Positions 1-64,000 of a DNA stretch of 64,000 bases are shown here, piece after piece. The DNA comes from an uncultured Candidatus Rokubacteria bacterium (GTDB lineage: Bacteria; Methylomirabilota; Methylomirabilia; Rokubacteriales; CSP1-6). Below the pieces are notes generated by a model. It did no database searches. It saw only the letters and a list, made by a program, of their open reading frames with translations, and was not told the DNA's origin. The position numbers were made by a program, and so were the translations under genes. The number at the start of each line of letters is the position of its first letter. Within the stretch, counting starts at the first letter, position 1. The stretch spans positions 352,001 to 416,000 of the forward strand of contig CAWBMV010000006.1 in assembly GCA_963789955.1 (NCBI GenBank), given 5' to 3'.

Positions 1-2
1 GG

Positions 3-719
3 CAGCCCACGCGGCCGGTCGAGGTGGGGCGCTGGTGGCTCCCGGGTACGCGCGACGGCGACCCCGAGCCGCCGCCGGTCCGGCATCCGAAATTCGACGC
101 CGGCTTTCGCGCGCACAACACGAACGTCTACCCGCGCCGGCCCGACCGCGCGTGGATCGGCTACATCGACGGCGGCGCGATCGTGCTGGACATCTCGGAC
201 ATGGCGCGGCCGCGTCTCCTGAGCCGGTGGGACTACCACCCGCCGTACCCGGGCTTCACGCACACGTTGCTGCCGCTCTTCGACCCTCAGCTCGTGATCG
301 TCTCCGACGAGGCGACCGCCGAAGCGGGCAAGGACTGGCCGAAGCTCGTGTGGGTCGTCGACATCCGTGACGAGACGAATCCGGTGCCGCTCTCGACCTT
401 CCCGATCCCGGCGGTGGCCGAGTTCGGAGGGCGAGGCGGACGATACGGCGCCCACAACCTGCACGAGAACCGGCCCGTGGCGAGCAATCTGGTGTCGGAG
501 AAGCTGATCTTCGGCACCTACTTCAACGGCGGCGTACGCGTCCACGACGTGTCGGACCCGTTCCGGCCCGAGGAGGTCGCCTACTACGTGCCCGAAGCGC
601 CGCGCGGCTCGCGCGCGGGCGCCGTGCAGATCAACGACGTGCTGGTCGACGAGCGCCGCGTCGTCTACGCCGTCGATCGCCTGATCGGCGGACTCTACAC
701 GCTCGAGCTCCAGGTCTAG
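3..719 (+). CDS. LVIVD-repeat beta-propeller protein, 5' truncated by window edge
   Basis: Frame open from position 3. Repeated IVLDISD/VVDIRD/VHDVSDP strands; His motifs AHNT, HTLLP, GAHNLHEN. Confidence 0.75.
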   Translation, partial: QPTRPVEVGRWWLPGTRDGDPEPPPVRHPKFDAGFRAHNTNVYPRRPDRAWIGYIDGGAIVLDISDMARPRLLSRWDYHPPYPGFTHTLLPLFDPQLVIVSDEATAEAGKDWPKLVWVVDIRDETNPVPLSTFPIPAVAEFGGRGGRYGAHNLHENRPVASNLVSEKLIFGTYFNGGVRVHDVSDPFRPEEVAYYVPEAPRGSRAGAVQINDVLVDERRVVYAVDRLIGGLYTLELQV

Positions 720-723
720 GCGG

Positions 724-758
724 TGCTGAAAAGGACCCGAGCCGGGTCCTTTTCAGCA
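724..758. terminator. Probable bidirectional terminator
   Basis: Perfect 16-bp inverted repeat TGCTGAAAAGGACCCG-agc-CGGGTCCTTTTCAGCA between convergent genes, with A/T runs in both arms. Confidence 0.75.
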
Positions 759-772
759 TCCTTATGAAGCGC

Positions 773-1417
773 CTAGGCGGCAGACGCCGGACGGATCGCG
801 CCGGTTTCGCGCAGGCGCTGGTCCACGGCGGTCCAGTCGATATTCTTGAAGAACGCTTCGACGTACTTCGCGCGCTCCGAAGCCTTGTAGTCACGCATGA
901 ACGCGTGCTCCCACACGTCCATGACCAAGATAGGCTTCCAGCGCGCCGGGATCCCGTCTTGATGGAGGCTGATCCACTGGTTGATCAAGCGGCCGTTGAC
1001 CGGATCCTCGTAGAGGATCACCCAGCCGATGCCGCGCATGCCGCCGATGGCCTGGAAGTTCTCCTGCCAGTGATCGACTGATCCGTAGCTCTCGGTGAGC
1101 GCTCGGCCGAGGCCCTGCCGGTCCGTGGGACGGGCTTCGCCGCCCGGCTTCAAGTTCGAGAAGTAGAGCTCGTGCAGGACCATGCCGTCGTACTCGTACG
1201 CGAGCCGACGAGTTCCCTCCGCGAGGCTGAAGTCTTGTCCTGTCTCGCCGCGCTCGGCCCGCATCTCGGAGAGCTCCTGCACCAGCGAGTTCACTTGCTT
1301 GACGTAACCGGCATAGAGATCGAGGTGCTCGGTGACCTGCGCGTCCGAGAGCCCGGTGAGCCCTCGCAGATGATCGAAGGATTTTGCGGTGTACACAGTG
1401 CGGCCGTCTTTCTTCAT
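773..1417 (-). CDS. Fe/Mn superoxide dismutase family protein
   Basis: EHLDLYAGYV, MVLHELYFSNL, GIGWVIL and the DVWEHAF signature. Confidence 0.9.
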   Translation of the reverse strand: MKKDGRTVYTAKSFDHLRGLTGLSDAQVTEHLDLYAGYVKQVNSLVQELSEMRAERGETGQDFSLAEGTRRLAYEYDGMVLHELYFSNLKPGGEARPTDRQGLGRALTESYGSVDHWQENFQAIGGMRGIGWVILYEDPVNGRLINQWISLHQDGIPARWKPILVMDVWEHAFMRDYKASERAKYVEAFFKNIDWTAVDQRLRETGAIRPASAA

Positions 1418-1448
1418 CGTCTCTCAGAACCTCCTGCGCCCGGAATCC

Positions 1449-1464
1449 TGGAAGATCCGTGCCA
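1449..1464 (-). promoter_or_regulatory. Possible sigma54 promoter for SOD (imperfect -12)
   Basis: Minus strand TGGCACGGATCTTCCA; consensus -24, -12 reads TTCC instead of TTGC. Confidence 0.4.
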
Positions 1465-1486
1465 GCCGGACCGAGCGCAGACGCAC

Positions 1487-1502
1487 GGGCACGACCCATG
1501 CA
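1487..1502 (+). promoter_or_regulatory. Possible sigma54 promoter for DUF1328 gene
   Basis: GGGCACGACCCATGCA fits GG-N10-GC. Confidence 0.5.
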
Positions 1503-1576
1503 GCACGATGACGGTGCGCCAACGGAGTTGTCGTGGCCAGCTGGAGTGAACGGATCGCAGACGGAGGGAGATCGCG

Positions 1577-1744
1577 ATGATCTACTACGCGCTTGTCTTC
1601 TTGGTCGTGGGGCTCGTGGCCGGTGCGCTCGGATTGTTCGGCATTGCCGCGCTTGCCGGGCAAATTTCGTGGATCCTGTTCCTGATCGGCATCGTCCTGC
1701 TCGTCATCCATCTCGCGAGCGGGCGCAGAGTGCCGATACGGTGA
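1577..1744 (+). CDS. DUF1328 (YtjA-like) small membrane protein, 55 aa, absent from ORF track
   Basis: MIYYALVFLVVGLVAGALGLFGIAALAGQISWILFLIGIVLLVIHLASGRRVPIR; SD GGAGGGAG. Confidence 0.85.
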   Translation: MIYYALVFLVVGLVAGALGLFGIAALAGQISWILFLIGIVLLVIHLASGRRVPIR

Positions 1745-1866
1745 CGGGCGGGACCCTGTAGTTCTTTCCCGGTCGGCTTCACGGAGCGTGTAACAAGTAC
1801 ACGAGGCGCGGCGTCGCGAGGGCGGCGGCGAGAGTGTCGCCGCCGCCCTTTCGCGGACCGATCGAG

Positions 1867-2874
1867 CTACTTCTTGCCGAGCTCGGCGACCGCCCGGTCG
1901 CGATAGGTGAAGTTGAAGAGGCGAGTGGGCGGCATGAGGTCCTTGTACTTGAGGTAGCCGTACTCCAGGCTCAAACGCTGCATCGACTCCAGCACCGCGA
2001 GGTCCATCTCGAGGTTGGCATCGAGCACGTGGGCCCGCGCGCGCCGGATCACGTCGGCCTTGGCGCCGGTGTACTTCACCATCAGGTCGATGTTCCGCTC
2101 CTGCTTCCAGCCGTTGTCCAGCGCGAGGTCACGCGCGGCCTTGAGATAGGCGACCATGACCTTGTGCGCCAGATCCGGATTCTTCGCCGCCCAGTCCTTG
2201 TTCCAGAAGATCGCCGTGATCGGCGTGGCCTTCGCGCCGGCCGGGCGGGGCAGCGGCCGGAGCGCAACGCCGCGCTCCTCCGCCAAGGTCGGGAACGGCT
2301 CGGTGAGAATCGCCGCTTCGATCGCGCCGGACTCGAGCGCCGGCACCATATCGGGGAACGGCATGATCTTGATCTGCACGTCCTTCAAGCCGAGCCCGTC
2401 CCGCTTGAGTGCCTGGTCGAGCATCCATTCGACCGCCGCGCCCCGAACGTTCAGCGCCACCGGCTTGCCCTTCAGATCGCCGATGCGCTTGATCTCCTTC
2501 TCCCACGACGCCTTGCGTACGGTGAAGTAGTCCTCGATGTAGCCCGAGTGCAGGGGGGCCACGAACTCCACGGGCAGAGACGCCGCCACCGCATTGAAGC
2601 CGGCCGCGCCCATCCCGGTGCCGCCCACGTTGAGCTGGCCGGTCGCGACCTGCGAGAGAATCTCGCTCCCGCCGCTCAGGCGAACGATGTCGGCGGTGAT
2701 GTCGGCGGCCGGCAGGTGCCGGTCGGCCATGATGTACAGCGCCGCGAACGAGTCGGAAGGAATGTAGCCGACCTTGACGATAGGCTTCGTCTGCGGCGAC
2801 ACCGGCGTCGCGACGACGAGACCTGCCAGGGCGACCAGGGTCAACCAGACTCGCGGTTTATGCGTCACACTCAT
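1867..2874 (-). CDS. ABC substrate-binding protein, NMT1/SsuA type
   Basis: Signal peptide; VKVGYIP, DLKGKPVA, MPFPDMVPALESGAIEAA, EPF. Confidence 0.85.
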   Translation of the reverse strand: MSVTHKPRVWLTLVALAGLVVATPVSPQTKPIVKVGYIPSDSFAALYIMADRHLPAADITADIVRLSGGSEILSQVATGQLNVGGTGMGAAGFNAVAASLPVEFVAPLHSGYIEDYFTVRKASWEKEIKRIGDLKGKPVALNVRGAAVEWMLDQALKRDGLGLKDVQIKIMPFPDMVPALESGAIEAAILTEPFPTLAEERGVALRPLPRPAGAKATPITAIFWNKDWAAKNPDLAHKVMVAYLKAARDLALDNGWKQERNIDLMVKYTGAKADVIRRARAHVLDANLEMDLAVLESMQRLSLEYGYLKYKDLMPPTRLFNFTYRDRAVAELGKK

Positions 2875-2916
2875 GGACGCCTCCGTGTGATCGGTCGAAT
2901 TTCGGGGCGGTGACGC

Positions 2917-3147
2917 TCAGCCGAGCGACTTGACGAGCCGGGCGATTTCGCCGGGCTTCGGCGCGCGCCCCGCCTGGCGTCGTGAGAACACCGTGCGGCC
3001 GTCGACGAGCACGGTCAGCTCGCGGAGGCCGCCCCAGCTGATCTTCGCGGCGACCTGGAGCGTCGTCCGGAGCTCGTTGCGGAGGCGTACCGCCTCCCGT
3101 CTCAGATCCAATCAGATGCCGCAGCGCTTGATCTCGATGTTCAACAT
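2917..3147 (-). CDS. Rdx/SelW-family protein, candidate selenoprotein (CxxU, TGA at 3112-3114)
   Basis: MLNIEIKRCGI-TGA-LDLRREAVRL...GGLRELTVLVDGRTVFSRRQAGRAPKPGEI; SECIS-like hairpin at 3081-3097. Confidence 0.8.
3081..3097 (-). promoter_or_regulatory. Bacterial SECIS-like hairpin
   Basis: GGAGGCG-GUA-CGCCUCC; loop starts with GU, 21 nt after the UGA. Confidence 0.7.
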
Positions 3148-3211
3148 GCGCGGTTTTAGAACACATCGCGGACGAAGGCAAGCGCAAGGATATAATCCCC
3201 GGCGCCGTCCG

Positions 3212-4024
3212 ATGCCCACGCGCGAACCCAAAGTCCTCGTGAACGAGGTCAGCGTGACCTTCGAGAGCCGCGGGCGCTCGGTCGTGGCGCTCGATCGGAT
3301 CTCGCTCCAGGCTCACGCCGGCGAGTTCCTCTGCATCGTCGGACCGAGCGGCAGCGGCAAATCGACCCTGCTCCGGGTGCTGGCCGGTCTGCATCGCCAG
3401 AGCGCCGGCGAGGTCCGCATCGAGGCCGACCACCCGGGAACACCGCTCACCGCGATGGTCTTCCAGGAGCACGCGCTGCTTCCGTGGCGTACCGTCCGCG
3501 ACAACGTCACCTTCGGTCTCGAGAACCGCGGCGTCGCGCGCGCCGAGCGAGAGGCGCGGGCGCGCGAGATGCTGGCGATGGTCGGGCTCACGCGCTTCGC
3601 TCAGCACTACCCGCATCAGCTCTCGGGCGGCATGAAGCAGCGCGTGGGCATCGCGCGCGCCCTCGCCAACGACCCGGAAGTGCTCTTGATGGACGAGCCG
3701 CTCGCGGCGCTCGACGCTCAGACCCGAACCATCATGCAGGAGGAGCTGCTGCGGATCTGGGCGACCCTCGGAAAGACCGTCGTCTACGTGACCCACTCGC
3801 TCGAGGAGGCGCTGCTCCTGGGCGACCGCATCGTGCTCCTCACCGCGCGGCCCGGGCGGGTGAGCCAGGTCTACCCCGTCGATCTCGGCCGGCCGCGAGG
3901 GCTCGAAGTGCGCGGCTCGCCTGCGTACGGGGCGCTGCTCGAGACGATCTGGTCGCGGCTCCGCGAGGAAGTCGTCCGGGCGATGGCGGAGGACCGCGGC
4001 CCTGAATCCGAGCCGGCTCGGCGC
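3212..4024 (+). CDS. ABC ATP-binding protein (TauB/SsuB type); reads in frame into the permease
   Basis: GPSGSGKST, LSGGMKQR, LLMDEP, YVTH; TATAAT at 3191-3196. Confidence 0.85.
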
Positions 4025-4804
4025 ATGACGAGGCGAGGGCGCTGGGTCGCCGAGCACTGGATGGCGATCGCCTCGCCGATCGCGCTTTTGGCCCTGTGGG
4101 AGTGGGCGAGCGCCACGGGGCTCCTGCGCGAGGTCTTCTTCCCGCGACCGTCCACGATCGCCGTCCACCTCCGCGACCTCGCCGCCGACGGCACGCTGTG
4201 GGGCCATCTCGCGACGACCTTGGCTCGAATCGGCTGGTCGTTCTCACTGGCGGCGGTGCTCGGCGTCGCGATCGGCCTGGCGATGGGGCTCTGGCGGCGG
4301 CTTCGCGAGGGTCTCGATCCCGTCTTCGCGGTGATCTATCCGATCCCGAGCGTCCTGTTCCTGCCGCTCGTGAGCTTTCTGGTCCCGCCCGGCGAGGTCG
4401 CGCTGGTGGTGACGACGGCGGTGACGTCGTTCTTCCTGATCGCGTTCACCACGACGCACGGCGTGCGGCAGATCGACCCGCGCGTGGTCGAGGCGGCGCT
4501 CCACTATGGCGCCCGGGGCTGGCGGCTCTTCGCCACGGTGCTCCTGCCGGGGGCGTTGCCGTTCATCTTCACCGGGCTCCGCCTCGGCCTCGGATTCTCG
4601 CTGATCGTCGTCGTGGCCGTGGAGATCGTGGCCGCCAGCCGCGGGCTCGGCGCGCTCCTCTGGCTCTCCTGGCAGATCCTCAAGGTCGAGGACATGTACG
4701 CGACGTTCTTCGTCATCGCGCTGCTCGGCGCGCTCCTGTCCTACGGTCTGGCGGCGCTTCGCGCGCGGCTCCTGCCCTGGGTGCCCGACGTGGGGGATCG
4801 CTAG
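4025..4804 (+). CDS. ABC permease (SsuC type)
   Basis: FFPRPS, PIPSV, EAALHYGA EAA motif, VAVEIVAASRGLG. Confidence 0.85.
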   Translation: MTRRGRWVAEHWMAIASPIALLALWEWASATGLLREVFFPRPSTIAVHLRDLAADGTLWGHLATTLARIGWSFSLAAVLGVAIGLAMGLWRRLREGLDPVFAVIYPIPSVLFLPLVSFLVPPGEVALVVTTAVTSFFLIAFTTTHGVRQIDPRVVEAALHYGARGWRLFATVLLPGALPFIFTGLRLGLGFSLIVVVAVEIVAASRGLGALLWLSWQILKVEDMYATFFVIALLGALLSYGLAALRARLLPWVPDVGDR

Positions 4805-5546
4805 ATGGGCATCGCGGTGCCCGCGGCCGCTCTCGCCCTGTGGGAGCTCTGCGCGAGGCTCGCGATCATCTCGCCGCGGTACTTCCCTCCGCCCACCACG
4901 GTGGCATGGACCCTGGTCGATCGACTGGTCGCCGGGGACCTCGGCACGGATCTGCTGGTCACGTTGACGCGGCTCGCCGTCGCCTTCGCGCTGGCCGCTG
5001 TCCCCGCGGTCCCCCTCGGACTTCTCATGGGCATGGCGCGACCGGTGCGCGACCTCGTCGAGCCCTACATCGCGTTCATCTGTGCCCGTCCCGAAGATCG
5101 CCTTGCTCCCGTTCCTGATGATCATCCTCGGTGTCGGCGAGCCCGCCTTCGTCCTGACGGGCGCGAGCTCGGCCTTCTTCCAGATCGTCATCAGCACCCT
5201 CGCCGGCGTGCAGACGATGGACCCGCGCCTGATCGAGGTCGGGCGCAACTACGGCGCGCACGGCACACGTCTCTTCTGGAAGGTGATCCTTCCGGCCGCG
5301 CTCCCGGCGATCTTCACCGGTCTCAGGCTCGGCCTCGGCCTGTCGCTCGTCACGCTCGTCGCCGTCGAGTTCGTCGCCGCGAAGTCAGGCCTCGGCCATC
5401 TCGTCTATCGCCACTGGCAAATGCTGAGCACTCCGGAGATGTACGCGGCCTTCGCGCTCGTCGGCGCGCTCGGCCTGGTGCTCACGCGCGGGCTCCGCGT
5501 GCTTCAGGCGCGCGTGCTGAGCTGGCAGGAAGACATCGGGGTCTAG
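4805..5546 (+). CDS. Second ABC permease, frameshift near 5082
   Basis: YFPPPT N-half; PVPKIALLP...EVGRNYGA...AVEFVAAKSGLG C-half in another frame. Confidence 0.8.
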
Positions 5547-5563
5547 GCTCGCGCGCGCGATGC

Positions 5564-6151
5564 TCAGAGAAGCGTGCACGCCTCGTCGAACTCCAGCCGC
5601 GGCAGCTTCGCCATGACCTTCGACGGGTCGCCGTGGCCGACGTTGCACAGAAAGTTCGACTTGATCCGGCCGTCCGGGAAGAACTCGGCGTCGACCTTGG
5701 CGTTGTCGAACCCGGACATGCCCCCGACGTCGAGCCCGATCGCGCGCGCGGCGAGCATGAAGTAGGCGCCCTGGAGCGTGCCGTTGCGGAACGCGACGGT
5801 CTCGGCCAGCTTCGCGTTCGCCTCGTACGGGTTCTTCATCTCGGGGCGGTGAGGGAAGAGCTTCGGGAGCAGCTCGAAGAACCGCGTGTCGTAGCCGATG
5901 ATCGCGGTGACCGGCGCGGCTTTCGTCTTGTCCACGTTGCCGGGAGACAGCGCCGGGATCAAACGCGCCTTCGCCTCCGGGGTCCGGACGAAGAGGACTC
6001 GCGCCGGACACGAGTTGGCGCTCGTCGGGCCCGACCGCATGATCTGGTAGATCGCCCGCAGCTGGTCGTCGGTGACCGGCGTCGGGAGCCAGCCGTTCTG
6101 CGTCCGGGCGTTGAGAAACAAGAGGTCGAGGGACTTCTCGTCGAGCGTCAC
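5564..6151 (-). CDS. rutE: Malonic semialdehyde reductase / RutE-family nitroreductase
   Basis: GTG start with SD; LFLNARTQNGW, GPTSANSCPAR, RNGTLQGAY, GGMSGFD, RLEFDEAC. Confidence 0.85.
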   Translation of the reverse strand: MTLDEKSLDLLFLNARTQNGWLPTPVTDDQLRAIYQIMRSGPTSANSCPARVLFVRTPEAKARLIPALSPGNVDKTKAAPVTAIIGYDTRFFELLPKLFPHRPEMKNPYEANAKLAETVAFRNGTLQGAYFMLAARAIGLDVGGMSGFDNAKVDAEFFPDGRIKSNFLCNVGHGDPSKVMAKLPRLEFDEACTLL

Positions 6152-8496
6152 GCAGCTCCTCCTGATCGTTGTCCGTTCTGCTTCGCGTCCTGGATGGCCT
6201 GCCATACGCGCTCGGGCGAGGCGGGCATGTCGAGCTGCCGCACGCCGACCGCGGCGAGCGCGTCGATCACCGCGTTCATGACCGCGGGCAGGGCGCCGAC
6301 CGTCCCGGCTTCGCCCGCGCCCTTGGCGCCCAGCGGATTCAGCTTCGTCGGCACCGGATTGCTCTCGATGTGCATGTCGGGGAACGTGTCGCCGCGCGGC
6401 ATCGCGTAGTCCATGAACGAGGCCGTCAGCAGCTGACCCGACTCGCGGTCGTAGACGACCTGCTCCATCAGCGCCTGGCCCACGCCCTGCGCCACGCCGC
6501 CGTGGATCTGGCCCTTGAGGGTCACCGGGTTGATGACGGTTCCGACGTCGTCGACGATCGCGTAGCTCACGATCGCGACGGCACCGGAATCGGGATCGAC
6601 TTCCACCTCGCAGACGTGGCAGCCGTTCGGCCACGTCGCCTGCTTGGGCGAGAAGGTGCCGGTCTCGTAGAGGCCGGGCTCGACGCCGGGCGGAAGCTGA
6701 TTCGGCTGGAAGGCCGCGCGCGCGACCTCCTTGAGCCCGACGGCGCGATCGGTCCCGACGACGCCGAACTGCCGTCGGCGAACGTGACGTCCGCTTCCGC
6801 GGCTTCCAGCAAGCGCGCCGCGATCTTCTTGCCCTTGGTGATGACCTTGTCGGCCGCCTGCCACAGCGCGGTGCCGCCGATGACGGTCGAGCGCGAGCCC
6901 ATCGTGCCCATGCCGAAGGCGACCCGGTCCGTATCGCCGTCCACGTACGAGCACGTCGGCCGGATCGAGGCCGAGCCGCTCGTTCAGGATTTGCTTGAAG
7001 GTGGTCTCGTGGCCCTGGCCCTGGTTCTTGGAGCCCATCAGGACCGTCGCGCTCCCGCTGGGCGCGAATCGGATCTCGGCGAACTCGGGCTGCGGCCCGG
7101 CCGCCTGCTCGATCGGGTTGACGATGGCCAGACCGCGCAGCTTGCCGCGCCGACGGGACTCGTCGCGGCGCCTCGCGAAGCCGGCGACATCGCCGAGCTT
7201 GAGCCCCTTTTCCATGTTCGTCGTGAAGTCGCCGGAGTCGTAGGTCGCGCCGAGCGGGTTCTTGTACGGCATCGCGGAGAGGGGAATCAGGTTCTTCCGG
7301 CGGAGCTCGACCGGATCGAGGCCGAGCTCGCGGGCGGTGTCGTCGATCAGCCGCTCGAGGACGTACGTCGCCTCCGGCCGGCCGGCGCCCCGATACGGCG
7401 CCGTCGAGTTCGTGTTGGTCATGACACTGGTCACGTGCACGTAGGCGGCGGCGAACTTGTAGACGCCGACCAGGGTGACCACGTTGCTGAACGTGGCGAG
7501 CAGATTCCGGTCCGAGGAGACATAGGCCCCGACGTTCGCGAGCGTATGCACGCGCAGGCCGAGGAAGCGACCCTCGGCGTCGAGCGCGATCTCGGCGTCG
7601 CTCACGTTGTCGCGCGCATGCTCGTCGGCCAGGATCGCCTCGCGGCGCTCGCACTGCCACCGGACCGGCCGGCCCAGCTTGCGCGCCGCCCAGAGGACCA
7701 GCTTGTGCTCGGGATACTGCCAGCCCTTGGTGCCGAAGGCGCCGCCGACGTCGCCCGCGACCACCCGGATCTTGTGCTCGGGAATCTTGAAGATGCTGCT
7801 CGCCAGCGCGTTCCGGACGCGATGCGGATACTGGACGTCGGCGTAGAGCGTGTACCGGTCGTCGTTCGGATCGTAGACACCGAGCGAGCCGCGCGGCTCC
7901 ATGAACTGGGCGTGCACCCGCGTGATCACGTAGCGACGGCGGACGATGCGATGAGCGTTCGCGAACGCCGCCTCGGTCGCCGCCTTGTCGCCCGACTCGA
8001 AGATGTTGCTGATATTGTCGGGACACTCGTCCCAGACGGGCGCGGCGCCGGGCTCGGTGGAATCCGCGGTGGCCGTCACCGACGGCAGGGGCTCGTAGTC
8101 GATCTGGACGAGATCCGCCGCATCCTCGGCCTGCGCCCGCGTCTCGGCCACGACCATCGCAACCGGGTCGCCGACGTAGCGCGCCCGATCGCGGCTCAGA
8201 CCGCGGTGCGGGCGGGCGAACATCGGGCCGCCGTCCGGGCGCTTGCGCTTCAAGGTCATGGACATCGTGCCCAGACCTTCGACGTCGGCGCCGGTGAACA
8301 CGGCCAGGACCCCGGGCGCTCGCAACGCGACCGCCGAATCGATCGCGCGGATCCGGGCGTGCGCGTGCACGGAGCGCAGGATCACGGCGTGCGCCTGACC
8401 CGGGACGTTGACGTCGTCGAGATAGCGGCCCTTGCCGCGCAAGAGCCGGACGTCCTCGACTCGCTTGATTCCCTGACCGATTCCAAACTCGCCCAT
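6148..8496 (-). CDS. Xanthine dehydrogenase/CoxL-like molybdopterin large subunit; two compensating frameshifts (~6950, ~6770)
   Basis: KRVEDVRLLRGKGRYLDD, VGGAFGTK, PYRGAGRPE, GQGHET, GQIHGGVAQGVG, GAKGAGEAG; GTMGSRS segment lies in the alternate frame. Confidence 0.9.
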   Translation of the reverse strand: MGEFGIGQGIKRVEDVRLLRGKGRYLDDVNVPGQAHAVILRSVHAHARIRAIDSAVALRAPGVLAVFTGADVEGLGTMSMTLKRKRPDGGPMFARPHRGLSRDRARYVGDPVAMVVAETRAQAEDAADLVQIDYEPLPSVTATADSTEPGAAPVWDECPDNISNIFESGDKAATEAAFANAHRIVRRRYVITRVHAQFMEPRGSLGVYDPNDDRYTLYADVQYPHRVRNALASSIFKIPEHKIRVVAGDVGGAFGTKGWQYPEHKLVLWAARKLGRPVRWQCERREAILADEHARDNVSDAEIALDAEGRFLGLRVHTLANVGAYVSSDRNLLATFSNVVTLVGVYKFAAAYVHVTSVMTNTNSTAPYRGAGRPEATYVLERLIDDTARELGLDPVELRRKNLIPLSAMPYKNPLGATYDSGDFTTNMEKGLKLGDVAGFARRRDESRRRGKLRGLAIVNPIEQAAGPQPEFAEIRFAPSGSATVLMGSKNQGQGHETTFKQILNERLGLDPADVLVRGRRYGPGRLRHGHDGLALDRHRRHRAVAGGRQGHHQGQEDRGALAGSRGSGRHVRRRQFGVVGTDRAVGLKEVARAAFQPNQLPPGVEPGLYETGTFSPKQATWPNGCHVCEVEVDPDSGAVAIVSYAIVDDVGTVINPVTLKGQIHGGVAQGVGQALMEQVVYDRESGQLLTASFMDYAMPRGDTFPDMHIESNPVPTKLNPLGAKGAGEAGTVGALPAVMNAVIDALAAVGVRQLDMPASPERVWQAIQDAKQNGQRSGGAA

Positions 8497-8515
8497 CAGC
8501 GCATCGCTCCTCTGT

Positions 8516-9724
8516 TCACGGGGGGAGCAGGCGGGCGCCGGGCGCCGCGAACTCCTTGGGCCACACCACGACCCACTTGCCGTCCTGCACCTGCTTCACC
8601 TTTGAAAGATCGTCACCGTAGTTGTTGGGGCCGTCGAAGCGGAAGCGGCCGACGATCGTCTGCACCTGATTCTTTCGGAGCCACTGGGCCAGCACCTTGT
8701 CATCGAGGCTCTTGGTGGCGGTGACCGCCGCTTCGAGCATCTGCCAGGCGGCATACGAGCCGGCCGCCTGCGTGTCGACGTTCGTGTAGGGCACCCCGGC
8801 CTTGGCCGCGCGCTCATGGTAGAGCGTCGCGAACTTGGCCGCCGCGGGATTGTTCGTGAACGGCGGATGCTCCTCGAAGAACGTGTTCGAGAGCGCGAGC
8901 TTGGCTTCCGGAGCCACCGCCATCGGGCCCGGGGCCGGGAACAGGTGATAGTGGCGGCGCGGCGTGTAGTCGAGACGCTTCAGCTCCTCCAGGACAAGGT
9001 TTCCATCGAGGCCGAGCGCGCCGACCCAGAGGAGGTCCGGATTGGCGTCCTTGATGCGGGCGGCGATGGGGCCGAAATCGCGCGTGCCGAATTCGTACTC
9101 GAGATAGAGCACGACCTTGAGCCCGTGCTGCGGCGCGACGTCGCGCGCGCCGGCGGACTGGAACTGCGCCGACGGGAACTTGCTGGTGACGATCGCAACC
9201 GTCTTCGGGGGCGTCGCGGTCGCGGCCACGGCATCGAAGACGATTCCGGGTACCGTCTTGTTGGGCTCGGGCCCGAACGGCGCCGCCGGGAACTGCATCT
9301 CGTACTTCGCGAGATGCGGCATGCCGAAGCTATGATGGATGAGCAGCTTCTGGTAACGCTGCGCCACCCCCATCGCGGCGATGATGCCTCCCGTCGCGTA
9401 GGGGCCCATCAGCAAGTCGACCTTGTCCACCGTGATGAGCTTCTCGTAGAGACTCCGCGTCACCTCGGGCTTGGACTGATCGTCGAGCAGGATCCACTCG
9501 ACGGGACGGCCGAGCAGACCGTTGTTGCGGTTCAACTCCTCGACGTAGATCTCGGCGGTGATCTTGTGCAGGAGCGCGGTCGCCGCGAGCGGGCCGGTGA
9601 GCGCCAGGGTGCCACCGATCTTGATCGGCGGGCCCGAGGGCGCCGCCACTGCCCCGAAGGCGAGCGCCATGAGGAGGATGACGGCGAGGAGGCTCGTGAG
9701 AGCCGAAGTCCTGTGCGAGAGCAT
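8516..9724 (-). CDS. Branched-chain amino acid-type ABC substrate-binding protein
   Basis: Signal peptide; PIKIGGTLALTG, NGLLGRPVE, DDQSKPE. Confidence 0.85.
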   Translation of the reverse strand: MLSHRTSALTSLLAVILLMALAFGAVAAPSGPPIKIGGTLALTGPLAATALLHKITAEIYVEELNRNNGLLGRPVEWILLDDQSKPEVTRSLYEKLITVDKVDLLMGPYATGGIIAAMGVAQRYQKLLIHHSFGMPHLAKYEMQFPAAPFGPEPNKTVPGIVFDAVAATATPPKTVAIVTSKFPSAQFQSAGARDVAPQHGLKVVLYLEYEFGTRDFGPIAARIKDANPDLLWVGALGLDGNLVLEELKRLDYTPRRHYHLFPAPGPMAVAPEAKLALSNTFFEEHPPFTNNPAAAKFATLYHERAAKAGVPYTNVDTQAAGSYAAWQMLEAAVTATKSLDDKVLAQWLRKNQVQTIVGRFRFDGPNNYGDDLSKVKQVQDGKWVVVWPKEFAAPGARLLPP

Positions 9725-9881
9725 CGTCTGCCTCCTCTGACAGCGGGGAGAGTCGCGCCGGATCAGTCGTCGTCGCGCCGATCGGGCGACGTCATACGTC
9801 GGCGGGCGATATGCGCGAGCGATCGCGGCGAGCCTAACCGGGCGGGGAGTCGTGAGTCAAGGGGCCGGGCCCCCGAACTGA

Positions 9882-10253
9882 CTAGTGCGTGTGGTCGGCC
9901 AGCTCGAGGCGTAGCTGCGACAGCTCGACCGGCTTGTGGAGCACGGCGACGACACCAGGCTCCACCCGATAGCCGTGCGCGTCGTCATCGAAGCTGGTGA
10001 TGACGATGGCGGACGTGCTGGGCTCGTAGCGTCGCGCGAAGCGGAGGAGATCGAGCACGTTCAACGTGACGTGGCGCTCGGACTGCACGTTGTCGTCCAG
10101 CAACAGCAGGTCATAGGGACGCGAGAAGATCGACGCGAAGCCCGCCCACATGTCCTCGGCCAGCTTCACGTCGTGACCGTCCGCGCACAGAATCTCGCGA
10201 AGCCCTTCCCGGGCGTGACGCTCGCGCTCGACAACGAGGATGCTCAGCGACAT
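9882..10253 (-). CDS. Single-domain response regulator with atypical acidic pocket
   Basis: ILVVERE, YDLLLLD, VITS, LHKPV. Confidence 0.75.
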   Translation of the reverse strand: MSLSILVVERERHAREGLREILCADGHDVKLAEDMWAGFASIFSRPYDLLLLDDNVQSERHVTLNVLDLLRFARRYEPSTSAIVITSFDDDAHGYRVEPGVVAVLHKPVELSQLRLELADHTH

Positions 10254-10276
10254 GGTCCACCCCTGACCATTCCAGG

Positions 10277-10292
10277 AGCAACGACCGTGCCC
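10277..10292 (-). promoter_or_regulatory. sigma54 promoter
   Basis: Minus strand GGGCACGGTCGTTGCT (GGCAC-N5-TTGC), 24 nt before the ATG. Confidence 0.65.
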
Positions 10293-10399
10293 GGCGCGAG
10301 AGTGACGGTGACAAGGCGGCAAGTAGCGGAAACTACGGGCCGCCGACGGAGCCGGCGTCCCGCCGTCCGGGCGGGCGTGAAAGAACTACCTCGTACGAG

Positions 10400-10839
10400 T
10401 TACTTGGTTGCCGCGGCGAGGTCGTCGGTCAGCGCGCGAGCCTTACCGGCAAGGTTCGCGGCGCGCTGGTAGTCCTTCTGGTCGAGTGCGCTGCGCGCCT
10501 GATCGAGGAAGTTTTTCGCGGTCCGCAAGGATTCTTGCTGGGGCGGCTTCAAGGCGCGCCCTTCGAGCTCCCCCAGAGTTCGCGCGACATCGACAATGTT
10601 CTGCTGGGTGCTGTCGAGGAGCCGCTGCTCCTCAGCCGGCGGCACTTCCGGCCGGAGCGGGCCCGCCGGCGAGGTCGCGCCGGGTCTGGGCGCCGCGGTC
10701 GCGGCGCGCGTCGGCGCGGGGCTGGCGGCGGTCGTCGCGGCGCCGCCGGAGCAGCCGGTTTCTTGACGACGGCCTCGTTCCCGGCGCAACCGGACAGGAA
10801 CAACAGCGCCGACGCCGGAAGCAGGATCCGCTTCGTCAC
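10400..10839 (-). CDS. Pro/Ala-rich lipoprotein with helical C-terminal domain, frameshift near 10750
   Basis: GTG overlaps kinase stop; lipobox LLFLSGC; C-half FLDQARSALDQKDYQRAANLAGKA in another frame. Confidence 0.7.
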
Positions 10840-12655
10840 ATCTGCACGCTTCCCGACGCCACCGGAAGCGTCAGGATCATCACCGTGCCGCGATCCACTT
10901 CGGATTCGACGTCGATCCGGCCGTCGTGCATCTGCACGATCCGATACACCATCGAGAGCCCGATGCCGGACCCTTGCGACTTGGTCGTGAAGTACAGGCG
11001 GAAGATCTTCTCGAGATCCTGCGCGGGAATGCCGACGCCCTCGTCGGCGATGCGGATCTCGACGGAGCCGTCGGGTCCCAGACGCGCGCCCGAGGGTGAC
11101 CGTCCCGCCCTTCGGCATCGCCTGAATCGCGTTCGTCACCAGATTCGTGAGCGCCTGCTGGAGCAGCTCGCGGTCGCCGGCGACCGGCGGCAGCTCGGGC
11201 GCCACGTCCTCGGTAATGCGCGCTCCGGCGCGCGCCGCCTCGGGCACCATGAGGCGCGCGATCTCGGACAGCAGCGCGTCGACCTGGACCGGCGCCAGCC
11301 GGATCTCCTCCGGACGCACGAACTTCAGAAACCCCTGAACGACGCGATCGAGCCGGACGATTTCCTGGGCGATCACGTCGAGATTCTCGCGGATCGGCGG
11401 CTGGCTCGCGCCCAGACGCGCCTTCAGGAGCTCGAGGTGAATGCGCATCGCGTTGAGGGGATTTTTCACCTCGTGCGCCACACCCGAGGTCAGCCGGCCG
11501 AGCGCCGCGAGCTTCTGCGAATACGTCACGAGCGACTGCACGGCGCGGACGGGCTCGAGGTTGCGGAGCGCGAGGACGCCGCCCCCCGCGCGCTCGCCAT
11601 CGGGAATACGGTAGCTCGACACCGCAAGCTCGCGAGACTGTCCGTCGGGACACCGCACTTTCACCGCGGAGTTTCGACGCTCGATCCCGGCGTCGAACAG
11701 CTCGGTGACCACCGGCCCCAGCGGGTGATCGGCCGGCAAGAGACCCGCGAGCGCCCCCTCGGGCGAGTCGAGCGATTGGCCGAGCAGCCCTTCGGCCGCT
11801 TGATTGCAGAACACGACCTCGCGCTTGGCGTTCAGCACGATCACGGCGTCTTCGAGGCTGTCGAGGATCCCTTCCATCCGCGCCCGGTCGTTCTGCCAGT
11901 GCGATTGCTCCGCGTGCACTCGCTCGCCGAGCTGGTTGACCCGCGCCGCGAGCTCTCCGAGCTCGTCGTCGCGCGTGAGCTCGACCGTGGCGCCGTACTC
12001 GCCGCGAGCCAGCCGATCCATCCCGTTGGCGATCTTCCTCAGCGACTGGAGCAGGAGATGGCCGACGACGAGCCCGACCGCGACGGCGATACCGAGAGCG
12101 GCCAGGGCGACCGCCAGGCTATAGAGCGCGGCCTGCGCCAGCTCCTGCTTGAGCAGGCTGGTCGAGACGCCAACCCGGACGGTGCCGAAGGGGCGCTCGC
12201 CCAGGCGCATCGGAACCTGCGCCTCGTACACCTCGGGCTGGCCGAACAGCGAGGCGACGATGGCGAGCGGTCGACCGGGTCTTCAGGCGCTCGACGCTCT
12301 CGCGCGGCGGCAGGATCTCCCCCTCGAGCTTGGGATTGCTGTGGGCGAGAATCCGGTCGCTCGGATCGACCACGGCCGCGTACACGACCGTGCGCGAGTA
12401 ACCGATCATGCCCTCGAGCAGGGCACGGATGCCTGGATCCTGCTGCAGGAGTGTGGGGGAGGGCGTCGGCGAGGCGGCGACGACGCGCGAGCTCTGGTGA
12501 TACAGCTGGCGCGCCATCAGCTCGCCCTCGTCCGCCGCGGACCCGAGCGCGAGCCGCGCCACGTTCGCCAGGTGCGCCACGGTCGACGCCACCACCACGA
12601 GCAGGACCACGAAGGCGAGCGCCAGGACCTGCCGCGCGCGGAGCGTCAGACGCAT
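10836..12655 (-). CDS. Membrane sensor histidine kinase (HAMP-PAS-HisKA-HATPase), frameshifts ~12280 and ~11090
   Basis: DDELGELA HAMP; AHEVKNPL; NLVTNAIQAM; DEGVGI; TTKSQGSGIGL. Confidence 0.85.
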
Positions 12656-12660
12656 TCGCC

Positions 12661-14022
12661 TCAGGCGTTGTATTTGTGGAGCTTGTTGTGAAGTGTCTTG
12701 AGGCTGATGCCGAGAATCTCGGCGGCGCGGGTCTTGTTGCCTCCCGTTTGCTTCAGGGTCCGCAGAATCAGCTCCTTCTCGGCGTCCTCGACGGTCGTGC
12801 CGATCGGGAGCACCAGATCGGCGTCGGTGGCCGCGACGACCGGCTCCGTGGTCATGCCCAGGACAGGCAGGTGCTCGGCGCGGACCAGGTCGCCCGAGCA
12901 GATGATGACCGCCCGCTCGATCACGTTGCGAAGCTCACGAACGTTGCCCGGCCACCGATGGCGCCGGAGGACGTCGAGCGCGCTCTCGTCGACACCCCGG
13001 ACGTTACGGCCGTGACGATCGTTGAATTCCTCGACGAACGCCTGGGCCAGGTCCGAAAGGTCTTCCAGCCGGTCGCGCAGCGGCGGCAGCGCGATCGCGA
13101 AGACGTTGAGCCGATAGTAGAGATCCTCGCGCAAGGTGCCGTCCTGCAGCGCCTTCACCGGCTCCTTGTTGGTCGCCGCGACCACCCGGACATTGACGCG
13201 GATCTCGGCCTTGGCGCCGAGGCGACGGAACTGCCCCTCCTGCAGCACGCGGAGGAACTTCGCCTGGGTGCCCGGCTGCATCTCGGCGACTTCATCGAGG
13301 AAGAGCGTCCCCCCGTCGGCGAGCTCGAAGCAGCCCTGTCGCCGCTCCACGGCACCGGTGAACGAGCCGCGCTCGTGTCCGAAGATCTCGCTCTCCAGCA
13401 ATGTCTCAGGGATCGCCGCGCAGTTCACCGCAACGAAAGGCCCTCTCCGGCGCGGCGAGAGCTCGTGGACGGTGCGCGCGACCAGCTCCTTGCCCGTCCC
13501 GCTTTCGCCGGCGATGAACAACGTCGCGTCCGTGGGCGCGGACACTTCGACCTGTCGCATCACTTCCATCATGCCGCGAGAGCTGCCGAGCAACCGGCCG
13601 AACGCGCCGCGCTGCCGGAGCTGGCGCCGCAGCAGCTGGACTTCGCGCGCGGTCTCGGAACGCTCCAGCGCCCGGTCGAGCAAGAGCTGCAGGCGCGTGG
13701 GATCGACCGGCTTGGTGAGGTAGTCGTACGCGCCGTCCTTGATCGCCTGCACGGCGGTCTCGATGCTGCCCTGGCCGGTCAGGAACACGACCGCCGTGGT
13801 CGGAAAGTCGCGCTTGAGCCGCGTGAGCAGCTCGAGCCCGTCGATTCCGGGCATGACCAGGTCGGCGATCACGAGATCGGGAACCCGCACCGCCGCGCGC
13901 TCCAGAGCTTCCTGCCCGTCGCCGGCCGCGGACACGTCGTAGCCCCACACGGTCAAGAGCTCTTGAAGGCCCTTGCGCGAGGCGGGCTCGTCGTCGACGA
14001 CCAGGATTCGGTGATCCTTCAT
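12661..14022 (-). CDS. sigma54-dependent response regulator (NtrC/AtoC family)
   Basis: REC domain; GESGTGKE, GSFTGA, FLDEV, WPGNVREL; Fis-type HTH. Confidence 0.95.
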   Translation of the reverse strand: MKDHRILVVDDEPASRKGLQELLTVWGYDVSAAGDGQEALERAAVRVPDLVIADLVMPGIDGLELLTRLKRDFPTTAVVFLTGQGSIETAVQAIKDGAYDYLTKPVDPTRLQLLLDRALERSETAREVQLLRRQLRQRGAFGRLLGSSRGMMEVMRQVEVSAPTDATLFIAGESGTGKELVARTVHELSPRRRGPFVAVNCAAIPETLLESEIFGHERGSFTGAVERRQGCFELADGGTLFLDEVAEMQPGTQAKFLRVLQEGQFRRLGAKAEIRVNVRVVAATNKEPVKALQDGTLREDLYYRLNVFAIALPPLRDRLEDLSDLAQAFVEEFNDRHGRNVRGVDESALDVLRRHRWPGNVRELRNVIERAVIICSGDLVRAEHLPVLGMTTEPVVAATDADLVLPIGTTVEDAEKELILRTLKQTGGNKTRAAEILGISLKTLHNKLHKYNA

Positions 14023-14153
14023 CCGGTCCGCATGCCCAAAACGCTCCGTCGCGACGGCAGCGCCCGCCGCCTCGGACGAGGCGCTCGAGTCGGGCCGCGA
14101 GCCACCCGGCGGGATGGCGTTGGAGGCCTCAGTGTACCCCAGCGGACTCTTGC

Positions 14154-14375
14154 TCATGATGTCGCGACAATGGCGCGCGCCGGCCGGGTCCGGACCAGCC
14201 GTACGTGCGAGTTCTGCCACGCCGGAATCGACCATTCGAGTCGCGCCTGGTGCTCCACCTGATGGCCGCAGGGACCGAGCGTGATCGACATCATCTCGTC
14301 CCGATCCTCCCGCCAGTCTTCCACCCACCGCAGCGCGTGACATCGAGCGCACATCATCGTCTTTGTCGGGTTCAT
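14154..14375 (-). CDS. Small putative Zn-ribbon protein
   Basis: CARC...PCGH; ATGA overlap with upstream gene. Confidence 0.5.
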   Translation of the reverse strand: MNPTKTMMCARCHALRWVEDWREDRDEMMSITLGPCGHQVEHQARLEWSIPAWQNSHVRLVRTRPARAIVATS

Positions 14376-14671
14376 TGGTCCCTCGTGTTGTCCGGAGCCT
14401 CGTCATCGTCGTCCTCGTCCGTTGCGACCGTCGCTAGAACCACGACATCCTGGAGCACCTGGATCCCGTCCACCCGAATTCGCGCGAATCCCATTGCCAC
14501 GGCGCCGCGCAGCGAGGTATCGAATGCTTCCTTCACGGCTCGCTTGACCGCTGGATCGGAGCGATCGGTCAGGTTCACCACCGTCTGCATGCGGACGACG
14601 CGAGCCCAGGCGGGCGTGGCGACGATCATCGCCATCAACATCGCCGCCACGAGCCCTGCGAGTGTGCGCAC
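14372..14671 (-). CDS. Small secreted protein with acidic tail
   Basis: GTG start with SD; signal peptide ending PAWA; DEDDDDE tail. Confidence 0.65.
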   Translation of the reverse strand: MRTLAGLVAAMLMAMIVATPAWARVVRMQTVVNLTDRSDPAVKRAVKEAFDTSLRGAVAMGFARIRVDGIQVLQDVVVLATVATDEDDDDEAPDNTRDQ

Positions 14672-14717
14672 GGTGCCCTCCCCGATGAACCAGTCTGCTG
14701 CAAGCGTCGTCCGGGTG

Positions 14718-14733
14718 AGCATCGCCCGTGCCA
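14718..14733 (-). promoter_or_regulatory. sigma54 promoter
   Basis: Minus strand TGGCACGGGCGATGCT. Confidence 0.7.
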
Positions 14734-14752
14734 GGGCTTGGAGAAACTCGAC

Positions 14753-14765
14753 CAACTATCTGATT
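14753..14765 (-). promoter_or_regulatory. IHF-like binding site
   Basis: AATCAGATAGTTG fits WATCAR-N4-TTR, in an AT-rich patch between promoter and enhancer. Confidence 0.55.
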
Positions 14766-14838
14766 CTGTTTTGATTTGTCCCGATATGGATCGGCGTGGT
14801 GGGCAGCTTTCGACACGGCCTCGGAGCAAGAAATACGT

Positions 14839-14851
14839 TGTAAGATTTACA
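14839..14851. promoter_or_regulatory. Candidate enhancer (UAS) palindrome
   Basis: TGTAA-GAT-TTACA about 105 bp upstream of the -24 box. Confidence 0.55.
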
Positions 14852-14884
14852 CGAACGTCCGGGACACGTCAGGCTCGCGACAGC

Positions 14885-17233
14885 CTACCGGTCGCCTTGT
14901 GGTGGACTTTCCTTGGGCTCGCGCGAGCGGCGGAACCACTCGGTCAGGCGGTTCCATCCGTTCACGACGTGATCGATGACACCGCGATGCTCGTCGCAGA
15001 GAGGTGGCTCCGTCCCGACAAGGAATGCTTCACGAGCGACCACGGGGCAGGCGCGGGCGGCACGCTTGCCGTTCGTGACGTCGATATCCGCGAACGAGAT
15101 GCCCACGGGAACTTCGAAATCCGACTGCGGGTAGGCGTCGAACGCCTGCTTCATGAAGTCCACCCAGATCGGCAGCGCCGCGCGCGCGCCGCTCATGCCG
15201 TGCGGCTCGCCGCCGTCGAAGCCGACCCAGACCAGCGCCAGGAGCTTCGGCGTGTAGCCGACGAACCACGCGTCGCGGCCGTCGTTGGTGGTACCGGTCT
15301 TTCCCGCGACGACGTCGGGAAGCCCGCTCGCGCGCACCGCGCTGCCGGTCCCTGCCGTCACGACACCCTTGAGAAGCGACGTCACGAGCCAGGCTTCGGC
15401 AGGCGAGATCACTCGCACCGGCTCGTCCGCGCTCGATGGCTTGACCTCGTCGTCGCCGAACTGGACGGTGTGGATGCCGGAGATCGCGGCCGGCCTGATC
15501 CCGCCGTTCGCGAGCGGAAGATATGCGCGCGCCAGCTCGAGCGGCGTGACCTCGAACGCGCCGAGCGCCATCGCCGGAACCGGCGCGAGCTGGCTCTGGA
15601 GCCCGAGGGCGCGCGCCAGCTCGATCACGGTCGGCAGTCCAACCGTTTGGGCGATGCGGACCGTGGCCGAGTTGAGAGACTGCTCGAGCGCCTGTCGCAC
15701 GGTCACGATGCCTTCGTACCGGTCGTCGGAATTTCGGGGGCTCCAGGGTTGTCCGTTGGACTCCAGTGTGAGCGGCAAGTCCTCGACGCGCGAGGCGGCC
15801 GTGAAGAACGGCGAGCCGTCGCCGGCCCGGAGCGCGGCGAGATAGACGATCGGCTTGAAGGCCGACCCGGGCTGGCGGCGCGCCGAGGTGACTCGATTGA
15901 ACTGGCTCGCGAGATAGTCTCGACCGCCGACCAGCGCCCGGATCTCGCCGGTCGCCGGCTCGACCACGAGCATGGCGATCTGCAGACGCCGGCCCGGTTC
16001 CCGACGATAGCCGTGCGGCAGGCTCGACTCGAGCCGATCCAGGCCGCGTACGGCCGCGGCTTCGGCGAATCGCTGGAGGGTCAGGTCGAGCGTGGTGACG
16101 ATGCGAGCCCCGCGCACCCGCGAGACGCCGGGATCGAAGCGCTGCTCGATCTCCTGGCGCACGTAGTCGACGAAGTACGGCGCCGACTGGCCCGGATTCA
16201 CCAGCGAACGCACCTGCACCGGCGCGCGGCGCGCGCGCTCGTATTCGTCGGGCGTGATCATCTTCAGATCGCGCATCTGCGCGAGCACGGTGTTGCGGTG
16301 CTCGCGCGCACGGTCCGGATCGACCGCCGGGGAATAGATGTTGGGGCCGCGGATGATCGCGGCGATCAGGGCCGCCTCCGGCGTCGTCAGCTGGTGGACC
16401 TCTTTGCCGAAGTACGCGCGTGACGCCGCCCCGACGCCGCGGAGCGCGATGGGCCCGCGCTGTCCCAGATAGATCTCGTTCAGGTAGGCTTCGAGGATCC
16501 GCTCCTTCGAATAGCGCGACTCGATCAGCGCGGCCAGCCACGCTTCCCGCAGCTTGCGGAAGAACGTGCGCTGCGGGCTGAGCAGCCGGACCTTCACGAG
16601 CTGCTGCGTGATCGTGCTGCCGCCTTCCTTGACCCTGCCGGCGCGGAGGTTGGCCCACGCGGCGCGGAGCAGCGCGCGAGGATCGAGGCCGCCGTGCGCG
16701 AAGAATCGGTGGTCCTCGGCCGCCAGCACGGCGTCGATCAAGACCTTCGGCGTCTCGTCGAGCCGGATCGGCTTGTGGTCTTCACCCGGCCGGTCCGCCG
16801 CACTCGAGAGCACCTCGGGCTCGAGCGCCACCGCCCCCGCGTCCTGGCCGGAGCGCGTGACCTTGGTAATCCGATCGTCGGCGAGCTGCAGGCGGACGAG
16901 CTGAGCAGGACCGGCGCCGGTCTCGTCGCCACCTCGAAGATAGATGTCCCAACCCTCCGAGGAGCGACGGAAGAGACCGGGCGAGGGAGGGACCGAGCGC
17001 GTCTCCTTGTAGCCGAGGCGAGCGAGCGTGGCCACCAGGCCGACGCGCTGGACGTGCACGCCGGGCGCCAGGGTTTGACCGGCGGCGTAGATGAACGTCG
17101 CCCGGCGGGCGTCGGCGCGCTCGAACTTGTGGAGCTCGATCGCGGAGTAGATGAAGGGAGCGCCGGCCACGGAGACGATCGCCGCGATCAGAGCCCATCG
17201 TCGCCAGCGGCGGAATTGCTCGGTCAATTTCAC
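14885..17233 (-). CDS. mrcB: Bifunctional penicillin-binding protein 1B
   Basis: N-terminal TM and UB2H-like region; EDHRFFAHGG, GGSTITQQLVK, RKLRE; SAFK, SLN, KTG motifs. Confidence 0.9.
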   Translation of the reverse strand: MKLTEQFRRWRRWALIAAIVSVAGAPFIYSAIELHKFERADARRATFIYAAGQTLAPGVHVQRVGLVATLARLGYKETRSVPPSPGLFRRSSEGWDIYLRGGDETGAGPAQLVRLQLADDRITKVTRSGQDAGAVALEPEVLSSAADRPGEDHKPIRLDETPKVLIDAVLAAEDHRFFAHGGLDPRALLRAAWANLRAGRVKEGGSTITQQLVKVRLLSPQRTFFRKLREAWLAALIESRYSKERILEAYLNEIYLGQRGPIALRGVGAASRAYFGKEVHQLTTPEAALIAAIIRGPNIYSPAVDPDRAREHRNTVLAQMRDLKMITPDEYERARRAPVQVRSLVNPGQSAPYFVDYVRQEIEQRFDPGVSRVRGARIVTTLDLTLQRFAEAAAVRGLDRLESSLPHGYRREPGRRLQIAMLVVEPATGEIRALVGGRDYLASQFNRVTSARRQPGSAFKPIVYLAALRAGDGSPFFTAASRVEDLPLTLESNGQPWSPRNSDDRYEGIVTVRQALEQSLNSATVRIAQTVGLPTVIELARALGLQSQLAPVPAMALGAFEVTPLELARAYLPLANGGIRPAAISGIHTVQFGDDEVKPSSADEPVRVISPAEAWLVTSLLKGVVTAGTGSAVRASGLPDVVAGKTGTTNDGRDAWFVGYTPKLLALVWVGFDGGEPHGMSGARAALPIWVDFMKQAFDAYPQSDFEVPVGISFADIDVTNGKRAARACPVVAREAFLVGTEPPLCDEHRGVIDHVVNGWNRLTEWFRRSREPKESPPQGDR

Positions 17234-17276
17234 CTCGAGTCTATCAGGCTCGACGTCCTACGACGGCTGCGAACCG

Positions 17277-17292
17277 TGCACCGGATGTGCCA
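17277..17292 (-). promoter_or_regulatory. sigma54 promoter upstream of PBP1B
   Basis: Minus strand TGGCACATCCGGTGCA. Confidence 0.6.
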
Positions 17293-17386
17293 GCGAGCGC
17301 CGGTCTTTGTCGAATGGACTTAGCGCGTGCTCGCAGGACTCATGCACCGAGCTCGACGTCAGATCGGTGACACCTGTCGAAGTCGG

Positions 17387-17794
17387 CTAGGAGGAACGGG
17401 GCGGAGCGAGCGGATCCGGCCGGCCGAGCGCCGCGGCAACGGTCTGGTGCAGCTGCCCGAGCCCGACCGGCTTCGCCACGTACGCGAAGGCGCCCATCTC
17501 CATCGCCTTCGGCCTGAGCGTCGCGTCGGGGCTGCCCGAGATCATGATCACGCGGATCGCTGGATCGAGCGCGCGAATGCGCTCGAGAACCTGGACACCG
17601 TTGAGGCCTTCCATCATGACGTCCAGCACGACGACATCTGGACGGTACTGCGAGACCGCGATGAGCGCGTCGCCGCCGTGCGCCGCCGCGTCGACCGCGT
17701 AGCCCGCTTCGGAGAAATACCGGGTCAGGATCGTGACGAGGTCCGGCTCGTCGTCCACCACGAGAATGCGGCCCTGGGACCCGGTGTCGCGCAT
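17387..17794 (-). CDS. Single-domain response regulator
   Basis: ILVVDDE, VVLDVMMEGLNG, MISG, AKPV. Confidence 0.9.
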   Translation of the reverse strand: MRDTGSQGRILVVDDEPDLVTILTRYFSEAGYAVDAAAHGGDALIAVSQYRPDVVVLDVMMEGLNGVQVLERIRALDPAIRVIMISGSPDATLRPKAMEMGAFAYVAKPVGLGQLHQTVAAALGRPDPLAPPRSS

Positions 17795-17862
17795 CTCCGT
17801 ACGATTATCGCCCCTGGGGCCTCGCCCTCGTATGTGGATTGCGAAGCTGTAGAATTCTGTCG

Positions 17863-18063
17863 TTACGCCATCGATCTTGCCTCGACCTCGTCGACCGGGG
17901 CGCCCAGGTCCTCGGGCGTCGTCGACTGGTCGAGCCAGAGCGAGTGGCCGCAGAGGCAGCACTTCCAGAGCAATCGAGTCGTCGCCAGGCATGCGAAGCG
18001 CCGCGCCTCGGAGATATGGGACTTGTCGAGCGTGAGTGGTCCGCCGCACCGGCACGTGATCAT
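17863..18063 (-). CDS. Small Cys-rich putative Zn-ribbon protein
   Basis: CRCGG...KCCLCGH; SD GGAGGT. Confidence 0.6.
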   Translation of the reverse strand: MITCRCGGPLTLDKSHISEARRFACLATTRLLWKCCLCGHSLWLDQSTTPEDLGAPVDEVEARSMA

Positions 18064-18090
18064 CGGGGCACCTCCGTTCCGCAGGGGAGG

Positions 18091-18106
18091 TGCATCCCTT
18101 GGGCCA
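18091..18106 (-). promoter_or_regulatory. Possible sigma54 promoter
   Basis: Minus strand TGGCCCAAGGGATGCA (GG-N10-GC). Confidence 0.5.
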
Positions 18107-18217
18107 GCGATAAGCCTCCGATTCCATTGCGCTCTTCGCCGCTCGACCTCGGGCGGATTGGCAACCTCGGGAAGCGGGGGTGACCGCCCTCGTCACGCCG
18201 ATAGCGCGTGGTACGCC

Positions 18218-19052
18218 GTGACCTCCCGCCGCCTCGTCGAGCGGCTGCAGTCGCTCTACCCGGAGGCCTCCCGTCGCAGCCTCAAACAATGGCTCACGGG
18301 CTCGCGGGTCAGGGTCAACGGTGCCGTGGTCGTCCGCGGCGACGTCGAGGTCGATCCGGCCGATCGGATCGAGCTGACGTCACCCGCGCCGCCCGCGTGC
18401 CCGGCGCCGCTGCGACTCGTCCACGAGGACGACGACATCCTCGTGGTCGACAAGCCCTCCGGCCTCCTGACCATCGCCACCGAGAGCGAGCGCGAGCGCA
18501 CGGCCTACCGGCTTCTTCGCGACTGGGTCGCGCGCCGCGACACGCGCGCGGCCCGGCTCTTCATCGTTCACCGGCTCGATCGGGAAACCTCGGGCCTGAT
18601 CGTCTTCGCCAAATCGGTGGCGGCCAAGGAGCATCTGCAGGCGCAGTTCGCGGTACGCACCGCCGAGCGGCTCTACATCGCCCTCGCCGAGGGCGTCATG
18701 CGCCAGGACGGAAGGCTCGCTGGTCTCGCGCCTCGTCGAGGACCGCGCGTTGCGTGTGCGGGTCGCGCAGCGCGGAGACGGCAAGGAGGCCATCACGCGC
18801 TATCGAGTCCTCGAGCGCCGGCGCGGCACGACCCTGGTCGAGCTACGGCTGGTGACCGGGCGCCGCGCTCAGATTCGCGCCCAGCTCGCCGCGGCGGGCC
18901 ATCCCATCGCGGGCGACGCTCAGTACGGCGGCCGGACAGATCCGATGAGGCGGCTGGCGCTCCACGCGACGCGACTCGCGTTCGTGCATCCGCGCGGCGA
19001 CCGAGTCAGCTTCGACAGCCCGCTGCCGACGGCATTCGGCCACCGGACGTGA
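18218..19052 (+). CDS. RluA/RluD-family pseudouridine synthase with S4 domain, frameshift ~18712
   Basis: VVDKPSGL, HRLDRETSG, TGRRAQIR, HPIAGDAQYG, LALHA. Confidence 0.9.
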
Positions 19053-19085
19053 CGGCGGTGCTATGATCCGCGGCGAAAGTCCATC

Positions 19086-19238
19086 ATGAACGATCCCGAG
19101 AAGCAGGTGAGCGCGGACGTCGCCGGTCTCGCCGCGGCCATCGAGCGGATGGCGGCTGATCTCGCGATCGGCGAGGAGCCGGCGGGCTTCGTGCTGGCGC
19201 TCGAAGGCGACGCGAAGTCCGAAGAGCCTCGTGACTGA
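19086..19238 (+). CDS. Small acidic protein preceding amidase, 50 aa, absent from ORF track
   Basis: MNDPEKQVSADVAGLAAAIERMAADLAIGEEPAGFVLALEGDAKSEEPRD; overlaps amidase start. Confidence 0.6.
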   Translation: MNDPEKQVSADVAGLAAAIERMAADLAIGEEPAGFVLALEGDAKSEEPRD

Positions 19239-20633
19239 CTGGACGATCCAGACCCTCTCGCGCGCGATGGCGGCGCGCAAGATCTCGCCGGTCGAGGCGA
19301 CGCAGACCTGCCTGGACCGCATCGCGCGGCTCGATGGACGCATTCACGCGTTCATCACCGTCGACGCCGAAGGCGCGCTCGCGACGGCACGGGCGCTCGA
19401 AGACGAGCTGGCCGCCGGCCACAGTCGCGGCCCGCTGCACGGTGTGCCGTTCGCCTACAAGGACCTCTGCCACGTGCCCGGCCTGCCGACGTCGTGCGGC
19501 ACGAAGACCCGCGAGTACTTCACGTCGCCGATCGAATGCACCGCCGTCGCGCGGCTTGCGCGCCGCCGGCGCCGTCACCCTGGGCAAGCTCAACATGACC
19601 GAGCTGGCGATGGGTCCGTTCGGCGACAACGCCCATCACGGCGATGTGCAGAACCCGTGGAAATCCGGCCACTGCTCCGGCGGCTCGAGCAGCGGCTCGG
19701 GCGCCGCGGTGGCCGCCGGGTTCGCGCTCGGGGCGCTCGGCAGCGACACCGGTGGCTCGATCCGGCTTCCGGCGGCCTGTTGCGGCGTCGTCGGGCTCAA
19801 GCCCACCTACGGACGCGTGAGCCGCGCCGGGGTGATGCCGCTGTCGTGGTCGATGGATCACCTGGGTCCGCTGACCCGAACCGTCGCCGACGCCGCGCTG
19901 CTCCTCGAGGTCGTCGCCGGATACGATCCGCACGACGCGACGTCGAGCCGCCGGGGGGTTCCGTACTATCAGCGCATGCTCGAGAGCCCGATCGGCGGGC
20001 TGCGCGTCGGGATTCCAGAGAACTTCTTCTTCGACGGGATCACCCCGGACATGGACGCCGCCGTCCGTGCGGCCGCAGAGGTTCTCGGAGGCCTCGGCGC
20101 GCTCGTGTCGCCGATCCGCGTGCCCGATCCGCGGACCCTCACGGACATCGGCAACGTGATCTCACGCTCGGAGTCGGCCGCACTGCACGCGCGACTGGCC
20201 CGCGACCGCCCGCACGAGCTTCAGCCCGCCGTCCGGACGCGGCTCGAGATCGGCTTCCACATCTCGGCGCACGACTATCTGCAGGCGCTGCGCCTGCGGT
20301 CGCGCCTCGCGCGGGAATTCATCGCCGAAGTGTTCGCCGAGGTCGACGCGCTCGTCGTCCCGGTGATCCCCGAGCCGGCGCCGGCCCTCGAGACGGCGAA
20401 GGCCGGCTCCGTGGACGACGTCGTCACAAGGATGGGGCGATTCTCGCGGCTCACGCGTCCCTTCAATGCCCTCGGACTACCGGCGCTGACGTTGCCGTGC
20501 GGGTTTTCGTCGGACCGACGGCCGCTGGCCCTGCAGATCGTCGGCCGCGCGTTCGACGAAGCCACGACTCTGCGGCTCGGCCACGCCTACCAGCAGGCCA
20601 CGGCGTGGCATCAGCGAGGGACCACCGCTTTGA
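19231..20633 (+). CDS. Amidase-signature (GatA-like) enzyme, frameshifts ~19555 and probably ~20618
   Basis: [35 protein letters not shown]. Confidence 0.85.
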
Positions 20634-21499
20634 CGGACACCGACAGCGGCCTCGTCGAGCGGCCTCGCCTCTGGCCGGTCTTCCTGTCGTGCGCGGCCGC
20701 CTTCGTGGCCATCGTCGCGTTCTCGCTCCTGGCGGCGGCGACGGTGCGATCGCTCTATCCGGACCTGTCCGATCAAACCGTGTTCGAGGGCCTTCCGGGA
20801 CTCCTCGCGGGCACCGTCGCGTCGTCCGCGGCATTCGTCCTGACGGCGCTGATCGCGAGCGGCGGCGCCGCACCGGCGGCGCTCCGCCTGCTGCCCGGGC
20901 GCGAGACGGGCCGCACACTCCTGCTGACCGTCATCGGGATGCTGTCGCTCGGGCAAGCGCTCGATTCGCTGACGGTGCTGGCCGGATTGGCGCAGCACGG
21001 CAACATGAAGATAATTCGCGGCGCGCTGTACCAGGTCGCCGGCCCCGATCTCGTTCTCGCCGTGCTGATCGTCGGCGTGCTCGCGGGCACCGCCGAGGAG
21101 ATCTTCTTCCGAGGCTACGTCCAGACCAGGCTCGTCCAGCGTTTGCCGCGCGGCGCGGCCGTGATCGTGACCAGCGTCTGCTTCGGCGCGTTTCATCTGG
21201 ACTGGCTCCACAGCCTGCTGGCGCTCGTTCTGGGCCTGTACCTCGGCTGGATCACCGAGCTGACGGGAAGCGCGCTGCCCGCGGTGGTCTGTCACGTCGT
21301 CAACAACGCCCTGTTCACGCTCGTCACCGCGCGGTGGGGCGGGATCGACGGCGTCCAGATCAACGTGGCGCTGGCCGCGGCGGGTGCTCTCGTGTTCGCG
21401 GGTGTCGTGGCCGGCTTGCGGCACGCTCCGTCCGCGCCGGTCGAAGGCGCGTGGTTCACGTCCGTCGCGCTGCGCGTCTGGAAGCGTCTGCGCCGGTGA
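20630..21499 (+). CDS. CPBP/CAAX intramembrane metalloprotease
   Basis: EEIFFRG, FGAFH, HVVNN; TTG start overlaps the presumed amidase TGA. Confidence 0.85.
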   Translation: MTDTDSGLVERPRLWPVFLSCAAAFVAIVAFSLLAAATVRSLYPDLSDQTVFEGLPGLLAGTVASSAAFVLTALIASGGAAPAALRLLPGRETGRTLLLTVIGMLSLGQALDSLTVLAGLAQHGNMKIIRGALYQVAGPDLVLAVLIVGVLAGTAEEIFFRGYVQTRLVQRLPRGAAVIVTSVCFGAFHLDWLHSLLALVLGLYLGWITELTGSALPAVVCHVVNNALFTLVTARWGGIDGVQINVALAAAGALVFAGVVAGLRHAPSAPVEGAWFTSVALRVWKRLRR

Positions 21500-22293
21500 G
21501 CGGCGCCGTCCATCAGCTGGCCGAGCTGTTCGTCCGCGCGCGCCGGGCCGTCGCCTTCACGGGCGCGGGGGCCAGCACCGAGTCCGGCATCCCGGATTTT
21601 CGGAGCCCGGGAGGCCTCTGGGACCGATTCGATCCGAGCGAGTTCACGTACCGGAACTTCATCGGCAGCGCGGGCGGTCGGCGAAAATACTGGGAGCTCG
21701 GCCGCGTGACGTATCCCGTGATCCGCGCGGCGCGGCCGAACGCCGCGCACGTGGCACTCGTCGAGCTCCATCGGCTCGAGCGCCTCGACTGCTGTATCAC
21801 GCAGAACATCGACGACCTTCACCAGCGCGCCGGCCTGCCGGCGGACCGCGTGATCGAGCTGCACGGCAACGCGACGCGCACGCGCTGTCTCGCGTGCGGA
21901 ATCCCCTACACGCGCGACGAGGTGCACGCGTGGATCGAGGCGAATGGCGAGCTTCCGGCGTGCCCGACGTGTGGCGGCATCGTGAAGCCGACCACCGTGC
22001 TCTTCGGCGAGGCGATGCCCGCGCTCGAGATGCAAGAGGCCGAGCGCCGGTCGCGCGCGGCCGATCTGTTCGTCGTCCTCGGATCCTCGCTGGTCGTCTA
22101 TCCCGCGGCGTACATGCCGGCGCACGCCAAGCACGGCGGGGCGACCCTGGCGATCGTGAACCTCGAGCCGACTCCGCTCGACGCGCAAGCCGACCTCGTG
22201 ATCCGCGACAAGGCGGGCGAGGTGATGGCACAGGTCGTCGAGGAGGTCCGTGCGCGGCTATTCAGGGCTCCGGAGCGCCAGCCAGTCCCGTGA
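21496..22293 (+). CDS. cobB: Sir2-family NAD-dependent protein deacylase
   Basis: GAGASTESGIPDFRS, TQNIDDLH, LHG, two CxxC pairs, GSSLVVYPAA. Confidence 0.9.
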   Translation: MSGAVHQLAELFVRARRAVAFTGAGASTESGIPDFRSPGGLWDRFDPSEFTYRNFIGSAGGRRKYWELGRVTYPVIRAARPNAAHVALVELHRLERLDCCITQNIDDLHQRAGLPADRVIELHGNATRTRCLACGIPYTRDEVHAWIEANGELPACPTCGGIVKPTTVLFGEAMPALEMQEAERRSRAADLFVVLGSSLVVYPAAYMPAHAKHGGATLAIVNLEPTPLDAQADLVIRDKAGEVMAQVVEEVRARLFRAPERQPVP

Positions 22294-22865
22294 CGCTCGA
22301 CGAGCTGGTCGCGCTCACACGGCAGCGGCTGGCGGCGCACGAGCGCCGTGTCGTTCCGCCCGGGCCGCTCGTGCGGGCGGCCGTCCTGATTCCCATCGTC
22401 GACCGCGGCGAGCCCCATCTCGTATTCGCGAAGCGGACCGACACGGTCGGGACCCACCGAGGCCAGATCGGCTTCCCCGGCGGCACGGTCGATCCCGGCG
22501 ATGCGTCGCTGCTCGAGGCCGCCCTGCGCGAGTGTGAGGAAGAGGTGGGGCTCCCGCGGGCGGCGGTCGAGCCGCTCGGCGCGCTCGACGACACCGAGAC
22601 CTTCGCGACGAACTTCGTGATCACGCCCTGGATCGGCGCGATTCGCCGGCCGGTCACCTGGCGGCCGGACGGTGAGGAGATCGAGCGCGTGATCGAGGTG
22701 CCATTCGCGGCGCTCGCCGCGCCGGGCGGACTGAGGGTCGAGCAGTGGGAGCGTGACGGCGTGCGGCGGCCCGTCTACTTTTTCGACTACAACGGCGACA
22801 CGATCTGGGGCGCCACCGCGCGGATCGTCAAGCACTACCTCGATCTCGTCGCGGACATCCGGTAA
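22290..22865 (+). CDS. Nudix CoA pyrophosphatase
   Basis: AAVLIP, HRGQIGFPGG, ALRECEEEVG, IWGATA. Confidence 0.9.
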   Translation: MTLDELVALTRQRLAAHERRVVPPGPLVRAAVLIPIVDRGEPHLVFAKRTDTVGTHRGQIGFPGGTVDPGDASLLEAALRECEEEVGLPRAAVEPLGALDDTETFATNFVITPWIGAIRRPVTWRPDGEEIERVIEVPFAALAAPGGLRVEQWERDGVRRPVYFFDYNGDTIWGATARIVKHYLDLVADIR

Positions 22866-22907
22866 CTCGGCGCCGGACGCGTGTTGCAGAGCCGGCAGCG
22901 GTGCGGC

Positions 22908-25052
22908 TCAGCTCAAGGGCAGGCGAATACGGACGGTAGTGCCGGCACCGGGCTTACTCTCGATGTCGATGGTGCCGCCGTGGCTGCGGACGATGCCGAG
23001 GCTCACCGAGAGTCCCAAACCGGTGCCGCGCCCTTCGGCCTTGGTGGTGTAGAAGGGCTCGAAGATCCGCTCGATCTGCTCGGGTGAGATCCCATGGCCC
23101 GTATCGGTGAAGCTCACGCCCACCATCGGTCGGCCGTCATCACACTGCTGGAGCCCGGTCTCGACGATGAGGGAGCCGCCGCCATCCATCGCGTCGACGG
23201 CGTTCGTGACCATGTTGACGAAGACCTGGGTCAGCTGATCGCGGTCGCCCAGAATCGGAGGCAGCCCGACGTTGAAGACACGCTCGATCTCGACTCCCGC
23301 GGTCTTCAGCTTCGGCCGAATCAGGTCGATCGACCGCTCGAGCACCTCGTGCAGGGATACCGGCGCTCGAGTCGGCTCGCGCCGCCGGGAGAAGTCGAGC
23401 AAGTCGCGGACGATCTTCCCGGCTCGGTGCGCCTCGGTCTCGATGCTCGACGCTTTCCGATGCTCGACCGACTCGGGCGGGAGCTGGTAGAGCAGGAGCT
23501 GGCTGTTGCCGAGGATCACTGTGAGCGGGTTGTTGATCTCGTGGGCGACGCTCGCCGCCAGCTCGCCGATCGCGGCGAGCTTCGCCGACTGCACAAGGCT
23601 CTGCTGCGTGCGTCTGAGCTCTTCCATCCGCGTGCGCTGGTCCTCGTAGAGACCGGCGTTTCGAAGCGCGATCACGGTCTGGGCCGCCAGCATTTCGAGC
23701 AGCCGGATCTCGTCGCTGTCGAAGATCTCTCCCGAGAGCTTTTCGCCGACCACGAGCGCGCCGGCCACCTCACCGTCGGCCAGCAACGGCACGACGACGG
23801 CCAGGCGCTGGCGCTCAAGCTGCGCGACCGCGGCTCGTACCCGCCCGTCGGCCGCGCCCTGGAACGCCGTCTCTTCGACGATGAGCGTTCGGCTCGCCAT
23901 CTTGAGCCAGAGGAGGAGCGCCGAGCCGATCACGGGGCTCGTCGGGGCGGAGTCCGCCGCGTCCGACGTCGCGTGCGCTCGGCCCACCAGCTGATCGGCG
24001 GCCGGATCGTAGAGATGAAGCCCCGCGTAGATGACCGGGATCCGGGAGACGAGCCCCTCGGTGAGCTTGCGGCCGAGCGTGTCGACCTCGACCAGAGCGC
24101 TCAGCTCTCCAGTGAGATCGACGAGCGCGTCGCGCACGGCGTGCCGGCGCCGAAACATCAGATACTCGAGACCGCTCTCCAGCTTCCGGAGGAGCGGAAG
24201 CGCGATCGCAAACACGAGCAGCAGCAGCAGCGCGTCCCGGAAGAGGCGCTCCACGTCGCTCGGCGCATCGCGCTCGGTGCGAGCGCGGAACGCCTGGTCG
24301 ATCGCCCAGAGTCCGATGAACAGTATCGGCGCCAGCGCGCCGGACGTGAGCACGTAGAGGACGAGACGCTTGGCCAGTACGCCGATGTCCATCAGACGGT
24401 ATCGAACGATGGCGACCCCGAGGGCCAGCGCGAAGATCGCGTTGCTCGGGATGCCCACGGGATAGAGCCAGTCCCAGTGCAGCATGAAGCGGGCGATGTC
24501 GACGACGCCGCCGGCGAGGCTCACGCCGACACCGAGGATCACCAGCAGCGTCCGATTGCGCTTGAAGCTCGAGGGCTGAGAGCCGTAGGCCCGGACGAGC
24601 ATGACGAGACCGAACACGAGATAACTCTGGAAGTAGACGAAGAACGGCGCGTAGAGCGGGCCCGCCACCGGCATGAAGCCCCACTCCGAGTCGCTGACGC
24701 CGGCGAGAAAGGCGTGTGTCGGTCCGGCCGCCAGGAAGAAGCCGCAGAGCGCGTAGCCGATGATCAAGACCGGTCGGCGCCGCGGCACGTCGAGAAACGC
24801 CAGGACGTAGTGATAGAACAGCGGGGCGATCGGGATCACTCCGACGTGCAGCAGGCGCTCCCACAAGAGCGCGGTCTCCTGGCTCGATGCCGAGCGCAGG
24901 CCGAAGACGCCGAGGTTCCAGACGGCGAGTGCCGTGGCCAGATAGGCGAAGAGGAGATTGCGCTGGCTCTTACGCTCCGGGGCCAGCGCGCTCCCGAGGA
25001 GCAGCAGGTTGAGGCCCAGCGCGAGGAGAGGCAGGAGCTTATGAGCGAGCAT
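22908..25052 (-). CDS. 7TM-GAF histidine kinase (PrsK-like architecture)
   Basis: Multi-TM N-terminus, AIVRYRLMDI, GEKLSGEIF GAF, AHEINNPL, TTKAEGRGTGLGL. Confidence 0.9.
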   Translation of the reverse strand: MLAHKLLPLLALGLNLLLLGSALAPERKSQRNLLFAYLATALAVWNLGVFGLRSASSQETALLWERLLHVGVIPIAPLFYHYVLAFLDVPRRRPVLIIGYALCGFFLAAGPTHAFLAGVSDSEWGFMPVAGPLYAPFFVYFQSYLVFGLVMLVRAYGSQPSSFKRNRTLLVILGVGVSLAGGVVDIARFMLHWDWLYPVGIPSNAIFALALGVAIVRYRLMDIGVLAKRLVLYVLTSGALAPILFIGLWAIDQAFRARTERDAPSDVERLFRDALLLLLVFAIALPLLRKLESGLEYLMFRRRHAVRDALVDLTGELSALVEVDTLGRKLTEGLVSRIPVIYAGLHLYDPAADQLVGRAHATSDAADSAPTSPVIGSALLLWLKMASRTLIVEETAFQGAADGRVRAAVAQLERQRLAVVVPLLADGEVAGALVVGEKLSGEIFDSDEIRLLEMLAAQTVIALRNAGLYEDQRTRMEELRRTQQSLVQSAKLAAIGELAASVAHEINNPLTVILGNSQLLLYQLPPESVEHRKASSIETEAHRAGKIVRDLLDFSRRREPTRAPVSLHEVLERSIDLIRPKLKTAGVEIERVFNVGLPPILGDRDQLTQVFVNMVTNAVDAMDGGGSLIVETGLQQCDDGRPMVGVSFTDTGHGISPEQIERIFEPFYTTKAEGRGTGLGLSVSLGIVRSHGGTIDIESKPGAGTTVRIRLPLS

Positions 25053-25989
25053 CCGTTTCCCACGACGTGAAGGACCCGTAATCGTCCCGGCGCCGCTGCT
25101 CTCGCATCTCGGACTCGAGAATCGAGAAGACCAGGATGTCCCAGCGCTGACCGCCGTACGTCTTCGCCTCGCGCAGGATGCCCTCCTGCTGGAAGCCGTT
25201 GCGCTGGAGCGCGTTGATGCTGATCACGTTGTAGGCGAAGACTTTCGCCTCGACCCGCCGGATCTCGAGCGCGTCCATCGCCCACGAGAGCGCCAGGCGC
25301 GAGGCCTCGATCCCCCAGCCCGCGCGCAGCGAGCGCGGGTTCACGATCGCCGTCTCCAGAAACGCGAACCGCTCGACCAGGTGGACGTCGAAGAGCCTGA
25401 CGAACCCGACCGGCTTCGCGTCCGATCCCGACGGCACCACGACGAGCGTGAGCGCGGAGGGGTCGTTCAAGACACGCGCGACGAAGTCCGGATGATAGGG
25501 GCCGACCTGCCGGCAGAGATAGAGCAGGTGGCTACCGACCATCTGATCGAGGAGCGAATCGTTCGCCCACTCGCCGAACGTCTCGAGCTCGTCCCACGTC
25601 GGCGGTCGCAGAGCCAGTCGCGCGGTGCTCGCCAGGAACTGCGGAGCCGGAGGGACGCCTTCGTACGGCACGTGCGGCGTCGCAGTCGCGGGCCCAGCGC
25701 CGATTCCCTCGAGAGGCAGCTCGTCGAGCAGGCAGGCCGAAAGAAGCGCGCGGTAGATCGCCGGGCTCGGCAGAATCGATACCTTGATTCCCAGCGCCTC
25801 GGCGCGCCGCGCCGTCTGCAGGAGCACGGCCAGGCCGGCAACGTCCGTCGCCTTCACGTCTTCGAGATTCAGCCAGAGACGCGAAGGCCGGAGCGCCAGG
25901 CCGGCCCGTACCCTCTGGCAAAAGGCCGGGAGGCCGAGGCTCGTTAACCCCTCGTGTACGACGATCTCGATTTCCGATGCGCCTGGCAT
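25039..25989 (-). CDS. STAS-like plus RimL-type GNAT acetyltransferase fusion
   Basis: LNLEDVKATDVAGLAVL (STAS-like); RRVEAKVFAYNVISINALQRNGFQQEGILRE (RimJ/RimL-type). Confidence 0.75.
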   Translation of the reverse strand: MPGASEIEIVVHEGLTSLGLPAFCQRVRAGLALRPSRLWLNLEDVKATDVAGLAVLLQTARRAEALGIKVSILPSPAIYRALLSACLLDELPLEGIGAGPATATPHVPYEGVPPAPQFLASTARLALRPPTWDELETFGEWANDSLLDQMVGSHLLYLCRQVGPYHPDFVARVLNDPSALTLVVVPSGSDAKPVGFVRLFDVHLVERFAFLETAIVNPRSLRAGWGIEASRLALSWAMDALEIRRVEAKVFAYNVISINALQRNGFQQEGILREAKTYGGQRWDILVFSILESEMREQRRRDDYGSFTSWETDARS

Positions 25990-26135
25990 TGGTCGCCCCA
26001 GGGTTGAACTGCAAGAGGAGCACCAATCCGGAATCGGGCCTAAGTCGTGATCGTTACGTGCCTTGGCCGGTCACAGCGCCCCGGTGTCGAACTGGACTGG
26101 CTCCGGCCTGACCAGGCCGTGTGAGAATTCTGGAC

Positions 26136-26334
26136 ATGATCGAGCGGAGCGGGCTGTGCGCGGGCTGCGCCCACGTGCGAGTGGTCACCTCGGCGAGGGG
26201 CGCCTCGTTCGTGTTCTGCGGGTTGAGCCGTACTCGACGAGCGCTTTCCGAAGTACCCGCGTTTACCGGTCGTGACCTGCGTCGGCTTCGAGGCAGCGGA
26301 GCGGCCGGGAGAGGCTCAGGGCCACCAGAGGTAG
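26136..26334 (+). CDS. Small four-Cys protein, frameshift ~26235
   Basis: GLCAGCAHVRVVTSARGASFVFCGLSRT joined to DERFPKYPRLPVVTCVGFE. Confidence 0.6.
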
Positions 26335-27278
26335 AAGAAGCCCGGCCCGGAGCCCATGACCGACGCGAGCCGGGAGACGGTCGCGTCGAGGCTCCCGGAG
26401 GGTCCTTCGGATCGCGCGTAGTAGGTCGCGCGATACTCCGACGGGCGCTGATAGACGACGACCTTGACCTGGTCGACGCCGATCGCCTTGCGCGCGAGCT
26501 CGAGCGCGTCGTCCATGTAGCCGATCCGGTCGATCAGCTTGAGATCGAGCGCCTGCTGCGCGGTGTAGACGCGGCCGTCGGCGATGCGCTTCGCGGTGTC
26601 CATCGGGATCTTGCGCGACTCGACGAGCCGCGCGAGGAACTGGCTCTGCAGCCCGTCGATCACGGATTGGAAGATCTGATGCTCCTCCGGCGTCATGGCC
26701 CGGAACGGGCTGCCCATGTCCTTGCGCTCGCCCGACTTGATCGCCGCGGCCGAGACGCCGAGCTTCTGCAAGAGTCCTTCGGCGTTCACCGTCAGCATGA
26801 TGACGCCGATCGAGCCGGTGACCGTCGTGGGATGGGCGACGATCGTGTCGGCGCCGAGCGCCACGTAGTAGCCGCCCGAGGCGGCGACGTCCATCATGAC
26901 GGCCACGACGGGAACCTTGGCGGCGCGCTTGAACATCTGGAGCTCTTTGAACATGATGTCGGACGCCGTCACCGTGCCGCCCGGGCTGTTGATGCGGACG
27001 ATGACCGCCTTGACGTCCGAGTCCTCGGCGGCCTTCTTCAGCTCCTCGCGAAAGCGCACGAGCAGACCGACGCGCGGCGTCGGCGCGCCGATGACCAGCG
27101 TCTGCGACTGACCTTCCTCGGAGAGAAATCCCGAGATGTCCGTCAAGAGAACTTTCGTTCGGCCGCTGCCTTCGACGGTCCGCTCCTCGAGGGGCTTGAT
27201 GCGCGGCGTGAGATCGACCGAGATCAGCGAGCAGCCGGTCGCGAGCAGGAGCGAGACGAGTACGGTCACCGTGCGCAT
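26316..27278 (-). CDS. sppA: Signal peptide peptidase SppA (S49), lipoprotein
   Basis: Lipobox LATGC; RINSPGG, AASGGYY, TGSIGV, DGRVYT. Confidence 0.9.
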   Translation of the reverse strand: MRTVTVLVSLLLATGCSLISVDLTPRIKPLEERTVEGSGRTKVLLTDISGFLSEEGQSQTLVIGAPTPRVGLLVRFREELKKAAEDSDVKAVIVRINSPGGTVTASDIMFKELQMFKRAAKVPVVAVMMDVAASGGYYVALGADTIVAHPTTVTGSIGVIMLTVNAEGLLQKLGVSAAAIKSGERKDMGSPFRAMTPEEHQIFQSVIDGLQSQFLARLVESRKIPMDTAKRIADGRVYTAQQALDLKLIDRIGYMDDALELARKAIGVDQVKVVVYQRPSEYRATYYARSEGPSGSLDATVSRLASVMGSGPGFFYLWWP

Positions 27279-27338
27279 GGCGCGAGTATACCGCGAGGGT
27301 TGATCCAGGCTCGCCGGCTCTGTGATAATCGTCACGCC

Positions 27339-28309
27339 ATGGCCGCCGACACTCTTCTGACGATCGACGACGTGCGCGCCGCCGCGCAGCGGCTCGCCGG
27401 CCGTGTCGACCGCACGCCGGTGCTCACCTCGGCGGCATTCGACGACGCGAGCGGCTGTCGCGTCTTCTTCAAGTGCGAGAACCTCCAGCGCGCCGGCTCG
27501 TTCAAGATCCGGGGCGCCTTGAACAAGCTGCTGACGCCTCACCGCCGCCTGAGCGCGCGCGCGGCGTCGTCGCGTACTCGTCCGGCAATCACGCGCAGGG
27601 TGTGGCGCTCGCGGCGCGGGTGGTCGGGACGACCGCCATCATCTGCATGCCGACGGACGCGCCGGCCCTGAAGGTGGACGCGACCCGCGGTTACGGGGCC
27701 GAGATCGTCTTCTACGACCGCCTGAAGGACGACCGCGCCGCCGTGGCGCGACGCCTCGTCGACGAAACGGGACGTGTGCTGGTGCCTCCGTACGACGATC
27801 CGGCGATCATGGCCGGGCAGGGAACCGCGGCGCTCGAGCTCTTTCAGGACGTTCCGGCGCTGGACGCGATCGTCACCCCGGTCGGCGGCGGTGGCCTCAT
27901 GGCCGGGTGCAGCACGGTGGCGCGAAGCCTGTCGCCGGGGATCACCGTCGTCGGGGTCGAGGCCGAGACGGCGAACGACACGTACCTCTCGCTGAAGAAG
28001 GGCGAGCGAGTCACGATTCCCCCGCCGCCGACGATCGCCGACGGGATTCGGCCGCAGAGCCCGGGCGAGCTCACGTTCCCGATCCTCCGTGAGAACCTGA
28101 GCGAGGTGGCGCTGGTCAGCGACGACGAGATCATCGCGGCGGTTCGGTTCCTGGCGCTCCGCGTCCGCGTGATCGCCGAGCCGACGGGCGCGGTGGGCGC
28201 CGCCGCAGTGCTGAGCGGGAAGCTCGCCCGCGGCGCGCGAGTCGGGGTGGTGCTGTCCGGCGGCAACGTCGATCCCGGACTGCTGATCCAGATTCTGCAG
28301 AGCCGCTGA
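27339..28309 (+). CDS. PLP-dependent Ser/Thr dehydratase family, frameshift ~27535
   Basis: KCENLQRAGSFKIRG, SSGNHAQ, PVGGGGL, SGGN. Confidence 0.9.
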
Positions 28310-28317
28310 GCCGACGC

Positions 28318-29259
28318 TCAGCGCGTGTGAAAGGCCGGAATCACCTCGGCGGCGAGCCGTTCGAGCTGCTCGAGCATCCGTTCGGGCGGACACATCGGTC
28401 GCAGAATGAACTTCGACCCGCCGCCCATCACGTACTGCTCCAGCCGTTCGCTGACGAGCTCGGCCGGCCCGAATGCCGTGCAGGCGTCGAGCGTCGGCGC
28501 GTCGACGCGCCCGCGCGGAATGAAGGGAAGCGCCATCGAGCGCGCAATCGCAGGGTTGGCGTCCAGACAGAACTGTACGAGCGTGCCGAAGTGATCGCCC
28601 GGCACCTCGCGCCCGGCCTCGGCGGCGAAGCCGAGCGTCTTGTCGACGCCGACGCGGAACTGATCGGGCGTGATGAACGACGGGATCCAGCCGTCGCCCA
28701 TCCGTCCGGTCCGGCGCATCGCGGCCTCGCTGTTGCCGCCGACCCACAGCGGCATGGGCTGCTGGATCGGACGCGGGAGTACCGTGATGCGATCGAGCCG
28801 CCAGAACTCGCCCGCGAACGTGACCTCGGACTCCTCCCAGCAACGCCGCATGACCTGGATCGCCTCGTCGGTCCGGCGCCCGCGCTCGCGGAACGGGACG
28901 CCCGCCGCCAGGAATTCGCGCTCCTGCTCCACGCCGATGCCGACGGCCGGCAGGACTCGACCACCCGAGAGATAGTCGAGCATCGCGATCTGGCGCGCCG
29001 CGAGCACGGGTGACCTGAACGGCGCGATCAGCACGCTCGGTCCGAACTTCAGCCGGCGGGTACGGGCGGCCACCGCGGCCATCGCCGTCATCGGCTCCAG
29101 GACCGGGAGCGGCGACGACAGGCGGTCCGAGAACCAGATCGAATCGATCTCGGTCCGCTCGCAGACATCGATCAGCCGCCAGAAGAAGTCCAGTCCTTCT
29201 CGGGGCGCGCCGACCGGCCACGGCCCGGGCATGATGCCGATCCGGTACTTGATCTGCAT
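28318..29259 (-). CDS. LLM-class flavin-dependent oxidoreductase
   Basis: DSIWFSDR, LDYLSGGR, RGRRTDE, WVGGNSEAA, GDGW. Confidence 0.85.
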   Translation of the reverse strand: MQIKYRIGIMPGPWPVGAPREGLDFFWRLIDVCERTEIDSIWFSDRLSSPLPVLEPMTAMAAVAARTRRLKFGPSVLIAPFRSPVLAARQIAMLDYLSGGRVLPAVGIGVEQEREFLAAGVPFRERGRRTDEAIQVMRRCWEESEVTFAGEFWRLDRITVLPRPIQQPMPLWVGGNSEAAMRRTGRMGDGWIPSFITPDQFRVGVDKTLGFAAEAGREVPGDHFGTLVQFCLDANPAIARSMALPFIPRGRVDAPTLDACTAFGPAELVSERLEQYVMGGGSKFILRPMCPPERMLEQLERLAAEVIPAFHTR

Positions 29260-29264
29260 AGGGC

Positions 29265-30899
29265 CTAGAACATCGAGAAGTCTTCGGCCTTCTCGGTGAG
29301 GAACTCGAGGAGCGCCGGCGTTCCCTCCTGCGTCTTCTTGATGGCGCGCCGGATGGCCGGCACGATCTCGCTCGGCTCGGACACACGCTCGCCGTGACCG
29401 CCGAACGCCCGCGCCATGGCCGCGTAGTCGCCGCTGATGTCGGTCGACCGATACTTGGCCGTGGCCGTCTTCATGATCTTCAGCTCGATCGCCATCGAGA
29501 AGTTGTTGAGCAGGATCGAGAGAATCGGGATCCGCTCGCGGACGGCCGTCTCGAAGTCCATCCCGGTGAAGCCGATCGCGGCGTCACCCCAGACGTTCAC
29601 GCAGAGCTTCTCGGGCGCGGCGAGCTTCGCGCCCATCGCGAGGCCCAGACCGTAGCCGAGTTGGGTCGTCTTGCCCCAGCCGATGTAGCTGAGCGGGGTG
29701 ATCGGCTCCCAGAACGGGGAGATCTGATCGCGCGGGCTGCCGGCGTCGTGCGTGATGATCGTGTTGGCGACGTCGACCGTGTGCATCAGGTCCCAGATCA
29801 CGCGGTACGGGGAGAGCGGCTTCGTGTCCTGCGTGAGCCGCGGGGTCCACTTGGCCAGCCACTCGCTCTTGAGATTCTTGATCTCCTGCGTGACGGCCGA
29901 GAGGCGGCCGCGCGGCCCGCCCTTGAGACGATCCTTCACTTCGACGAGCAGCGCCTGCAAGGTGAGGCCGGCGTCGCCGACCAGGGCGAGATCGGCCGGC
30001 ACGTCTTTGTTGATGTCGGTCGCGTCCAGGGTCGCGTGGGCGATCTTCTTGCCCTTCGGCATCGCGACGCCGTAGTTGGTCGTGGCGAAACTACAGCCGA
30101 TTCCGAAGATAAGGTCCGAGTTCGTCAGGAAGTGGTGGAGCTGCTGCGAGATGGAGCGGCCGCCCGAGCCGAGCGACAGCGGGTGGTTCTCGGGAAACGC
30201 GCTCTTGCCCTGGAGGCTCGTCGTCACCGGCGCTTCCAGGAGCTCGGCCAGGTCACGCAGCACCTGCCACGCGCGCGCATAGTGCACGCCCTGACCGGCG
30301 TAGATCACGGGCCGCTGGGCCGCCACGAGCGCCTCGGCCACGCGGGAGACGTCGCGCGGATCCGGGCCCGACTTGAGCCGCGGCGTCGGCGTGTAGTTGA
30401 TCGGCTCCGGGACGTCCTCTCGGAGCAGATCGACCGGGAACTCGATCAGCACCGGCCGCGGGCGACCGTTCTTCACCTGAGTGAACGCGCGGCGCATCGC
30501 GTCGACCACCGCGTCGGGGACGATGACCTGCTCGCACCACTTCGTGACGTGCTGGAAGTTCAGGAACGAGTTGAAGTTGGGCTCGATGTTCGTGATCCGC
30601 CGCGGGTAGCCCCCGGGGAGGACGATGATCGGTACCGAGTCGCCGTAGGCCTGAGCCACGCCGCCGAAGGCGTTCTCCGAGCCCGGGCCGTGCTGCATCG
30701 CGAACACGCCGATCCGCTCGCCCGAGGAGATGCGGCTGACGGCATCGGCCATGTGCAGACCGGTCCGCTCCTGGCGGACGATGATCGTGCGGATGTCGGC
30801 TTCCGCGGCGGCTTCGATGATCGGGTTGACCGGATAGCCGATGAGAAACTTCACGCCTTCACGCTTGAGGATTTCCGCGACGGCCGCTGCTGCCTTCAT
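29265..30899 (-). CDS. Thiamine pyrophosphate-dependent enzyme (acetolactate synthase-like)
   Basis: RQERTGLHMADA, HGPG, GDAAIG...NN TPP motif. Confidence 0.85.
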   Translation of the reverse strand: MKAAAAVAEILKREGVKFLIGYPVNPIIEAAAEADIRTIIVRQERTGLHMADAVSRISSGERIGVFAMQHGPGSENAFGGVAQAYGDSVPIIVLPGGYPRRITNIEPNFNSFLNFQHVTKWCEQVIVPDAVVDAMRRAFTQVKNGRPRPVLIEFPVDLLREDVPEPINYTPTPRLKSGPDPRDVSRVAEALVAAQRPVIYAGQGVHYARAWQVLRDLAELLEAPVTTSLQGKSAFPENHPLSLGSGGRSISQQLHHFLTNSDLIFGIGCSFATTNYGVAMPKGKKIAHATLDATDINKDVPADLALVGDAGLTLQALLVEVKDRLKGGPRGRLSAVTQEIKNLKSEWLAKWTPRLTQDTKPLSPYRVIWDLMHTVDVANTIITHDAGSPRDQISPFWEPITPLSYIGWGKTTQLGYGLGLAMGAKLAAPEKLCVNVWGDAAIGFTGMDFETAVRERIPILSILLNNFSMAIELKIMKTATAKYRSTDISGDYAAMARAFGGHGERVSEPSEIVPAIRRAIKKTQEGTPALLEFLTEKAEDFSMF

Positions 30900-31002
30900 G
30901 ATCCACTCTCCCAGGGTCGAGGTCAGAAGCTCGAGATTGCCCCGCGTCGGGGCGCGAGTCCGTCATATCCTACGCCAGGCCTGCAAGGCGGGGAGGACTA
31001 AG

Positions 31003-32334
31003 ATGACGCGCGACGAGCTCAAGCGACGTGTCGACGAGGCGATCGAGCGTCACGCCGATGAGATCATCGAGGTCGGCGAGACGATCCGCCGCCATCCGGA
31101 GCTCGGCTTCAAGGAATCGCGGACGGCCGCGCTCGTCGAGTCGAAGTTCCGCAAGCTCGGCCTGACGCCGCGCGCCGGGCTCGCGCTCACCGGTGTACGG
31201 GCCGACGTGGCCGGCGGACAGGGCCCGGGCCCCACGTTCGCGCTCCTGGGCGAGCTCGACGGGCTCGTGGTGACCGGTCATCCCGAGGCCGATCCCGTGA
31301 CGGGCGCCGCTCACGCCTGCGGCCACAATGCCCAGATCGCCGGGCTGATCGGCGCCGCGATCGGCCTGGTCACGACCAAGGCCCTCGAGCACCTCGCGGG
31401 TCGCGTGGCCCTGATGGCCGTTCCGGCCGAAGAGGGCGGCGATCTCGAATGGCGCCTCAACGAGGTTCGCGCAGGAAGACTCGAGTTCCTCGGGGGCAAG
31501 TGCGAGCTGCTGCGTCTCGGGCATCTCGACGATGTCGACATGGCGATGATGATCCACACGACGTCGCGTCCCGAGGACGGCTCGGCGTGCGTGCCCGGCT
31601 CCAACAACGGGCGCTTCGGCAAGACCGTGCGCTTCATCGGGCGCGCCGCGCACGCGGGCGGGGCGCCGCACATGGGCGTCAACGCGCTCTACGCGGCCCA
31701 GATCGCGCTGGCCGGGATCAATGCGGTCCGCGAGACCTTCCGCGACGACGACACGATCCGCGTTCACCCGATCCTGACCCACGGCGGCTCGCAGGTGAAC
31801 GTCATCCCCGGCGAGGCGCGCATCGAGACGTACGTGCGCGGCCGCACGCTCGAGGGGATCCGCGACGCCAACGAGAAGGTCGATCGCGCGCTCAGGGCCG
31901 GGGCCCTGGCGCTCGGCGCCGAGGTCGAGATCGAGACCCTGCCAGGCTATCTGCCGCTGCGCACCGACGCGACGATGGCGCGCGCCTTCCGCCGCAACGC
32001 CGAAGGGCTCTTCGGGCCGGGCGAATGCCGCGAGGCCGGGCACCGCGCCGGCTCGACGGACATGGGCGACCTGAGCCAGGTGATCCCGGTCCTCCATCCG
32101 TATATGGGCGGCGCCCGCGGCACCGGGCATGCGGCGGACTACCAGATCGTCGACCGGCATCTGGCGTACGTGATGCCGGCGCGGGCGATGGCGGCGATGG
32201 CGGTCGACCTCCTCTGGGACGGTGCCGCCGGCGCGAAGGAGGTGACGGCGAAGGCGGTTCCGGGAATGACACGCCAGGCCTATGTGGAGTTCCAGCGAAG
32301 CGTGCGCCGGCGCGAGGTCTATCGAGGCGTGTAG
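31003..32334 (+). CDS. M20 amidohydrolase
   Basis: HPELGFKE, ELDGL, HACGHN, PAEEG, GSTDMGD. Confidence 0.9.
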   Translation: MTRDELKRRVDEAIERHADEIIEVGETIRRHPELGFKESRTAALVESKFRKLGLTPRAGLALTGVRADVAGGQGPGPTFALLGELDGLVVTGHPEADPVTGAAHACGHNAQIAGLIGAAIGLVTTKALEHLAGRVALMAVPAEEGGDLEWRLNEVRAGRLEFLGGKCELLRLGHLDDVDMAMMIHTTSRPEDGSACVPGSNNGRFGKTVRFIGRAAHAGGAPHMGVNALYAAQIALAGINAVRETFRDDDTIRVHPILTHGGSQVNVIPGEARIETYVRGRTLEGIRDANEKVDRALRAGALALGAEVEIETLPGYLPLRTDATMARAFRRNAEGLFGPGECREAGHRAGSTDMGDLSQVIPVLHPYMGGARGTGHAADYQIVDRHLAYVMPARAMAAMAVDLLWDGAAGAKEVTAKAVPGMTRQAYVEFQRSVRRREVYRGV

Positions 32335-32358
32335 GCTCAGTGAACCCGAACGCGCGAG

Positions 32359-32400
32359 TTGATTCTCGGTCGGCGCGCCCGTAAAATGAACCGCGGTTCA
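32359..32400 (+). promoter_or_regulatory. sigma70 promoter with TetR operator palindrome
   Basis: TTGATT-17-TAAAAT followed by perfect palindrome TGAACCGCGGTTCA (32387-32400). Confidence 0.75.
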
Positions 32401-32410
32401 GTCAGAATTC

Positions 32411-32998
32411 ATGCGTGATCCCGACAAGCCCCAACAGATCATCGACGCCGCGATCCGCGTGTTCGCGCGTAACGGCTACTACAACTCGCGCGTCTCGGAC
32501 ATCGCCCGCGAGGCCGGCATCGCCAGCGGCACGATCTATCTCTACTTCAAGACCAAGGACGAAATCCTCGTCACCTTGTTCCGCGAGAAGATGGCGGAGT
32601 GGGTGGCGTCCGTACGCCGGGAGGTCGCCGCCGAGCGCGACCCGCTGGCGAAGGTCCGGAAGATCGTGGCCCTGCACTTCCGGGTGCTCGAAGACAACCC
32701 CGAGCTCGCCGAAGTCCTCCAGGTCGAGCTGCGGCAGGGCCAGAAGTTCTTCCGCGGCGCGTCGGCGCACGAGGTCTCGGCCTACTTCGGCGTGATCAAC
32801 GACGTCCTCGAGGAGGGCGCGGCCTCGGGGCAGATCCGCCGCGACCTCCCGGTGAAGATCGCGACCAAGATGCTCTTCGGCGCGATGGACCAGCTCGCCA
32901 CCTCGTGGGTCCTCGGCAAGCGCGCCTATCGCCTGACCGAGGCGGCCGAACCGGTCGCGACAATCTTTCTCCAGGGAGTTTGCGCTCATGGCGTTTGA
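32411..32998 (+). CDS. TetR-family regulator (Bacillus FadR/YsiA-like)
   Basis: IIDAAIRVFARNGYYNSRVSDIAREAGIASGTIYLYFKTKDEIL; QVELRQ. Confidence 0.9.
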   Translation: MRDPDKPQQIIDAAIRVFARNGYYNSRVSDIAREAGIASGTIYLYFKTKDEILVTLFREKMAEWVASVRREVAAERDPLAKVRKIVALHFRVLEDNPELAEVLQVELRQGQKFFRGASAHEVSAYFGVINDVLEEGAASGQIRRDLPVKIATKMLFGAMDQLATSWVLGKRAYRLTEAAEPVATIFLQGVCAHGV

Positions 32999-33762
32999 GA
33001 CTCTGCTCTTCGCGCGCGAGGAGAGCTTCGCGGTCATCACCTTGAATCGTCCGCCCGCCAACGCGATCAGCGTCGAGCTCGTCCGCGACCTCAACGCGGC
33101 GCTCAACTCGGTGGAGAACGACGACGCGGTCCGCTCGGTCATCATCACCGGCGCGGGCGATCGCATCTTCTGCGCCGGCGCCGACCTCGGCTCGGCCTTC
33201 TCCGGCGACGACGTCGACACGTTCATCCGGTTCGGCAACAGCGTCATGCGCAAGATCGAACGGTTCCCGAAGCCCGTCATCGCGGCGGTCAACGGCCACG
33301 CGCTCGGCGGCGGCTGCGAGATCGCGATGGCCTGCCACTTCCGTCTGGTCAAAGAGTCGGCGCGGATGGGACAGACCGAGTCGAACCTCGGTATCACGCC
33401 CGGCTTCGGTGGCTCGCAGCGCATGCCGCGGCTCATCGGCCGCACCAAGGCCCTCGAGTTCCTGATCCTCGGCACGCAGGTTCCGGCACCAGGAGTGCCT
33501 GGCGCTCGGCCTCGCCAACAAGCTCACGAAAGAGGGCGAGACGCTCGACGACGCCAAAGCCCTCGCGCGCCAGATCGCCAAGCGTCCGCCGATCGCCACC
33601 CGCCTCATCATCGAGGCGGTCGACGAAGGGCTCGAGGCGCCGATCGACAAGGCCATCGACATCGAGGTCCGTGCCTTCCTGAAGACGCTCAAGACCGAGG
33701 ACGCCTCGGAAGGCATCCAGGCGTTCTTCGCCAAGCGCGAGCCGAACTTCAAGGGCAAGTAG
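32988..33762 (+). CDS. Enoyl-CoA hydratase (crotonase), frameshift ~33490
   Basis: FCAGADL, ALGGGCE, PGFGGSQR; ends EGIQAFFAKREPNFKGK. Confidence 0.9.
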
Positions 33763-34513
33763 ATGGACCTCGGCATCCGCGGCAAGGTCGCGCTCGTGAC
33801 GGGCGCCGCGCGGAGTCTCGGCAAGGCCGACGCGCAGGCGCTGGCCGCCGAGGGGTGCGCGATCGCGATCCTGGACCTCGATGGCGACGGCGCCGCCGGA
33901 GCGGCCGGCGAGATCGAGGCCTCGGGCGGGCGCGCGCGCGGCTACGCCTGCGACATTCGCGAATCGGCCCAGATCCAGGACGTCGTGAGCCGCGTCGAGC
34001 GCGACCTCGGCCCGGTCGACATCTGCGTGAACAACGCCGGACTGATCTACACCGTGGCTCAGCTCAAGGACATGAAGCGATGAGGACTGGGAGCTGAACC
34101 TCGCGGTGAACGTCACGGGAACGTACAAGGTGACGAAGGCGGTGTTTCCGGGGATGCGCGAGCGACGCTGGGGCCGGATCGTCTGCATGGCGTCGATCGC
34201 CGGTCTGATGGGCGGCTTCGGTCAGACCGCATACGCGACCAGCAAGATCGGGCTGATCGGTTTCGCGAAATCGGTCGCGCTCGAGGGCGCCCGCTACAAT
34301 GTGACGTGCAATGCGATCGCGCCCGGGATCATCGCGCCCAATGCGAAGCTGAGCCCGCTCTACGAGCGGATGGTCAAGCGGGTCGCGATGCAGCGCGAAG
34401 GGGAGCCCGAGGACGTGGCCAACGCCGTCGCCTTCCTGTGCTCCGAACGTGCGCGCTACATCACCGGCGCGGTGCTGACGGTGACCGGCGGAATGGACCT
34501 CTTCACATTTTGA
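33763..34513 (+). CDS. SDR, 3-oxoacyl reductase-like, frameshift ~34078
   Basis: TGAARSLG, NNAG, YATSK. Confidence 0.85.
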
Positions 34514-34592
34514 TGGCCGAACGTCGGGTGCCGGAGCCCCGGCGAAGGCATCCCGACGCGAAATCAGAATGCGACGCAGACAGGAGGACACG

Positions 34593-34913
34593 ATGCCCAC
34601 AGTGAAAGAGACGTTCGACGCGATGGCTTCGCGGTTCCGGACCGACAAGGCGGCCGGGACCAACGCGGTGATCCAGTACGACGTGAGCGGCGACGGGGGT
34701 GGCACCTGGCACGCCGTCATCAAGGACGGCGCCTGCACCGTCAAGCCGGGCGCCGGCACGAACCCCAACCTGACCCTTCAGATCTCGGCGCAGGACTGGC
34801 TCGACATGCTCTCGGGCAAGCAGTCGGGGCAGATGCTGTTCATGTCGGGCAAGCTGAAGGTCAAAGGGGACATGGGGCTCGCGATGAAGCTCGGCTCGAT
34901 GTTCCAGATGTGA
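34593..34913 (+). CDS. SCP2 lipid-carrier domain protein
   Basis: LFMSGKLKVKGDMGLAMKL; SD AGGAGG. Confidence 0.9.
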   Translation: MPTVKETFDAMASRFRTDKAAGTNAVIQYDVSGDGGGTWHAVIKDGACTVKPGAGTNPNLTLQISAQDWLDMLSGKQSGQMLFMSGKLKVKGDMGLAMKLGSMFQM

Positions 34914-34946
34914 CGGGACCAACCCCCACGCAAGGAGCCTGTTGAT

Positions 34947-36065
34947 ATGGCGCAGGAGCGGTTCGCGGACGTCGTCGAGCGGTTCACCAGCGGATTCGCC
35001 GCCGATGCGCCCGCCGCGACGATCAAGCAGTGGCAGGAGGAGCTCGAGCGCGGAGTCCGCCGGCTCCAGAATCTCCACGGGCTGATGACCAATCCGGTCG
35101 AGCCCAAGATCGGTCAGACGCCGCGCGTCGAGATCTACAAGCGCAACAAGTCACGGCTCTACCGGTACGAGTCCAAGCGCACGCATCGGACACCCGTGCT
35201 CTTCGTGCCGAACCTCGGCATCAGCCGCCCGTACATCTTCGATCTCCTGCCCGGCGGCAGCTTCATCGAGCACATGACGAACCAGGGCTTCGACTTCTAT
35301 CTGCTCGACTGGGGCGTCTTCGGTCCGGAGGACAACGACCTCTCCGTCGAGGAGTGCGTGACGAAGATCCTGCCGCGGATGGCCCGGCGCGTGCTCGAGA
35401 CGTCCGAGACCGACGAGCTTTCGGTGCTGGGCTATTGCATGGGGGCGCCCATCTCGGCGTCGTTCGTCGCCTCGCACCCGGAAGTACGGGTGAAGAACTT
35501 CGTCAACATGGCCGGGCCCATCGACTTCGCGAAAGTCGGGCTCTTCGGGCTCTGGCTCGGCAAGGACAAGTTCAACGTCGACCGTTTCGTCGACACGCTC
35601 GGCTCGGTGCCGGCCGACATGGTCAAGGCCGGGTTCAAGCTGCTCAAGCCGACGATGGACCTGTCGACGAACCTGAACCTCTGGTGGAACATGTGGAACG
35701 ACAAGTACCTCGAAGGCTTCCAGGCCCTGAACAAGTGGGCGAACGAGTACGTGGCGTTCCCGGGCGAGTTCTTCCGGCAGTGGGTGCGCGATTTCTACCA
35801 GGACAACAAGCTCTACCGCGACGAGCTCGTCATGGGCGGTCGCCCGATTCGGCTCGAGCGCATCACGTGCCCGGTCTTCGTCGTCGGCGCGAAGGAGGAC
35901 TACATCGCGCCCCCCGAGTGTGTACGCGCGCTCATCGACAAGGTCGGCAGCCGCGAGAAGGAGTACATCGAGCTGCCCGGTGGGCACATCTCGCTCATCG
36001 CCGGGCGGGGCGCGGCTGTCCACTGCTGGCCGAAGGTCTCGGCCTGGCTGGCCCCTCGCTCCTAG
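34947..36065 (+). CDS. phaC: Class III PHA synthase, PhaC subunit
   Basis: GQTPR, RPYIFDL, LLDWG, lipase box GYCMG, EDYIAPP, GGHI; 372 aa. Confidence 0.9.
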   Translation: MAQERFADVVERFTSGFAADAPAATIKQWQEELERGVRRLQNLHGLMTNPVEPKIGQTPRVEIYKRNKSRLYRYESKRTHRTPVLFVPNLGISRPYIFDLLPGGSFIEHMTNQGFDFYLLDWGVFGPEDNDLSVEECVTKILPRMARRVLETSETDELSVLGYCMGAPISASFVASHPEVRVKNFVNMAGPIDFAKVGLFGLWLGKDKFNVDRFVDTLGSVPADMVKAGFKLLKPTMDLSTNLNLWWNMWNDKYLEGFQALNKWANEYVAFPGEFFRQWVRDFYQDNKLYRDELVMGGRPIRLERITCPVFVVGAKEDYIAPPECVRALIDKVGSREKEYIELPGGHISLIAGRGAAVHCWPKVSAWLAPRS

Positions 36066-36116
36066 CCGGACGCTTTCGTTGACGCGAGGCGTCACGGCGG
36101 CGTAACATCAGAAGTG

Positions 36117-36641
36117 ATGGCTGACGCTCCCGGACCGAACCAGCTGTTCGAGCAGTGGAGGAAGCAGTTCGAGGAAGGCGCGCAGGCCTGGTCGCGCCTC
36201 ATCACTCAAACCGCGGCCGCCGCTCCGAGCCCGACGCCGGATCCGACGGCGTTCTGGCGTCCGGTGCTCGACCAGGGCGTTCAGGCCTGGGCCAGGCTCT
36301 TCGCCCAGACACCCGCCACACCCGAGCTCCTGACGCAGTGGAAGCAGTTCCTCGACCAGTGGATCGAAGCGTGGTCCAAGGTGCTCGGCCAGGCCATGGG
36401 CACCGAGCAGTTCGCGAAGCTGATGGGCCAGTCGCTCGACCAGATGCTCGTCACGGCCGCGCCGGCGAAGAAGGCCGTCGATCAGCAGATCGAGCAGACG
36501 CTCCAGGCGCTGAACCTTCCGTCGCGCAGCCAGCTCACCGCGATCGCGAAGCAGATCGTCGAGCTCGAGGATCGAATCGACCGGCTCGAGGATTCGATCA
36601 GCGCCAAGCTCCGACGGCTCACGGAGCGGGAGCCCCGATGA
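36117..36641 (+). CDS. phaE: PHA synthase PhaE subunit
   Basis: Follows phaC; MGTEQFAKLMGQ, LNLPSRSQL...ELEDRIDRLE. Confidence 0.75.
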   Translation: MADAPGPNQLFEQWRKQFEEGAQAWSRLITQTAAAAPSPTPDPTAFWRPVLDQGVQAWARLFAQTPATPELLTQWKQFLDQWIEAWSKVLGQAMGTEQFAKLMGQSLDQMLVTAAPAKKAVDQQIEQTLQALNLPSRSQLTAIAKQIVELEDRIDRLEDSISAKLRRLTEREPR

Positions 36642-37182
36642 TCGGCCGTACGATCGCCGAGCTCGCTCCGGGCGACCACGCCGAGCTCGTCCGCCAGGTC
36701 GAAGACGACGACATCGCCGGCTTCATCGACGCCGTCGGCGATCTGAACCCCGTGCACAGCGACGCCGCGTATGCGGCGACGACCCCGTTCAAGGAACCCA
36801 TCGCCCCCGGCATCTTCACCGCGGGACTGATCTCGGCGGTCATCGGCACGCAGCTTCCCGGACCCGGCGCGATCTACCTTTCGCAGAGCCTCAAGTTCAT
36901 CAAGCCGGTCAAGGCCGGGGACACGATCACCGCGAAGGTGCACGTGCTCGAGGTGATTCGCGAGCGCAATCGGCTCCGCCTCCAGACGGTCTGCGTGAAC
37001 CAGCGAGGCGAAGAGGTGCTATCGGGCGAAGCGTGGGTGATGCCGTCGAAGGCGCGCGTCGTCTACGACGAGCGGTCACACCGCGGCGGTCGCTCGCGGC
37101 GCTCGCGCTCCAGCCGTGGGCGCTGGCGGCCCACGCCGTGCGGCTGTGGGCCACCGTCGTTACATCAGCAGTCCGCCGTTGA
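36638..37182 (+). CDS. phaJ: (R)-specific enoyl-CoA hydratase (MaoC), 3' end frameshifted ~37080 and approximate
   Basis: GDLNPVH, LPGPGAIYLSQSLKFIKPVKAGD. Confidence 0.8.
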
Positions 37183-37903
37183 TCGAGAGCTCGGCGCCGG
37201 TGATGTAGTCGCCGTCGGACGAGACGAGATAGACGACGGCGCGACCGACCTCTTCCACCGTCCCGAAGCGCTTCAGCGGGATCTGACTCAAGAGCCTGTC
37301 GCGCACCTTCTCCGGAATGCCCTGGACCATGTCCGTCTCGATGAAGCCGGGCGCCACCGCGTTCACCGTGACACCTTTGCCGGCGAGCTCCTTGGCGAGC
37401 GACTTGGTGAACGCCGCGACCCCGGCCTTCGAGGCCGCGTAGTTGGCCTGACCGAAGTTCCCGATCTGGCCGATGACCGAGGTGATGTTCACCACGCGGC
37501 CCCACTCCTGCTTGAGCATCTGGTCCACGAAGACCTTGGTGCAGTTGAAGACGCCGTCGAGGTTGATCGCGAGCACCTTGCGCCAGGACGCGTGGTCCAT
37601 CCTCACGAACGTCTTGTCCGAGTTGATCCCGGCGTTGTTGACGAGGATGTCGAGGTGACCGAACTCCTTCAGGACGTCCTGCGCCATCCGGAAGGTGTCG
37701 GGGTAGTCACCGACGTCGGCCTGCGCGAGGAGCGCGTGCCGCCCGATCTTGCGGATCTTGTCGGCGACCTCTCTGGCGGCGGGCTCGCTCGAGACGTAGT
37801 TGATCGCGACGTCGGCGCCTTCCTCGGCGAGCGCGAGTGCGATGGCACGCCCGATGCCGCGAGATCCTCCGGTCACGAGCGCTGTGCGCCCCTTGAGTTT
37901 CAT
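37160..37903 (-). CDS. phaB: Acetoacetyl-CoA reductase
   Basis: [36 protein letters not shown]; pha cluster context. Confidence 0.8.
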
Positions 37904-38025
37904 GCGAGTCACCTCCCGTCGGCGTGGGCCGTCAGTCTAGCACGGTGAAGTCGGGCCGGGGTCTTGACGCGGAGTGTTACGCCCGTCATAGTGACCCTCG
38001 AAGCCAGCCCGTAGAGGGAGTGCGC

Positions 38026-38521
38026 ATGGCGTACGTCATCAAGCGGTACTCGAATAGAAAGCTCTACGACACGCAGGAGAGTCGCTACGTCACCCTCGAG
38101 GAAATCGAGGAGATGATTCGCGCGCGGCAAGGAGATCGCGGTGGTCGATGCCGCCTCCGGCGAAGACCTCACGTCGGTGACCCTGGCCCAGATCATCCTC
38201 GAGAACGAGCGCAATCATCGCGCCACGCTCCCCACCGCGTTCCTTCACCAGCTCATCAAGCACGGAGAGGCCTGGCAGGATTTCGTGCAGCGATCGATGA
38301 AGTCGAGTCTCGAGGGCATCGTCTCGAGTCAGCGGGAGGTGGAGCGGATCTTCCAGGACTGGGCGTCGAGGGCGGGGTGGGGGATGCCCGGGCCCCGCGG
38401 CGAGCCACGCCGTGACGGCGTCGAGCCCGATGCGGAGCAGCTCCGCGAGGAAGTGTCGACGTTGCGAGAGCGCCTACGCTCCCTCGAGGAGCGACTCGAG
38501 AAACGCAAGAACCAGAAGTAA
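38026..38521 (+). CDS. phaR: PHA synthesis repressor PhaR, frameshift ~38125
   Basis: [44 protein letters not shown]. Confidence 0.9.
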
Positions 38522-38525
38522 CCGT

Positions 38526-38969
38526 CTAGTTCTGGTAGACGCCCTTCATCTTCTCGACGACCGCCGCATAGGTCTCCTGGATTCCCTTGCCGGCCTGCTC
38601 CGCCGACACCTGGATCCGCTCGGCCGAGCGCGTGATCGCCTGCGCCTGCCCTTCCATGAGCTTGACGGCCTTCTCGACGCCGTCGACGCCGCTCAGGAGC
38701 GCCTTCTGATACAGCTGCGCCGGATCCTTCGTGCCGTCCGACCAGGCGCTCTGCCAGCGCGTCGCGGCGGCCTGCGAGCTCCGCAAGGTCTCGAGGGCGC
38801 CCTGCTGCAGCTCGCCGCAGAGCCTCACACCTTCCTTCGCGGTGGCCGTCGAGAGCTCCACGAGCTCGCGCAGCACACGCTGGTTGGCATCCGCCCAGGC
38901 GCTCATCGTGTCGACCACTTTGCCGGTGAGCTGACCGAACATCTCTTCCACTTTCTTCTGCTCGTCCAT
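38526..38969 (-). CDS. Phasin-like granule-associated protein
   Basis: Amphipathic helical protein in the pha cluster; SD AGGAGG; promoter TTGACG-16-TATACT. Confidence 0.6.
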   Translation of the reverse strand: MDEQKKVEEMFGQLTGKVVDTMSAWADANQRVLRELVELSTATAKEGVRLCGELQQGALETLRSSQAAATRWQSAWSDGTKDPAQLYQKALLSGVDGVEKAVKLMEGQAQAITRSAERIQVSAEQAGKGIQETYAAVVEKMKGVYQN

Positions 38970-39136
38970 TGGTTCCTCCTGCATCCTCGTCGTTCGATAC
39001 GTTGGATACGCTCGAACTCGATTCCGAGTATAACGCGTCGCGTTAGGCCGTCAATCAGTATTTGCGCAACGCGTTATCTGCCGTGTGCTACCGTCGGTTA
39101 TCCCTTTCAGATTGATGATTTAGACGGAGGATCCTA

Positions 39137-40934
39137 ATGGCCACCGACACCCTCGCTCGGATGTTCTGGGATCGCGTCGAGCGTAGTGGTGACCGTCCAG
39201 CGCACCAGTTCAAGCACGGTGCCGACTGGAAGACGATCACCTGGCGTGAGGTCGGCGACGTCGTCCGCGAGGTGGCGCTCGGCCTGATCAGCTTGGGTCG
39301 CGAGAAGGGCGACACGGTCGCGCTCCTGTCGACGAGCCGCGCCGAGTGGGTCCAGGCCGACTTCGCGATCTTCAGCGCGGGGTGCGTGACGGTCCCGGTG
39401 TATCCCACGTATCCGCCGGACCTGATCGCCTACGTGGTGAACGACTCCGGCGCGAAGACGATCATCGTCGAGGACGCCGGCCAGCTCGCCAAGGTCTTGC
39501 AGGCGCGCGACAAGATGCCGGCGCTCGAGCACGTCGTCGTCATGGCCGGCTACGATGCGCCGCAGCCGCCGAAGATCGTGATGACCTGGGAGTCACTGCG
39601 GCGGCTCGGTCGCGAGAACGCCGCGGCGCACACGAGCACGCTCGCCGAGCGCGTCGCCGCGACGCGGCCGACCGATCTGGCGACGATCGTGTACACGTCC
39701 GGCACCACCGGTCCTCCGAAGGGCGTGATGCAGACTCACGGCAATCACATCGCCGCGGTCACGGCCTCGAAGCAGTCGACGCCGGTCCAGGAGGGCTGGG
39801 TGCACCTCCTGTTCCTGCCGCTCGCACACTCGTTCGCGCGGCTCGAGTCGTTCCTCGGCGTCACGCACGGGCTCACCACGGCGTTCGCCGAGAACCTCGA
39901 CAAGGTGGGGGACAATCTCAAGGAAACGCGGCCCCACTTCATCTGCAGCGTGCCGCGCGTGTTCGAGAAGGTCTACGGCAAGATCCTCGCCGGCGTGGAG
40001 GCCGGCTCACCCGCGAAGAGGAAGATTTTCAACTGGGCGGTGTCGGTCGGCCGAGACGTCAGCCGCCACCAGCAGCGCGGCCAGCCCGTGCCGGCGACCT
40101 TGGAGCTGAAGCGCAAGCTCGCCCATAAGCTCGTGTTCTCGAAGCTCCACGCCGCACTCGGCGGGCGACTGCAATGGGCCGTGTCGGGCGGAGCCCCGCT
40201 CTCGCGCGACATCGCGGAGTTTTTCCACGCGGCCGGCATCCTCCTCCTCGAGGGGTACGGCCTCACCGAGACGTGCCCGGCGCTCACGTTCAACCGGCCC
40301 GACCGCTTCAAGTTCGGCTCGGTCGGTCAGAGCCTACCGGGCGTGCAGCTGCAGGATCGCCGCGGACGGGGAGATCCTGGCGCGAGGCCCCAACATCGCG
40401 ACGCTCGGCTACTACAAGCAGCCCGAGGCGACCCGCGAGGTCTTCGATCCGGACGGGTGGTTCCACACCGGCGACATCGGCACGATCGACCAGGATGGAT
40501 TCCTCGTCATCACCGATCGCAAGAAAGACCTGATCGTGACGGCGGGCGGCATGAACATCGCGCCGCAGAACATCGAGAATCTGCTCAAGGCCGATCCGTT
40601 CATCAGCCAGGTGATGGTCTACGGCGATCGGCGCCCGTATCCGGTCGCGCTCATCACGATCAATCCCGAAGAGCTGTCGAAGTTCGCGCGTGAGCAGGGG
40701 ATCCTGACCAGCGACGCGGCGGCCATCGTGAAGCATCCGAAAGTGGCCGAGCGCATCGGCCGCACGGTCGAGGAGAAGAACACGCAGCTGCAGTCGTACG
40801 CGAAGATCAAGCGGTTCACGGTGCTCCCGGCCGACTTCACGCTCGACGGCGGCGAGCTGACGCCGACCCTGAAGGTGAAGCGCAAGGTCGTCTCGCAGAA
40901 GTACAAGGACGCGATCGAGGAGCTCTACCGCTGA
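39137..40934 (+). CDS. fadD: Long-chain fatty acid-CoA ligase, frameshift ~40352
   Basis: YTSGTTGPPKG, LPLAH, EGYGLTE, WFHTGD, ELTPTLKVKR. Confidence 0.9.
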
Positions 40935-41696
40935 CCCCGGCGCCTTGTGTCCTCGCCGGCAAGGTCGCGCTGGTCACCGGCGCCAGCCGCGGCCTGGGCC
41001 GGGCGATCGCGGTGGCGCTGGCCGAAGCCGGAGCCGATGTCGCGCTCGCCGCGCGATCGAAAGCGGCGCTGGAGGAAACCGCGCACCTCGCGGCGACCGG
41101 CGGCCGCCGCGCGCTCGTCGCGCCCACCGACGTCGCCAGCTACGCCGAGGTCGATGCGCTCGTGCAGCGGACGATCCACGAGCTCGGGCGGCTCGACATC
41201 GTCGTGAACAACTCGGGCGTGGCCAAGGTCGCGCCGCTGGTCGAGATGACGCCGGACGATTGGCGCTTCATGCTCGACGTGAATCTGACCGGCGTCTTCA
41301 ACGGCTGCCGCGCGGCCGCGCCGCACCTGATCGCGCAGAGATCCGGCAAGGTCATCAACGTCGCCTCCGTGCTCGGCCAGGTCGGGCTTGCCGGGCTACA
41401 CGGTCTACGGCGCGACGAAGGGCGGCGTCATCGCGCTCACGCGCACGCTCGGCGTGGAGTGGGCGCGTCACAACGTCCAGGTCAACGCGATCGCGCCGGG
41501 CTGGTTCGCGACCGACATGACCAACGAGGCGTTCGCGAACCCGGCGATCAACCAGCGCCTGACCCGCGACATCCCGGCCCGACGAATCGGACGGCCCGAG
41601 GAGATCGGGCCGCTGGCCGTCTATCTGGCGTCGGCGAGCTCCGACTTCATGACCGGCCAGACGCTCTTCCTCGACGGCGGCCACTCGGCCGCGTAG
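40931..41696 (+). CDS. SDR oxidoreductase, start uncertain, frameshift ~41388
   Basis: TGASRGLG, NNSG, YGATKGG, NAIAPG, DGG. Confidence 0.8.
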
Positions 41697-41733
41697 GTTG
41701 CCGGACGGTAGACCGTCGAGTAGATTGTCGGCC

Positions 41734-42741
41734 ATGAAAGCCGCGATTCTCCACGGACCGCGCGATCTTCGCGTCGAGCGCCTGCGCGATCCGCGACCCG
41801 AGCCCGGCGAGGTCGTCGTCCGCATGACGCGCGGCGGGCCTCTGCGGCACGGACTACGAGATCTGGTCGGGCGCGAGACCGGTCGCGTATCCGCGCATCA
41901 TGGGGCACGAGCTCGTCGGCCGCGTCGAGGCGACCGCGTCCGACGTGACCCGTGTGAGCCCGGGCGATCCGGTCGTCGTCGAGCCCAACTATTCGTGCGG
42001 CCATTGTCCACTCTGCCGCGAAGGCAATCGCAACCTGTGCCTGTCGCGGACCACGATCGGCATCAACGCCGACGGCGGCTTCGCCGAGCTCGTGCGGGTA
42101 CCCGCGCGGTGCTGCTGGCGCGTGACGGCCGGCGCCGCCTCCGACGCGCTGCTGCTCGCCGAGCCGCTCGCCGTGGTGGTCCGGGCGGTGGGACGCGGCG
42201 AGCCGCAAGCCGGGTGAGACTGCGGCGATCGTCGGGGCGGGGACCCTCGGGCTCCTCGCCCTTCAGGTGCTTCGTGCGCGCGGCGCCAGGGTGATGGTCA
42301 CGAGCCGCTCGCGGCGGCGGTTCGCTCTGGCCACCCAGCTCGGCGCCGACGCGACGCATGCCACGCTCGAGGGCCCGCTCGCCGACGCCGCGCGCCGGTT
42401 TGCCGGGCGCGAGGGGGTGGACCTGGTCGTCGAGACCGCCGGCACCGCGGAGGCGGTCACGCACGCGCTCGAGCTCGTGCGCCCGGGCGGACGCGTGGTG
42501 CTGACCGGACTGCCGCACGAGCCCACGTCGGTCTCGTTCTTCTCGGTCGTCCGGCGCGAAATCACCTTGACCGGCTCGATGATCTACCAGGACGAGTTTC
42601 CCGAAGCGCTGCGGCTCGTCGCACAGCGGCGCGGTGCAGACGACGCCGCTGATCACGCATCGATTCGGCCTCGACCGGATCGGCGAGGCCTTCGCGGCGC
42701 ATGCCGACCCGAGCTCCATCAAGGTCGCGCTCAAGATCTGA
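41734..42741 (+). CDS. Zn-dependent alcohol dehydrogenase (MDR), three frameshifts
   Basis: LCGTD, GHE, CGHCPLCREGNRNLC, GAGTLG. Confidence 0.85.
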
Positions 42742-42760
42742 TGCCCATGAGCGAGGAGAC

Positions 42761-43585
42761 ATGACCGACCAGCCGCTTCGCCACGAGACGTACACGCACG
42801 GCCACGCACCGGCGACCTTACGCCAGCACGCTCAGCGGACCGCCGACGAGGCCGCGGCGTTCCTCCTGCCGCATCTCCGCCCGGGTATGCGGCTTCTCGA
42901 CGTGGGCTGCGGGCCTGGAAGCATCACGCGGGGACTCGCGGAACGGCTCGCCCCTGGTCAGGTCGTGGGCGTCGACCTCTCCAAAGACGCCCTCGACGGC
43001 GCGCGGCGTGATGCGGCCGTTCGAGGGCTGACGAATCTCCACTACCAGGAGGGCAGCGTCTATCAGCTGCCGTTCCCCGATGCGTCGTTCGACGCCGTCT
43101 ACGCCCACCAGGTGCTGCAGCACCTGCGCGAGCGTGAATCAGCGGTGCGCGAGATGCTCCGGGTGGTGCGGCCCGGAGGCCTCGTCGCGGTGCGCGACGT
43201 CGACTGGGGCACGGCGGCCTACTGGCCGCGGGATCCGTGGATCGATCGGTTCATCGAAGTCCATCACCAGGCGTGGTATCGCAATGGCGGCGAGCCGCAG
43301 ATGGGACGTCAGCTTCGAGCGCTCTTCAACGCGGCCGAGGTCGTCGATCTCGAGATCTCCGCGGCCGTGTGGTGTTACGCCACGCCCGACGAGACCGCCG
43401 CGTGGGGCGAGGCCTACGCGGACCGCCTGCTCACCTCGCCCATGGGCGAGCGCCCGGTCGAATATGGGTTTGCGACACGCGCCGAGATCGAGTCGATGGC
43501 CGCGGCGTTCAGGGCGTGGGGCTCGCATCCAGACGCGACGTGGATGTTCATCCACATCGCCGCGCTGGGCCGCAAGGCGGCCTGA
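42761..43585 (+). CDS. Class I SAM-dependent methyltransferase
   Basis: LLDVGCGPG, LPFPDASFD, VRPGG. Confidence 0.9.
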   Translation: MTDQPLRHETYTHGHAPATLRQHAQRTADEAAAFLLPHLRPGMRLLDVGCGPGSITRGLAERLAPGQVVGVDLSKDALDGARRDAAVRGLTNLHYQEGSVYQLPFPDASFDAVYAHQVLQHLRERESAVREMLRVVRPGGLVAVRDVDWGTAAYWPRDPWIDRFIEVHHQAWYRNGGEPQMGRQLRALFNAAEVVDLEISAAVWCYATPDETAAWGEAYADRLLTSPMGERPVEYGFATRAEIESMAAAFRAWGSHPDATWMFIHIAALGRKAA

Positions 43586-43587
43586 GA

Positions 43588-43953
43588 CTAGATCTCGGGC
43601 CGCTTGCCGTGTGACACGCGGACTTCGGTCTTGATGCCGCCGCGAACGTTGAAGTCGCCGGTGACCTCGAGCCAGCGCGGGTTCGCGACCGCCACGAAGT
43701 CGTTCACGATGCGGTTCGTCACGTCCTCGTGAAACGCGCCTTCCTGTCGGAATGACCAGAGATAGAGCTTCAGCGACTTCAGCTCCACCAGGTGCTGGTC
43801 CGGCACGTACCGGATGCGGATCGTGGCGAAGTCCGGCTGTCCGGTCTTGGGACAGAGGCAGGTGAACTCCGGCACCGTCATCGTGACTTCGTAGTCACGG
43901 TCGGGATGCGGGTTCGGCACGATCTCGAGCGTCTTCGACGGAACCGACGGCAT
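43588..43953 (-). CDS. queF: NADPH-dependent 7-cyano-7-deazaguanine reductase
   Basis: [32 protein letters not shown]. Confidence 0.95.
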
Positions 43954-43965
43954 GGCGTGATTATA

Positions 43966-44805
43966 TCAGCGGCTCGTCAGGCCGATCCCAACCGCGACCG
44001 CCGCGCACGCGATCAGAAGATCAGGCGTGATCGGATCACCGGCGACCAGCGCCGCCGCGATCACGCCGAAGATCGGCTGGGTGAGAAAGAACGCGGACAG
44101 CGCGCTCGGCCGATACCGGCGCAGCAGCGACAGATTCACCACGAAGTTGAATCCCGAGATCAGCACGCCCTGATAGGCGATCGACCCGGCCAGCCGCAGT
44201 CCCCAGCGGGTCGGCGCCGGCTCCACCAGGAACGAGACCACGACGAAGAGCGCGGTCCCGACGATCGCCTGGGTCAGGAGGAGCTTCACCGGGTCGAGCC
44301 GCTGAACCGCACGCGCCAGGTAGATGGTCCGCTCGGCCAGGAGCACGCCGGCGATCGTCACGACCACGTCGCCCAGCAAGGTGGGCGAGCCGTGCGCGAT
44401 CTGGCGGGCGCCGAGCATGACGATGCCCGAATAGGCGACGAGCACCCCGGCGAGCTTCCGCACCGTGAGCCGATCGCCCGGGATCAGGAAGTGGGCGAGG
44501 ACGACCGTGTGGACGGCGTAGAGGTTGAGGAGGATCGACGCGTGCGCCGCGCTGGTGAGCCAGGTCCCGACGTTCGTCGCCGCCATCTGGACGCTGAACA
44601 GGAGCCCCAGCACGACGAGCGGACGCCACTCGGCGGGCTCGACCCGAAAGCCGGCGAAGCGGCCGGTGGCCCAGGCCCAGAGGCAGATCACGGCGCCGCC
44701 GACGACGAATCGCATACACGCCAGGCGGAGCGGCGGGGCCTCCTCGAGGCCCATCTTGATGATGACGGTATTCGCGCCCCAGAGGATCGAGATGAGCACG
44801 GCCAT
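43966..44805 (-). CDS. DMT/EamA transporter (start may lie slightly upstream)
   Basis: LWGAN...PPLRLACMRF; about 10 TM; LTQPIFGV. Confidence 0.85.
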   Translation of the reverse strand: MAVLISILWGANTVIIKMGLEEAPPLRLACMRFVVGGAVICLWAWATGRFAGFRVEPAEWRPLVVLGLLFSVQMAATNVGTWLTSAAHASILLNLYAVHTVVLAHFLIPGDRLTVRKLAGVLVAYSGIVMLGARQIAHGSPTLLGDVVVTIAGVLLAERTIYLARAVQRLDPVKLLLTQAIVGTALFVVVSFLVEPAPTRWGLRLAGSIAYQGVLISGFNFVVNLSLLRRYRPSALSAFFLTQPIFGVIAAALVAGDPITPDLLIACAAVAVGIGLTSR

Positions 44806-44888
44806 GGCCGCGCCCTTGAGGTCGATGTCTTTCGCCGGGTGGCTCAGCAGAACGCTCTCGAGGATACGACACCTGGCATAATCGCCCC

Positions 44889-45968
<1,080 letters not shown>

Positions 45969-45977
45969 GGTCAGTCG

Positions 45978-46481
45978 ATGATGGACTGGCGCTCGGTGAG
46001 CTTCGGCGTGACCACCGCGCTGGCGATGTTCGCGCGCTGGCTCTACCGGGGACAGCGCCCCAACGCCTTGGCCCGCTCGATCAATCGCGTGGCGGCCGCC
46101 GTCTTCGCGCGCGGGGTCGCGCCGGACTATCTCGTCACCCTGGACGTGACCGGGCGTCGTTCGGGGCGGACGATTTCTTTGCCGCTCGTGATGGCGGTCC
46201 TCGACCGGCAGCGCTACCTCGTGTCGCATCTCGGTACCGACGTCGCCTGGGTTCGCAATGTGAAGGCCACCGCGGGCCGCGCGGTCCTGCGTCACGGTCG
46301 TACCGAGCACGTTCAGCTGGAAGAGTTCGCGATCGAGAAGCGGGCGCCGGTGCTGAAGGCCCACTTGCGGCGCGTGCCCGGGGCCAGGCCGCACATCCCG
46401 GTCGACAAGGATGCTCCGCTCGAAGAGTTCGAGGCGATCGCGGCGCAGATTCCCGTCTTTCGGGTTCTTCCCGCCGGCTGA
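45978..46481 (+). CDS. Deazaflavin-dependent nitroreductase (DDN/DUF385)-like protein
   Basis: LDVTGRRSG, WVRNVKA, PVFRV. Confidence 0.75.
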   Translation: MMDWRSVSFGVTTALAMFARWLYRGQRPNALARSINRVAAAVFARGVAPDYLVTLDVTGRRSGRTISLPLVMAVLDRQRYLVSHLGTDVAWVRNVKATAGRAVLRHGRTEHVQLEEFAIEKRAPVLKAHLRRVPGARPHIPVDKDAPLEEFEAIAAQIPVFRVLPAG

Positions 46482-46504
46482 CGTCGCCGCCGTCTGCGAA
46501 CGAC

Positions 46505-47527
46505 CTAGGCCGTGATCCCCGGAATCTTCTTCAGCGGCCCGCCGAGCGTCTGCACGACCGCGGCGACGGTGGCGTCGGGAGTGTTCATCGGGAGCACGCA
46601 TCCCGGCGCGACGATCAGCCCGATGCCGTCGGTCTGAGCGACCGCGTCGCGCGTTTCGCTGACTGCCTGCTCCGCCGTTCCGTCCCGCAACGTCTTCCAC
46701 TGGTGGAGACCGCCGATGACGGCACCCGGCACCTTGGCGCGCGCGTCCCGCAGGGATGGCGGCGTCGCGCGGTCGTCCCAGTTCCAGGCGTGCCCCGGGA
46801 GACTGGCCAGCCGGTCGAACATCAGCTCGTTGCCGTGACAATGGATGATCGTCAGAGTCGACTTCGACTCGATCGACTCGAGGAACCGACGGTCGTAGGG
46901 CTCGCCGAACCGCGCGTAGTCCTCCTCGGAGTTGGCGGAGCGGCTGGCCGCCTGGATCGAGTAGAAGATGCCGGAGACGCCCTCCGTGAGGGCGAGCTCG
47001 GCGAATTTGATGAGCGTCTCGGTGATCGCCTCGAGCGCGCCCGTGACCGCGTCGGGATGATCCCGCAGGTCGCGCGGGAGCCGGTCGCCCGAGAGCTTCT
47101 TCGCGAGCGACAGTGGAGAGAAGAGGGTCGGCACGACCGGCGCGTCGCCGATCCGGCGATCGAAGCCCAGGCGGATGATCGTCTCGATCTCTTCGGCGTA
47201 CCCGGGCGCGGCGCCGGGATCGAGGACGCGGATCTTCTTCCAGTCCTCCGGCGCGCGGACCGCGCAGCCGGCGCACGGGCGGTGGCCGTCCTCGCGGACC
47301 GTGTCGCCCTCCACGCAGCCCCACGCCTCGACGGCGTAGCCGCCGCGCGGCGTGATCTTGAGGAAGTCCGAGCCGTAGTGCTCGTGGAATCGTAGGGTCG
47401 CCTGGGCCAGGCCCGCGGGCGAGTGATCGACGCTCGGGAAGTGGCGCCACACCGCGTAGGGGACCCGGTCGACGGGCTGGCGGTTGACCGCGGCGAGCAC
47501 GCGCTCGCGTCGACTCATCTGCTTCAT
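46505..47527 (-). CDS. Uroporphyrinogen decarboxylase/MtaA-like family protein
   Basis: MSRRERVLAAVNRQPVDRVP, TLFSPLS, IIHCHG, IVAPGC. Confidence 0.8.
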   Translation of the reverse strand: MKQMSRRERVLAAVNRQPVDRVPYAVWRHFPSVDHSPAGLAQATLRFHEHYGSDFLKITPRGGYAVEAWGCVEGDTVREDGHRPCAGCAVRAPEDWKKIRVLDPGAAPGYAEEIETIIRLGFDRRIGDAPVVPTLFSPLSLAKKLSGDRLPRDLRDHPDAVTGALEAITETLIKFAELALTEGVSGIFYSIQAASRSANSEEDYARFGEPYDRRFLESIESKSTLTIIHCHGNELMFDRLASLPGHAWNWDDRATPPSLRDARAKVPGAVIGGLHQWKTLRDGTAEQAVSETRDAVAQTDGIGLIVAPGCVLPMNTPDATVAAVVQTLGGPLKKIPGITA

Positions 47528-48394
47528 GCTCGTAGCACTCCGTCGCTCAGCACCGGCTCCCCGCGCCCGTCGACCGCGTCGAACGCGAGCAGGTCGCCCG
47601 CCCGTCCGCGGCCGCGCACCGTGAAGGTCGATGGCATGAACACCAAGCCGGTGAAGCGCACCGAGATCTCCTTGACGCGCGCCGGGTCGCCGCCGAGGTC
47701 TTGCTCGATCACCCGCGACACCGCCAGCGCGAGCGTCGCCGAGCCGTGAAGGATCGGCGCGGTGAGCCCGGCCGATCGGGCGACGGCGATGTCGGTATGG
47801 ATCGGATTCCAGATGCGCGCGCATTCCGAGTAGATGTGTGCCGCTCGGGCCCCGACCGGGACCTCCGCGGTCCAGCGCGTTTCGGTGGAAGCCGGCGGCG
47901 ACGGACGGGCGAGCGGCTCGACCGGCGCGCGGGCTTCGCGCTCGGTCGTGATCCCGCGATAGACCGAGCCGTAGTCGGTCGTCGTCACCGGCCGCCCGTT
48001 CCGGTCCACGGTGGACAAGCCGCGCGACGACGAGCGTGCCGGCGCGGCTCGGCCGCACCAGGATGATCTGCGCGCGCGTCAGCAGACGATCCGCGGTCGA
48101 GGGCAGCCGGTGGATGAGCACGTGATGGGTCGAGTGGACGCCCAGGAGCGCCCACGATTCCTTCACGGCCTTCGAGCGCAGCGCCAGCACGGCCGGCCAC
48201 TCGTAGCAGACCGAGAAGAGCGGGTGGGCCACCGGACCTTCCTCGGCCAAGGTGTCGTAGTAGCGTGGATCGTCCACCCCGAGCGCCGCGGAGTACGCCA
48301 TCATCCAGCGCGCGTCGAGCGAGGTACTCAGCGCGCCGACCTCGGTCCCGGCGACCGTGCCCGGGATCGCGCGAACGCCTTCCCGCCTCGTCAT
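47524..48394 (-). CDS. Double hot-dog MaoC dehydratase, frameshift ~48015
   Basis: N-half AHPLF; C-half WNPIHTD...PILHG. Confidence 0.75.
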
Positions 48395-50274
48395 CGTGCC
48401 CGCGGGAAGTTCATGCAGTCCACGAAGATCTCCTCGAAGTCCGGGTGAGCCGCGAGCGAGACGTGCTCGATCCGTCCCGCGACCGCCTCGGCGCGCGCGC
48501 GCTCCGTCTCGGACACGAGGCAGAGCTGCGCCCCGAGTGAGGCGGCGTTGCCCACGTAGCGGATTCGCTCGCGAGGCAGCGGAGGGATCAGCCCGATCCT
48601 GAGCGCGCTCTCGATCGACACGTAGTTGCCGAAGCCGCCGGCCAGCATCAGCTCGGCGACCGTTTCGGACGGGACGCCGGCGACGTGCTGCAGCATCGTG
48701 ACGCCCGAGGCGATCGCGCCCTTCGCCAGCTGCACCTGGCGCACGTCGTCCTGGGTGAGCACGATCTCTTGTCGCGCGCCGGCTTCGCCGGGCCGGAGCA
48801 CGATGACCTGACGCTCCTCGCCCCGCATCACGATCCGCTCGCCGAGCTTCGGCGGCAGCGAATCGCGGGCATCGACCTGGATCAAGCCGGTCCAGTCGAT
48901 GACACCGCCGTCGAGCAGGCCCGCCAGCAGATCGATGATCCCGGAGCCGCAGATGCCGAGCGCGTCCGCCTCGCCGATGGTGTGGACGTGGATGTCGTCA
49001 TCGACCGTGACCCGATCGATGGCGCCGAGGGCGCCGCGCATGCCGTGGCGGATCTGGGCGCCCTCGAGCGCCGGTCCCGCGGGCGCCGAGCAGGCCCAGA
49101 GCCGCTCGCGCGAGCCCAGCAACACCTCGCCGTTGGTGCCGATGTCGACGGCGATGCGGATCTCGGCGCTCTCGTAGATGCGCGTCGCGAGGGCGACGCC
49201 GACGGCATCGGCGCCGACGAAACCGGCGACGAGCGGCAGCAGACACACGCGCGCCTCCGGCGCCACCTTCAGGAAGAGCTCGCGCGCGGACAGGGTCACC
49301 GCGTGGCGCATCACCGGCGCATAGGGCGCGAGGCCCACGTGCGAGGGATCGATGCCGAGCAGGATGTGGTGCATGCACGTGTTGCCGACGACGACGACCT
49401 TGTAGATCCACTTGGCGAGCACGCCGGAGTCGCGGCAGATCTGCGCGATGTGCTGGTTCAGGAGGCCGACGATCCGCGTGTGGAGCTTCCGCAGATTGCC
49501 GGGATTGAACTGCGCGAAGGCGATGCGCGACATGAGGTCGCCGCCGAAGACCGCCTGCGGATTCAGGCTGGAGACCGACCCGAGCTGCTCGCCCGACTCG
49601 AGCTCGACCAGGGTGGTCACGACGCTCGTCGTGCCGATGTCGATCGCGAGGCCGAACTTCATCGCCGCGGTGTCGCCGCGCTCGACCGAAAGGATCCGCT
49701 GCCGTCCGCCACCCGCCGCGAACGTCGTCACCGTCACGCCCGCCGGATCGTCGCGGAGCGCGGACGGCAACCCCTGGAGCACGGCCGGGCCGACGTCGGC
49801 CGTGGTGAGGCCGACCGCTTCGAGAAGCTGCTCGAGGTCGGAGGTCTGGTGATGCTCTTCGCGCGGCAGGGTGACCTTGACCACCTGCTTGGCGATCCCC
49901 GAATCGAGCGTGACCCGGCCGAGCTCCCGCACGCCCGGCCCGGCGCCGAGGATCTGGAACGCGCGCTCGTCGAGCGGCGGCGCCGGCTGGACGGTGACGG
50001 CTTCGTGGAGCACGCACTGGCAGGCGAGGCGATAGCCCTCGCGGACCAGATCGTCGCCGAGCTGGACCTCGTCCATGATCGTCGGCGGCGGCGGCAGACC
50101 CACCAGGAACTTCACGCGACAGGACGTGCACCGTCCGCGCCCGCCGCAGGTGGCGGTGATATCGACGCCGCCCGCGTGCGCCGCCTTGAGAATCGTGGTG
50201 CCCGGCGCGACCGTCAGCGTCCGGCGCGACGCGGGATCGCGCGGATCGGCGACGAGCGTGAGCGGGACGGCCAT
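48391..50274 (-). CDS. RACo/DUF4445 ASKHA protein with N-terminal 2Fe-2S ferredoxin
   Basis: CGGRGRCTSC...RLAC; AIDIGTT, GDLMSRI, DIGTNGE, GICGSG, LAGGFG, GNAA. Confidence 0.9.
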   Translation of the reverse strand: MAVPLTLVADPRDPASRRTLTVAPGTTILKAAHAGGVDITATCGGRGRCTSCRVKFLVGLPPPPTIMDEVQLGDDLVREGYRLACQCVLHEAVTVQPAPPLDERAFQILGAGPGVRELGRVTLDSGIAKQVVKVTLPREEHHQTSDLEQLLEAVGLTTADVGPAVLQGLPSALRDDPAGVTVTTFAAGGGRQRILSVERGDTAAMKFGLAIDIGTTSVVTTLVELESGEQLGSVSSLNPQAVFGGDLMSRIAFAQFNPGNLRKLHTRIVGLLNQHIAQICRDSGVLAKWIYKVVVVGNTCMHHILLGIDPSHVGLAPYAPVMRHAVTLSARELFLKVAPEARVCLLPLVAGFVGADAVGVALATRIYESAEIRIAVDIGTNGEVLLGSRERLWACSAPAGPALEGAQIRHGMRGALGAIDRVTVDDDIHVHTIGEADALGICGSGIIDLLAGLLDGGVIDWTGLIQVDARDSLPPKLGERIVMRGEERQVIVLRPGEAGARQEIVLTQDDVRQVQLAKGAIASGVTMLQHVAGVPSETVAELMLAGGFGNYVSIESALRIGLIPPLPRERIRYVGNAASLGAQLCLVSETERARAEAVAGRIEHVSLAAHPDFEEIFVDCMNFPRAR

Positions 50275-50305
50275 GGCTCCACATTCTAGTGGTATGCTCG
50301 CGCGC

Positions 50306-50482
50306 ATGGAAATAAGCGTGGAGTCGCTGAGGCGGACGGCCGCCCTCAGTGGGTTCGCCTGGACCGATGCCGAGCTCGAGGCCATCCGTCCCGCGGTCCA
50401 GCGCCTCCTCGAGTCCCTGGAGCAGATGGAGCAGCTGCCGCTCGGCGCCGTCGAGCCGACGACCCAATACCGGGTGCTCTGA
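50306..50482 (+). CDS. Small GatC/AtzG-like amidase partner
   Basis: MEISVESLRRTAALSGFAWTDAELEAIRPAVQRLLESLEQMEQLPLGAVEP; directly precedes amidase. Confidence 0.65.
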   Translation: MEISVESLRRTAALSGFAWTDAELEAIRPAVQRLLESLEQMEQLPLGAVEPTTQYRVL

Positions 50483-50483
50483 G

Positions 50484-51899
50484 GTGAACGATCTTCACTG
50501 GGCGTCCATGGCCGACCTCGGCCGGCTGATCGCGACCAAGCAGGTCTCGCCCGTCGAGGTCGTACGCGCTCATCTCGATCGCATCGCCGCCGTCGACTCG
50601 AAGCTTCGCGCGTTCATCACGGTCTGCGCGGATTCGGCGCTCGAGTCGGCGCGCGCGGCCGAGGCCGATCTCATGGCCGGGCGGGTCGTCGGACGGCTCC
50701 ACGGCGTGCCGTGGGCGCCGAAGGACCTCTACTCGACGCGCGGTGTCCGGACGACCGGCGGCTCGAAGATCCTCGCCGACTCGGTGCCGAGCGAAGACTC
50801 GACGGTCGTGGCGCGGCTGGCGCGCGCCGGCGCCATCCTGCTCGGCAAGCTGAACATGCACGAGTTCGCGTACGGGCCCGAGGGCCTCAACGCGCACTAC
50901 GGCGACGCGCGCAATCCGTGGAGCGCCGACGCCCACCGAATCACGGGGGGCTCGTCCTCGGGGTCCGGAGCCGCGGTCGCCGCCGGGCTCGCGCCCGGAT
51001 CACTCGGCTCCGACACCGGCGGCTCGATCCGGATCCCGGCTTCGCTCTGCGGCATCACCGGACTCAAGCCGACCTACGGCCGCGTGAGTCGCGCCGGCGT
51101 GCTGCCGCTCGCGTGGTCGATGGACCATGTGGGCCCGATGACGCGCTCCGCCCGGGACTGCGCGCTGATGCTGAGCGTGATCGCGGGCTACGATCCGGCC
51201 GACCCGACCACGAGCGTGCTGCCCGTGCCCGACTACGGCGCGGCGCTCACCGGCGACGTGAAGGGGCTCCGGGTGGGGCTGCTGCGCGCGCACTTCACCG
51301 ACCCCGCGGCCGCCGACGTGCGCGCGGCCGTGGAAGCGAGCGCGAAGCAGCTCGAGCAGGCCGGCGCGGTCGTGGACGAGGTCAATCTGACCCAGGTGAT
51401 CCACGTCGCGACCGGCTCCGCGGCGATCGTGGCGTCGGAGGCGCTCGCGTATCACGCGCCGTGGATGCGCTCGCGGCCGCAGGACTACCAGCCCGACGTG
51501 CGCGAGCGCCTCCGGCTGGGCGCCTTCGTCAACGGGGCGCACTACGTCCGCGCCCAGCAGATTCGCGCCCTGGTCACTCGCGAGGTCGACGAGGCGCTCG
51601 CCCGCCGCGATGTGCTGCTGGCGCCGGCGACACCGCTCGTCGCGCCGGTGCTCGGCGAGCGCGAGGCGGCGCTCGGCGACGGCCCGTCGGACGTGCGCGC
51701 GGCGTTGCTGCGCTGCACGCGCCCGTTCAACTTCTCCGGCCACCCCGCGTGCGCGGCGCCGTGCGGGTTCACCGCGGGGGGCCTGCCCATTGGTTTGCAG
51801 ATCGTGGGCCGTCCGTTCGACGAGGCGACGGTGCTTCGCGTCGTCGACGCCTATCAGCGCATGACCGACTGGCATACTCGCCGCCCGCCGGCCGCGTGA
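50484..51899 (+). CDS. Amidase-signature (GatA-like) enzyme
   Basis: [26 protein letters not shown]. Confidence 0.9.
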
Positions 51900-51924
51900 G
51901 CGGCTTCGGGCCTCGGAGGATTGG

Positions 51925-52416
51925 ATGAGCGACGCGAACGTGGACGCGCGGCTGGCCGCGCTCGAGTCCAGGCTCGGACGCCTCGAACAGCTTCTGGCGA
52001 CCGTGAACGACAAGCTCGATCGGGCCGCGCCGGGTGTCGACGAGGCGCGTCGCGGGATCCAGGCCTGGGTGACCGAGTACGTGTCGCTGCGCCTGCAGCA
52101 GCTGGTCCCCGAGACGTGCGAGCATCCCGAGCGCGAGGCCGACGAGGCGCTCGTCGCCGAGGGACCCGTGCTGCCCGGCACCCGCATCCGCTGCACGGAC
52201 GAGGTCATCCATCGGCTCGGCCGGATTCCGATTCCGTTCGTGCGGCAGATGGTGGCCGAGAAGGTCGCCGAGACCGCGCGCGCCGAGAAGGTCGGCGTGG
52301 TCGACGTACCCTTCTTCGAGCGCGCCGCCACCTTCTGACAGTGCAAGCTGTCGGGGGAGGATCTCCTGACGTTCGACCACTGGAAGGAGCACGTGCTCGG
52401 AGGACCGCGGCTGTAG
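51925..52416 (+). CDS. Coiled-coil plus PCP_red-like domain protein; candidate selenoprotein (TGA 52336-52338 read through to TAG at 52416)
   Basis: TDEVIHRLGRIPIPFVRQMVAEKVAETARAEKVGVVD resembles PCP_red; 25 further codons in frame with a SECIS-like hairpin. Confidence 0.6.
52339..52382 (+). promoter_or_regulatory. SECIS-like stem-loop
   Basis: Upper stem GUCGGGGGA/UCUCCUGAC with GGA loop starts 11 nt after UGA; lower CAGUG/CACUG pairing. Confidence 0.55.
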
Positions 52417-52694
52417 AGGACGAGCCTGTCCGCATCCCGATCGAGGATGCGCTGGATCTTCATGCCTTCGCGCCACGCGACGTGGCTTCGGTCGTCGCCG
52501 AGTACCTTGACGCCGCGCACGCCAAGGGGTTTGCCGAGGTTCGGCTGATCCACGGTCGCGGGATCGGCGTCCAGCGGAAGATCGTGCAGGGCGTGCTCGC
52601 GCGGCATCCCCTCGTCGCGGGCTACGCCGACGCGCCGCCCGAGCGCGGGGGCGCGGGCGCGACGATCGTTCGCCTCAAGCCTCGCGCGCGCTGA
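52413..52694 (+). CDS. Stand-alone Smr/MutS2 domain protein (start codon uncertain)
   Basis: IEDALDLHAF, LIHGRGIG, GGAGATIV. Confidence 0.85.
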   Translation, partial: VEDEPVRIPIEDALDLHAFAPRDVASVVAEYLDAAHAKGFAEVRLIHGRGIGVQRKIVQGVLARHPLVAGYADAPPERGGAGATIVRLKPRAR

Positions 52695-52714
52695 TCGCTC
52701 GCTCGGCGGAGCGC

Positions 52715-53491
52715 TCAGTCTCGGTCGGCGCGAATCAGGATCTGGCGGTCGTTGAAGGACACGACGGCGTCCCCCGCGAGCCGAAACTCGAAGGCGGCCC
52801 GGCAGCGCTCGGGTGCCCGGCGCACGAAGTCCTCGAGATCGCGCCGCGCCTCGGCCGACATGCGCATCCGGCCGGTCCACTCGTTCCATTCGCGGAGCTT
52901 CCAGATGAGCGAGTCCTCGATGACGGTCAGGCCCGCCGCGCGCAGGAACGCTTTCCACTGCGCGGCCCGGTAGCTGCGCACGTGAGACGGATCGCGGCGC
53001 TTCTCGACCTCGAGAATGAACGCGTTGGCGTCCGCGTCGTCGTGGCCGAGGATGTCCTGCAGCAACAACGAGCCGCCCGGCCGAAGGACGCGGTGGATCT
53101 GACGGACCGCGGCCGCGACGTCGGCGAAATGATGCGCCGCCGTCCGGCAGGTGACGACGTCGAAGGACTCGTCCCGGAAGGGGAGCGCGTCGGCATCCCC
53201 CGCGACGAACTCGATGTTGGCCGCGTTGCGCGTTCGCGCGTGCGTGCGCGCCGCTGTCAGCATCGGCTCGGTGAGGTCGTAGGCGACGACGCGGCGCACG
53301 ATGCCCGCGAAGGCGAGCGCGGTGTGACCGCCGCCGGTCGCGACGTCGAGCACCCGATCGGCACGGCGCGCGGCGCCCCAGGCCAGCAGCCGGTCGAGAT
53401 CTTCGCCGGCCGCGTGCAGGGGACTCGTCACGTACGCCGCCGCGCTGGCGCCGAACTGCGCCTGGACGCGACGCGCCTGCTCCTCGCTCAT
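52715..53491 (-). CDS. Class I SAM-dependent methyltransferase
   Basis: VLDVATGGGH, LPFRDESFD, AAHHF, RDPSHVR. Confidence 0.9.
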   Translation of the reverse strand: MSEEQARRVQAQFGASAAAYVTSPLHAAGEDLDRLLAWGAARRADRVLDVATGGGHTALAFAGIVRRVVAYDLTEPMLTAARTHARTRNAANIEFVAGDADALPFRDESFDVVTCRTAAHHFADVAAAVRQIHRVLRPGGSLLLQDILGHDDADANAFILEVEKRRDPSHVRSYRAAQWKAFLRAAGLTVIEDSLIWKLREWNEWTGRMRMSAEARRDLEDFVRRAPERCRAAFEFRLAGDAVVSFNDRQILIRADRD

Positions 53492-53667
53492 GTCTTCGGC
53501 GTTCGCTCCGCGAGGTGACGGAACAGGAAGTCGCTGTCGAGCGGGGAGAGATCGAAGCGCCGCGACGCTTCGTCGACGAGCTTCACCCGGTTCACCCCGG
53601 GATTGTCGTGGAGCTGCTCCTCGATCCACTTCACGGCCTGCTTGATCGGCGCTTCGCCTGCCGCCAT
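53488..53667 (-). CDS. Small hypothetical helical protein
   Basis: IKQAVKWIEE...LVDEASRRFDLSPLDSDFL; SD present; ATGA overlap with methyltransferase. Confidence 0.7.
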   Translation of the reverse strand: MAAGEAPIKQAVKWIEEQLHDNPGVNRVKLVDEASRRFDLSPLDSDFLFRHLAERTPKT

Positions 53668-53761
53668 GCCATCCCCCTCGTTCGAGGCTCGTCCGCCGTG
53701 CGCGCCCGCGTCGTGGGCCATTGTACTCGGGCCCCGGCCGCAGGGTTTCGCCGGCCGGAAA

Positions 53762-53818
53762 TGGCCTGACGGAATCAGGCCAATTGGCCCTTGACCAAAA
53801 CTTGGATCGGGCCAAAAT
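53762..53818 (+). promoter_or_regulatory. Promoter and repeat array for MocR/PdxR regulator
   Basis: TGGCCTGA-N5-TCAGGCCA; repeats GGCCAA/GACCAA/GGCCAA; TTGACC-16-CAAAAT. Confidence 0.55.
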
Positions 53819-53837
53819 GGCTTGGCGGACGGGGACC

Positions 53838-55367
53838 ATGAACATCCCACTCGATCGCGACAAACCAACGGCGCTGCCGCGCCAGATCCAGGCGCACCTG
53901 GAGCGCCTCATCCACGAGCGGCTCCTGACGCCCGGCATGAAGCTGCCGGCCACCCGCGAGCTCGCCCGGCAGCTCGGCGTCAACCGCGGCACGGTGGCCC
54001 TCGCCTACGAGGAGCTGGTCGCGACCGGGTGGGCGCGCGCGCACGTGGGGCAGGGCACCTTCGTCGCCGAGCGCCCGACCAACGGCGCCGCGCCGATCGT
54101 CTCGGCCGCCGCGGCGCCGATCGCGCTCGATTGGTCCGGCCTCTTCTCGCGCAGCGCGCAGATCCTGGGGGCCGACGACGAGCGCTCGCGTGCGGTGACG
54201 CCCATCCCGTCGAGCGGCGCGGTCGTGTCCTTCGCGGGCGGGATGCCGGACAGCGGACTGTTCCCGACCGACGCCTTCCGCCGCGTGCTGAACCAGGTGA
54301 TTCGCGACGAAGGGCCCGCGCTCCTGCAGTACTATCCGGCCGGCGGCTATCCGCCGCTTCGTCGGTATCTCTCGACCTATCTGCTGCGGTTCGGCCTCGA
54401 GGCGCGCCCCGAGGAGATCCTGATCGTCAACGGCTCGCAGCAGGGGTTCGACCTGATCGCGCGCACCTTGATCGATCCCGGCGACTTCGTGGCGATCGAG
54501 CAGCCGACGTACCCGCGCGCGATGCAGGTCTTCCGATCGTTCGGCGCCCAGCTGCTGAGCGTGCCGTGGGACGGTTCCGGGCCGCGCGCCGACGTGTTCG
54601 AGCGGTTGCTGGAACGCCATACGCCGAAGCTCTTCTATTGCCAGCCGAGCGCTCACAATCCGACCGGGCTCGCGGTGGCGCCCGAGACCGCACGGCGGCT
54701 GCTCGACGCCGCGGCCCGCCACCAGGTGCCCATCGTCGAGGACGGGTTCGATGGCAGCCTGTTCTACGGCGAGGGGCCGACATTGCCGCTCAAGGCGGTC
54801 GACCGCGGCGGGGTCGTCATCTACATCGGGACGTTCTCGAAGATTCTGTTCCCGGGGCTGCGGCTCGGCTGGCTCGTCGGACCTCCGCCGATCCTCGAGC
54901 GGCTCCAGGCGGCGAAGCAGCTCGCCGATCTGCATACGAGTGCGCTCATCCAGGCGGCGGTCCATCGCTTCTGCGAGCGCAAGCTCCTCGATCGTCACGC
55001 CACGCGCGTCGCGACCGAGTATGCGCGGCGGCGCTCGCTGCTCTTGGCGGCGCTGCGACGGCGCATGCCGCCGGAAGTCACGTGGACGGAGCCCCGGGGA
55101 GGCTTCTCGCTGCTGCTCACGCTGCCGACCGGCATGGACGCAACGACGTTGCTGCCGCAGGCGATCGAGCGGGGCGTCGCCTTCACGCCCGGCGCGCCCT
55201 TCTTTGTGGACGGCGGCGGCCAGCGTACCCTGCGGCTCTCGTTTTCGTCGGTGGCGGCGGGCCGCATCGAGCGAGGGCATCCGGCGCCTCGCCGAAACGA
55301 TCAAGGCCGCGCGCAGCCGGCTTCGGGCCGGGAACGAGTGGAGCGCGGAGCGGTACCAGTCGTATAG
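53838..55367 (+). CDS. MocR/PdxR-family PLP-dependent regulator, C-terminal indels likely
   Basis: Gnt[12 protein letters not shown]...VNRGTV...[20 protein letters not shown]; lies upstream of pdxST. Confidence 0.9.
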
Positions 55368-55387
55368 CGACAACAAGGAGAGATGAC

Positions 55388-56284
55388 ATGGCGGACCTGA
55401 ACGGATTGCGAATCGCTGACCGGAAGCACATCGGCCTCGCCGAGATGCTCAAGGGCGGGGTCATCATGGACGTCACCAACGCCGAGCAGGCGAAGATCGC
55501 CGAGGACGCCGGCGCGGCGTCGGTCATGGCGCTCGAGCGCGTGCCCTCCGACATCCGCCGGGACGGCGGGGTCGCGCGGATGTCGCCGGTGAAAAAGATC
55601 CAGGAGATCCAGAAGGCGGTGACGATCCCGGTGATGGCGAAGGCGCGGATCGGCCATTTCGTCGAGGCGCAGATTCTCGAAGCCCTCGCCGTCGACTACA
55701 TCGACGAGTCCGAGGTGCTGACGCCGGCCGACGAGCACTTCCACATCGACAAGTTCGCCTTCCGCATCCCGTTCGTGTGCGGCTGCCGCGATCTCGGCGA
55801 GGCGCTCCGGCGCATCGGTGAGGGCGCGGCGATGATCCGCACCAAGGGCGAGGCCGGCTCGGGCAACATCGTCGAGGCCGTTCGCCACATGCGCGCGGTC
55901 ATCTCCGGCATGCGGCGCCTCACCACGCTGGGCCCCGAAGAGCTGATGACCGAGGCCAAGAACCTCGGCGCGCCGTACGACCTCGTGCGCTGGGTGGCGA
56001 AGGCCGGCAAGCTCCCGGTGCCGAACTTCTCCGCGGGCGGCATCGCGACCCCCGCCGACGCCGCGCTCATGATGCAGCTCGGGGCGGAGGCCGTCTTCGT
56101 CGGCTCCGGGATCTTCAAGTCGAGCGACCCGGCCAAGCGCGCCAAGGCCATCGTGCAGGCCACGACGCACTTCAAGGACCCGGACGTGCTCGCGCGCGTG
56201 AGCGAGGATCTCGGCGACGCCATGGTCGGCATCGAGATCTCGAAGATGGCCGAGAAGGATCTCATGCAGACACGGGGCTGGTAG
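55388..56284 (+). CDS. pdxS: PLP synthase lyase subunit
   Basis: [39 protein letters not shown] end. Confidence 0.97.
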
Positions 56285-56306
56285 GCCCGCCTCGAATACA
56301 CGGGCC

Positions 56307-56894
56307 ATGCGGATCGGGGTGCTCGCCCTCCAGGGTGACTTCGGGCTTCACGCCCGGGCGCTCGAGAAGTGCGGGGTGGAGGCGGTCGAGGTGCGCAAGC
56401 CGCTCGAGCTCGACGAGGTCGATGGCCTCGTCATGCCGGGCGGCGAGTCCACGACCCTGCTCAAGCTCATGGACGCGTGGGATTTCGTGCCGGCCCTCGA
56501 GAAATTCCACAGCGAGGGCAAGCCGATCTTCGGAACGTGCGCGGGACTCATCATCCTGGCGCGCGAGGTCGAGAGCCCGAAGCAGTTCTCGCTCGGGCTC
56601 ATCGACGTCACCGTCGAGCGCAATGCCTACGGCCGCCAGCGCGAGTCGTTCGAGGCGCACGGGACGGCAACGCTCGACGGCCAGACGATTCCGCTCGAGA
56701 TGTTTTTCATTCGAGCACCCCGGATCCGGCGGGTGGGACCCGGGGTCGAGGTGCTGGCCGAGCATGGCGGCGAGCCGGTCATGGCCCGTCAGGATCGGGT
56801 GCTGGTCGCGACGTTTCACCCGGAGCTCACCGACAAGACGACGGTGCACCAGTACTTCTGTGACCTGGTGCGCCGGTCCCGGACCGCGACATGA
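56307..56894 (+). CDS. pdxT: PLP synthase glutaminase subunit
   Basis: GVLALQG, PGGESTT, GTCAG, RNAYGRQ, FIRAP, FHPEL. Confidence 0.97.
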   Translation: MRIGVLALQGDFGLHARALEKCGVEAVEVRKPLELDEVDGLVMPGGESTTLLKLMDAWDFVPALEKFHSEGKPIFGTCAGLIILAREVESPKQFSLGLIDVTVERNAYGRQRESFEAHGTATLDGQTIPLEMFFIRAPRIRRVGPGVEVLAEHGGEPVMARQDRVLVATFHPELTDKTTVHQYFCDLVRRSRTAT

Positions 56895-57514
56895 TCTTTC
56901 ACGATTACTACTCGGACATCCCGCGCGACGACGTCGACCGGCTCGTGCAGTCGCAGGAGCTGGCGCGGCTCGTCACCGTCGGTGACGACGCGATGCCGCA
57001 CGTGGGTCTGTATCCGTTCGTCTACGACGGGAAAACCCTCGATTTGCATCTTGTGAGATCCGACGAGCAGATCAAGGACTTGAAGGCTCGGCCACGCTGC
57101 GTGCTCGAAGTCGACGAGGTCCTGGCGGTGATCCCGTCGTACTGGGTGCACCCGGAGTACGCGGGTGCGGCGACGGCGTACCACCGAACCGTGATCTTCG
57201 AGTGCGAGGCCAGGGTCGAGGAAGACCCCGAGGCCGTCGCGGCCCAGCAGCAGCGGCTGCTCGCTCGATACCAGCCCGAAGGCGGCTTCAGGCCGCTCGA
57301 CCCGAACAATCCCCTCTATCGCGGGGCCATGGCGCAGCTCGCCGCCGTGACCTTGCAGATCAACCGCTGGCGCGCGAAGTTCAAACTGGGGCAAAATCGC
57401 CCCGTCGAGGCGCGGCGGCAGGTCATCGCCGAGCTGCGCAAGCGAGGGCGCCCGAATGACGGGCGCGCCGCGGACGCGCTCCAGTGGACGATCGACGCTC
57501 GCGCCGAGCGGTAG
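56891..57514 (+). CDS. PaiB-like FMN-binding split-barrel protein
   Basis: IPSYW, KFKLGQNR. Confidence 0.7.
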   Translation: MIFHDYYSDIPRDDVDRLVQSQELARLVTVGDDAMPHVGLYPFVYDGKTLDLHLVRSDEQIKDLKARPRCVLEVDEVLAVIPSYWVHPEYAGAATAYHRTVIFECEARVEEDPEAVAAQQQRLLARYQPEGGFRPLDPNNPLYRGAMAQLAAVTLQINRWRAKFKLGQNRPVEARRQVIAELRKRGRPNDGRAADALQWTIDARAER

Positions 57515-57544
57515 TCGGCGCGCTCAGGCCCGGAGGATGACGCG

Positions 57545-58336
57545 ATGAAAATCACGGCGAACGGCATCTCGATGAACTACACCCTGGATGGTCCGGCCAA
57601 CGCGCCGGTCGTCACGTTGAGCCACTCGCTCGCGACGACTCTGGCGATGTGGGAGCCCCAGCTGAAGGCGCTCACCGCGCGCTGGCGAGTGCTCGCCTAC
57701 GACACGCGCGGCCATGGCGGGACCGACGCGCCCAAGGGCGGATACTCGCTCGAGCAGCTCGCCGACGACGCGCAGGCGCTCCTGCGCGCGCTCGGAATCC
57801 AGCGCACGCACTGGGTCGGCCTCTCCATGGGCGGCATGATCGGCCAGACCCTGGCCCTCAAGGCGCCCGAGCTCTTCACGAGCCTCTCGCTCTGCGACAC
57901 GTCGAGCCGGGTTCCCCCGGAGGCGAAGCCCTTGTGGGACGAGCGCATCCACACCGCCGAGACGAAGGGGATGGAGCCGCTCGTCGAGCCGACCCTGTCC
58001 CGGTGGTTCACCGCGCCCTTCAAGGAGCGCGGCGGCGCGGTGGTCGAGACCGTTCGCGGGATGATCCGCTCGACGCCGCCGGCGGGCTATATCGGCTGCT
58101 GCCAGGCGATCTCGGGTCTCAACCTCACCGATCGCATCGGCGCCATCAGGGTGCCGACCTTGATCATCGTCGGCGAGGAGGACCAGGGCACGCCGGTCGC
58201 CGCGTCGAAGGTCATGAACGAGAAGATCCACGGCTCGCAGCTGGTCATCCTGAAATCCGCCGCCCATCTGGCCAACATGGAGCAGCCGGAGGCGTTTACC
58301 AACGCCCTGACCGGCTTTCTGGGCAAGTCCGGCTAG
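57545..58336 (+). CDS. pcaD: 3-oxoadipate enol-lactonase-like alpha/beta hydrolase
   Basis: SHSL, YDTRGHG, GLSMGG, RWFT, AAHLAN. Confidence 0.75.
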   Translation: MKITANGISMNYTLDGPANAPVVTLSHSLATTLAMWEPQLKALTARWRVLAYDTRGHGGTDAPKGGYSLEQLADDAQALLRALGIQRTHWVGLSMGGMIGQTLALKAPELFTSLSLCDTSSRVPPEAKPLWDERIHTAETKGMEPLVEPTLSRWFTAPFKERGGAVVETVRGMIRSTPPAGYIGCCQAISGLNLTDRIGAIRVPTLIIVGEEDQGTPVAASKVMNEKIHGSQLVILKSAAHLANMEQPEAFTNALTGFLGKSG

Positions 58337-58393
58337 TCCCGGGACGCCCGTTTTCACGGGCGCCGGCCAGATTTGAGAATCCCGGAATTGTCA

Positions 58394-58439
58394 TCTTGAC
58401 AGGGTCAAGACCGGGTCGTAGTCTCTCTGGTCAGACCAG
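58394..58439 (+). promoter_or_regulatory. sigma70 promoter with GntR/FadR-type operator
   Basis: TTGACA-17-TAGTCT; CTGGTCAGACCAG at 58427-58439; TCTTGAC-N3-GTCAAGA over the -35 box. Confidence 0.75.
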
Positions 58440-58490
58440 CCGACCACGATGACAGCCACACGACGAAGCAGGCGAGCCTAGGAGGAACGC

Positions 58491-59699
58491 ATGTCAGCCC
58501 TGATCTGTGAAGTCGTCTATCGCGGTATCTACCAGAAAAACCTCGCCGCCCGGATCACCCGTGGCATCGTGCTCTCGGCCCGCAAGTCGGGCCGCTGGGG
58601 CATCGCGTTCGGCCGCTACGGCGACAGCCCGCAGCGGAACGGCATCCCCGCGAAGGACTTCGCGATCGTTGCCGACACCAAGGAAGAGCTCGAGCAGAAC
58701 ATGGCGCGCTACGAGCCCAAGCACGTCGACGTGACGGTCGCCGTCGACGACACGCTCTCGAAGGGCGTGGAATCGTGGGCGTGGTACGGGCTCCAGCCCA
58801 TCAATCGCCTGACGCAGCCGAACGGCACCCTGCTGATGACGTCGCTCCAGAGCTACGAGAGCCTCCTGAAGGACATCCACAAGAAGGACGCCCCCTACAA
58901 GCTGGCGCTCATCCGCGCCAAGGCGTCGTTCTCCGGGCTCTGGGTCTACCGCGAGGACCACACCGAGGTGCGGGTCCTCGGCGCGCTCGCGAAGATCGCC
59001 CCGTCGTTCCTGACCTTGCAGGGCGTCAGCGACGCGATCCGCGAGATCGAGTGGGGCTCCGACCTGAAGGTCAACTCGGCGAAGAAGGCGTACGAGCGCC
59101 TGGAGTTCCGCGAGGTCAAGATGACCGAGGGCAACTCCGAGATCCCGTACTCGTTCCAGATGCCGAAGTGGTGGGAGATGCGCGAGGGCGTGACGATCCC
59201 GGCGATCCCCGTGGGCAAGCCCAAGGAGGACGGCAAGGGGTACGTGCCCGAGCGGAATCCGTACTTCAAGAAGTTCACCACGCGGACGATGCGCCCGGTC
59301 GTCAACTTCGACACGTGCGTGAAGTGCACGCTCTGCTGGATCCAGTGCCCCGACTCCTGCTTCGACGTCATGCCCGACGGCACCTACGACGCCAACATGG
59401 AAGCGTGCTGCGGCTGCGGCGTGTGCGAAGCGGTGTGCCCCGTCGAGAACTGCATCACGATGGTCAACGAGTCGGTGTTCGAGGACAACGCGAGCCAGTG
59501 GGAGATGTGGCGCAAGGACAAGCCCGCGTATCAGACCTGGATGGCCGAGAAGATCGGCGACAAGAACGCGACCGTCCGCTCCCACGGCTTCCGGTTCCGC
59601 GGCCAGTACGAGAAGGAGCTCGAGAAGAACTTCGAGGACGGCGGAACCGAGATCATCGCCGGCATCCCCGGCGAGAACGCGCAGCACAAGGAGGGTTAG
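58491..59699 (+). CDS. 2-oxoacid:ferredoxin oxidoreductase gamma/delta fusion subunit
   Basis: RYGDSPQRNG gamma-type region; CVKCTLCWIQCP and CCGCGVCEAVCP. Confidence 0.85.
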   Translation: MSALICEVVYRGIYQKNLAARITRGIVLSARKSGRWGIAFGRYGDSPQRNGIPAKDFAIVADTKEELEQNMARYEPKHVDVTVAVDDTLSKGVESWAWYGLQPINRLTQPNGTLLMTSLQSYESLLKDIHKKDAPYKLALIRAKASFSGLWVYREDHTEVRVLGALAKIAPSFLTLQGVSDAIREIEWGSDLKVNSAKKAYERLEFREVKMTEGNSEIPYSFQMPKWWEMREGVTIPAIPVGKPKEDGKGYVPERNPYFKKFTTRTMRPVVNFDTCVKCTLCWIQCPDSCFDVMPDGTYDANMEACCGCGVCEAVCPVENCITMVNESVFEDNASQWEMWRKDKPAYQTWMAEKIGDKNATVRSHGFRFRGQYEKELEKNFEDGGTEIIAGIPGENAQHKEG

Positions 59700-59703
59700 C
59701 ACC

Positions 59704-60936
59704 ATGGCGGTTGTCACCCCGGCGGCCCCGGCCGCGACCGAAGAGGACAAGGAGCTCCTGATCTCCGGGAGCGAGGCCGTCGCCGAGGCGCTCACCCTCG
59801 CCGACCTGGACGTCGTCACCGCGTATCCGATCCGGCCGTACGACACCGTCATGCAGGCGATCGCCAAGAAGATCTCGGGCGGCCAGCTGGTGGCCGAGTA
59901 CATCGTCGCCGAGGGCGAGCACAGCCAGTTCGAGATCGTCAAGCACGCCTCGACCGTCGGCGCGCGCGTCTTCTGCGGCTCGTCCGGCGTCGGCTGGATG
60001 TACGCGATGGAGTGCCTCGTGGTCACGCCGCCGCTGCGCGTGCCGATGGTGGCCCTCGTCGGCAACCGCGCCCTCGACGATCCGGGCGCGTTCGGCGTCG
60101 AGCACAACGACGCGCTGGTGGTCCGCGACGTCGGCTGGCTGCTCTGCTGGATCGACACCTCGCAAGAGGCGCTCGACACCACCTTGATCGCCTACCGCGT
60201 CGCCGAGGACCGCCGCGTGTTCCTGCCGCTGGCCATCTCGGCGGACGGCGCGTTCCTCACGCACTCCCAGGCGCTGACGATGGTGCCGCCGAAGTCGAAG
60301 GTCGACCGGTTCCTGCCGCGCTACGACCGCGGCGATCTGCTGCTGCACCCGGACAACCCGATCACGGTCGCGCCCCAGGCGAACGAGGACTGGGTCATCG
60401 AGATCCGCCGCCAGAACAACGAGGCGATGGCCCGCGCCGTCACCGTGATCGAAGAGGCGTACGCCGACTTCCGGCGTGTCTTCGGCCGCGGTCCGGAGAA
60501 TCCGTGGTTCGAGGAATACATGACCGATGACGCCGACATCATCCTGGTCGGCATGGGGACGATCTCGCTGCCGATCAAGGTCGCGATCCGCGAGCTCCGC
60601 GCCAAGGGCAAGAAGGTCGGCCTGGTGCGGCTGCGCTGGTTCCGGCCGTTCCCGACCGAGAAGCTCGTCGCCGCGCTGTCCAAGGCGAAAGCGCTCGGCA
60701 TCATCGACCGCGACTACTCGTTCGGCTCGCCGTTCGGCTCGGGGGTGGTCGCCAACGAGATCCGTGCGGCACTGTACAATGCCGAGAAGAGACCGCCGCT
60801 CCTGTCGTTCATCTGCGGGCTGGGTGGCCGCGAGGTCACGCTCGAGGACGTCTACAAGGCGACGGACCAGTGCTACGCGGCCGCGGCGTCCGGGAAGTCC
60901 GACTCCAAGACCCACTGGCTGGGCGTGCGGGAATAG
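59704..60936 (+). CDS. 2-oxoacid:ferredoxin oxidoreductase alpha subunit, oxalate oxidoreductase-like
   Basis: AYPIRPY, EGEH, GSSGVG, NRALDDPGAFGVEHND. Confidence 0.9.
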   Translation: MAVVTPAAPAATEEDKELLISGSEAVAEALTLADLDVVTAYPIRPYDTVMQAIAKKISGGQLVAEYIVAEGEHSQFEIVKHASTVGARVFCGSSGVGWMYAMECLVVTPPLRVPMVALVGNRALDDPGAFGVEHNDALVVRDVGWLLCWIDTSQEALDTTLIAYRVAEDRRVFLPLAISADGAFLTHSQALTMVPPKSKVDRFLPRYDRGDLLLHPDNPITVAPQANEDWVIEIRRQNNEAMARAVTVIEEAYADFRRVFGRGPENPWFEEYMTDDADIILVGMGTISLPIKVAIRELRAKGKKVGLVRLRWFRPFPTEKLVAALSKAKALGIIDRDYSFGSPFGSGVVANEIRAALYNAEKRPPLLSFICGLGGREVTLEDVYKATDQCYAAAASGKSDSKTHWLGVRE

Positions 60937-60947
60937 GAGAAGCCACC

Positions 60948-61979
60948 ATGGCCGAGACGACGACGTTCCGTAATGCGACGCAGATCCTCGAGCCCTTCCG
61001 CGGGGTCAAGCGGGTGACGATCGAGGAGTACTTCACCTCCGGGCACCGGACGTGCCAGGGGTGCGAGTCGGCGCTGGTCATGAAGCTCATGGTCAAGGCG
61101 TCCGGGCCGCGCACCATCGTGCTCGGCTCGACCGGCTGCATGTACGTCGCCAACACGACCTATTACACGACGCCCTGGGTGGTGCCGTGGATGCACACGC
61201 AGCTGGGATCCTCCGGGTCGGCGGCGCTCGGCACGGCGGCCGGGCTGAAGGCCCTCATGAAGAAGGGCAAGATGAAATCGGAGCCGATCAACGTCATCGC
61301 CTTCTGCGGCGACGGCGGCGGCGCCGACATGGGCCTCGGCGCGATTTCGGCGACCCTGACCCACAAGGAGTACAACTCGCTGATCCTGCTCTACGACAAC
61401 GAGTCGTACGCCAACACCGACATCCAGCTCTCCGGGATGACGCCGTACGGCGCCAACACCACGTTCAGCCCGCCCGGCAAGGTGATTCGCAACATCCACA
61501 CCCGGTGGAAGAAGAACATGGCGGGCCTGATGGCGGCGGGCCATCCGGAGTGCCGCTACGTGGCGACCGTCTGCGCCTCGTACGCCGTGGAGATGATGAA
61601 CAAGGTACGGCGCGCGCTGACGATCGGCGGCCCGACGTTCATCCACTCGCTCGACCCGTGCCCGAAGGGCTGGGACTACGATCCGATGCTGTCGCACGAG
61701 CTGGGCGAGCTGGCCATCGAGACCGGCATCTTCCCGCTGTACGAGGTCGAAGACGGCCAGGTGAAGTACTACGGCAAGACGAAGGCGATCGTCGAGGGCC
61801 GGGCGCGCAAGCCGGTGCGGGAATACCTCCTCAAGCAGGGCCGGTTCGCGCATTTCACCGAAGAGGATCTCGACTACTTCCAGGCCAAGGTCGACGAGCA
61901 GTGGGAGAAATGGGAGATTCCGGCCGTCGTGCCGTTCCGTCGCCTCGACGCGACGCGCGCGGCGCTGTCGGCGAAGTAA
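60948..61979 (+). CDS. 2-oxoacid:ferredoxin oxidoreductase beta (TPP) subunit
   Basis: GHRTCQGC, TGC, GDGG...YDNESYANT, PCPKGW. Confidence 0.9.
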   Translation: MAETTTFRNATQILEPFRGVKRVTIEEYFTSGHRTCQGCESALVMKLMVKASGPRTIVLGSTGCMYVANTTYYTTPWVVPWMHTQLGSSGSAALGTAAGLKALMKKGKMKSEPINVIAFCGDGGGADMGLGAISATLTHKEYNSLILLYDNESYANTDIQLSGMTPYGANTTFSPPGKVIRNIHTRWKKNMAGLMAAGHPECRYVATVCASYAVEMMNKVRRALTIGGPTFIHSLDPCPKGWDYDPMLSHELGELAIETGIFPLYEVEDGQVKYYGKTKAIVEGRARKPVREYLLKQGRFAHFTEEDLDYFQAKVDEQWEKWEIPAVVPFRRLDATRAALSAK

Positions 61980-62023
61980 TCGCCGAATCGCCCTTGGCTC
62001 CGCCTCGCCAGCCTTAGCAGGGT

Positions 62024-62060
62024 AGGGCCGGGTTCCCGTGAAACGGGACCCGGCCCTTTC
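62024..62060 (+). terminator. Intrinsic terminator-like hairpin
   Basis: AGGGCCGGGtTCCCGT-gaa-ACGGGACCCGGCCCT followed by a short T run. Confidence 0.6.
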
Positions 62061-62125
62061 GTGTTCTATAGGCGTCTACCTACGACATCGGCCTCGGGGC
62101 CTGACCTCGAGCAAAGGAGCGAGCG

Positions 62126-63120
62126 ATGAAGCTCGAATCTAGTCGTCGCACTCGTCCTCACGCTGCTGATCGCGGTTCCCGTCTCCGCCGTGGCCTGGGA
62201 GCCGACCAAGCCGATCGAGTTCGTCGTGCCGGCCGGGACCGGTGGCGGCGCCGACCAGATGGCACGCCTGATCGCCGGCATCGCCGAGAAGCACAAGCTC
62301 TCGCCGCGGCCTCTGATCGTCATCAACAAGGCGGGCGGCGCCGGCGCCGAGGGGTTCCTCGACGTCAAGAGCAAGAAGGGCGACGCCCACACGATCATCA
62401 TCACCCTCTCGAACCTCTTCACGACGCCGCTTCACAACAATCTCCCGTTCAACTGGCGCGACTACACGCCGCTCGCCCGCATGGCGCTCGACGAGTTCGT
62501 CCTGTGGGTCAACGCCGACACGCCGTACAAGACCGCCAAGGAGTACCTGGCCGCGGTCAAGGACAAGCAGTGCAAGGAGCGCCAGAGCGGGCAGTGCCTG
62601 ATGGGTGGGACGGGCTCCGCGCAAGAGGATCAGATCCTCACCATCCAGCTGGAGCAGGGCCTTCCGGGAACCAAGTTCAGCTACGTGCCGTTCAAGGGCG
62701 GCGGCGAGGTCTGCGTGAATCTCGTCGGCAAGCACCTCGATTCGACCGTGAACAACCCGATCGAGTGCGTGAGCCACTGGAAGGCCGGCAGAGTGCGCCC
62801 GCTCGCCGTCTTCGACACGGCGCGCATCGCGGTCGGGGAGTGGAAGGACATCCCGACGATCAAGGAGGCGCTCGGCGTCGACGTGCAGCTACCTGATGCT
62901 CCGCGGCATCTTCGGCACGCCGGGCATGCCGAAGGAGGCGGTCGACTGGTACATCGCGTTCTTGAAGAAGGTGACGGAGACGCCGGAGTGGAAGAAGTAC
63001 CTGGATGACGGCGCCCTCAAGCCGGCCTTCGCCACCGGCGCGGAGTACGTGAAGTGGGTCGAGGAAAACGAGCAGCTTCACAAGGAGCTGATGAGCAAGG
63101 GCGGGTTGCTGAAGAAGTAA
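62126..63120 (+). CDS. tctC: Tripartite tricarboxylate transporter binding protein, frameshifts ~62140 and ~62890
   Basis: PTKPIEFVVPAGTGGGAD, NKAGGAG, VPFKGGGE, RGIFGTPG. Confidence 0.85.
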
Positions 63121-63121
63121 G

Positions 63122-63583
63122 ATGCGGGCCGCCGACCTCGCGACCGCGTCCATCCTGGTCCTGCTCGGTGGGGTCGTGGTCCTCGACTCCATGCGGATCG
63201 GGATCGGCTGGAGCACCGACGGGCCCCGCAGCGGATTCTTCCCGTTCTGGCTCGGGGTCATCCTGATCGTCGCCGCGGTGACGATCGGCATCCAGGCGTG
63301 GCGCCGGTCGACGGCGAAGTCGTTCGTGTCGCGCGAGCAGCTCGGTCCGGTGCTCAAGGTGCTGTGGCCGGCCGTCACGATGGTCATCCTGATCCAGCCG
63401 CTCGGCCTCTACGTCGCCGCCGCGCTCTATCTGAGCTTCTACATGCGCTGGGTCGGGCGACACGGCTGGCTCGCCGTGGCTCTCTGCGCGATCGGTGTCC
63501 CGCTGCTCACGTTCGTCGTCTTCGAGCTGTGGTTCCTGGTGCCGATGCCCAAGGGCCCGCTCGAGGCCTGGCTCGGATACTGA
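63122..63583 (+). CDS. tctB: TTT small membrane subunit
   Basis: Four TM; GPRSGFFPF, FELWFLVPMPKG. Confidence 0.85.
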   Translation: MRAADLATASILVLLGGVVVLDSMRIGIGWSTDGPRSGFFPFWLGVILIVAAVTIGIQAWRRSTAKSFVSREQLGPVLKVLWPAVTMVILIQPLGLYVAAALYLSFYMRWVGRHGWLAVALCAIGVPLLTFVVFELWFLVPMPKGPLEAWLGY

Positions 63584-63587
63584 CCCG

Positions 63588-64000
63588 ATGGGCGTCGAGA
63601 ACCTCTTCCACGGATTCCAGATCGCGATCACGCCGTTCAACCTGCTCGTGGCGGTGCTCGGCATCACGCTCGGGACCATCATCGGCGTCCTGCCCGGGCT
63701 CGGCGGCGCCAACGGCGTCGCGATCCTGCTGCCCCTGACGTTCACGATGCCGCCGACCTCGGCGATCATCCTGTTGACCTCGCTCTACTGGGGCGCGCTC
63801 TTCGGCGGCGCGATCACCTCGGTGCTCTTCAACATCCCGGGGGAGCCGTGGTCGGTCGCCACGACCTTCGACGGCTATCCGCTGGCGCGGCAGGGGCAGG
63901 GGGGCCAGGCGCTGACCGCCGCCTTCACCTCCTCGTTCATCGGCGCGCTCTTCTCGATCGTCCTGATCACGTTCTTCGCGCCGCTCTTGGCCGAGATCGC
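63588..64000 (+). CDS. tctA: TTT large membrane subunit, 3' truncated by window edge
   Basis: GTIIGVLPGLG, AILLPLT, NIPGEPWSVATTFDGYP. Confidence 0.9.
   Translation, partial: MGVENLFHGFQIAITPFNLLVAVLGITLGTIIGVLPGLGGANGVAILLPLTFTMPPTSAIILLTSLYWGALFGGAITSVLFNIPGEPWSVATTFDGYPLARQGQGGQALTAAFTSSFIGALFSIVLITFFAPLLAEI

Follow-up and report, generated by a model that had tools for sequence, protein, structure and literature searches.

The PCP_red domain of DPOR is in contact with the P-loop L protein of that complex. As for bacterial selenoproteins, the model of the bacterial SECIS element (bSECIS) places a stem of 4-16 bp with a loop of 3-9 nt at a distance of 16-37 nt from the UGA, with a G within the first two loop positions (a G first, followed by a G or a U), and a minimum free energy of -7.5 kcal/mol or lower (PMC13188914). 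Nearly all selenoproteins have a Cys homologue, and most of the catalogued Sec-Cys motifs are redox motifs (PMC13188914); in a passage of PMC12013277 on selenoproteins without Cys homologues, the glycine reductase selenoprotein A (GrdA) is the one earlier case mentioned. The gene considered here lies in a window of 64,000 nt (the whole stretch of DNA that was analysed) from an uncultured Candidatus Rokubacteria bacterium, and combines the two subjects, as it is predicted to encode a selenoprotein on a PCP_red-like domain. That it represents a real and new selenoprotein family, presumably decoded by the known mechanism, is strongly supported by the comparison of related loci. The overall reading, in which this selenoprotein belongs to a module of PCP_red, Mrp and AhbD-like radical SAM proteins, is given a probability of roughly 0.6.

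An ATG at 51925 opens a frame of 137 codons closed by a TGA, after which 25 further codons (QCKLSGEDLLTFDHWKEHVLGGPRL) are open up to a TAG, just as the first-pass annotation of this DNA had described. The coordinates of the gene, its parts and its surroundings are collected in Table 1. The G or C found at the third position of 22 of the 25 tail codons, also pointed out in that annotation, was recovered as well.

Table 1. Positions within the window of the candidate selenoprotein gene, its elements and the genes around it
Feature	Position	Strand	Remarks
Full predicted selenoprotein gene	51925..52416	+	163 aa with UGA as Sec
N-terminal coiled-coil helix (3-34) and second helix (38-60)	51931..52104	+	AlphaFold; absent from short orthologues
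Cys65 of the ETCEHP motif	52117..52119	+	common, though missing from short forms and certain divergent ones
Divergent PCP_red-like domain, about residues 85-137	52177..52335	+	Pfam, Foldseek, VIA, hhalign
Cys90, start of the PCP_red-like domain	52192..52194	+	invariant: 154/154 loci, 78/78 aligned proteins
In-frame UGA, predicted Sec138	52336..52338	+	TGA in 153/154 distinct loci, TTA in 1
25-codon read-through tail	52339..52413	+	pN/pS 0.38 in frame
Cys140 of the U-x-C motif	52342..52344	+	present in 154/154 loci
Predicted bacterial SECIS	52350..52370	+	9-bp stem, 3-nt GGA loop, 20 nt past the UGA
Predicted true stop TAG	52414..52416	+	relatives: 82 TAG, 16 TGA, 2 TAA
Stand-alone Smr-domain gene (context)	52413..52694	+	Pfam Smr E 1.6e-20; 107/114 loci
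Upstream amidase gene (context)	50433..51899	+	Pfam Amidase E 3e-124
Unannotated SelW/Rdx-like CxxU gene	about 2930-3147, TGA ~3114	-	7-bp hairpin

Matches to the gene in 61 related genomes comprised 36 strong ones, 35 with one TGA. A first set of 154 loci had the TGA in 152 of them, the two loci with TTA being identical in sequence. The enlarged set, which takes in more distant Methylomirabilota and Poribacteria, also amounted to 154 distinct loci (123 from Methylomirabilota (Rokubacteria) and 31 from Poribacteria), once duplicates and two contig-end fragments (L167 and L170, both with TGA) had been dropped, and all but one of these loci kept the TGA, always with x-Cys behind it and never with a Cys in its place. 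One unpublished genome is among the loci and five are among the genome tallies given below; no conclusion depends on these. The invariable Cys at Sec+2 was encoded alternately by TGC or TGT and separated from the Sec by Gln, Ala or Pro. Since the TGA is fixed while the downstream stop drifts among the three stop codons, the TGA would not be the true stop. Homologues ending in TAA or TAG without the tail were not found among these loci, and neither was a TGG or TGC at the site. At the only exceptional locus (L017, genome G007), TTA (Leu) replaces the TGA, the hairpin and the tail being intact as well as selA, selB and selC; the Leu would stem from a loss of recent date or from an error in the consensus. 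Moreover, one single-member database protein had Trp at the Sec position. A sequencing error as the cause of the TGA was ruled out by the agreement of 153 loci; coverage of the site by the raw DNA run was minimal, and a contig from RNA runs covered 51935-52750 with the UGA unchanged, although such contigs are no proof of transcription. On the evidence of these sequences, the TGA at 52336 is almost certainly a selenocysteine codon.

The 25-codon tail obtained a coding score of +7.1 in its own frame versus -17.7 in the frame of the downstream Smr gene, and of 103 distinct loci, 100 had a tail of precisely this length. The other three comprised a contig end, a locus with one base deleted from a run of Gs and the Poribacteria locus. 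The pairwise pN/pS over the tail in 100 loci (without L085, L127 and L147) was 0.38 in its own frame versus 1.72 and 1.40 in the other two, with a value of 0.42 for the part past the hairpin. The tail is under purifying selection in the Sec frame only. An N-terminal extension of Smr was also considered as the source of this conservation and rejected, as the pN/pS in the Smr frame was 1.7. Regarding its composition, codons 12-20 of the tail were predicted to form a helix with a conserved Trp, while the His at positions 14 and 18 were found in 117 of the 123 Methylomirabilota loci versus 2/31 and 0/31 of the Poribacteria loci. A second tail Cys appeared in only 2 of 154 loci, and two syntenic short orthologues ended 8 residues past the Sec (U-A-C-R-A-Q-x-G-A). 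The resemblance to a degenerate Cys/His metal finger suggested by the first-pass annotation was therefore abandoned, since four conserved tail ligands are absent, the His being lost in Poribacteria and the tail being as short as 8 residues.

The start of the Smr gene is uncertain, with GTA 52413 and GTG 52341 as candidates. No ATG, GTG or TTG was found close to the Smr domain in the window (52399-52415, + strand). The GTA of the Smr frame overlaps the TAG of the selenoprotein gene in 64 of 98 loci, 17 of which are closed to the earlier GTG, and a GGAGG-like motif lies about 9 nt upstream of the GTA in most of the 64. Possibly, this GTA is a non-canonical start, which could couple the translation of Smr to Sec read-through.

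The 9-bp hairpin with a GGA loop that had been noticed downstream of the TGA was confirmed, starting 11 nt after it and pairing 52350-52358 with 52362-52370. Checked against the published bSECIS model, it falls within the bounds for the loop (GGA), the stem (9 bp), the distance from the UGA (20 nt) and the energy (-13.2 kcal/mol). The folding z-scores were -0.77 on 60 nt, -2.3 on 31 nt and -2.9 on 25 nt, the hairpin alone being only modestly unusual, whereas its combination with a coding tail is rare. In particular, when the genome's coding-like gene ends were compared, a coding-scored 25-codon tail coincided with a hairpin of at least 9 bp at 2 of 2331 TGA ends, the site under study having both, and at none of the 1288 TAG or 280 TAA ends. 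Across relatives (alignment A3, without L147, L175, L178 and L179), the six inner pairs were kept in all 76 distinct sequences, and 89.6% of the cells were paired in the true register versus 37-59% in slid registers. Two-sided changes occurred in three of the nine pairs and mostly marked the split between phyla; as they are few and phylum-bound, the covariation is taken as support, not proof. Furthermore, the synonymous sites within the hairpin were frozen, with Asp encoded by GAT in 101 of 102 cases, versus GAC for an upstream Asp in 97 of 102. In Poribacteria the loop is GUU, at the same position relative to the UGA, and the two short orthologues have, about as far from the UGA, a hairpin whose sequence is not the same (z-scores of -3.2 and -0.4). 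No fitting family was found in Rfam, where a single chance snoRNA match was far below the cut-off.

The genome is equipped to decode Sec, as the first-pass annotation had anticipated, with selA, selB, selC and selD all above curated cut-offs. The tRNA-Sec(UCA), of the 8/5 type with G73 and the only UCA tRNA found, appeared together with selA and selB on contig C1, while selD, on contig C6, carries its own C-A-G-U with a similar hairpin. A genome scan returned 32 candidate Sec sites, 19 of which had the UHxP, UGSC, UxxC or CxxU motifs of known families; both U-H-x-P sites had a 3-nt loop at +20, as in the gene under study. The second CxxU gene that had been proposed in the window does exist, with the motif C-G-I-U and a Rdx/SelW-like product, its match to Rdx (E 0.0011, 19.6 bits) being below the cut-off of 22.6. 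Additional candidate Sec sites with hairpins in this genome were C6:85553 (-), C25:9684 (+), C34:114116 (-), C1:621440 (+), C17:50260 (+) and C34:39641 (-), with U-C, two paralogous F-A-P-x-U-A and other motifs that could not be placed in the table of PMC13188914. The Sec machinery is near-universal in both phyla, with selA in 118 of 121 Poribacteria (108 of the 110 bearing the gene) and selB in 214 of 251 Methylomirabilota. Neither selA nor selB was matched in a few fragmented gene-bearing MAGs (G001, G023 and G027), which one missing contig would explain, since the two genes are adjacent.

Two readings without selenocysteine were weighed against these results. If the UGA were the true stop, the protein would end in A-T-F, and the conserved sequence 3′ of it would represent either an RNA element or the first part of Smr, read from the GTG two bases past the TGA. 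Database proteins seem to agree, as among the matches listed 119/120, 16/19 and 119/119 copies stop one residue before the UGA, and such a reading would also suit both the lack of any Cys homologue found and a Smr frame that is open from GTG 52341 in 57 of 99 loci. However, this frame is interrupted or out of register in the other 42 of those 99 loci, Poribacteria keep TGA-Q-C with no Smr nearby, and the TGA has not been swapped for TAA or TAG, unlike the downstream stop. The high pN/pS in the Smr frame, the alternating codons of the Cys at Sec+2, the variable residue before it and the absence of a Rfam family argue in the same direction, and a true stop is considered highly improbable. The UGA could otherwise be read as another residue (Trp or Cys) or under an altered genetic code, for which the Trp protein and the Leu locus might be invoked; the sole UCA tRNA found is nevertheless a canonical tRNA-Sec, the hairpin agrees with the SECIS model, and among 3899 scored gene ends the genome uses TGA more often than any other stop (2331), which leaves this reading with hardly any likelihood. 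Insertion of Sec at the UGA by SelB acting on the intragenic hairpin, as the genomic evidence suggests, is very probable. Thus, the uncatalogued selenoprotein proposed by the first-pass annotation (...ATF-U-Q-C...) is endorsed by the retained TGA, the hairpin, the selection on the tail and the Sec machinery.

The family was found in 110 of 121 Poribacteria genomes and, by strong matches, in 103 of 251 Methylomirabilota genomes. At the protein level, sequences labelled as Tectomicrobia / Entotheonellia, Planctomycetota and Alphaproteobacteria also belong to it, and no relative of the Entotheonellia protein was found in viral contigs. Some shortened members were named 'PCP reductase family protein' by NCBI, and over two thousand database entries would be mis-annotated as a shortened hypothetical or 'PCP reductase family' protein. 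A Cys at the Sec position was found neither in the best 120 of 2552, in 88/88 and in the best 120 of 372 proteins, with fused and longer homologues covered only by the set of 88, nor in the 154 DNA loci; when the tail region was used to look for Cys homologues, the one protein retrieved had Trp. Because no Cys homologue was found, screens based on Cys/Sec pairs would miss the family. It is absent from the 119 families of Table 1 in the 2026 catalogue, which has no PF08369 row (PMC13188914), and NCBIfam release 20 gave no match with E < 0.1 for the protein of the window or < 0.01 for that of Poribacteria, so that the claim that no known Sec family has this architecture holds for both sources. 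Moreover, no paper on the family was found in the literature on PCP_red or on the selenoproteins of Rokubacteria, Methylomirabilota and Poribacteria, which included passages of PMC12013277, PMC13326102 and PMC13745706, and the portions covered of the DPOR papers PMC13474568 and PMC12022308 held no PCP_red passage. By these sources, this is a new family, found in soil and sponge bacteria, on a fold unlisted among prokaryotic selenoproteins. Deng et al. 2026 reportedly screened groundwater MAGs including Methylomirabilota, and could list the gene as a candidate; their method may filter families without Cys homologues.

The predicted product comprises a coiled coil, a divergent PCP_red domain with Cys90 and the U138-x-C140 motif. 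The AlphaFold model (mean pLDDT of 84 and pTM of 0.48) starts with a pair of long helices, from which a loose linker leads to a compact domain spanning residues 85-137; the tail forms a short helix. The match to PF08369 (E 0.0045, 17.4 bits) was below the gathering score of 32.5, while some relatives have a precomputed match to it. The top match in Foldseek was 2kru (probability 1.00, E 0.045, rmsd of 1.1 over 47 columns), which also came first in VIA-align with a Z of 7.4 (rmsd of 4.4, 62 aligned), a value below 8 being only moderate and the next match reaching 6.1; furthermore, hhalign gave 94% to the PCP_red domain of a radical SAM protein. The description of the product as a PCP_red-domain protein in the first-pass annotation thus stands for the fold, and not for the sequence cut-off of Pfam. 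The position of Cys90 is occupied by Trp in ordinary PCP_red domains and by W-T in the neighbouring ones of the module. Syntenic orthologues of about 70 residues have neither the coiled coil nor Cys65 and do without the tail's His and Trp, and the conserved working unit is, as judged from the alignments, a 70-residue core with Cys90, Sec138 and Cys140. Both Cys90 and the link to the module are points beyond the first-pass annotation. A sequence search of the PDB returned coiled-coil noise only, and the ESM Atlas only the family's own hypothetical clusters. A fusion to a GTP cyclohydrolase domain (P0008) was discarded as a probable chimera, since it is known from one sequence only, whose similarity ends ahead of the motif.

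With regard to the gene neighbourhood, the upstream amidase was kept in 102 of 112 Methylomirabilota loci with enough upstream DNA, and an aminotransferase-like gene was the neighbour in five loci; the setting between amidase and Smr says little about function. Divergent from the amidase operon, the window also has a gene (48391-50385, - strand) whose RACo-type product, a reductive activator of corrinoid proteins, has a 2Fe-2S domain. A radical SAM gene was near the selenoprotein gene in none of the 112 Methylomirabilota loci, and in Poribacteria an AhbD-like radical SAM/SPASM-PCP_red gene lay just upstream in all eight long loci. The best models for this radical SAM neighbour were TIGR04545 and TIGR04055 (322 and 302 bits, respectively), and the Mrp neighbour matched PF10609. 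One cluster (genome G251) had genes for a USP / PCP_red / rubredoxin-like protein, the Mrp ATPase and a small PCP_red protein with CxxC pairs, along with CopD-like, DUF420 and chlorite-dismutase-family genes. Downstream of the Poribacteria genes (L226:8959-9752), 29 of 31 loci have a hypothetical gene of 124 aa, and 27 of 31 a gene for a HEAT-repeat protein with CxxC pairs. In the genome under study (G000), the module is on contig C34, after a CtaA gene and a cytochrome c oxidase operon recognized by eye; at C34:546000-560500 (L237), the oxidase-like operon is followed by USP-PCP_red, radical SAM-PCP_red and Mrp genes, several of which seem frameshifted, and the small CxxC / PCP_red gene of the module stands alone on a separate contig (C1:771700-772250, L238). 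At another locus (L169, G051:C288), the gene comes after rhodanese-like, Mrp and NfuA-like ORFs (rhodanese and NfuA by eye) and before a FAD oxidoreductase-like gene.

The gene and a module-type Mrp were found together in 54 of 61 Poribacteria, 44 of them within 15 kb, with neither in the other seven, while the 251 Methylomirabilota comprised 90 genomes with both, 13 with the gene only, 46 with Mrp only and 102 with neither; these counts are not independent, as the genomes are related, carry no P-value, and depend on a line of E 1e-60 for the Mrp chosen after the scores had been seen, by which the frameshifted Mrp of the present genome was scored absent. Of the seven Poribacteria that lack the gene, six retained selA, and whole Sec-using genera such as g37 jointly lacked the gene and the module. 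Since the Sec machinery is near-universal and selA is kept without the gene, the distribution of the gene tracks the module rather than the use of Sec. In family f4, the module Mrp was present in 20 of 21 genomes and the gene in one of 21; such genomes, together with the 46 having Mrp alone, make the gene an accessory. The prediction of a complex between the Poribacteria Mrp dimer and the PCP_red-like core (cut before the Sec) scored 0.00 against a mark of 0.32, and was not counted either way. Overall, the shared domain, the adjacency and the co-occurrence suggest that the gene probably belongs to the PCP_red / Mrp / radical SAM module.

In the proposed mechanism, SelB would bind the hairpin and bring Sec-tRNA(UCA) to the UGA, yielding the 163-aa protein, whose coiled coil probably oligomerises the 70-residue core. 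The shared PCP_red domain would serve as a docking tag, and its contact with the L protein in DPOR suggests docking on Mrp. The nucleophile would be Sec138, which would then form a selenenylsulfide with either Cys140 or Cys90, by which the protein would keep the cluster-binding cysteines of the module or its Fe-S cargo reduced, in organisms building haem for terminal oxidases. The redox chemistry, the partner and the oligomer are plausible, and the odds that the protein is an accessory thiol/selenol redox component of the module are about even.

Other functions were also weighed for the selenoprotein. Cys90, Sec138 and Cys140, joined by Cys65/His67 or by another subunit, could be ligands of a metal ion or of an Fe-S cluster, in which case the protein would be a carrier or scaffold that receives cluster from Mrp and passes it to the radical SAM enzyme. 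Its three invariant chalcogens would be in keeping with such a task, as would the rubredoxin-like domain, the SPASM and the CxxC pairs of the other PCP_red proteins of the module and the gene found behind Mrp in G051 with its NfuA-like and rhodanese-like ORFs; however, since neither Cys65 nor the tail His is indispensable, each chain has just three ligands left. Thiol/selenol redox is favoured over metal or Fe-S carriage because Sec-Cys motifs are mostly redox motifs and only three ligands are constant, and carriage appears rather unlikely. It is also conceivable that the selenoprotein is unrelated to the haem / radical SAM module, their co-occurrence coming from shared ancestry or an aerobic lifestyle. 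The amidase, Smr or aminotransferase-like neighbours in Methylomirabilota and the 46 genomes with the module Mrp but without the gene fit this, but neither the adjacency in Poribacteria, nor the use of the same rare domain, nor the joint absence in Sec-using genera would be expected, and it is judged unlikely. Returning to the preferred reading of a module selenoprotein, a more tentative and rather doubtful extension is that the family is Sec-only and was born when a PCP_red domain was extended past its stop codon, not by Cys-to-Sec replacement, the SECIS having become the coding tail. In uncultured soil and sponge bacteria, it would then contribute a redox or Fe-S transfer step that depends on selenium, as part of an undescribed kit by which haem is matured for terminal oxidases.

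The 70-residue minimal form points to three testable residues and offers a biochemical handle on the PCP_red domain beyond chlorophyll synthesis, while selenium would be tied to haem and oxidase assembly, a plausible role that rests on genomics. Compared with known systems, the locus resembles the bacterial genes read by SelB (E. coli fdhF type) in its in-frame UGA and complete Sec machinery, and the consensus bSECIS in its 3-nt loop opening with G then G or U, 20 nt from the UGA, with a stem of 6-9 bp and an energy below -7.5 kcal/mol. Unlike catalogued bacterial selenoproteins, its product has no family match and no thioredoxin fold, and no Cys homologue was found. The U-x-C spacing is shared with the thioredoxin-like Sec.2 (PF13192) and the Cu/Zn efflux transporter SO_0444 (NF033936), whose folds are unrelated and whose models are not matched by the Sec138 protein; GrdA, with its CxxU, has no relation to it in sequence or context. 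As for the module, the Poribacteria radical SAM neighbour resembles both AhbD and NirJ2, below the equivalog cut-off of 500 and with a PCP_red domain of its own, and the neighbouring Mrp resembles the Mrp/ApbC carriers in its PF10609 match, below the equivalog cut-off of 450 (MrpORP); in the portions of the literature covered, no selenoprotein partner was described for AhbD / NirJ2 or Mrp/ApbC. Finally, the domain has the same three-helix fold with a small beta-bridge as the PCP_red (PF08369) of the BchB/ChlB subunit of DPOR (2kru) and the stand-alone Asr4154 (2l09), and differs from DPOR PCP_red in having no link to chlorophyll synthesis and from PF08369 domains in its score below the cut-off, a Cys in place of the leading Trp, the N-terminal coiled coil and the U-x-C extension.
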